A stretch of DNA of 64,000 nucleotides from Raja brachyura (Eukaryota), in assembly GCA_963514005.1 (NCBI GenBank), contig OY740792.1:15562001-15626000 (forward strand). The letters are read 5' to 3'. The notes under the pieces are model-generated. The model searched no databases. It was not told where the DNA came from and was given only the letters and a program-made list of their open reading frames with translations. How positions within the stretch are numbered: the stretch's first letter is position 1; every line of letters starts with the position of its first letter. A program made the translations under genes and the position numbers. Shown in pieces: positions 1 through 64,000 of this stretch.

Positions 1-12449: not shown

Positions 12450-13566
12450 TCTGACTGACATCCACTATAAACCCACTGACTCCCATGGCTATCTAGACTA
12501 CACTTCTTCCCACCCTGCTTCCTGTAAGGACTCCATCCCCTACTCCCAATTCCTCTGTCTATGCCGCATCTGCTCCCAGGATGAGGTGTTCCACACCAGG
12601 GCATCGGAAATGTCCTCATTCTTCAGGAAATGGGGGTTCCCCTCCCCTACTATAGATGAGGCTCTCACCAGGGTCTCTTCAATACCCCGCAACACTGCTC
12701 TCTCCCCATCTCTCCCCCCCCCCCCCCCACACTTGGAACAAGGGCAGAGTCCCCCTAGTCTTCACGTTCCACCCCACTAGCCGTCACATACAACAAATAG
12801 TCCTGCATCGTTTTCGCCACCTCCAACATGACCCCACCACTCGCCACATCTTCCCATCTCTCCCCCCGTCTGCTTTCCGCAAAGGCCGCTCCCTCCGTAA
12901 CTCCCTGGTCAATTCATCCCGCACCACCCCCTCCCCGGGCACTTTCCCTTGCAACCGCAAGAGATACTCCATTTGTCGCTTTGCCTCCCCCCTTGACTCC
13001 ATTCAAGGACCCAAGCAGTCGTTCCAGGTGCGACAGAGGTTCACCTGCAACTCCTCCAACCTCATCTATTGCATCCGCCGCTCTAGATGTCAGCTGATCT
13101 ACATCGGTGAGACAAAGCGTAGGCTTGGCGATTGTTTCGCCAAACACCTCCGCTCGGTCCGCATTAACCAACCTGATCTCCCTGTGGCTCAGCACTTCAA
13201 CTCCCCCTCCCATTCCGAATCCGACCTTTCTGTCCTGGGCCTCCTCCATGGCCAGATTGAGCACCACCGGAAATTGGAGGAGCAGCACCTCATATTCCGC
13301 TTGGGCAGTCTGCACCCCAGCGGCTTGAACATTGACTTCTCCAATTTCCGGTAGCCCTTGCTGTCTCCTCTCCTCCCCTTCTCAGCTCTCCGTCAGCCCT
13401 GTGACTCCTCCTCTTCCTTTCTTCTTTCCGCCCCCCCCCCCCCCCACCACCTTACATCAGTCTGAAGAAGGGTTTCGGCTGCATAGATGCTGCCTCACCT
13501 GCTGAGTTTCTCCAGCACTTTTGTCTACCTTTTGATTTTCCAGCATCTGCAGTTCCTTCTTGAACA
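12450..13566 (+). mobile_element. Penelope-like element, 5'-truncated (RT thumb/linker, GIY-YIG endonuclease, terminal repeat)
   Basis: TDIHYKPTDSHGYLDYTSSHP and NLIYCIRRSRCQLIYIGETKRRLGDCFAKHLRSV...RKLEEQHLIFRLGSLHPSGLN; one frameshift in a poly-C tract. Confidence 0.93.
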
Positions 13567-13980
13567 CTTCTGGCACTAATGCTCCTTTCCACAAATAATC
13601 CCAGGCCTGAATGTTATTTGTGTCTTACTGCGTGTGGCACGGGCTACTCTTTGCTGGGGAAATGTGAACATGGTGCAATCATAAACCTATATATCCCAGG
13701 TTATAAGAGGGACAGAGCATCAACAGTTGGCCTTTATAAAACATCCTTGTATAACGTTGCCATATGCATTTCACGGAACTCGTTGGAGCTTTGTAGTTAT
13801 AATTAACAGAACCACATACAGTGTCCCAGCTGTGAAATGTTCCCTGGACTGAAAGGACAATCGGGTATCACGGAGAAACATACCCAACTGTAAGCCGGTG
13901 GAGGAAGACACTACATCTATTGTTTTCATTTTGTTATTATTCACATGCTGAACATTCAAATTCCGTTTCATTTAAAACAG

Positions 13981-14118
13981 GATCACTCTTCAGGTGAGCT
14001 GTCTAATTATGGTCTACACCCAGAAACACTGACTCAACTAATGCACCAGCCAACTATTGGAAAATCCTCCATAAAGCATATAGAAATGGACAACTACAAA
14101 TATACATGGAAGTTGTGA
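13981..14118 (+). CDS. DONSON: DONSON exon 10, coding part to stop TGA
   Basis: aaacag|GAT. DHSSGELSNYGLHPETLTQLMHQPTIGKSSIKHIEMDNYKYTWKL*, a typical DONSON C-terminus. Confidence 0.93.
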   Translation, partial: DHSSGELSNYGLHPETLTQLMHQPTIGKSSIKHIEMDNYKYTWKL

Positions 14119-14464
14119 ATGCTGAAATTCAGTAGAAGTTATGATTTACTTTTAAAAAGTTTAAATATTCACATTTTGTAGATGTTGAATGACATGCAAC
14201 TGAATTCTAGAAAAAACTATAGTTTTTTTAACAATGAACATTAACTAAAGTAATTAGAGGCCAAATAACATTAGACATTAAGTGACTAAATACCCATGCT
14301 TTTAAGTTAATATTCTACATTAGTATTACCAATATTATTTGAAATTGGGTTTATATTAAATGCATATGAGAAATGCATTTCATATTTTAATCATGTGAAG
14401 CTGAGTCGGTAGGAGCTGCTTGAAAAATCCATTTAATCATTTTGTCTAAAGGAATTATTTTGTC

Positions 14465-15003
14465 CACTGACCCGCTAAATGATCTTTGCTCTTGAAAGAC
14501 ACGGAAGTGAATGCCATGCAGTGTCACCCAGCGCAGCAAGAGAGGCCATGTCCTGCTCCCGGCGGCAGTCGGAATTTAAGGGTTTGCAGGAAGCAGCTGA
14601 CCCGAGCTACTTCCCTCCCCGGCCACAATGCGGTGGCTCTGCACCCTGAGCGCCGCGGCAGTGGTGAGTGAGTTGCTGGCATGATCCCTGACCCCCTTCT
14701 TCTCAACGCTCCAGCCCGTGCTGACCCGGGCCAGACTCCCCATATGCTGTGAAAGGAACTCTTCTCCCCCACCCCCAGCGGCGCTGTACTTTTACAGCCG
14801 CTTCCCATCAGCTGCCAGCAATGAGGGATAGACTTGGCTATCCCTCAGTACAACAACAACATTCTTGATGTTGCTGTACTGAGGGATAGCCAAGTCTATC
14901 TTTCTTGGCTAACAACCTAACCTTTGGCCTCCAAGATGCAGGTAAATTTCCACACCTTATTTTTGGGTAAAAAATAGCGTAATCGTTGCCGGGAAATGCG
15001 GCA
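14465..15003. mobile_element. GC-rich insertion, probable degraded non-autonomous DNA transposon
   Basis: Abrupt GC-rich block in an AT-rich zone. The right end (gggtaaaaaatagcg...gccgggaaatgcgg) resembles a Tc2/mariner-type terminus. Boundaries uncertain. Confidence 0.35.
14823..14904. repeat. Hairpin: 26-bp perfect inverted repeat, extendable to about 35 bp
   Basis: gatagacttggctatccctcagtaca (14827-14852) is the exact reverse complement of 14875-14900. Confidence 0.97.
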
Positions 15004-16410
15004 GTTCTGTACCCACATCTACCTGCCTACTGTGCATTCTGCCATCTATTTGCATGGGGTCCTTCAGAGGGTTATGCTAGTCAAAACATGTAACCTTTTA
15101 CTATTAATATGTAGAAATCAGCTTTATCAAATAATGAAACTGATGCGATACAATTTCTAGATCAACTCCATAGTTTACTGGAATATTCGTGCTCTCCAAT
15201 TCACTATCAATGACAATGAGGTGGGTGGTTTAAGGTTTATACATCAAGATCTACTATATGGGAATTGTAGTTGCGTTATGTTAATTGACCTGGCACAGCA
15301 ATGTCTGAAAATGTAAATAAACTCTCGAGCAACAGTTAAGGTGGTTTTAGGTTTGTGTTACACTAATTAGAAATGTATTTTATCTAAATTTTAGCTGTGA
15401 TAAATACGACGTCCCAGACCTATGAGAATTAACTAGATACGACCTATTAACTGATAAAGCATAAGACATGGGCACATTTTAGTTTGTAGTTGTCTGCTTT
15501 TTGGTTTAACCATCAAACCTTTTGCAGAAGAAAAATGTAAAGCCATTGTAAATCTCAATGTAGTAAAAGATGTATTTTATCAGATTTTATTTTGCCAGAC
15601 TACATTCAACATTGGACAGGTATTTTGTTCAGAAGCTCTAAGATTTATAGGCAAAGTAATACTTTCAGAATTGATAATGTTATTGCACTTTCAGTATGCA
15701 CTGCCATTTTAATGTCTGATATGACTATTTATTAAGTATTAAATATACCAGTTGAGCCTTGTTCGAGTCTTTTCTTCAACTTGCACGTTTCGGCACTTTC
15801 TCACCTTGTTTCTACTTATCATCCAAATGTACAAACTAGTTATTTCCATTTCAACCGAACACATGTTTTGAATTTTATTTTTCTCATTGTTTTCACTGGC
15901 AAAGTGCTAAATGTGCATTGTTGTGAGCTGAGGTGGGTGGTTTAAGGTTTGGTTATGGCTGTAGCTGAGAGATAACAATGAGTTGACAGTATCATTAAGA
16001 ATCTGAGATTTAAAAATGTCACCCTTAAATGTCTACCCACATCCTGTATGTTACTGAATGTTTACCATTCACAGGGAAAGATGAAATACCAACCTAGCTT
16101 CCAACAATTTGGTTTCTTTTTTTTTCCATTTATATTCATTGAATGGAGGTCATGTGCAATAAATCCTGTCACTTTTTCACTGCCACTGCATAGACGCGTG
16201 CAATATTTCGCATAACCGAGCCCCGGCTGCTGATACAGCAAATACCAGCCCTTCTAGTCATGTGTGAGAAAACATTTTCTATTATGTGTACACCTTGATA
16301 TCTGAGAGTTTATAAACCCAGATTCTGTCTTGGATTTTGGTGCCTGTGACTAGACAATGAACTATGGTAATACCACTCTTTAGGGGAGTGAACAAAACCA
16401 GAGAGTAAGT

Positions 16411-16621
16411 GTAGGAAAGAACTGCAGATGCTGGTTTATATCGAAGGAAGACACAATGCTGGAGTAACTCAGCAAGACAGGCAGCATCTGTGGAGAAAAG
16501 GAATGGGTGAGATTTTGGGTCGAGACCCTTTGGACAGAATCGGTCTGAAGCAGGGACTCGACCCGAAGCGTCACCCATTACTTCGCACCCGAGATGCTGC
16601 CTGTCCCAGCATTTTGTGTCT
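16411..16621. mobile_element. Fold-back mini-element made of two head-to-head Penelope terminal-repeat halves, 14-bp TSD
   Basis: TSD accaga(g/a)agtaagt at 16397-16410 and 16622-16635. Degenerate hammerhead cores on both strands. Confidence 0.85.
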
Positions 16622-16762
16622 ACCAGAAAGTAAGTATTGGATGTCGTTCATAAAACTTCAATATTTCAGTAGTCATTTTCAAAATAATTTGCAAGGAAAT
16701 GCTAATATAATACATATTTATTTACAGAATCACTGAACAATTTTACAGTAGTGGGAGGTCAT

Positions 16763-16927
16763 TTATGTGCTGGCATCTGAGGCATTCTTAAAATTTGTGG
16801 TTGAAATAACACTCTCCTTTGGAACAAGTCCTAGGGCCTGCAGAGCAGTAGTTGCTGCTGAGGCCTTAGCATGTTTCTTGTTGGGACTGGCGAGGTTGGG
16901 CTTGTACTCTGTACCATTGATCAGCAC
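16763..16927 (-). CDS. SON: SON last coding exon (12), C-terminal half of the dsRNA-binding motif, stop TAA
   Basis: gacag|GTG. VLINGTEYKPNLASPNKKHAKASAATTALQALGLVPKESVISTTNFKNASDAST*; contains the KKxAK helix of a dsRBM. Confidence 0.92.
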   Translation of the reverse strand: MLINGTEYKPNLASPNKKHAKASAATTALQALGLVPKESVISTTNFKNASDAST

Positions 16928-17839
16928 CTGTCATAGAAATGTACATCTAAGTGAGATGGTCGAAACTTTTAACAATTTAATGCAATATTTGAGCAATAAT
17001 CACTATACAAAATTACTAAACCTATCAATGAGTAACACTTACACATTTGTTTGCAACGATGATGTTGTTGACCCTTGTTAAAAAATTAAATACCATTATG
17101 AACTTGAATGAAGCAAGGTAGTATTCATTCTACAAGTCACTATCATTGTAGAGAGCTGATCTATAATTAAAGAAGACATCAACATGTTTTTGTCTATAAA
17201 ATTGTTGATGGAATTATCTATTTTTTCCAGGAGGCTAGTTTTGAATTCCATTTTCACTGTTCCTGGATTTTTTTAAAATAAATTTATGGAAAGTCAATCC
17301 TGACAATTGTGTCAAGTTTGATGTTGCTTCATTCTTGCTAACTACCCAGTACAGTCAATAGCTATTTGGGGTAAAATGCCAAATGTTAATTCTATTATGT
17401 GCATATCATGAAATGAAGGAGCTCATTATTTTTCATTTACAAAGTCACATTTTAATTTGCTGGAATTTATTTCTACATTAAATTAAAGGAAAACACAATT
17501 TACGGAGAAAATTACAGATGTACATCAAGGCACAATTGCTTTTGCCACTTACATATTTAAGTCACCACATTTAATTTTGTTTGATCATTCCTGAACATGG
17601 CTGTGGCTGAACTTAACCATGCTCCTATAGTATACAAGGATTAAAACCATTTAAAGGCATCCTAATTCCAAAATTCTCCCATTAGGTAATTGGTTTAATT
17701 GCTGGCAATCTATTGGTCTATAGGCATATATTTGTTTCTCGCACTGATTTGATTGTATAAACAAGAAATATTAACAGACTTGTGAAAATATTGCTAACCA
17801 TGACCTTGAGTTAAATAACGACTGCATTAATATACTCAC

Positions 17840-17955
17840 CTTAAATAGAAAATGTTTACAATGATCTGGGCCACTGTCACGAATCATCAAAAAATCAGGC
17901 GGGGCCCATTTTCTCTTGTTACAAATTTCCATCAAAGCAGAAACTGGGTGTTTTC
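17840..17955 (-). CDS. SON: SON exon 11 (116 nt), N-terminal half of dsRBM
   Basis: attag|GA...AAG|gtgagt. GKHPVSALMEICNKRKWAPPDFLMIRDSGPDHCKHFLFK. Confidence 0.96.
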
Positions 17956-18214
17956 CTAATGATTATGCAAACAGAAAAGAATAGCATTGAATCATCAAAT
18001 TGTAATGATTTGTAATTAAAGTATTACCTTTAGATTCAAAAGATTGTTTATAACCATGCTACGTATGTGGTGGGGGTAAAATTCAGAATGTCAATACTCG
18101 CAATATGTGATTTTTAGAAAATACATTGACTACTAAGGAAATTGTATTATAGTATCCCTGTTTGAGTAACTACAAAAATTCAGCAGGAAAATATAAAGAT
18201 GGGTGTATTTATAC

Positions 18215-18283
18215 CTGATAAGTCCTTCAGTGCGGGAAAATTTCCAATTTTTTTCTGTGCTTTCTCTCCTTCTGCTACCAGAC
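18215..18283 (-). CDS. SON: SON exon 10 (69 nt)
   Basis: tttag|GT...G|gtat. GLVAEGEKAQKKIGNFPALKDLS, phase 1-1. Confidence 0.92.
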
Positions 18284-18789
18284 CTAAATGGCAATAATGT
18301 TCGCTGTAAATTTGTGAAAGGAATAAACAGCTTACTTTAATATAAACCATTACCTTTTTTCTCTGAACTTGCCCAAGTATTTGTGATGTTAAAATGGAGA
18401 CACAAGGAATTGCAGATGTTACAATATTAAGATGCGTTCTAATAAAACTTCATCTAGATGATGGGATGTGGTCACGCTAATGATCATATGTAGCCCTAAG
18501 AAAACGAGGAGATCTATCTCTGAGTAATAGCATTTAAGAAAGGTTGAAGCATACAGGAAGCCATTTGATTTATCAAGTCAGTGCCAACACTGCAAGAGTA
18601 AACCAGCCAGTCACAGTCTACCATCCTGAGTTTAGAATGTTCTTCTCACCCAAGTCTCTTGCCCTGCAATCCAAAACCAAGATTTCTCATTCTAAACCGC
18701 ATAGACACACCCAGTCTGCCTCGCAAATTTTAATTAGATTTCCCCCTCGTTCTAGGCACTGATGAATACAAACTTAGTTAAATTAATCT

Positions 18790-19385
18790 CACATTGGTGA
18801 GGTCAGGCATCCATTTTGTTGAACACTTGCATTTATGGTCCACCAAGACCTGCTGGATCCTCTGGTTATTAACCACTTTCACTCCCATTCCCATACTGAC
18901 CTTTCTGTCCTGTGCCTCCTCCATTGCCTGAATGAGACCACATGCAATCTGGAGGAACAGCACCTCATATTCTACTTGGGGAGTTTACAACCCAACAGCA
19001 TGCACATTGAATTCTCCAATTTCAGGTAACTAACCTACAAACAATGGATCCCCCCTCCTCCTCCCCCCCCCCCCCCCCCCCCCCCGGTTTCTTCCCTCTG
19101 CCCCACTTGGATTTGTATCAATTTCTCCCTGGTCACCTTCTGCCTACATTTACAACTCTTCTATCCTATTTCACTTTTTTGTCTTTTCATCTCTGGACCT
19201 TCTCCAACCATCCTCCGATCAACCCTCCTTGCCTATATCCACCTATTACTTGCCAGGCTTTGTCCTACCTCCACCTCTCTTTCAGCTTTATCTCCATACA
19301 CCTGAATCAGCCTGAGGAAGGGTCTTGACCTGAAATGTCACCCATCCATGTACTCTAGAGTTACTCCAGCACTTTGTGTCTTTTT
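18790..19385 (+). mobile_element. Older Penelope-like element 3' fragment with terminal repeat
   Basis: HSHSHTDLSVL...LEEQHLIFYLGSLQPNSMHIEFSNFR, then CTGAGGA-A-GGGTCTTGACCT-GAAATGTC at 19312-19339. Confidence 0.85.
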
Positions 19386-19419
19386 TCTCAACCCGGGTGA
19401 ATCTTTGTTGCACTCCTTT

Positions 19420-20354
19420 GCAAGTCTATCCTTTCCAAGTAAAGAATTCAAAACTGCACATAATTCTCCAAGCATAGCCTCATCGAGGCCCTGTCCAATT
19501 GTAGCAGGACATTTTGATGCTGTACTCTAACCCTCTTGCTAAGAATTGCCTTCTTAATTGTTTTCTGTACCTTTGTATTTGTTTTCAGTAACTGATGTGT
19601 TGATTTACAAATGGATATAGTTGCACATCTAAATCTACCATTCTTTAATTAAAATACAGCTTTTCTGTTTTTTCTACTGAAGTGGAAAACCATATTATAC
19701 TGCAGCTGCCATGCTTTTCCCAACTCATTTAATCTAAATCACCTCGAAACCTCTTTCCATCCACCTCACAATTCATAATCCCACCCAGTTTTGTGTCATC
19801 TGCTGTCTTTAGACAATAGGTGCAGGTGTAGGCCCTTCGAGCCAGCACCGTCATTCACTGTGATCATGGCTGATCATCAATCAATACCCCTTTCCTGCCT
19901 TCTCCCCATATCCCTTGACTCTATTATCTTTAAGAGCTCTATCTAACTCTCTTGAAAGCATCCTGAGAATCGACCTCCAGAGGCAGAGAATTTCACAGAT
20001 TCACAACTCTGGGTGAAAAAGGTTTTCCTCAACTCTGTTCTAAATGGCCTACCCCCAGCATCGGAAACATGTTTCCTGCCTCTAACGTGTCCAATTCCTT
20101 AATCTTATATGTTTCAATAAGAACTCCTCTCATCCTTCTATAAATTCCAATGTATACAAGCCCAGTCGCTCCATTCTTTCAACATATGCCAGTCCAGCCA
20201 TCCCGGTAATTAAACTACGCTGAACTCACTCAATAGCAAGAATGTCCTTCCTCAAATTGGGAGACCAAAACTGCACACAACTCTAGTCTCACTAGGGCCC
20301 TGTACACCTGCAGAAGGACCTCTTTGCTCCTATACTCAACTCGGCCAACATGCC
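19420..20354 (-). mobile_element. Two CR1 LINE fragments (older about 19420-19805, younger about 19810-20354)
   Basis: Reverse-complement similarity to CR1 ORF2 C-terminal and tail sequence at 32930-33862 and 38831-39445. Confidence 0.8.
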
Positions 20355-20433
20355 ATTTGAAATATACCGAAGGTAGACAAAATTGCTGGAGAAACTCAGC
20401 GGGTGCGGCATCATCTATGGAGCGAAGGAAATA

Positions 20434-20468
20434 GGCAACGTTTCGGGCTAAAACCCTTCTTCAGACTG
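20434..20468 (-). ncRNA. Minimal type I hammerhead ribozyme motif (intact core), sense to SON pre-mRNA
   Basis: Minus strand reads cagt CTGAAGA A GGGT-TTTA-GCCC GAAA CGTT gcc. Activity not shown. Confidence 0.7.
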
Positions 20469-21543
20469 ATGCAGGGTGGGGAGGTGTGAAGAAGAAAGGA
20501 AGAGGAGGAGCCAGAGGGCTGAGGGAGAGCTGAGAAGGGGAGGAGACAGCAAGGGCTACCGGAAATTGGAAAGTCAATGTTCAGGCCACTGGGGTGCAGA
20601 CTGCCCAAGTGGAATATGAGGAGCTGCTCCTCCAATTTCCGGTGGTGCTCACTCTGGCCATGGACGAGGCCCAGGACAGAAAGGTCGGATTCGAAATGGG
20701 AGGGAGAGTTGAAGTGCTGAGCCACAGGGAGATCAGGTTGGTTAATGTGGACCGAGCGGATCAGCTGACATCTAGAGCAGCGGATGCAATAGATGAGGGT
20801 GGAGGAGGTGCAGGTGAACCTCTCTCGAACATGGAATGACTGCTTGGGTCCTTGAATGGAGTTAAGGGGGGAGATAATGCGACATGTGTAGCATCTCTTG
20901 CGGTTGCAAGGGAAAGTGCCTGGGGTGGTGCGAGTGGGAAGGGAAGAATTGAACAGGGTGTTACGGAGGGAGCGGTCTTTGCGGAAAGCAGAGGCAGGGG
21001 GGGAAGATGTGGCGAGTGTGGGGACACGTTAGAGGTGGCGAAAATGACGGAGAACTATTTGTTGTATGTGACGGCTAGTGGGGTGGAAGGTGAGGAATAG
21101 GGGGGCTTTGCCCTTCTGAGGGAGGGGATGGGGGGAGAGAGAGAGAGCAGTGTTGCGGGGTATTGCAGAGACCCTGGTAACCTCATCTATTGTAGGGGAG
21201 GGGAACCCTCGTTCCCTGAAGAATGAGGACATTTCCAATGCACTGGTGTGGATCATCCTGGGAACAGATGCGGCGTAGACGGAGGAATTGGGAGTAGGGG
21301 ATAGAGTCCTTACAGTTAACACGGTGGAAAGAAGTAGTCTAGATAGCCATGGGAGTCAGTGGGTTTATAGTGGATGTCGGTCAAAAGTCTATCACATGCG
21401 ATGGAGATAGTGAGATCAAGAAATGGTAGGGAAGTGTTGTAAATGGTCCAGGTTGGAGTGCCGGATGGAAGTTAGGGAAGTCTCCTCCCCATCTCAGCTC
21501 TCCCTCAGCCCTCTGGCTCCTCCTCTTCCTTTCTTCTTCCCAT

Positions 21544-21578
21544 CAGTCTGAAGAAGGGTTTCGGCCCGAAACGTTGCC
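21544..21578 (+). ncRNA. Minimal type I hammerhead ribozyme motif (intact core)
   Basis: cagt CTGAAGA A GGGT-TTCG-GCCC GAAA CGTT gcc; stem II has a UUCG loop; predicted cut after 21575. Confidence 0.75.
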
Positions 21579-21917
21579 TATTTTCTTCGCTCCATAGATG
21601 CTGCCGCACCCGCTGAGTTTCTCCAGCATTTTTGTCTACCATCGATTTTCCAGCATCTGCAGTTCCTTCTTGAAAATTTGAAATATACCACTTGGTTCCC
21701 CCATTCAAAGCACAGATATATGTTATGAATTGCTGTTTGAATAAAGACATGAATTTCACATCTCATTTTTATATTGCCAATATATCTCTAAGTAACTGGG
21801 ATAATAACCTAAGAGATTCAGATTTGCATTCACTCCATTGAGCAGGAATTATTGGAAATTAAACTGTCACGTACTAGATAAAAAGAGTTATAGAGTTAAC
21901 TCTTGCAAATAAGAGTT

Positions 21918-22021
21918 TAAGAAGGAACTGAAGAAGGGTTTTGGCCCGAAACGTTGCCCATTTCCTTCAGTTCATAGATCCTGCTGCACCCGCTTTCTCC
22001 AGCATTTTTGACTACCTTCTA
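21918..22021 (+). mobile_element. 104-bp solo Penelope terminal-repeat insertion with intact hammerhead core (21928-21955) and 13-bp TSD
   Basis: TSD gcaaataagagtt at 21905-21917 and 22022-22034. Core CTGAAGA A GGGT-TTTG-GCCC GAAA CGTT gcc. Confidence 0.88.
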
Positions 22022-22818
22022 GCAAATAAGAGTTACCTTGAGTACACCAGACTATAAGGTTTTTTAAATGTTTTGTCTTCTACAGATTAGTGCACTTTAC
22101 TGAGCAGGAATTAATGGAAATATGATATGAAGAGGACATTGTGATTCTGAAGCACGATATAAACAGATTGATTGATTGGGTGAAAACCTGGCAAGTGTCA
22201 GCTTAACATGGAGAAGTGACAGGTCCTGCACATGGGTAAGAGAAATCAAATGGCAGATTATTTAAATGGAAAGACAAGCAAATGAGTGAAATTCAGTGCA
22301 TGAATTACAAAAGGTTGTCAGGCAGGTTCAACGAGCAGTTGGAGTTTAAGAATATGTCATTTTGTGTGAGGCCACACCTAGAATACTATGCAGTTTTGGG
22401 TCTTAAAAAAATATTTTTGTGTGTTAAGCCCTTGTGAGGCATTCACAAACATTACCCTTTGTTTGCTGATCCATTCCCTCCCCCCATCAACATGCACAAT
22501 CTGAACACCACTCCCCACCAACAACAATCTTACCCAAAACCACCACACACAACTAGTTACAATTTCAGTATTCCCATTGCAATGCTCTCTCTGTATCAGG
22601 CGCACACATTGGAGAACAAATTATAAACTGACCACACATTTCTACCTATTTTTTGTGATAGATGAAAAATTGTGGACACCCGATTTATTTATCAACGTTT
22701 TGGCTTCAATCTTCATGATTAGAATAGAAAGCTAACATTAACGTTCTCAGAGAGATTATCACTTTTTTGATTCTGCTATATTAATGAGCAAAAGCCAAAA
22801 GGTAATGAGCAGCTTCAC

Positions 22819-22966
22819 CTTTACGGTCAGTCTTGAAGTCAACAACTATAGGCTCTACCGTTCCATTTTTGTTTTTCCCCAGTCCTTCTCCTTCTCTCCA
22901 TCCCATTTTTTGCATCAATTGTGCTCCCATTCCTCCAGTTAAAGGGGCAGCTTTCAGGAACTGATC
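22819..22966 (-). CDS. SON: SON exon 9 (148 nt), G-patch domain
   Basis: acag|GAT...G|gtgaag. DQFLKAAPLTGGMGAQLMQKMGWREGEGLGKNKNGTVEPIVVDFKTDRK. Confidence 0.97.
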
Positions 22967-25900
22967 CTGTTCGTAAGTAGACAGGTTTAATGAAAACACA
23001 TCTTCCAAGATGTCAACGTCATCTTTACAGCTATACAGATCAATGCAAATTGGAATTTTCAGGAATGCATCATTACACAACACATCATAAATATGAATCA
23101 AATAATCCAAATTAAAAATGTAAATAATAGTCATTGTTTAAAGAGTTTTCGGGAAACATGCTTCAAAAAGACAGTGTAGTTGTGATCATAAATGGAAATG
23201 AGCAGAAGGGCCTTGAGCAAGATGTGAATTTAGTCGCGGTGGGAATAAGTAGTAGATAAATAGGTTTGAAAATTACATTCACTTAATATTTAATATTTAA
23301 CTTGAAATATCATTAAAGTGAAAGGCAATGCAAACTTGACAACAATTAACCAAATGGCATGGCAGAATAGTTGCAACTAAAGGGCCACACAGTGGCTGAA
23401 AAGGAACAAATTAAATTAAGTAGGAAGCTAGGTTAATACTTGTAACTTGGATGCATATAAAGAGTGTAAAAGCAGTTTCTGCTGACAGACTGGTCATAAA
23501 TGGAGTGCATCGTAAAGGGTGCAAAATTGAACATTTGGTGAGTGTGAATCAAATGCAATGGAAAGCTGCAGAAAGTGAAACTGGCATAATTCATCTAAGC
23601 TTAAGCTTTTCAATACTATCCAGTGATTTAGTGTTTAATCCATGCTCTGTAACAAAAAAAATCCTTTCACTGGTAAAACAAAATATGGAAATAATAATAT
23701 CTAAGATATGCAAAGTAAGCTGTGTAGATTGCAGTAGGTAGGACTTTGTGGAGAAATAAATTATTTAGTGGAGATATGCATGTTTCAAATCTCCCTGCCT
23801 CAGCATCATTCTCAGATAAAAATGTGTGATATTCCAACACAGGAGGATTGGAGAGGATTACCTGGACTGTTTGCTCCAGACTTCATTCACACCTTGTACA
23901 GAGATGCACAATCATAACAGGCTTGGTATAGAGTATAGGAAAATGGGAAGATATTTTTGATAGAAATTTTGCAAAGATCCATCCCATTAAACAAAAGTGA
24001 ATTACTTACTACCTGTGACAGTTTGAATTGTATTCTACAAATAACAATTGACCTTCAGTCAAATGTTAATTATAAATATGGGGGAAAAGGCCGATATATG
24101 GAGTTTGATTACATATCAAATGGTAGAAGAGGGCTAGCATACAAATCGCTATGCCTGCTGATTAGATATTTGGAGTGCCGATGAAAGCTATGCATTTGAA
24201 AACCAAGGAAAAAGTGTACACAGCTAGACCTCCATTGAGACTGCACATGGCAACAAGGCAGCTAAAAGGATTTAACTAGTGTACAGAGAAGAGGAAGTTT
24301 TCAGCTCAGTTATGAACCATCGCTTCCCTTTGTCCTTCCTCACTCTCTTTACCAGCTCAACACCAGCCATTGTTGAATACCATCTCAACAAAATGTCACA
24401 TTTTGTAGAGATAAGTGACTATTAATACCTTATGGGGAAACCCAATACCTCATGGGGAAACCCAATCCAGATCCTAATAGATATACAATTTCCATGGTCA
24501 ATTTAATAATTATTAGAGTGTGATAATTAGGCAAACCTTGTAATATTATAGGCAATATAAGTTTCATTATATTGCATTAACTTAAAAAAAGGGGAAGATA
24601 ATTGTCCCATTGACCTGAATATCGAGATGCTACTCTGGACTATTATTAAACGGTATTTTGTTCATGAATATATTAAATATCTGTAGTTAGTAATCCACCC
24701 AGAATTAAATCAATCATAATAGCTAAAGTGGCAATAAAGCTATTTTGACTTTTAATCAGCAGCCGTGTTCAGCTATAAAGAAACCCCAAAGTTTTGAGGT
24801 GACCCACTGACAAAATGTGTTATATCGCAGTAAACACATTTACTGTTAGGCTTTATTTTGGGGAAAAGTAAAACTGTAAAATCTAATTAAAATGTTAAAC
24901 CATGCAAATACAAGTTATTTAATACAGTCATTGTTTTTAAATTTTAAATCTCATGCATGAGCGCCAAATGTACGTTGAATCGTGAATATAAAGCATCAGA
25001 TTCATAAAGAACTGAGATTAAGAAAATTATAGTTAAAATATAGAATTCAATTAGTTTAGTAGGTTATTTAATTAAATATTTAACTGTTTTCATACTGCTG
25101 TCTTCAATTATTGTTTTAAGCAAACCGTAGAATTCATAGTTCATTACAACTAATCAGAAACATCTTTGAAACGTAAAAACGTTTTCTTTCTTTAACGACA
25201 TACTGGAACACATGCAGAAACTGTCTAAACAGCTTATAGAGTAACGCTTCAAGTAAACCAATGATGTGGAATACCAGGAGACTCATCCCAAAAACCTGGA
25301 TGGTTTTTACTTACTTCCGTTTCCTTCTTACCCTGTTTTTCGAGGAACCTCAGAAAAGAAAGAGGCAACCATGCAGAGAATGATACAAACCCCAGCCAAT
25401 GTCGCCCAGGGTTCCGTCCTGCTTTTGCACCTGCTTTGCAATGATAGAATTTTTTTATCATCAACATCTGTTTCAGTATCTCCAATATGTATTCAGTTCA
25501 CAAATCCAATTTCACTACGTTATTAACTGCACACAATTTACATAGAAAAGAGACATAAAACAAATAATTTATTACAAAGTATTTTCTTTCCATATGTTCT
25601 ACTATAAAGGTCTGGAATGCATTAACTCCGTATATAATTACTAATACACTAAGTGACACAAAATCTTGTTCATGCTTCTTTCTCAATCAAATTTGTGCAT
25701 TGAAAACAAGAAGGTTTTGTAGTAAAATGAAAGACCCTGTTGTTCAAAACTAATGTCTTTGGGGAAAGATCACTTAACAATAATATCCTCTGAGAAAGTC
25801 GTACTTAGTATTCAGTAACTTGCGAATTTTTGAAATATACAAATAATATTAATCATATTGCATTCTGAAGATTTAGGCGGACACAAAAGGGCATTCATTT

Positions 25901-27934
25901 TTTTTTTAAATCAAAGGACAAGGGGAGCTGGACAATTTTAATTTAGGCTTTAAAATTTATGTTTGATCGATAAAGAAAAGCTTACAAGAAATGTATGTAA
26001 GAATAGCAGATATGCTTGTTGAGTTTGCTTTATCAGCTTGGTTTGTGGAGCTAGATAGGGCAAAAAGTATCCCAGTGCATTCTACTGGGCTGGAGGGAAA
26101 GGGGGATGTGCTTTTAAAGAAAAACCCTAAATTTCAAGGAGACTGTCTGATTGTTTGAATCAGTAAAGTAAGCAGCCAGGAAGATTCTTGCCATTTTATC
26201 CAACCCTTACCACTACTGTAGATTGAACTTGGAAAGAATGTAAAATATAGATTTAAAAACTGGAAAATGATGCAAGTTGGATAAGTAGAGCAGCAGGCAA
26301 GACGCAAATTGCCATATATTGTAGGAGTTATGCCACGATGAGGTAGGACTGTAGTTGTAGAATACTACCTCAGCAATAGAATGGTATGGACCACTTATTG
26401 CACTATTATGGACTTGTTTTCTAATAGCAATTTGCACTAATCTGTTTTATGCACACTTGATGTCTTTTTACTGTCTTGCATAATTTATCTTGTGTGGTGG
26501 CTGAGGCTATGTGCCTGTGATGCTGCTGCAAGCAGGATTTTCATTGCATCTGTTTCTCACCATACTTGTGCATATGAAAATAAACTCGACTTGTAATTCA
26601 GAGCAGAGTTTGTTAAGAGCAGAAGGGAAATAAAATACTTAATTTCCAATGAACACCAAATGTATGAAAGATTTATGTCAAATCAAATTGTATGACTTTG
26701 GAAGACAAAAGCTTTTGATGGTATACATAATATAAAATATATATGAAACAATTGTTTTTGTACTAATTTTAATTTGGGCTCCAGTTAAATTCTCTTTGCA
26801 AAACTGCATATTTTATTTGTGAACTGGATACACCACTGAACATGAACTGAAACAGACATTAGTTTTTTTTTGTTCCTCAAATAGATTGACTATAGAAATG
26901 AAGCACCAACCATGTAACATTCAACAGTTTGTAAAAAGAAATATAAAAACACAAAGCATTACTTTTCCTTTTATTATTTCTTTCTTGTTTAAACTGAAAG
27001 CAGCTTGCATTGCCAGTTGAAAATATTGTGACAACTGCTACATTTTATGTAAATATATAGCACTTGGTTAGGCTAAAGACAGCTTTAAAACATTACAATT
27101 TTATGAAAGGCCCATTAAACATGATTTTAAAAAACAGTTTTTGCAATGTCTATGCAGTTACACTGAATATCTATATGGTTCTTATTAATATCAGTTTGAA
27201 GCACTGAGTGATATAAAAATCAAGGAAAATGCTGTTTCATATTTTTCCCTTCTGAGGATTCTTATCCAAACCCTTAGCGGCGTTGAGTATTGAAATAAAA
27301 CATTTTGTCTAGGACTCATTTATTATGTATGCTACCTTCCATTGTTTTCACCCATTTCTGTCAAATCCTGAATCAGAGCATTTGACTTACATGATATCCT
27401 AGAATATATGTAAGAATTAAATGCAATGGTGTGGCACCAAGTGCTCTAGCCCAGTCCAAGAGCTCTTACATTGATTAGACTATGAGTGTAGATAGATGCT
27501 TTCCACTCCTCGCACATTCTAGAAATCATCTATTTTCTCTTCTATCCTTACCTTAACTTTATGCAAGAGCAAATGAAATCAATAAAAAGATAAACACATC
27601 TACAGAGAGTATCACCAGCGCTATCTGATGGTCACACTCAATGTCGGATGTACATATATGATGGCACCACATAATGCAGAAAGTCAATCAACATAAAACA
27701 AGCAGGAAGATCTCTTCTTTTTCAAGTACTTAAAATTTGATTGAGATTATCAGCCAATTAGAAAACAGCAATCAAGTCAGAGAAATATGCTTGTTTTTGC
27801 AGAGAAAGATGAAACGGACTCTGTTGATAAGACATCCTTCTGGACTTCATCCTTACTGACCCATAACACATTCTTAACTTGTCTCATGCTTTTAAAGATG
27901 ATAACAGAAATTAGTCCACAAATATGTCCATTAC

Positions 27935-28051
27935 CTTCCTGATCCAGGCTTGAGGACCACTATGTGTTAATTCCTCATAGGTCAAGACTTGAGCTCCAGT
28001 ACTACCTGTGAACTGACCGGGCAGAGAGTTTGCCTGAGCCCACACATCAAT
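27935..28051 (-). CDS. SON: SON exon 8 (117 nt)
   Basis: catcag|ATT...AAG|gtaatg. IDVWAQANSLPGQFTGSTGAQVLTYEELTHSGPQAWIRK. Absent from the supplied ORF track. Confidence 0.96.
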
Positions 28052-28083
28052 CTGATGGAAAGAGAATATATTGGAACCATATT

Positions 28084-28330
28084 AGCTGTTATCAGGCAAC
28101 TGAACCATCCTACCAACAACTAGAGAGCAGTCCTGAGCTACTATCTACCTCATTGGAGACCCTCAGACTATATTTAATCAGACTTTACTGAACTTTATCT
28201 TGCACTAAATGTTATTCCCTTTATCATAATGACTCGATTGTAATTATGTATTGTTTTTCCGCTAACTGGTTAGCACGCAACAAAAGCTTTGCATTGTACC
28301 TTTCTACTAAGCTAAACAAAAACAAACTAA
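28084..28330 (+). mobile_element. LINE 3' tail fragment (Rex1/Babar-like), about 33 nt from the SON exon 8 acceptor
   Basis: agctgttatcaggcaactgaacc...cacgcaacaaaagctt...actaa-type tail. Family assigned from memory. Confidence 0.5.
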
Positions 28331-29384
28331 AAACACTTTACAGAACTAAACCATTCAAACTATTGAATATTTGATGTAAATCCAATTAAATAAAAATAAC
28401 TTGAAGAAGGGAGACAAGGTGATTGCACAGAGTCAACTAGCAAGCATCGGTTTCAGAGGGGAAAGGTTTAATAGAAGCCTTTGGAGGAACTTTGTCACGC
28501 AGAGGGTAATGTGTATATGGAACAAACTGCCAGAGGATACGAGAGAGGCAGGTAAAATAACAACATGTAAAAGCCATTTGGATAGATACATGGAGAGGAG
28601 GTTTTATAAGGACATGGGCCAAATGCAGACACATGGGATTAGCAAGATGGGGCATCTTGAAAGGCATGGACGAGTTGGGCTGATGGGCCTGTTTCTGAAC
28701 TATAAAACTCTTTGAGTATGGATATATCCCAAATTTGTCAATCTTTCGTCCAACTGATCTGCAGGTTAACAATGATACATTAATCCGTACTGAGAAAGCC
28801 TGATCAATCATCAATAATGTCCTTGCAACAACAAGCATGAGTTTCAGCTCTTCCTTTAAAGATCTACCAGTCATCAAATAATAAGTAGAGGTTCCACTAT
28901 AGAAGCAATCAATTTGATTTGACATGTCTATGCTACAGTTCTCTTCCACCTCTCCTAATTCTCTTTCTTAATTGGAGATTCCAATCTAATTTTTAATAGA
29001 TTCCACCCCATTCTTCCCCCCCCCCCCCCCGCCCCCCCCAAAACAAAGGTGCAAAGGGACTTGGGAGTATTGGTGCAGGACTCTCAAAGGGCCAATTTTC
29101 AATTTTGAATCAGTAGTAAGGAAGGCAAATGCAATGATAGCATTTATTTCGAGAGGACAAGAACATAAAAACAGGGATGCAATGCTGAGGCTTTATAAGG
29201 TACTGGTCAGATCGCATTTGGAGTATTGTGAGCAGTTTTGGGCCCCATATCCGAGGAAGGATGTGCTGGCGTTGGAGAGGGTCCAGAGGAGGTTTACGAG
29301 AATGATCCCAAGGATGACTGGGTTAACATATGATCACCGTTTGACGGCACTGGGCCTGTATTCACTGGAGTTTAGCAGGATGAG

Positions 29385-32300
29385 AGGCCCAGGAGCTGTT
29401 GGAGCAAGAGGAGGAGTCTCCGGGCGTTGAGTTATAAAATCGAGCACGGGGCTTTGCTTCACAGAGGCCCAGGAGCCGTTGGAGCAAGAGGAGGAGTCTC
29501 CAAATCTGTAACGTTCCACACTTCAAAAGAAGTGTTCTGGTGGAAGCCGCTGATTAGTGGAAACGGACTGGAGGAAGCAGCTGATTGGGTGCAACCCCTG
29601 GTTTGCATTTCTGCTTTCTCGTTAAGGGTACAGTGAGTTAATGGTACAGCGAGTTAAAGGTACAGTGAGCTAAGGGTTCAGTGAGTAAAGGGTTCAGTGA
29701 GTAAAGGGTACAGTGAGCTAAGGGTACAGTGAGCTAAGGGTACAGTGAGCTAAGGGTACAGTGAGCTAAGGGTACATTGAGCTAAGGGTACAGTGAGCTA
29801 AGGGTACAGTGAGCTAAGGGTACAGTGCTTTTTAGTAAAGGTTAGTTTAAAGGATTAAGATTTTTATAGTGTGAGTGAGTTGATTTAATTTGGGGGCAAG
29901 CCATGTCATTTGAGATCGGCCCCATGGTTTGCTCATCCTGCAACATGTGGGTGATCAGGGATATTGTCGGTGTCCCTGGTAACCACGTTTGCAGGAAGCG
30001 TGTCCAGCTGCAGCTCCTGGTAGACCGCATTGAACGATTGGAGCTACGTACAGTGAGTTGGTCACACCGCAGGTAAAAGTTAAGTGGACAGAAAGGGAAC
30101 AGGTGACCATTAGCCAGCATAGCAGTAGGCAGGTAGTGCAGGAGTCCCCTGCGGTCATCTCCCTCCTAAACAGATATACCATTTTGGATACTGTTGGGGG
30201 ACATGGCTCATCAGGGGAAGGCAGCAGCAGCCAAGTTCATGGCACCATGGGTGGCTCTGCGGCACAGGAGGGGAGAAAAAAGAGCTGATGGGCTATAGTA
30301 ATAGGGGATTCAATTGGAATGGGAATAGATAGGCATTTCTGCAGCCGCAAACGAGACTCCAGAACGGTATGTTGCCTCCCTGGTGCAAGGGTCAGGGATG
30401 TCACTGAACGGCTGCAGAACATTCTGGAGGGGGAGGGTGAACAGCCAGCTGTCGTGGTGCATATTGGCACCAACAATATAGGTAAAAAACGGGATGAGGT
30501 CCTACAAGGCAAATTTAGGGAGCTTGGAGATAAACTTAAAAGTAGGACCTCAAAGGTAATAATCTCTGGATTACTACCAGTGCCACGTGCTAGTCAAAGT
30601 AGAAATAGGAGGATATTGCAGATGAATACGTGGCTTGAAAAATGGTGCAAGGGGAAGGGGGTCAAATTTCTCGGGCATTGGACCCAGTTCTGGGGGAGGT
30701 GGGACCAGTAGAAACAGGACAGTCTGCACCTGGGCCGGAATGGAACCAATGTCCTTGGGGGAGTGTTTGCTAGTGCTGTCAGGGAGGATTTAAACTAATG
30801 TGGCAGGGGGATGGGAGCATGAGCAGAGAGACAGAGGGGTGTAAAATGAGGGTAGAAACAATAGGTAGCAAGGTGAAAAGTAGAAGTGGCAGGCAAAAAA
30901 ACCCAGGGCAAAAATCAAAAAGGGCCACTTTTCAACATAATTGTATAAGGGGTAGGAGTGTTGTAAAAACAAGCCAGAAGGCTTTGTGTCTCAATGCAAG
31001 GAGCATTCATAATAAGGTGGATGAGTTGAATGTGCAGATAGTTATTAATGAATATGATATAGTTGGGATCACGGAGACATGGCTCCAGGGTGACCAAGGC
31101 TGGGAGCTGAACATCCAGGGATATTCAATATTCAGGAGGGATAGACAGAAAGGAAAAGGAGGTGGAGTAGCGCTGCTTGTTAGAGAGGAGACTAACGCAA
31201 TAGAAAGGAAGGACATTAGCTTGGAGGACGTGGAATCGATATGGGTAGAGTTGCAAAACACTAAGGGGCAGAAAACGCTAGTGGGAGTTGTGTACAGGCC
31301 ACCTAACAGTAGTAATGGAGTTAGGGATGGCAACAAACAGGAAATTAGAAATGCGTGCAACAAAGGTAAAACAGTTATAATGGGTGACTTCAATCCACAT
31401 ATAGTTTGGATGAATCAAATTGGCAGGGATGCTGAGGAAGAGGATTTCTTGGAATGTATGCGGGATAGTTGTCTAAACCAACATGTAGAGGAACCAACGA
31501 GAGAGCAGGCTATTCTAGACTGGGTATTGATTAATGAGGAAGGGTTAGTTAACAGTCTTCTTGTGCGTGGCCCCTTGGGCAAGAGTGACCATAATATGGT
31601 TGAGTTCTTCATTAGGATGGAGAGTGACATTGTTAATTCAGAAACAAGGGTTCTGAACTTAAAGAAAGGTAACTTTGAGGGTATGAGACGTGAATTGGCC
31701 AAGATAGACTGGCAAGTGATTCTTAAAGGGTTGACAGTGGATATGCAATGGAAGGCATTTAAAGACTGCATGGATGAACTACAACAATTGTTCATTCCAG
31801 TTTGGCAAAAGAATAAATCAGGGAAGGCAGTGCATCCGTGGATAACAAGGGAAATCAGGGATAGTATCAAAACAAAAGATGAAGCATACAAATTAGCCAG
31901 AAAAAGCAGCCTACCAGAGGACTGGGAGAAATTTAGAGTCCAGCAGAGGAGGACAAAGGGCTTAATTAGGAAAGGGAAAATAGATTATGAATGAAAACTG
32001 GCAGGGAACATAAAAACTGACTGCAAATTGTTTTATAGATATGTGAAGAGAAAAAAGGTTAGTTAAAACAAATGTAGGCCCCTTACAGTCAGAAACTGGT
32101 GAATTGATCATGGGGAACAAGGACATCGCAGACCAATTGAATAACTACTTTGGTTCTGTCTTCACTAAGGAAGACATAAATAATCTGCCGGAAATAACAG
32201 GGGACCGGGGGTCAAATGAGATGGAGCAACTGAGTGAAATCCAGGTTAGCCGGGAAGTGCTGTTAGGTAAATTGAATGGATTAAAGGCCGATAAATCCTC

Positions 32301-33862
32301 TGGGCCAGATAGGCTGCATCCCAGAGTACTTAAGGAAGTAGCCCCAGAAATAGTGGATGCATTAGTGATAATTTTTCAAAACTCTTTAGATTCTGGAGTA
32401 GTTCCTGAGGATTGGAGGGTAGCTAATGTAACCCCACTTTTTAAAAAGGGAGGGAGAGAAAAAACAGGGAATTACAGAGCAGTTAATCTAACATCGGTAG
32501 TGGAGGAAATGCTAGAGTCAGTTATTAAAGGTGGGATAGCAGCACATTTAGAAAGTGGTGAAATCATTGGACAAAGTCAGCATGGATTTATGAAAGGTAA
32601 ATAATGTCTGATGAATCTTGTAGAATTTATTGACGATGTAACTAGTAGAGTGGGTAAGGGAGAACCTGTGGATGTGTTATATCTGGACTTTCAGAAGGCT
32701 TTCGACAAGTTCCCACATAAGAGATTAGTATACAAACTTAAAGCACACGGTATTGGGGGTTCAGTATTGATGTGGATAGAGAACTGGCTGGCAGACAGAA
32801 AGCAAAGAGTAGGAGTAAACGGGTCATTTTCCGAATGGCAGGCAATGACTAGTAGGGTACCGCAAAGCTCAGTGCTGGGACCACAATATATATTAATGAT
32901 CTGGATGAGGGAATTGAATGCAACATCTCCAAGTTTGCGGATGACATGAAACTGGGGGGCAGTGTTAGCTGTGAGGAGGATGCTAGGAGGCTGCAAGGTG
33001 ACTTGGATAGGTTGGGTGAGTGGGCAAATGCATGGCAAATGCAGTATAATGTGGATAAATGTGAGGTTATCCACTTTGGTGGCAAAAACAGGAAAGTAGA
33101 CTATTATCTGAATGGTGGCCGATTAGGAAAAGGGGAGATGCAACGAGACCTGGGTGTCATGGTACACCAGTCGTTGAAAGCAGGCATGCAGGTGCAGCAG
33201 GCAGTGAAGAAAGCGAATGGTATGTTGGCATTCATAGCAAAAGGATTTGAGTACAAGAGCGGGGAGGTTCTACTGCAGTTGTACAGGATCTTGGTGAGGC
33301 CACACCTGGAGTATTGCGTACAATTTTGGTCTCCTAATCTGAGGAAAGACATTCTTGCCACAGAGGGAGTACAGAGAAGGTTCACCAGACTGATTCCTGG
33401 GATGGCAGGACTTCCATATGAAGAAAGACTGGATAGACTCAGCTTGTACTCGCTGGAATTTAGAAGATTAATGGGGGATCTTATAGAGACTTACAAAATT
33501 CTTAAGGGGTTGGACAGGTTAGATGCAGGAAGATTGTTCCTGATGTTGGGGATGTCCAGAACAAGGGGTCACAGTTTAAGGATAAGGGGAAGTCTTTTAG
33601 GACCGAGATGAGAAAATCATTTTTCACACAGAGAGTGGTGAATCTGTGGAATTCTCTGCCAGAGAAGGTAGTTGTGGCCAGTTCATTGGCTATATTTAAG
33701 AGGGAGTTAGATGTGGCCTTGTGGCTAAAGGGTTCAGGAGGTATGGAGAGAAGGCAGGTACAGGATACTGAGTTGGATGATCAGCCATGATCATATTGAA
33801 TGGCGGTGCAGGCTCGAAGGACTAAATGGCCTACTTCAGCACCTATTTTCTATGTTTCTATG
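29385..33862 (+). mobile_element. Near-full-length defective CR1 LINE (~4.5 kb), antisense in SON intron 7
   Basis: 5' UTR with repeats. ORF1 29903-30798 (CSSC...CRK zinc finger/leucine zipper, SGNH esterase IGDS/LPGA/GTNN/DSLH). ORF2 from 30798 (APE: NARS, GITETW, YRPP, MGDFN, SDH; RT: QHGF, YLDFQKAFD, FADD). Several stops and frameshifts. (TTTCTATG)2 tail. Confidence 0.96.
29623..29827 (+). repeat. 16-bp minisatellite (TAAGGGTACAGTGAGC) x ~13 in the CR1 5' UTR
   Basis: Direct tandem repeats with few substitutions and no spacers. Confidence 0.97.
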
Positions 33863-35061
33863 AGGGGGAATCTCATTGAAACTTACCAAATAGTGAAAGT
33901 CCTGAATAGAGTGGTTCTGGAGAGGATGTTTCCACTAGTATGAAAATCTAGAATCAGAGGGCAGAGCTCAGAATAAAAGGATGTACCTTTAGAAAGGAGA
34001 TAAGGAGTAATTTATTTCATCAGAGGGTGGTAAATCTGTGGAATTCATTGCCACAGACGGCTGTGGAGGCCATGTCATTAGGTATTTTTAAAGCGGAGAT
34101 GGACTGATACTCGATTGGTAAGGTTGTCATCGGTTATGGGGAGTAGGCAGGAGAATGGGGTTGTGAGGGAAAGATAGATCAGCCATGAATAGCAGACTTG
34201 ATGGGCCAATGGCCTACTTCTGCTCCTGTGACTCATGAACTTATGAACCCCCAACTCCTTCTGATCCTCCCACCATGCTCTGATTTTCTATTCCCTTTCA
34301 AATGCCCACCTCCTGCACTCCATCACCCACTTTTACCCCCTCCTCTTTCTGTCTCCATCCACCTACTTCACATACATTTCACACAGAGGTTCTCCCCCTC
34401 AATCTGGTGCTAATTCTAGTTCCATCGGCCATTCACCTCTTCCCAAATGACTCCCATTTTCAGCTTCCTAACTTAAGATTCCAGCATTGGCAGTCTTTGT
34501 GTTCATGCTTATTACCTTTCAACAGCTGTTCCCACCTGCACAAACCACCCCCTACCTAACTTCATCTGCCTTCTTCTATTTTTCCCCTTTTCTTCCATTT
34601 TTCTCCTGTATGCCTCCATCTGTCATTTTCCTTCCTCTACTTCCCAGTTCAATCCCTCCCCCTCTCTTACTTGGCTCCATATGTCCTTCATCCTCCATCA
34701 ATCACCTCTTGTTTCTGTCCCAACACCACCCCTACTCCCCACCTCCTCGTCATACTGGCTATCTCCCCTCTCCGCCTTGATGGAGGGCCTTGACCCAAAA
34801 CATCAACCATTCATTTCCATCCATAGATGCTGTACGACCCGCCGAGATCCTCCAGCAGATTGTTCGTTGCTCCACATTCCAGCATCTGCATTCTTTTATG
34901 TCTCTATTTAATAACTAATAACTAAATAGTTTAAAAGTTAAGTCAATCCTAAAATGCAAAAAATGATAAATTCCACATAAAAAGGTGCTTGTTAATAATT
35001 AATTTCCATCTCATTGATGAGGCATCTTGGTTGGCATGGACGAGCTGGGCAGAAGGGCCTG

Positions 35062-36141
35062 TTTTCGTGCTAATGGCTCTATGATACTAAATGGGGATAC
35101 AATCATCCATTTTAACATACAACTATTTATTTGTGCCCTTACTATTTTCAGATTTGTACATAAAGTTGTGCTGCAATCTCACCAATGCTGATTGATGAAA
35201 GCTACCTTACAATTACCAGATGTTGCACAATGAATCAAGTCTGAAGGAGGTCATAAGGTCGTAAAAGATAGGAGTAGAGTTAGCCCATTCGGCCCATCAA
35301 GTCTACTCTGCCATTTAATCATGGCTGATATATCTCTCCCTCCTAACCCCATTCTCCAGTCTTCTCCCCAGTAACCTCTGACACCTGTACTAATCAAGAA
35401 TCTATTTATCTCTGCCTTAAAAATATCCACTGACTTGACCTCCACAGCCTTCTGTGGCAAAGAATGCCACAGATTCACCACCCTCTGACTAAAGAGATTT
35501 TTCCTCATCTCCTTGCTAAATGAATGTCCTTTAATTCTGAGGCTATGACCTCTAGTCCTAGACTCTCCCACTTGTGGAAACATCCTCTCCACATCCACTC
35601 TATCCAAGCCTATCACTATTCTGTATGTTTCAATTAGGTCCCCCATTCTTCTAAACTCCAGTGAGGACAGGCCCAGTGCCGACAAACCCTCATCAGGAAT
35701 GAGTAGGTTAACCTATGATTAGTTCACAAAAAATACAAATGCAACTGATGCCCATTTCGATGGTCATTCTGCCCCTGAGAAGCTGCATACCTGCCCCCTG
35801 CTTTGCTTGATTAGTACGGGTGTCAGGGGAAATGGGGTGAAGGCAGGAGAATTGGATTAGGAGGGAGAGATAGATCAGCCATGATTAAATGGCAGAGTAA
35901 ACTTGATGGGCCGAATGGCCTAATTCTACTCCTATCTTTTACGACCTTATGACCTCCTTCAGACTTGATTCATTGTGCAACATCTGGTAATTGTAAGGTA
36001 GCTTTCATCAATCAGCAAAGGTGAGATTGCAGCACAACTTTATGTACGCATCTGAAAATAATAAAGGCACAAATAAATAGTTGTATGTTAAAATGGATGA
36101 TTGTATCCCCACTTAGTATCATAGAGCCATTAGCACGAAAA
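35062..36141. repeat. Inverted duplication: arms 35062-35398 and 35806-36141, spacer 407 bp
   Basis: ttttcgtgctaatggctctatgatactaa...tactaatcaag versus cttgattagtacg...ttagtatcatagagccattagcacgaaaa; roughly 90% or more identical by eye. Confidence 0.96.
35251..35720 (-). mobile_element. CR1 LINE 3' fragment
   Basis: LGLSSLEFRRMGDLIETYRIV...FSQRVVNLWHSLPQKAVE. Confidence 0.9.
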
Positions 36142-36644
36142 TTCCAGGATTAGGAAGGAGAGATAGATTAGCCATGATTGAATGGCGGAGTGGACTTGAT
36201 GGGCCGAATGGCCTAATTCTGCTTCTGTCACTTGTGACCTTATGATCTCGTCCTAATGCAGAGTAAAATAGGATTATCATTCATTACAAATTATTAACAA
36301 CAAGAAGCAGAGAGTGAAAAGCAATTTACAAAATATAGGGTTTGCATTATCTAATAACAGCCTGGAAAGAGATTTCTTCGGTCAAAATTACATTTGCATT
36401 TTTATCAAGAAAGGCCATTCCCTTCAAATATCTGATTCGATTTCTGCCACAGGCATCTTTAGAATCAGGCAATTGGAATCCAACAGAAACGACTATAAGA
36501 AAAAGAACTCTCACTTAGTTCATTGTTCATTGATGGTTGTTCATTGAACATTAATGAGGTGTACGGATATTAACTTTGTCTGTGATCTTAGTCACAGGGA
36601 AACTATTTGACAACTATTGCTGTAAAGAACTGAGTACATTAAAT

Positions 36645-36961
36645 TTGTTTGGAGATGCAGTTTGGAAACAGGCCCTTCGGCCCACCAAGTCCATGTCGAT
36701 CAACGATCACCCATTCACCCTGGTTCTATGTTATCCCACTTTCCCACCACTTCCTACACACTAGGGTAAATTTTATAGAGACCGACCTACAAATTTGCAC
36801 ATCTTTGGGATGTGGAAGGAAACCAGAGCACCTGCAGGACACCCACACAGTCACATGGCGAACTTGCAAACTCCACACAGACTGCACCCAAGATCAGGAT
36901 CGAACCCCAGTCTCTGGCGCTGTGAGGCAGCAGCTTTACCAGCTGCACCACCATGCCACCC
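36645..36961 (-). mobile_element. HE1-like tRNA-derived V-SINE, full length
   Basis: Minus-strand head ggtggcatggtggtgcagctggt (A box)...GGTTCGATCC (B box), V-domain-like core, CR1-like tail. Confidence 0.85.
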
Positions 36962-37062
36962 TAAGAAGGTCCTAAGGATGACTAGCAAACGTAGAGCATT
37001 CCTCAGATGGGGATAGAATCAGAAAAGGGGAATTTAATAGACAGAAAATAAACTGGTTTTAA

Positions 37063-37336
37063 AACAGGCCCTTCGGCCCATCGAGTCCATGCCGACCAGC
37101 GATCACCCATTCACTAACACAATTCTACAAAGAGGGACAATTTTTTTACAACTTACCAAACAAAGCCAATTAACCTACAAATCTATACATCTTTGGAGTG
37201 TTCGAGGAAACTGCAGAAAACCCACGCAGTCACAGGGAGAACATACAAACTACATACAGACAGTACATGGCGCCGACGAAGCCAGGTCTCCGGCGCTGTA
37301 AGGCAGCAACTCTAACGTTGCGCCACTGTGTCACCC
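37063..37336 (-). mobile_element. HE1-like V-SINE
   Basis: Homologous to the preceding SINE; head gggtgacacagtggcgcaacgttagagttgctgcc. Confidence 0.8.
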
Positions 37337-37818
37337 CTTAAGCTTGAAATCGCTTCACAGAAAGCAAATGGAGAAACTAGTTACCATTACACTGGAGTTA
37401 AAAAAAACTAACTGCAGGAGGAACTCAGTGGATCAAGCAGCATCTTTGGAGGGAAATGAACAGAAGACGTTTTGGATCAAGGCCCTTCCAAACTCTGGAA
37501 TTTCCAGCATCTGCAGTCCCTGGTGTCTACATCAAGTAAGTAACCTGGGATTCATCTTACACACAAGGACCTCAATGCGATGGTGTTGGATCAGTGACCT
37601 GCTCGTGAAAGAATTCCTGCCGTTCTTCCAACTGTGGCATGGAGAGCATTTCTGATGATCTGCACTGTGATATTCTCTCTTCACTGGAATATATTGCCCA
37701 GAGTTGGGATGAACCCCCAGCCTCCACAATATTTCCAATCTTTCATTTCTGAAAGAGGACAGTCATTAATCTATTTTTCGATTGAGTCAGACCTAGCCGA
37801 TGACCATATCCCACATAC

Positions 37819-37929
37819 CTGTTCCTGTGTCCTGAGTATCATTGACATTGCCTCCACATCGTACGGATTCTTAACAAGGCGTTTCTGTGCTGTTGACCTC
37901 TCAGTCATTGTTGCAGAGATATCCACGGC
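37819..37929 (-). CDS. SON: SON exon 7 (111 nt)
   Basis: ttctag|GCC...CAG|gtatgt. AVDISATMTERSTAQKRLVKNPYDVEAMSMILRTQEQ. Confidence 0.94.
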
Positions 37930-38618
37930 CTAGAACACAAGAAGCTAACATTGCCATATGGAGAGATATAACTGCAGATTTTTTTTCTTCTCTCTGCAAT
38001 TTTAGGCTGGGTTTCCTGAACCCTTGGCTCATGTTGAGAGTTCACATTCTGTGATTTGATGATGGCACCAGAGTGTATAATTACAAGAAATTGACTTTTA
38101 GTCATCCCAGGAAATCCCAAGTTGGACACAAAGTGCTGGATGGTATAGCTCAGCGGGTCAGGCAGTATCGCTCGAGAAAAAGGATGGATGGCTTTACGGG
38201 TCAGGACCCTTCTTTAGTGTGTTCAGAATGTACCATGTGTGGGGGACTTGAACATCTATCACTCAGAGTGGCTTGGTAGCATTGCTGTGGACTGAGCTGG
38301 CTGCGTTCTGAAGGACAGGGTCTGCAGCATGTAATGAATAAACCAATAGGTGGGATAAACTTACTTGACTTCACCCTCATCCACTCCATCTGTGGCAGCT
38401 GCATCTGTCTTTAACAGCATGATCACGACGGCCATCTCACGAGCTCTTTAGGTTACAAAGCCTCATCTTCATATGGTGGACACCCTACACAGTGTTGAGT
38501 GGTCCTACTAAGCACTAAATGGGACTCAGGACCTATCTGACAGTTGAGAAAGTATATTAGTGAGACTCTCTGGACTATTAATAACAGCAGAAATACATAC
38601 CGGCATAATATTTAGCTT

Positions 38619-38744
38619 GTGTAGGAAAGAACTGCAGATGCTGGTTTTAAATGACAATAGGCACAATATGCTGGCGTAACGCAGCAGGACAGACAGTATC
38701 TCGCCTGCCCCGCTGAGTTACTCCAGCATTTTGTGTCTCTCACC
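38619..38744. mobile_element. Fold-back Penelope terminal-repeat mini-element, hammerhead deleted
   Basis: gtaggaaagaactgcagatgctgg...cagc / gctgagttactccagcattttgtgtct. Flanked by tttagctt at 38611-38618 and 38745-38752. Confidence 0.75.
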
Positions 38745-38830
38745 TTTAGCTTTATGGCTGAGGATATTCCTCACTCTATTATTACTACAGAATCAGTGGA
38801 TCAATCCTCTTCAATGACCAATCCTCTTCC

Positions 38831-39445
38831 TTCTGCAGTTGTACAGAGCCCTAGTGAGACCACACCTGGAGTATTGTGTGCAGTTTTGATCCCCAAATTT
38901 GAGGAAGGACATTCTTGCTATTGAGGGAGTGCAGCGTAGGTTTACAAGGTTAATTCCCGCGATGGTGGGACTGTCATATGCAGAGAGAATGGAGCAGCTG
39001 GGCTTGTACACTCTGGAGTTTAGAAGGATGCGAGGGAATCTCATTGAAACATATAAAATTGTTAATTTTGGACACGCTAGTGGCAGGAAACATGTTCCCG
39101 ATGTTGGGGGAGTCCAGAACCAGGGGCCACAGTTGAAGAATAAGGAGTAAGCCATTTACAACGGAGACGAGGAAACACTTTTTCTCACAGAGAGTGCTGA
39201 GACTGTGGAATTCTCTGCAGTTGAGGCAGGTTCTCTGGATGCTTTGAAGAGAGGATGATGGAGGCAGGTTCTCTGGATGCTTTCAAGAGAGTGCTAGATA
39301 GGGTGCTTAAAAATAGCAAAGTCAGGGGATATGGGGAGAAGGCAGGAACGGGGTACTGATTGGGGATGATCAGCCATGGTCACATTGAATGGCAATGCTG
39401 GCTTGAAGGGCCGAATGGCCTACTCCTGCACCTAATGTCTATTGA
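38831..39445 (+). mobile_element. CR1 LINE 3' fragment
   Basis: LQLYRALVRPHLEYCVQF...RKDILAIEGVQRRFTRLIP...; tail gggccgaatggcctactcctgcacc. Confidence 0.92.
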
Positions 39446-40074
39446 GAAGTGCAAGAAGATCTTCCTTGGGGTTAGCACCAAGCATACCTAAACACTATGA
39501 GCTAACAGCCCACTGAAGCAACACAGGACTACTTCTGTAATAAAACGCAAACACAGCAAACAATGGACGGAGCAAAGCAATCTAACAACCATCAGATCAG
39601 TTGGAAGCCTTGCAGCCCGTCATATCCCTGTATGGCTGGTGGTGGCAAAGTAAACAGGAGGAACAGACTCCAAGAACATCCCCATCCTCAACTACGGCAG
39701 GGCCCAGCACGTGAAAGCTAAATAAAAGGTTGAAGCATTCACCACCAGGTTCAGCCTGAAGTGCCAAACAGATGACCAAGTCTGTCTCCCTCCTGAGATT
39801 CCCACCATCACAGAAGTCAGTCTCCAGCCAATTTGATTTCATCTTCGTGACAGCAAGAAAACGGTTGACATCACTGCACACAAAAAAGGCTATGTTCAGA
39901 CAAAATCCCAGTGGTAGTAATCTGCAGTATCTTTTTTAATAAAATAAAATTTCAACCAGCTCGTTGGGCTGGGTCTGTTGGATAACGTTTTACGGTGACT
40001 TGCGAACCATAAAAAACAAATGAAGAATGCAAACTCGGCAACGCACTATAAATATTCAATGGCACAATTCTCAC

Positions 40075-40251
40075 CTGAGTACAGACATCTGGAAAGACAT
40101 CATCAGTGGTTTCTTTACTAGTTTTTTCCACAGGAACCCATTGTCCATAAACATTCAGCACCTCCTTCTTCCTGTGCTGTGAACCAGAGGAAACTGGAAA
40201 CTCCTTAGTCAAAGCCACCTGGGTTTTTGCAGCTGGTTTCACTGTGGCATT
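40075..40251 (-). CDS. SON: SON exon 6 (177 nt)
   Basis: taccag|AAT...CAG|gtgaga. NATVKPAAKTQVALTKEFPVSSGSQHRKKEVLNVYGQWVPVEK (signature LTKEFPVSSGSQHRKKE). Confidence 0.97.
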
Positions 40252-43200
40252 CTGGTAATAAAGGGACAGTCAGCACTCACTTAAACATTACTGCTAATAA
40301 TCTTCTTCTAAACAGAGGTACTTTGCTGTAGATCGTGACGGTATCTCCATTTTAGCAGGATTGAACAGCTAAATGTAACCCTACCTTGCAGGACAACTAT
40401 CAGGGAATTAAACTGTGATGCCAAATTGTGATATTCTCATATTACCATCCTCCAAGGATTAAGAAATACTGCAATGGACAGATAGATGTTCATGTGAAAG
40501 TGTGTTATAATTAAAATGTGTTTAGTTTTATATAAAACAAACCCAAAAAATTGTAATATTCAGTCAGATTTAATATTTACCTTCTACCATAACTGGTAAA
40601 TATTAATTTGTTTTCTCCCTATCTTATAATTAACAGTATGTTTTGTTTCCTTTTCCGTTTCCAGCATCTGCAGTATTTTTCTTTCTAGTATAATTAGGGT
40701 GTAGCAGAAGTGCTTCATCGTTTCTTTCGGTAGAATAACCAACACAGTTAACTTTCAAATACAGATCAAAGCCTAACATCAAATTCTGTTTTGATAACCA
40801 CAAAAATAGATGCACCCTGTTGCTAAAATTGATTAATATTAAAGTAATGGAGTCACTGAGTTGTACAGCACAGAAACAGACCCTTTAGCCCACTGCATCT
40901 ATGCCGATCACCATGCCTATCTATACTGATCCCATTTGCCTGCATTAATCCCATTTCCCTCTATGCCCTGTCCAGATGCCTCTTAAATGTTATTGATCCT
41001 GCACCACCTCCTCTGGCAGCTCATTCCAGATACCAACGACTCTGTGTGGAATATTTATCCCTCAGAACCCCTTTAAAACTCCTCCCTCACCTTAAACGTA
41101 TGCCCTTGAAAAATAAACTCTGGCCAGCTATCCTCTATACCCTATTTATATTTTACAGCTTAGCAATAAAAAATGTCAGTGAATAAATCCTCATCTGTTC
41201 GTCAGAATTGAAAAAATAGTTGTTATAGTAAGCATAACATGTTAGCTTTTTAGAATTATCTAGTTTACAATTTTGAACTTCCAGTATGCATAGAACAGGG
41301 ACATATAAACCTCTGGTCTTAGTTACAAAAAAATTGGATTGTCACCTATCATAGATAAAAAATTATAAAGGACCAAATGCAAAGAAAATATAAATCTGCT
41401 TTTAGCCAAGCTAAATGAGATCTATTCTGTGACCAAACTTTGCATTTGCTTTGCTTCACAGGCGCCAGGTTCCTTTTCAAATACAGCGAGTGGCATGAAG
41501 TTCCTCTTCTTGCATTGTAATTACAGGCTAAACTCACGGCCAGAAGCTGTCAAGTCATTTCAAGTCATTTTAATGGCATGCTGTTTTAATTATTGTCTGT
41601 CAATCCTAGTAAACTAGGAGTAAACTATCTATTACAAATTGTAGACAATTTTCTTAAAAATTTGAAGTTTTTTAGTAATGTTTATAACATATATTTTTCT
41701 TACTGTTGTTTGTTCACTCTTAATCCAGTCTATTTGTCCCTTATTTTAGTTTGCTTTCTGTACATGTTTTGAAATTGAATCAACTAAACTATTTTGCTTT
41801 TTCTTTCTTCAGGCTCTTGTCGCTCATTAACATTTCTTCTCTTTTCTTGGTAGTGGAGACTCTACAGCATAGAGTGCCAGTAAAAGAACATGGCTTTGGA
41901 ATTGCACAGTACACAGAAATGCAGCCTGATGTCGGTGGGGATAGCAAAATGGAGGGATGCAAAAGAGATAGGGAAAGAAGGTGGAAATGTTTAGGTCCCG
42001 TAGTAAGCAAACAGGATTTGAGGCTAGGGTAGAATGTTTGGAACGGGACTAAGACTAATTGGTGGGAGGAGGTAGTACCATAGGGAGAGGATGAAGAAAT
42101 CAAAAGTAAAAGGTGGATATAAAGCATAGTTGAAGCCGCACAGTGAAAACACATTAACATGAAACACATGCCCCATGAAGGACATTCCTGGAAATAAGTG
42201 GACATATTTTTCCCACAACAGTTTAAAAGGAGTATCGTATAGTGATATATGAACATATTCAATGTTAATCTGATGCTGAAATTGTATCAAATTTGCAGAC
42301 ACCACGCATTGCTCAGTCAAATTGCAGTGCAAAAAAGGATCTTCACACATTTCACTCTGGGGAAATAAATGGAGCCACATTCACATTTCTAGGCTGTTAG
42401 CACCTGACTCCCTCTGCAGTTCTTGGTTGTCCTGTAGAGGGAGCTGCATAGCGTCCATCTTCTACTAACTATAATCTGCTGTGCATTAACTCATGGAAAT
42501 AGAACAGCCAAGGACATGTCCCACAGAGGGCATCTGCAATAAATGCTGGTCCATTGGTAAAACACTTTTGATGAAGATTTCATAGAGCCACGAGGAGAAG
42601 GCAGCAGAATGGGGTTAGGAGGGTGATAGATCAGCCATGATTGAATGACGGAGTAGATTTGATGGGCCGAATGGCATAATTCTACTCCTATCACTTATGA
42701 CCTTAAGTAAGAATTGAGGATGTAAGCAATGTTGCCTCTCAAGCTTTTCCACTGTTCAATAAAATTATGACTAATCTTTTACTTTATAATCCCAAATTAA
42801 ATGTAATCAATGTTTGCTATGCCCATTGTGTAGTTTCTTAATTTGTATGGATAATGAGATTGCTGATCAATTACTGTAAAAACAAACCATTCCATCCCCA
42901 TTCATTCCCACTCCTCTCCGTACATTCCTTTTAAGAGTGGCCATTATGATTTACAATGGCACCATGGAATATGGTCACAAAAACACCCTCAATGCCCTTT
43001 AAACTATGTTAACCAATGATTGGGGACAAATATTCAGAACCAGAGGGTGTTTGATTACAGGGTTTATTCTTTGCCTTCAAATAGACAACTGATCAATGCT
43101 GCAGATTAAAAATCGTATTTGTTCTCATTTCTCACCTATTCCGGATACTATCACGTCACTCTCTTCTGAAAAAGAGCAATTTCTCTTTCTATAGACCATT

Positions 43201-43260
43201 TAATGTGGCAGAGTGTCTCAAGGCATTTCATATGTGTTAGGAGATAAGTCAAAAGTGGGA

Positions 43261-43421
43261 GGTAAACACAAAATGCTATAGTAACTCAGTGGTTCAGGCA
43301 GCATCCCTGGAGAACATGGATGGACGAAGTTTCGGGTTGGAACCCTTCTAAAGACTCGAGTTACCTGCATTTTGTGTCTACCTTTGGTACAAACCAGCCT
43401 CTGCAGTTCCTTGGTATCTCC
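43261..43421. mobile_element. Fold-back Penelope terminal-repeat mini-element with degenerate hammerhead
   Basis: Head-to-head halves. Direct repeat aaagtg(g/t)gaggta at 43252-43264 and 43422-43434, partly overlapping the element end. Confidence 0.75.
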
Positions 43422-46124
43422 AAAGTGTGAGGTATTGAGAAGAAAGCAAGTTAGTTGACTAGGAATTAGGGAACAAATTCCAGAAGTAGGGACCTTCTCA
43501 GCTAAAGATAGTCTTAACAAAAACTGACCAATTTCAAGGATGAACACGTTAGCATATTTGGAGTGCAGATGTACAGGGCAGTTGTAGATCTGGAATAGAT
43601 TACAGCAATAGGGAGGACTAAGAACAGAGGGATTTGAAAGAACCTTTGATAGACAAAATCATGCCTTGGCTTAATCATGAGACAATGTGAGTTTTACAGG
43701 GTTAGGTGAGCAGGATGTGCAAAATGAAGAAAATAAATTTGGATGAAATGCATGGTGGGTAGAATAAGGGAGACCATGCAGAAATGCAATTAAGTCCAAA
43801 GGTAACAATGGGTTTCTGCAACAGATAAACAAAGGCATTAAACATGGAACTAGGACATGCCTTAGTGATGCTGCAGGTTGTGCTCTAAAGTCTATACAGA
43901 GGTCAAATATGGCAAGTGGCTATAATTTGGTCCAGTTACACAGTTTCCAAGGAGGTTTACTGAGCTAGGAGTTAATAAATTAAGTAGGTGGCAGGATCCG
44001 ATGCAATAAAAATTGATCAAAAAGATTTGGAGTAAATTGGGAGAGCACGGAGAAAGGGAGAAAGCAAGGAGACTAAAACCATGAAACACAAAAAACCATG
44101 GCTAAACATCAAATATATAGACTATGAATTTCATTATTTTATATTAGTTGTAATTTAATTTGAAGATAAGTTTGTGAATATTATTTAAAACATTTAAAGG
44201 CAAGAGCATCCTGTTTTGTCAAATGGAAACCAACAAAAATACTCCTGTGTACTGAACCACATATTTCAAGTCCTGGTTATATGCCAGAGGTCAGATTAAA
44301 ACAGAAACATTGCAGATTCAAAGGAAATTACAGAAATAGCAATGGGCAAGACATCTGATAGCAATAGATATGGATGTCATGGATGAGTTAAGGCAAGGAA
44401 TTAAATAATCATATTGAAGTAAAAGGAAGCACTCTGAGATGCAGTTGATTGAGATTAACAAAGAGAGAACTTGCATTTAAACAGTGCCTTTAATGATCAT
44501 TTTACATCTCATAAATGTTCATATTGAAGTGTAATGACCGGTAGCTTACGTAAATCAAGCAGCTAATTACTACATGTGTTTAACAGCATCGAACGAACAG
44601 CAAATTACAAAAATGAACTGGTTAATCTCTTTGATTGTGATGGATGATGGATAAATTTTAACCAGGAACCGGGGGATATTCCCCGCTTTTCTTCATAGTA
44701 CCATGGAATCATTTTCCTCCATCAGAACACATTGACTCATGGTTTCATGTTTTATTCAAAAGATTCACCTCCAATAACGTAGCAAACTCAGCTGTGCTGC
44801 AACACCACCTCAGATTACCGGCACAAATGCAGGAACAGGGCTTGAATCCAAAGTTTTTTAAGAAATTCACATCACCATAAATGGATATAAATTGCAGACA
44901 TGACAGGGTGGAATTGAGGGTGAAAACTAAAACGATATTGCAGATGATGACCTGGTGTGGACAAAGTAGTACATTTAATCTGCATCCGAGAGTTTGCATC
45001 ACGTGTTGATACCATTTTGCTGGGTTTCAACTTGTTACAATAATCAAAGTGTGGCTGACTTGTTAACTGCGGTTTAAACACCACCTCCATTCATTCCTAT
45101 TCTACTATTGTACCAATGCAAGTAAACCTTATATTGACTGCTGAAGCAGAGCAATAATAGTATTCATTGCTGACTGATACAAGTTGAAAAATATGCTGAA
45201 TCAATTAGTCCTTAACCATTCCAATAATTTGAATCTCTAAATTGTTCAAAGATACATTTATACCCATTTACAATAACATTCAACTGTCCTTTCACTTTTT
45301 TTTAAAAAGCCATTTCAGTCTGTACTACTTCCTTCCATCATCTCTCCCTGTTGGGTAACATTTGCAAAATTTGCTTTAAAAAAAAATCAAATTCATTGAT
45401 ACAAATTAGGAAAAAGTATCCACACATCTTTCCTCCAAACCCAAAGAAAATATCTAATTTTCACCTGCCCACCAATATTATTTGCTTACAGTCAATACGG
45501 ATAACTTATAAATAATTCCAGTTAGTTCTCTGCAGCCAGGAGACAGTTGTTGTATATACCTCGGACAATGTAATTAACAACAGAAATTAGTGGAAACAGG
45601 AAAAGCTAGGAAATGCTATTTAACCTGCCCAATACAAGTGCAGAGAGAAATAAGTTAATGTTTCAGCTCTTACGAAAGGTAACTTGAAACAACTTTGCTT
45701 TTCTCTGCATGGGCTATTTCACCTGCCGAACATTTGCAGTAAGTTGCTTATACTTCAGATTTCTGCATTATTCAACATGTGTATTAAGTGTTTGCTAATG
45801 TTTAATTTTATTGCAATATCCATTACATGAAGTGAATTTCTTTTGCAGATTATTATCAATATTTAAATATACCAAAAGTAATGCAAATATATATTTTCAA
45901 TGAAATAATAGATCAAATGTGAAATACAATAAATTGGCACATTTACAATAACTGAAAATTTGTGCAGGGTCTATGTAACACATTGGCAAAAGTGCAATCA
46001 ACTAATTTTTTCAACATACGGTTAAATTATTGTTGAAAAGTATATTTGACGGGTTAGTGCACTAAATATATTTGTAGCACTTTTAAAACTTTTAATTCAG
46101 GTCATGCTTCATTCATAGTTTGCA

Positions 46125-46928
46125 TTAGCTCACTCAACATCAACAAGACCAAGGAACTAATTGTGACTTCGGAAAGGGGAAGCTGGGAGACCATGCACCA
46201 GTTTTCATCAGCGGGTTGCTGGTAGAGTTAGCTGCTTTGGTTGCCTGGTTATTAATATTGCCAATGACCTGTCCTGGGCCCGGCACATGTGTGATCATGA
46301 ACGAGATGCACCAGCGCCTCTACTTAGAAGTTTAAAGAGATTTGGCGTGTCTCCAAATGCTCTAACAAACCTCCACAGATGCACTGTAGAAATATCCTGA
46401 CAAGTTGCACATCGGCTTCATATGGCAATTTCAATGCACTGAAACTCCAAAGGCTGCAGAGACTGGTATACTGAACTTGGTGCATCACAGGCACAACCCT
46501 CCCCTCCATGAAAAGCACCTCAAGATAGCATCTATTGTCAAGACTCCCAACATCTGGGCCATGTCCTCTTCACAGAGATACCAACAGGCAAGAGGGTCAA
46601 AAGCCCAAAGTTGTACAGCAGTACACCAGGTTCAGGAACAGCTACTTTCCTACAGATATCGGGTTCTTGAACCAACTCGCACAACCTTACAACAACCTCA
46701 AAAACAGAGCACTACAGAATATCTCATGCGCTTTAATGGACTTAGGTTTTTTTCTGATTATGTTGTGCACTCTTCTCCCCACCCCCATCTTCTTTCTTTT
46801 AGAATGGTGTGATTTATGTACAATTTGTTTGTGTTTGCCAATGTGCCTTTGATGATGCTGCAAGCATGATTTTCACTGTACCTGTACCTCACCGTACTTG
46901 TGCACACGACAATAAACTCTACTTGACC
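46125..46928 (+). mobile_element. Degenerate Rex1/Babar-like LINE 3' fragment
   Basis: LNINKTKELIV-like and TRFRNSYFP motifs. Tail gctgcaagcatgattttcactgtacc...aataaactc is also present at about 26500-26593. Confidence 0.7.
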
Positions 46929-49900
46929 TGAATTGTATTGAAATTATCTCAGACATGCAAGAAGTGAAAGGCTATGTATAATTTTATTCTTTCCAAACCA
47001 GAATTTTATAAAAAAACAAAAAAGGATCTGAATAGGAAAATAAAAAATACAGATGCCAGAAATCTGAGATAAACACAAAGTGTCGGATATACTCAGGAGT
47101 TCAGTCAGCATCTGTGGAAAAAGAAAATGCATTAATGATTTGTCAATAATCATTTATCAGAATTTCATCAGTTTTGATGAAAAATCATCAATCTGAAACT
47201 TTAAATTTATTTCCTTACGGATGATGAAGGAAGGTTTTTATTCAGTTCCCTGCTCGGTCAAATTTGTTGAAAAGGTCAAAAACTGTGGGAATAGAATGAA
47301 ACTTGCCATAAATGTGTTTCATGCTTAAATGGAATATTGCATCTAGCATTCAGACATGAAATGCCACAAAATTCAACCAAAATAGTCTGGTCTCAGACAC
47401 ATTTGAATGAAAGAACAATAACATGCTGGAACTGCTCTGGTCGGGCAACATCTATGCACAGGGAATAGTACACATCTCACGTTGAAGGCAATTCATAGAT
47501 CTGAAACATTAACTTGTTTTGCTCTCCAGATGCCACATAACCCATTGTAAATTTCCATCTTTTTCTGTTTATAATTCTAGATTGCCAGCATTTTGTTTTT
47601 CAAACATGTTTAAGTGCGTTGGTATGTTTAGAATACGTTTTTATGTATCAGGTAGATGGGCATCAACGTCATTAAAAATTGTAATTCTTTCAAAATGAAT
47701 TAATACTTTGATAACCATTCGTCGCATTTATTTCTTCTCTACCGCAAAGAGAATGATGCCAGCTGAAGTTGATGTTCCATGAACATATTGATAAATTAGA
47801 CCCAAATTAGAATATGCTTACTGATTTATGAAGCTTAAAATTGTAAGCCCAAGAAAACTTGAATCATTCACACAAGACAAGATGTAAAGGGCTTCTCAGG
47901 TGGGAAATTGACTGACACAAGGAATGGAATGGGTAGGGAAGAGTTTAATATATGCTTGGATTTCAAGCACATAATCATATCCTAATGCCCAGATGAGATT
48001 TTCCTAGCAATTGATTGTTAAATATTGGAAAAAGGTTAATCAGTTTGAAATTGTGGCAGATATTCTGTAACTGATGTGAAAGTACACCAGGTTCAGGAAC
48101 AGCTACTTTCCTACAGCTATCGGGTTCTTGAACCAACTCGCACAACCACATTCTTCAACTTCTGAAATTGAATAGTCCAAGCTTTGGTGATTTATTTATG
48201 AAGAACATTTGTTGATATGGCATTCAGCAGGATGTTGATGTGGTACACAGCAGGATGTTCCACAAACACACCCTAGATTATAGTTAATCTCACAATAAAA
48301 TGACAAAAGTGGCATAACAATTGGCAATTACCTCAGCAAAGCCATTATCCACTACTGACTATTGTCCATGCACTTTAAATCATGCTGTGTGTAAAGCATT
48401 GGACTTATAAGCAGAGGCAGCAATATGGTGAAGATCATGCCTAGGTTTAGAATGTGGAGCTATGGCACAACAGGAGTCAGGCTTTTATTTATTTTTTAAA
48501 AGGAGTTAAGGGGAATTTTTTAAATGGGGCAAAGAAAGTGTTATTTTAATGAATAAAATACTTTATAGAATTAATAAATTGCTTTATGTAAATTTCTACT
48601 GTGTAAGCCAAACATACTTCAAATGAACTCAATCATACCCCTTGGTGCACAATGAAAGCATGATACTAAAGCCACTTTTAAAAAAGATCAAAGGAAATAC
48701 AAATTTTGCGAAGCGCAGCAGTTTAAAAATAATATCTTAAAAAGGAATACAGTCTACAATTTAAAATTCTTTATTATTAAATAACGTGGTATATTTCTGA
48801 AACAGGTTGAAGAGGGTAGCATTGTTTAAATACAACTTCAGACTCTCATAGTTGAGTAAATGCTTGGTATGGTATATTTTATTGAAGGCAGATTAACTGC
48901 AAAATTGGCTGGGTCAAAAAAGTGAATCTCAACAGAAGGTGATGTTTTAGTCTTAAAATAAAAAGTGGGCAAACATGGACATTGGTCAAACAAACAAGAA
49001 ATCCCACTGTAGATTTGATCTTCATATGTGCTCTACACTGAATTGACAAATCTTAGCTGGAACAAAATAGGGTCTAGCATTTCTAGACTCCTCACAGATA
49101 ATTCTAGACTCTATACTGATTGGGATTGGGCTGTGGAACAACAATGGCCGTTTCTGGTCTCAAACGTATATATACCCATGACTGCTGACCTGTGGACCAT
49201 ATACCAACCTGGAACAGCACTTTTGAAGAGGTGGGGTAGGAGTGATGAGAAAATTAAAACTATATTCACAAGATATTAGTGTAATAATTTTATTACAGAG
49301 ATGACAGCAAATGATGTTCTGGAATGAAAGACACACAAAACTAAAAACTAGCAGTATCAAACAATCACTAAAATGTATTACATATTGAAGAATATGCAAA
49401 AATTATTTTTTTCCTCCAGCAGCAGGAATAAAGCACAAACACACACCTGGAAACTATAGATCATATCATGTAATGTTTCTAGCTGAAGCAATATGTCTTT
49501 ATCAGAAACATGAAATTAATTCTTCTGATGTTAGCTGAAGTGCAATGCCACGTTTTCTGCATCAACATTGGTGCGCAATGCAATGTCTTACAAACAGGGA
49601 GGAATCTACACCGATCCTTCCTGGGAAACGGGGCAACTTCAACTGTTGTGCTTGGAATAAGCTACTTCTACTTATTCCATTCTAAATGGGAAGTAATGAA
49701 TAAACATCTGAAGAAGGGTTCAGTTTTGGACGATTTTTCCGACCTTGAGGGAAACATGCCTGAAGTAGTCGATCCATTGCTCCGTCATAATAGAAGGAGT
49801 ACTTTCAGAAATGTAAATAACGAGTATCAGGTGCTTCAGGTGGACTTCTCTGAAACTACACACCCCAGTATCAAAATGAATTTCAATGTGCTCACTGGAA

Positions 49901-52900
49901 CCAAGCTTGGACCACAATCTTCATTGCTGCAGACATAGCACCTGCAAAAGGTTTCTACTGTGGGTAGCTGGACAATGGTTTAAATACTGGAGTCTGGGGG
50001 ATGGCAGAAAAACATATTAAGAAACAATTTTGATTCAAGATTACACGTTTTATTCCTCACACCATTATTATCCCAGAGCTAACATAATTTTCAGTCCTAG
50101 TATTTTCATCTAAATGACAAATCTGTACAAGTATCCAGGAGGAGGAATCTCATTGATAACCTGCGTCAAAACAACATTCACACTTTCCAGTTGTCCCAAG
50201 CCAGTAAAGTGTGATGAACAGGTTTCCTTCCTTATCCCAGGAATTATGAGCTGTTACATATATCCCACTGCTTTTCAAACTCAAAACAGCTAATTTACCA
50301 GGGACTGGAAATCAGCCATGATCTTCCTGGTCCATATGGATCTTTAAGCAATAACTGATTATAAACCCTAAAAAACATTGTTAAAATCTTCAGTTACTGT
50401 TTAACTCCTCCCTCCCCTCCACCCTCACTGGAAACCAGTCCATGAGAAAATAGAAATGCAACACAAGTGTTTGTGTGAATTGATAGACTGCACGTAATTC
50501 AGTTTATCTGAGTAGCTGTAATTCTGGAGAATCAGAGCTTGCTCAACTGGATATGGACCAGCTCCAGAACATATAGATGGGAAGCAACACTAATAAAGCA
50601 AAGTCTTGATAACTAACTGGCAATTATTAGTGTTGATGCACATCCAGCTCACAAGCCTTCATAGCCAAGTGAGATTGTGCTAGGTAGACTCAAGTTGAAA
50701 CCCCAATCCTGCAGGCTCGTGGAATGGAGCGCTGAAGAAAATGGATTGGAGAGCAAAGGTGTAGAGCGGGAGGAGGTCATTAAGGAGGAATCATCTCAAC
50801 AACATCACAACATTTCCGACTTTAAATCTGTTATCAGTTATTTAATTACTGAACGCTAATTAAAACTTAGGGAGAAAAGTAGCATTTGAACTAGTTGGCA
50901 AGAATCCTTCCACCAAGTGACAACATTAAGCAGGCTGATCTAATTTTAAATATGACTGTAGGATTTTGTAATGGAAGTGACAAGTGTGACAAAACCATAA
51001 CAGGAAGTCAAGAGTATATAAAGAAGTGAATGATGACATAACATTGAGATATAACCAATCTTAAAGACTTGTTCTGTTTTCCTTGGAAAGGATTCAACAC
51101 CATTAGATCAATGTTTTTTTTAAATTTGGAAAATGTCTTGCATAGCTAACTGAACTTCATGTATTGAATCCTATTTGTGTACCATCTGCCACAACCCCAA
51201 TAATTGTCGCAGTTCAGTGTGTATTGGCCTTCAACAACAGTTGTGAAAAAGTTAGAATGCACTAATGCAAAAAAATGTACACGTAGCAAAAGTAGGGTGC
51301 TTTTAACAGAGGGTAAAGAGGGGTCAGGAGAAGGAAAAAGAGGCCACATTTCCTGGACTGGAATACAGACACTAGTTCATGTTTGTAAAAGGACATTTAT
51401 TCTGCTCATTTACTGAGTCTCTTTCTGAAACAATAACCAAATCACTCTTCAGACCAGCCATATCATAAATACACCCTCATGCTACTCCTTCTTTACACTT
51501 ATCTCTGTTGACCAAGTAGCTTCTAATGCCCTGGAACCATTATTGCCACAGCAAAGTGCAATGAGGTGCAATAAGCAGCAACAAGGTTTAAGGCTGTGGA
51601 ATATCCTGATAATCTTTGATAGCTTATGCTGTCACGTCTTTCCCATCTCTAAATATCTTTGATGTACAGGGCCGTTCAGAAAACAGTTGAAAAACATTTA
51701 ATTAAAAAATTGTCCACATTTAATTAATATCAATATTAATTAAAACAGATCATAAACAAACCACTTTACCATTTGCCTCACTTACCATTTTAAAGCAAAT
51801 CTATGTTTCTCGTCAAATAAACACCCGTTTTGTAAAAGTTAGGGGCCAGATAGAAAGAGCATCTAGTTCCTTAGCTCAGTTTAATTAAAACTACTCCTGG
51901 ACATAGTCCAGGGAAGGAGCACAAATTTGGATACGAGTATATCTGACTTCCCGCACATGCCATACTTCAGTGATGCAGTGTGCAAGAACAGGTCAGAATT
52001 TGTTCACGGTGTGCAGTAGCTGGGCAATGAGTTCCTATAGAACTGTCAGTCACCATCAGTGCAATCTAGCCCATTATTCTTAGAAATAACAAGGAAATAG
52101 GCACATTGTCATATTTAGTAATGAACCACGGTTAGTTCGCAGTCTAAAATATATTGCTAACATTTCCCCAATTCCAATCTTAATACAAGGCAGAGTCTGA
52201 ATGGAAACACACAACAACAGCTAAGATTTTAGAATTGGTTGAGGCCGACAATGTGATGACACAAAGGTTATGGCAATCTGGAGGAACTTGTGCATGGTTA
52301 AAGCCACAGCAGAACAGTTCGGGGTATTTAAAAAAAACATAATACACAACCAGCTTATACCCTAAAAAGAAGGAAGTGTTCTATTTCCAAATGAAGCAAT
52401 GGACAATGAAAGGGGCAAAAGACAAATAAACTAAAATTAAAGAGTTAAAAAGACAGTAACTAGCACAGATCCATAAGATAGGGATATGCATATTGAACAG
52501 CAAAGGTTGACAAAGCAGATAATAAGAACTACCAAAAATGTATTAAAAGAAACAGGCAAGGTAAATCAACTACAAATTTAGATGGTTATGAGACGATTCG
52601 ATTAACATTTTCAAGGTATTAAGATGGGAACGGATAGAATGGAAAGTGAAAAGTTTTGCTCGTTGAGAATTTCTTGACAGCTGGGCCCAGATCCTTCAGA
52701 AGTGAGAAGTTATCGCTACGAAGAGGAGCAGCAGAAATTTGGAACTCTTTCATAAAAGCAAATTAATACTCAATCAAATGTTAATCTTAAACTCAACACT
52801 GAGAGATGTTTGATAAATATGAAGGGAATTGGGGAAAAGAAAGGTACTTTGTAAGGCCACGGTTCAGTCGTAACCTACCAAACAGCAAAGAGCCTTATGG

Positions 52901-53690
52901 GGATATATAGCACCTCCCTTATTTCAATGTCATCATGGTCACCATCAGGATAAAATGTCAAATTGGAGTATTTATATATCGTATGCAAAGATTCTCATAA
53001 ATACGTTGTTTAGTTAAACGTCTGCACCAGGAGTTCAAAAACTGGGAACCTTACACTAGTGGGTTGCATCATTCTATTCCTGGACCTACTCAATTTATAC
53101 TTGACTTATAGTCAATGCTTAACATAGTCAATTGACTTTCATTCATACTTGATTTATAGTCAATTGACTTATAGTCACCCCAAGTTTTCTAAGCTTACTG
53201 GAGATATCAAATTTTGCAAAGCTTTGCTCATCAAAGCTTTACTTTGCTTTTGAAAATCAATTGGCTAGAGCTGACTTAAACTACCATTAATGAAACTCTT
53301 AATTTCATTCAAGTCCGTGAAAGCAGCAGCAGACCAGTTAACCATGGATGGCAGTAGACCTAGGCCAAGGGCAATTGCTTTCTCACTTATCATTCTGTGT
53401 TCATTTTTCAATGGAAACATAAAACAATGATTAGGATTGAGAACAATTTTCTGATTATAATACCACAGGTCCCTTGAAATCACTCTTTAAAATTCTAATT
53501 GTTATTTTGCCTGAGAATACCCTATAACATTGAATTAGAATTGATCCCAAGATGCAATTGTGCACAGATTTGTGCTAATCTGACGTTACATATTGGGCAT
53601 CCATTTAAACTTAATACACCCGGTAAATAATAAAGAAAACAAATTAAATCACCCATGACTGGGTTCTATTAATGTATTTAATGTACTTAC

Positions 53691-53825
53691 ATTCAAGCTG
53701 AAAGAAATGGGTTTCAGTTCATTAACTTTAATTGGTTGATTACTGAATGGTTCATCCTCTGCAGGGGCACGAGGTTTGCTACCCAATTCATTATCATCGT
53801 TGCTTTCCACTATTTTCTTGCATTT
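53691..53825 (-). CDS. SON: SON exon 5 (135 nt)
   Basis: ctcag|AAA...AAT|gtaagt. KCKKIVESNDDNELGSKPRAPAEDEPFSNQPIKVNELKPISFSLN. Confidence 0.93.
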
Positions 53826-54728
53826 CTGAGAAGGAAGTAGCCAAATAATTTATAAAAAGCCAAATATACACATTGAATGAAAACACAATGTAGATGCTAA
53901 CATTAAATCAATGCTAACAGTATAAACTTCAAGACGAGTAAAGGTATTTGACGTTTATCCTGTAAACAAATCTTCTAATTGTTTAATTGCTACATTTCTT
54001 TTTTTTTTCTCAGGTCTTCACCAAACAAGACTCCAGGCTTTGCCAGCTTCTCTTCCTGGATTGATAAGGGATCGATGGAAATAGTCAATGTTCCTTCTAA
54101 TAGCTATCTAGTATTTGTGTCGTCATATTAAATGCAAATCAGAATGGGGGAAACATAGGCCCAGATGTCGATGTGCAGCTTAACTTACTTTATATAGTAT
54201 TCAAAAAGGAATATATCTGGATGAAAGCCTCCTGCACTCAACCAGTAAACCCTGTGCAATTCCTCCAGTTTGTATGTGGCCTCACCCTGGCAAGAGACGA
54301 CCCAGGACAGAAAGGTTGGTATGGGTACGGGGATCTTCACCAAACAAATTTGGACATGGCTCCATGCTGAAGCATCAAATATAAAATTACCCACACGGTT
54401 TTCTGGACTTGGAATTGATTACTAAACCTTCTTTCCCCTCTCCCATTTCCATGTATTGTAATGCAGACAGTAGCTGCCTTCCTGTACCCTGGTCACATCA
54501 CATACTTAATTCTAGTTGATGAGAGTAGAGTTCCAAATCTCAAATGGTTATGTAGAATAAAGGTCAAACTTGGAATGGTACTATCTTACAAGCTCAAACA
54601 AAAGGGAACCCTGACAAAAATCTAGCCAAATTTCTAATATCTTATAACCTCTGGTCTTTAAAAATTAGGAACCCTGTAGCAAAATAAGACACCACTAAGC
54701 ATTACAAGGAAATCAATATATTATTTAC

Positions 54729-54886
54729 CTCTGTGAATTCTTGTATTGATGAACAACCCATTTTTTTGGTGATCACTTTTTTAATAAGAGGCACAACAGG
54801 TTTCAAGTTTGCTGGCAGAGGCATTCCAGCTTTGGCACACATGGCTGCAGCATTGGCTTTTGCTATCTCTAGCAACTGTGCTTTAT
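54729..54886 (-). CDS. SON: SON exon 4 (158 nt)
   Basis: ttttacag|AT...GAG|gtaaat. DKAQLLEIAKANAAAMCAKAGMPLPANLKP, a strong SON signature. Confidence 0.97.
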
Positions 54887-55612
54887 CTGTAAAAATCAAA
54901 CCAGAAATCCTCAGTGAATTATTTTGATTCTGCAGTGGGACAACGGACAATTATTTTTCACTCGGTTCCCTCTAGAATTGACCTTCCGCAATGGAAGTGG
55001 CCCTTTAGCAAAAAGAGAGACCATATCACAAAATGGCTCTTTAGCAAAAGGGGAGACAATATTGATTAAATTTTCAGATATCAAATGCCATCACATTATC
55101 AGCACATTTTTCCTCAAAAATTGCAGTTGCCGTTATGGGTCCCTTTTTCGACACTTCTGGCTTATTTAATGAATCCAGATGTGAATGGAATGTCCCTTTT
55201 AACATAAATTAAATTACCTTTAAACTATAGTTAATCAAATCAAATGTCCTTAAAAAAGGATATAAAAAAACCCCAAAATCACATATTTGCAGAAAGGGAA
55301 GTGGGTTCAAGGAAAGAGCATTCACGTCGTGGCCCTGTTTCCACTAATCTTCCCACCATCACGCACAAGAAGCACAAGACTGACACCATTGCATGCAGAT
55401 GCCGAGAAGTGTGTTCAGCTCTGGCTGATCAACCTAATCTTGTGTGTGGACTCGACAAGAAGAAAGGGAAGTAGCTTAAGCAGCTGTCCACAATGAAGAA
55501 TTACAGAGAAATGAAGTGAAACAGGTAGTAAAACAGCTAATTGACTTCTTCTATCCTGCCCAGCTTTTTTCTCTATGATCGTGGTCTTTCATGTTTATTG
55601 ATTTTTCACAAA

Positions 55613-56572
55613 TTCATAAGTTATAGGAGGAGAATTAGGCCATTCGGCCCATTATGTCAACTCTTCCATTCAATCATGACTGATCAATCTTTCACTCTCA
55701 ACCACATTCTCCTGCCTTTCCCCATAACCTCGAACACCCGTACTAATCAAGAATCTATCAATCTCCACCTTAAAAATATCCATTGACTTGGCCTGCACAG
55801 CCTTCTGTAGCAATGAATTCCAGAGATTCATCACCCTCTGACTAAATAATTTCCTCATCTCATAAGACCATGTGAAAGGAGATGAATTAGGCCATTCAGC
55901 CCATCAAGTCTCTTCCACCATTCAATCATGACTGATCTATCTCTCCCTCCTAAACGCATTCTCCTGCCTTCTCCCCATAACCTCCGACACCATACTAATC
56001 AAGAATCTATCTATCTCTGTCCTAAATATATCCACTGGTATTGCTTCCAGTCTTCTATGGAAAATAATTCCACAGATTCACCACCCTCTAACTAAACAGA
56101 TTCCTCCTCATCTTCTTCCTAAAAGAACGTCCTTTAATTCTGAGGCTATGACCCCTAGTCTTAGACTCTCATACTAGTGGAAACATCCTCTCCACATCCA
56201 CTCTATCCAAGCCTTTCACTATTCTGTACATTTCAATTAGGTCCCCCCCCCCTCATTCTTCAAAACTCCAGTAAGTATAGGCCCTGCTCATCATATGTTA
56301 ACCTACTTATTCATGGGATCATTCTTGTAAATCTCCTCTGGATGTTCTCCAGAGCCAGTACATCCATCCTCAGATATTGTGCCCAAAATTACTCACAATA
56401 TTCCAAATGCAGCCTGACCAGCACCTTATAGAGCCTCAGCATTACATCCCTGATTTTGTATGTAAGCCCTCTCGAAATAAATGCTTGCATTGCGTTTGCT
56501 TTCTTTACCACCTTTGTCAACGTACGTCCTTTTAATCTGAGGCTAAGCCCTGGGGTCCTAGAATCTCCCACC
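55613..56572 (-). mobile_element. Cluster of CR1 3' fragments (two tails in tandem plus rearranged pieces)
   Basis: RKLFSQRVMNLWNSLLQKAV and ANAMQAFISRGL...LYKVLVRLHLEYCE on the minus strand. Confidence 0.88.
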
Positions 56573-56888
56573 AGGCCTCTACAACAATCTTAAGTGATTT
56601 TGACTGTAGATTGGCCTAACAACTACTGAGAATGAATGTGGATTCGTAGATTTTCCTCACAATATAAAAAAGTGTCATTTTAGCCAGTTCTTAGAGCATT
56701 CCCATTCCCCACAACGCCACAGATTATACAGCACCCCGGATCAGGGTTGAATCCAGGAGTTTTCTGAAGTTATGTGACAGCACCACTATCTGAACTTAAA
56801 ACTGATTCTGCAGCCGATAACCTTCGATAATAAAAAGGCAGCTTTGATGAAATCCACTATACATGCAGAAAATAAAGCTGTCTCTTAC

Positions 56889-58193
56889 CCAAATCTGTGA
56901 GACGTTCAGGCGTTCTACTGTTACTTTTTCTCCTCAAAGGAGATCTGGATCTCCTTCGCCAATCAGGTGACCTCCGTGTCCTCACAAGTCGACTAAGGTA
57001 TCCTCTCGAAGCTGATGGACGAACTACCCGCTCATTGGACCTTGACCTGGGTCTTGGCGAACGTGATCGTTTTACTCCAGGTTTTGATCGCCGGGGAGAA
57101 CCTGATCTAGTCCTACTCCTGCGTTTTGAACGTGAGCAAGATCTAGAATAGCGTCGTGATTTTGACTGGCCTTTGGACCTTGCTATAGAGTTTGATCTTG
57201 ATTTATGGCGTATCCGTAAAGGTGAACGAGATTTCGATTTTGACCGTTGTTCTTTTTTTGCGATGGAACGAGATCTAGATGATTTCCTTTTGGACTTTGG
57301 GGATGATTCTGTGTGTTTTTTCCTTTCCCTTGAAGTTGATTTTGATCTATGTCGAGTTGGCGATGGCCTTTTCCTGGAAGATGAACTCTGTGATGTATGT
57401 CGTCTACTAATGGAGCTGGCACATGATTTCCTTACAGGAGAATGTTGAGAGTGGGAATGCGACTGGGATTTGTGATGTTTTATTGATTTTGAAGGAGATC
57501 TTGACCGACTTCGTTTCGCCTTCTTTCCTTCAGATTGTTCAAGTTTATTTTTTTCTTCAATAGTCTGAGTAGATTTTGACTGTAAACTGTCTGAACTTCT
57601 ATCAGGGATCAATCTATTTGCCTCGTCCTGATCACAAGCTGATACTGTAGCCAATAATTCAGGAACATTTCCAGTAGTAGCACATTCAATACCATTATTT
57701 GTGTCATCAGCAATGTTCTCTTTTGCATTTTCATCTATGTTACATTTGTCCTGTGGCAATGGCTTAATTTCAGCCACTGAGCACTCTTTCTCAACTCCTA
57801 TTGGTTCAACCGTATTCACATCAATTGTATCTAATGTTTTTTTATTTAATTCAGTGCTGCCCGATTCCATCAAAAGGGAGCAATTTTTACTCTCTTCGAT
57901 ACCACATTCAGTGCGCAGCGGCGATTTGGAGTGTGATTTTGATTGTGATTCTAATTTTAAGTCAGGCTCTGACTTCAGACTTATCTGAGATTTTGACCGA
58001 GACCTTTCGCGGTCTCTTTTCTTGTCATCTTTTTTCTTCTTCTTTTTCTTTTTCTTCTTACTCTTGTGGTGATGCTTATGTTTATGTTTTTTGCTTTTTT
58101 TTGATGGAGTTGAACTATCTTCTTTGTTATCCAACGCCGGGCAATTAACTGGTTCTGTTGTTATGCTGTCTACAGTCATATTTTCTTTATTAT
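56889..58193 (-). CDS. SON: SON exon 3 (1305 nt): Lys/His-rich segment, short acidic linker, RS domain
   Basis: tattcag|AT...G|gtaaga. Contains KKSKKHKHKHHHKSKKKKKKKKK and a long RS-rich tract ending RTPERLTDL. Phase 1-1 joins exons 2 and 4. Confidence 0.93.
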
Positions 58194-59412
58194 CTGAATA
58201 AAAAGAATAATGATAGACAACTGCCAAGGTACACTCAAATCATAACAAATCAATTATCTTTTGAATCAAAAATTAATGTACATGTCAATTTCAATAATAA
58301 CCAACAAAAATTTCATAGATGGAAAACCACAGAAATAAAACTATTAAAAACAAAATGTATTGAACGTCCTGAATTGTCCTTTTACCAGCTGACATGATGA
58401 CAAATAACCATTATTGGTTTTACTTTTGATGGTTAAAATTCTTCTTGTAGAGATAAGTAGTATTTTCCTTTATATCCATATAATCTCAATCAGAAAGTTT
58501 AAAAATGTCAGATGTTACAGTAATGGCATCAGAAATACAGAAAGATTTAGATTGTTGTGACGCAATGGGCTTAGTGCACTTGGGAAGAGGGAAAGGTGGA
58601 GGATAATGGCTAACCTCCAAGATTTACTTAATAAATTGTTCCAGAACATTAAGTGGATGGTATCACAATTCAACCAATGAAACTGAAAATCAGTTTTCAT
58701 TTGAGATTGAATGCCACCAGTCAATTCCATTAAACTTCAGAATTCAGTCTGTTAAGAATTTAATGGGCAAACATAAATAAATTACATTTATCTGTGCAAA
58801 AAGTTCAAAACATTGTCATTTATGAGATATTCGCTTGCATATCTAATAGGGAATTCGGAAGGACATACTTGCTACATTAAAGCGCTACATAAATGGAAAC
58901 TGCTGTTATGTCCACAGGCAGCATTGGCCCATTTGGAATACATTTGGGAATAGTGTTCTAGTCCAGGCGCAACACTGGAAAAGCAGTGAAAGCCTTAGAG
59001 AGTGAGGAACAGATTTATTGAGGAATGATAAACTTTAGTTATACAGATTGACTGCAAAATCTGAAGTTGTTCTCTGTGGGATAGAGGAAATTCAGAGGCA
59101 AAGCAGAATTTGATTGGTTTCTGAACCGGAAGACAGAGAATAAAGGCAATAGCAAAGGAATAAAAACTGTTCTTTCTAACATAACTTTTTAAGCAGCAAG
59201 TGGCTAGGATTTGCAATGCATTACCAAAGAGGATAGTGTCAGGGGACTGGGATTAGTTGGATTACCCTTCCATGGCCTTGTTCCACACTCTAACAGCAAT
59301 TCAATTAAGACTCAGAAAATCATGAATTTTGATATTGTATGATATCCAGTTCAAACTTAAAATAATGTTATTTAACAATCGAGAATAGGAGAGAAAGACC
59401 ATTTATGCTCAC

Positions 59413-59576
59413 CAGGATTATCACTTTGCTTTTCATCCAAGCTAGATAATGCATTTTCATTATTGTTTACAATCTGCTCTTCCTGTGTGTCCTCTGTGGT
59501 AGCAACCACAACTTCAGACTCCTTCGGCTCCATCTCCGTTTTAAATTCACCATTTGCTTCATTGCTCACCTTTCCA
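59413..59576 (-). CDS. SON: SON exon 2 (164 nt)
   Basis: tatttcag|T GGA AAG...CCT G|gtgagc. GKVSNEANGEFKTEMEPKESEVVV..., phase 2-1, as expected for SON exon 2. Confidence 0.85.
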
Positions 59577-62246
59577 CTGAAATAGTAAAGAAAACTTGTA
59601 ATGTACAAATTAAATCTGTGAATATTTCCATAGTTGAAATCTTACATCACAATTGGGACCAAATGTTATCAATTAATTTATTGTGACGTGTTAACTTTTT
59701 ATTTATATACATAATGCAACATATATTGTGATTATTAAAGTGAGATCTGTTGAACTCTTCACTGTCCACAAAAGTGGCAAGATGTATTACTCATTTACAA
59801 GCCTTAGATGTGATTGCTAGCAAATAATCAATTACAGGGAGCAATTCTGTCCTCACTCTAACCTATATATTCTCATATTTCAGGTAATGTTACTAAGTAT
59901 GGAATAGCATAGTTATTAAATGAATTGGAAGAACTCAAAATAATGCAGTTACTTCCAAATGTTACAGAAATTTCAAATCCTTCCAAGACTGTGATATTAA
60001 ATGTCTTTACTCATGAAAGATAGCTCTGAACAGCATTCACCGTCTTGCCATATGGCCCAATGATAAGCATAATTGTATGCCTGTGCCATTATGATAGACA
60101 CCAAAAAGGAAATACCTTAGTAATATGGCAAGATCATGAAAAGCACTGTATGGATTCCCAACGCAAAAAAAGTTGGTCAACAAATAGTGAAAGTACCACC
60201 AACATGCAATTGGCAAGTGAAATGGAAATGCAGGGTCATGAGCAGCAGGTACCCTCATGTATGTTGACCCAGTGTACACTAAATTGTGCTGATGCAACTA
60301 CCACAGTTTCATGCAAACTGGAATAAAAAACAAAGTGCTGGAAATACTCAGCAGCCCAGTCAGGATTAGACAGAGAGAAAAATGGAGTTGACATTCTAGA
60401 TAGTAAGTTTGTTTTTATTTCAGATTTCCAGCATCTGCAGTTATTATATTCAATTAATGTAAACTGGCCCTGATTTATTGCCATCCTAGAAAATAATCCA
60501 TAAAATAATCCATGATCGTGAGAAAATTATTTTTTTAAAAGTGATTTTGGATTAAATCATAATTAACAACCAACTATCTGTTCTCTAATTCAGGAGCTCT
60601 TGGAAATCAGTACCAAGGAAGGTTCATTGTAATCTCAGTGTTACTCTTAGAAAAAATGTGATGAAATTGTAATTTCAGCAGAACTAGTACAAAGTACAGA
60701 TATTCCTCCACTAGCAAACATTTGATTCACTATTTTGCGCTACAGCACCATCGTTTCTTGCGTGCACACTTCCCCAATTTACGAACCCATTTCCCACTCT
60801 ACACATAATGCATTGCAATCCACCAATGCAAGTCATCCAAATATTGCAATTCACAACATTTTGTTAAATGAAACATTTCCTTGGACAGAAAAACCCTTTT
60901 GTAAATCAAAGAATACTCACGTAGATTTATTTTAAAAAAGGGGGCTTGAAATCGATTAATTATTTGAATTATCATGACAATGCTGGATTAAACCCGACTT
61001 ATCTTTCCAAGGATCAGAACAGGGACTACAGGATGAACTGCTTTTCTCGGCAATGTAAAGTTACAATGATTTTATGTAAAGATTATTAATAGATTTAACT
61101 GCAGCCTACATCTGCTTGAATGAACAGATTTTGGGAGCTGTCTAAAACCCTCTCCACCCAGTCTGCCACCCCTAATCCACCTACAAATCTCTCTTTTGCC
61201 TTCTGATTTGATTTAATATGGAATAGTTTAAAACCAAGTCAACTGTAATTATTATACATAATTAAAGAAAACTGGATCTCCCTTTTGCCGGCCATTTTAA
61301 CATTAGAAATAAACAATGATTTCTCTAATTTCAGATAACCCACACCAGGCCCTTTTCGCTTTCCTCCCAATTCTACCTCATCCTCTCCCACACCCTTTTG
61401 TTTCCACCTTGTCTCCCAGCCCCTATCACCCTCTCTGCTGCCTCACCCGCTTCGTTACTCCAGCTTTTTTGTCTACCCTATCACCCTGTTCCTTCCATCC
61501 CACTCACACAAGCAACCCCCACTGGATCCTGTTCTGCCTTATTGCTTACTCCTTCCTTACTCTGTTGTAGTCATCTAACACTACCCCTCGTTCACTTTCA
61601 ATCTTTACCTTCATTTCTTTATCAGAATGAAGAATCTGCAACCTTTTGTACTCCACTTACCACCTCCCAGCCTCTGTTGCCATCTCCCCAACCTGGCTGT
61701 TATCTGCCAATCAACCCTTTACCTGTATCCACCTATTGCTTGCTAGCTCTTGCCCTCTCCCTCTCCCCCCCCCCCCCCCTCCACTCCCTCTCTGAGTTTC
61801 TCCAACTACTCTCCTTTTTTAGCTGCAGATTCTGGAACCTGCAATCTCCTACAGCTTTGTTGGATAAACACTGGCAAGATTGAACATGCTTCCATGTTAT
61901 TTTGGAACATTATACTACTTCTTTCATAAAGCTATCCTGTTATAGTTGAAATTGTTATTTCAGTATCCCTCCTTTCCTTTAAGTCTTTCCTGAAACCTAC
62001 CTCACTGGTCAAGCATTTAGTCACATCCCAATAGGTCCTCCATTTGCTCACTGCCAACATTTGTCTCATTATGTTCCGGTGAAGAGCCTTGGAATGTTTT
62101 CCTATGTTGAAGGCACAACATGAACGTCGCTAATTATAAGACTGATGCGTAACACCAAAAATGCATTCTTTCAACAAGACGTGAAAGAACAGCTTTGCTG
62201 AATAAAATACATGACAATTAATTCCACTGCCAAAAATAAATGCTTA

Positions 62247-62590
62247 AGGGCCTGTCCCACTTTCCCGAGTTATTCACGAATTCGCCTGAGTTTTCAAACT
62301 CGCAGAATGTTTGTAACGAGTCCGTAGGAGTCCGTGAAATTATCGTAGCAGCTCATTATGCCAGCCGTAGGTACTCGGGGCTATTTTTTTACTCGTGGAC
62401 ATTTTTCATCAAGGGAAAAAACGTCCCGACTTACCTGATGCCCTGAGTACCTACGGCTGGCATAACGGGTCGCCACGATATATCCACGGACTCCTACGAA
62501 CTCGTTACGAACATTCTGCGAGTTTGAAAACTCGGGAGAATTTGTGAATAACTCAGGAGGATTATAACTCGGGAAAGTGGGACAGGCCCT
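62247..62590. mobile_element. PIF/Harbinger-type MITE, 344 bp, largely palindromic, TTA TSD
   Basis: TIR AGGGCCTGTCCCACTTTCCCGAGTTAT / ATAACTCGGGAAAGTGGGACAGGCCCT; inverted arms about 130 bp; TTA at 62244-62246 and 62591-62593. Confidence 0.9.
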
Positions 62591-64000
62591 TTACTAAGAC
62601 CAGGTACAGTGAACCAAAAACCTATTACTTTACTGCATGCTATCATGAAAAAAAAGAACAGATTGCTTCATTAAATTTTCTTATAATATGGGATGATACT
62701 TACACTATTAAATGAGCAATTCAGACATGGTCAGCAATGAAACCTCAAGTACTCATTACATTTTCATGAAATCGCATGAACCAAATGTGCTGTCCTAATA
62801 TTTCACGTCCTCTACTGAACTCGTGACAACACTGCATCATCCTGTCACCCAATGTATCAAGTTACTACAATCATGATCTGTAAGCTCTATCTATTAATTC
62901 GGCTAGCTGTAACTCACAATGCATATTACAATCACACATTCACGTTGAAATTCTAGGCAAATTCGAACAATGATGAAAGTTTTAATTATAGGCAAAGGTT
63001 TCCTGAACTTATTTTCCATTTGTATTCTCTTCATAATGTACACTTTATCCAACACAATGAGTTGCTTCCAATGTATTTGTATAGAAGAGGAAAAATATTA
63101 AAACAACTTTAACTACTGGGGATTATTAATACATAATCCCAAACAGTTCAAAGTGCCATTGCCAACAGTGGGAAACTTGGAATCACCCACATCAAGTGTA
63201 ATATAGCTTGAATTAAATTAGCTTGGATTTTATGCTAAAACTAACAATTAAACCTAGTATTCACTGTATTATGGACCACTATTTTACAGTAATTACTTTT
63301 TATTTCTTGGAAAGTCTGTCTTTAAAAAGAAAAGGTGTCATTTATGTTTTGTGTTTGAGTTATGTGTTTGTGTATATGACCTGGCGTTCAACAACTTTTG
63401 TTACAAGAAACACTTCATTACTGGATACAGCTTCAAAATGTATGACAGGTGTAACTTGCCCATAAGTTACATGATAATCACATTAATACAATATTCCAAG
63501 TCTCAACTACATCTAAACACTCAGGTACAGGCAGTCCCTGGGTTATTCAAGGTTCTGTTCCTGAGAACAGACCATAAAAACTCATTTTCTCCAGGTCAGA
63601 ATCATCAATTTTCTATATCAAATGACTCTGAATACACTTCCTAGAATTATTTCATTTCATTCTATAATGATTCTAACACTTAACACAACACAATATTCCT
63701 TAAACTATATCCCTTAATTCCATATTCATGAACACTACAAAACATTTAATCAATATTTTTATTAAAAGTTATGGAAGAATAGATAGATAAAGTTGATATT
63801 CCATAAATCAGGTCTTCAGTAACCCATGGAGCACCTGTACTGGAAAAAGCCTTTAAATGTATATAGCCTAATTTCTTCACTTTTATTTCTAATCATTTAA
63901 TTTAAAAAATTAACATTAATCTTAATCCCATCTTTCCTGCCTTTTAATTTTTATAGATAAGATTTTATATTGACTTAATAACTTGCACTTTAGTGATTGC

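Follow-up and report, generated by a model that had tools for sequence, protein, structure and literature searches.

The dominant repeat of this locus carries a motif that resembles a self-cleaving ribozyme. The question raised is whether the motif is a true hammerhead and, if so, whether its cut decides where the copies of the repeat begin and end. In the present study, we analysed the whole 64,000-nucleotide stretch of skate DNA, called the window here, and followed its repeat through the genome. A single Penelope-like insertion occupies 20369-21675 on the minus strand of the window; it is 5'-truncated, carries an inverted terminal repeat on that side, and lies within the SON intron between the exons at 22790 and 18284. 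It is bounded by a target-site duplication of 14 bp (left copy 20355-20368, right copy 21676-21689, both on the plus strand). The insertion consists of a 3' pseudo-LTR without a tail (20369-20547, minus strand, 87% to the inverted copy), the 3' part of a broken ORF (20570-21453, minus strand) and an inverted pseudo-LTR with a tail of about 35 nt (21481-21675, plus strand, tail at about 21641-21675). The ORF part corresponds to residues 883-1200 of an intact relative, in three frames, and contains the end of the reverse transcriptase (RT), a Cys linker and a GIY-YIG nuclease. The same layout, with an inverted 5' repeat and a tail on one end, has been described in print for Penelope-like elements (10.1101/2021.04.23.441226; PMC3846280).

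In full-length elements the order is hammerhead, ORF with RT and GIY-YIG, hammerhead. Among the 16 long-frame loci examined, two direct hammerheads about 4 kb apart flank the ORF in L063 (at 2411 and 6395) and in L078, and in these two loci the motif is thus found in both pseudo-LTRs of an element with RT and GIY-YIG. The locus L062 has an open frame of 1204 residues, with a long Pro/Ser-rich N-terminal part and with RT and GIY-YIG matches that are weak in Pfam, below its cut-off. The motifs DKG and YIDD, a CX4CXXC linker and the nuclease motif are present in the ORF, and its homologues named from sharks and rays are 65-74% identical. The element therefore has what defines the EN+ Penelope-like group, namely a single ORF with RT plus a GIY-YIG nuclease at its C-terminus (Pfam matches below cut-off), pseudo-LTRs, an inverted 5' copy, an optional tail of 30-40 nt and a target duplication. 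The first-pass annotation had called the repeat Penelope, and the ORF domains, the pseudo-LTR layout and the target duplication bear it out. The element likely belongs to the Neptune clade, an assignment made from the CX2-5CXXC linker between RT and nuclease and from loci bearing the published Acropora Neptune motif; a linker finger is also found in Nematis. The copies at L062:2839-6453, L063:2411-6490 and L078 are full-length and very young, with terminal repeats 99% identical in L063, which suggests recent activity. In the window, older nuclease-end fragments with 58-82% protein identity lie at 1350-1985, 6914-7163 and 18865-19023. The 3' UTRs differ between subfamilies (about 105 vs 245 nt) ahead of a common hammerhead and tail.

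Judged from their sequence, the motifs are minimal type I hammerheads of a Penelope-like element, of the kind described in 2014. The catalytic boxes CUGANGA, GAAA and UH are in place, the extra base between A9 and G10.1 is A in 95% of copies, and the pair G10.1-C11.1 is G-C in 13 of 13 aligned sequences. There is no monomeric helix III, and positions 15.2-16.2 are palindromic, with CG in 91 of 168 copies and mostly CpG decay products in the others. The extra A after A9, which had been put forward as tolerated, falls within the published range, as an extra base there belongs to the published consensus (text and Fig. S3 of PMC4209133). The size of about 2 bp given for helix I was right, but it is not unusual, since helices I of 2 bp are printed for Culex, D. 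virilis and Oikopleura in the same paper (PMC4209133).

Evidence on the structure came from related elements at 80 loci from marine metagenomes, 14 of which hold 17 motifs, whereas the reversed sequences hold none. In an alignment of 13 sequences (3 from skate and 10 from metagenomes), 94% of cells are paired and 25 cells are two-sided; none of 500 shuffles came up to this, and slid controls reached at most 48%; 10 of the 13 sequences had entered the set through a descriptor for which pairing is required. When this filter was left out, core words were found after the ORF in 22 of 34 loci and both helices in 13 of those 22, the matches being mostly one coral-like family that matches the printed Acropora Neptune motif. 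Helices I and II thus covary across lineages in the pairing-selected set, and the structure is therefore likely under selection in active lineages. Within the skate genome the picture is different. No two-sided helix change was seen there, only one-sided ones (the stem II pair is U-A in 138 and U-G in 17 of 168 copies), and copies lose CpG core bases, with G12 changed in 32% of 168. One-sided variants and CpG decay that includes G12 are as in unselected DNA. Hence, the stem II and helix I variants that had been described as compatible are real but not compensatory, and covariation speaks for the structure across related elements, while variation within the genome is weak evidence. Overall, the minimal-hammerhead identity stands on the fit to the published consensus and on covariation across related elements.

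Other checks on the motif were less informative. Conservation of the core among subfamilies gave weak evidence: the subfamily majorities differ at 0 of 7 CUGANGA positions and at 16 of 61 downstream positions, in copies that were core-selected and grouped on three differing sites. The Rfam search gave no match at gathering score and no hammerhead among four weak matches, which is explained by the lack of helix III in minimal motifs. The folding stability of the whole repeat was not above that of shuffles (z -0.7 and -1.6), and the naked RNA is predicted to misfold, with a probability of at most 0.05 for stem II and at most 0.003 for helix I. In the predicted short RNA (L063:2408-2540) the end of the tail pairs with the core, with probability 0.88 in the young subfamily, and this pairing is absent in two of five copies folded. 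Such core-tail pairing is a possible off switch in these models.

Within the window, the relaxed motif was matched 6 times, against 0 in each of 100 shuffles, and a family profile was matched 19 times, against 0 in the reversed 780-kb control. Three sites, at 20437-20464 on the minus strand and at 21548-21575 and 21928-21955 on the plus strand, had been claimed as intact; the core is indeed intact in all three, but the last one lacks the 5' strand of helix I. The minimal hammerhead at 20435-20466 (minus strand, core 20464-20437, helix I of 2 bp, predicted cut after 20437) lies in the 3' pseudo-LTR of the insertion and is the sole intact window copy that is sense in a host pre-mRNA, in the SON intron. 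The hammerhead at 21546-21577 (plus strand, core 21548-21575, helix I of 2 bp) is antisense to SON. The third core belongs to a separate mini-copy of 92 nt at 21928-22019 (plus strand, antisense to SON), which has its own target-site duplication of 13 bp (left 21905-21917, right 22022-22034, plus strand). Because this copy begins at C3 and the 5' strand of helix I is gone, only the copies at 20437-20464 and 21548-21575 pass the full descriptor (core, stem II, palindrome and helix I of at least 2 bp), which found nothing in the reversed control. In the subfamily to which the three intact copies belong, GAAA is covered by a competing hairpin of 6 bp (21561-21575).

The near-intact core at 6776-6803 (minus strand) has a broken palindrome, is antisense in a DONSON intron and forms the end of a longer truncated copy at about 6711-7163, while that at 19312-19339 (plus strand), with its first helix I pair mismatched, is antisense in a SON intron. 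A truncated copy of the same subfamily at 12451-13569 (plus strand) carries a 25-nt deletion in its hammerhead at 13462. Two decayed short copies at 16407-16635, arranged head to head, lie about 130-360 nt beyond the last SON coding exon and probably sit in the SON 3' UTR. A decayed core at 2189-2216 (plus strand) has lost G12, and its stem II is broken. Profile search or direct comparison placed more decayed copies at 11816 and 34777 (plus strand) and at 37493, 38217 and 43353 (minus strand); the site at 11817 was assigned to the family by direct comparison only, with 12 mismatches in 34 positions. The positions given earlier for intact, near-intact and degenerate sites all check, and the degenerate sites are members of the family.

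Genome-wide, 132,051 intact cores were counted, against 140 in the control (2.7 Gb; about 49 per Mb), and the exact family motif occurs 75,514 times, against 0 in the reversed sequence. By extrapolation, the 168 recognisable copies in 844 kb correspond to about half a million in the genome and the 19 full motifs in 780 kb to about 66,000. One lineage accounts for all 19 of these descriptor matches, and the 100 intact-core matches listed were all of the same lineage as judged by eye. Of 143,495 genomic candidates for the end of the ORF, at least 150 were scored matches. These counts confirm the very large population of ribozyme-derived motifs that had been predicted from the window. Published numbers, obtained with descriptors that differ from ours, are about 9,000 for Xenopus and 4,000 for coelacanth (PMC4209133) and 126,247 canonical motifs for axolotl (PMC7229834). 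The skate genome may rank with those genomes known to be most densely packed with hammerhead cores, a point we advance only tentatively, as a part of the broader reading of a capped 5' end and uncut RNA given below.

Such a load raises the possibility that intronic copies cut the pre-mRNA of their host genes. Matches to skate proteins, 74-98% identical apart from a merged match that is lower, locate the exons of both genes: SON runs from 59533 to 16766 on the minus strand, DONSON occupies 2-14115 on the plus strand, and the two lie tail to tail. The DNA thus comes from a skate or a near relation, and we take both to be essential genes. The first-pass annotation had placed a load of ribozymes inside essential genes; copies are indeed present in both, but the statement was too strong, as a single window copy is both intact and sense and it has no intact sense partner. 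An effect on the host through cutting of SON or DONSON would be favoured by that one copy in the SON intron and by the number of full motifs in the genome. We consider it very improbable, since SON offers no such partner, the inverted copy at a distance of 1.1 kb in the same intron would pair with the sense copy (predicted duplex -318 kcal/mol), the subfamily has the competing hairpin over GAAA, and CpG core bases including G12 are freely lost. The copy at 20437-20464 is therefore predicted, from these models, to be inert in SON pre-mRNA. The window also holds a near-complete CR1/L2-type LINE at 30289-33800 (plus strand), with a GDSL-esterase-like ORF1 and an ORF2 of AP endonuclease and RT, many shorter pieces of this LINE type, and a tandem repeat of 64-bp period and a 67-bp near-exact direct repeat (29621-29827 and 46620-48147).

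The second part of the question was addressed by mapping the ends of copies. Positions are numbered with C3 as 0, so that the first product base after the predicted cut is +28, and copies were anchored downstream of the cut site. The 3' ends of young copies fall at +83 to +96 in 95 of 139 and at +123 to +133 in 26 of 139, so that young copies stop about 93 or about 129 nt beyond C3. In roughly 70% of young copies the start lies at or within the hammerhead; these are pieces of 90-130 nt. The remaining 30% or so continue upstream, an estimate weighted by the 25,329 copies with C at -17, of which 63 of 100 listed continue, and the 30,640 copies without it, of which about 2 of 100 listed do. Among 168 copies sampled at random regardless of age, 34 continue upstream when matched to the reference and up to 60 when judged by their likeness to each other. 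Among 130 short copies, mostly from the first 5 Mb of one contig and of one young subfamily, 106 begin at -8 to +4, 21 at +5 to +25 and 3 at +26 to +30, with the mode at -3 and -2 (20 copies each) on an initiator-like motif. Only 3 of the 130 (about 2%) begin at the cut site, and with a more distal anchor none of 30 random copies began at +26 to +31. A target duplication of at least 9 nt is present in 27 of the 130. These start positions indicate that the RNA templates were likely uncut, and hence that the ribozyme probably does not set the ends of copies.

In the 2014 proposal the hammerhead processes the RNA by cutting and ligation into a circular template, and reading of the re-ligated junction by the RT would hide the cut. 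This could still hold for the 30% of longer copies; the structure is kept across lineages, the two tandem motifs of full-length elements could dimerise, and dimers cut weakly in vitro according to PMC4209133. We nevertheless regard it as distinctly improbable, because a circle has no end at -3 and leaves the cliff of 5' ends there without explanation, while linear cut RNA should end at +28, where almost no copy does.

Immediately 5' of the core lies the initiator-like sequence YCAGT, and bases -5 to +1 fit the initiator consensus YYANWYY, with A at -3. In 23 of the 40 copies starting at -3 or -2 a G precedes the junction (11.3 expected, p = 1e-4, by a test chosen post hoc), against 16 of 53 at other junctions (14.7 expected); a separate set of 100 listed copies shows a modest excess, with G in 36, A in 46 and T in 18. 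An extra G is described as a cap signature for LINE-1 (PMC4859970), and an internal promoter with an initiator is described for Penelope of D. virilis (PMC2377424). Contigs of another organism contain joints that return to these positions, in many cases by way of a G. Molecule ends did not pile up anywhere in RNA reads of another species and three contig sets, which is a weak test with a fragmented poly(A) library. Over the ORF (window 20500-21470 and L063:2546-2655), RNA reads of another organism show a strand bias of 2-5 fold, in the same sense at both places and relative to the library only. The sequence upstream of the core also resembles a 3' splice site; a splice acceptor made of the pyrimidine tract and CAG was set aside, as starts do not spike at -1 (10 of 130) and the copies have no upstream exon in common.

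The same 5' ends could arise if the RNA started further upstream and the RT stalled or switched template near the core, at a protein footprint or a core-tail fold, with the hammerhead itself unchanged. The core-tail pairing predicted above would provide such a fold, and junctions of the head-to-head or fold-back kind are frequent: in 40 of 157 short copies, element sequence adjoins the 5' end, inverted in 32 of them. In D. virilis, moreover, the start precedes the motif by about 125 nt (start at 371 in PMC2377424, C3 at 496 in Table S1 of PMC4209133). Against this, the ends show a sharp upstream cliff with a downstream tail, as from run-off, their mode falls on the initiator-like motif, the excess of G is confined to -3 and -2, and the tail pairing is missing from two of the five folded copies, so that we find stalling unlikely. 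Five young copies (L276, L277, L314 and others) start at the AACGT palindrome at +22, and three of them are fold-back inversions centred there, which hints that the palindrome pairs during copying.

The short copies may also be thought of as a SINE-like family that propagates itself, each copy being re-copied from its own start and RT start sites. The predicted start is indeed present in them, together with both sites of RT initiation, and they outnumber long copies by about 7 to 3. On the other hand, the same variants occur in the short and long copies listed, the 5' ends are ragged, and the flanks are unique, with no flank carried over; no targeting of microsatellites was evident in the flanks seen. 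We judge this idea, which is compatible with the reading below, to be quite unlikely.

Taken together, we consider it fairly probable that a minimal type I hammerhead sits in the pseudo-LTR and that most young copies are short pieces made by reverse transcription of an uncut RNA, probably capped, whose 5' end would lie 2-3 nt ahead of the core. Transcription would start at the YCAGT just 5' of the core, leaving room for a helix I of 2-3 bp only, and the RT of the element would start internally at the tail sites. From the tail of the 5' repeat it would run off the end of the RNA after 90-130 nt and give a short copy; such a piece would be inserted with a duplication of 10-17 bp, often as two pieces head to head. 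A start in the 3' repeat would give the longer truncated copies. The hammerhead, presumably selected in the active lineage, would cut only as a dimer or with a protein of the element, and the cut would act at a step other than the making of insertion ends. For PAc, in vitro, uncut RNA was the main insertion substrate and the hammerhead needed protein (PMC11167929). Once inserted, copies are likely inert fossils, those in SON and DONSON among them, so intronic copies probably matter little for host biology. A broader proposal, which we consider somewhat less likely than not, is that the hammerhead forms the very 5' end of a capped transcript, that tens of thousands of run-off copies record insertion of uncut RNA, and that the cut clips a capped leader of 30 nt and thereby acts as a protein-gated decapping switch on the mRNA of the element.

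Compared with known systems, the motif belongs to an established class, met here in a host group new to it, and what is added here is the record of copy ends and the copy number. Literature searches (repeat databases being outside their scope) turned up no publication that treats Penelope hammerheads of skates or copies ending at the motif, and the word Penelope is absent from the main text of the little skate genome paper. The minimal hammerheads that Cervera and De la Pena (2014, PMC4209133) described in metazoan Penelope-like elements share with ours the CUGANGA-H box, the G10.1-C11.1 pair, the 4-bp stem II, the GAAA-CG-UH palindrome, the short helix I, the presence in both pseudo-LTRs and the many solo copies. 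The closest motif printed there is Neptune of Acropora digitifera; Table S1 and Fig. S3 list no cartilaginous fish, and the text as consulted gives no map of copy ends, which have been mapped here for the skate. With the Neptune clade, as described in 10.1101/2021.04.23.441226, the element has in common the C-terminal GIY-YIG, the CX4CXXC linker, DKG, partial tandems, the inverted 5' copy and the tail on one end. Non-LTR retrozymes are likewise non-coding hammerhead repeats tied to Penelope termini in the accounts of PMC7229834 and the preprint 10.64898/2026.07.22.740005, which reports them in one chondrichthyan genome. These are tandem units of 170-400 nt cut at the ribozyme, whereas the skate pieces are dispersed, 90-130 nt long, solo or head to head, with ends off the cut site. 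Retrozyme identity was therefore set aside, as head-to-tail units bounded by the cut site were not found among these dispersed copies.

The role of Penelope hammerheads is stated to be open in 10.1101/2021.04.23.441226 and in PMC11167929. Here the genome supplies a natural archive of insertion ends on a very large scale, together with near-identical young full-length copies with an open frame. These ends argue against a cut that defines the template and suggest a start site by which helix I is kept at 2 bp. The nearest parallel in behaviour is PAc, the Poseidon element of Anolis (PMC11167929). As in the skate, it has two internal RT start sites around a tail of 30-40 nt, and likened to the skate are also the extension of both strands, the insertion of uncut RNA and the absence of RNA reads ending at the cut site. 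PAc belongs to another clade, and its ORF starts inside the hammerhead, whereas that of the skate element starts about 160 nt after C3. The evidence for PAc comes from in vitro work and that for the skate element from the ends of its genomic copies.
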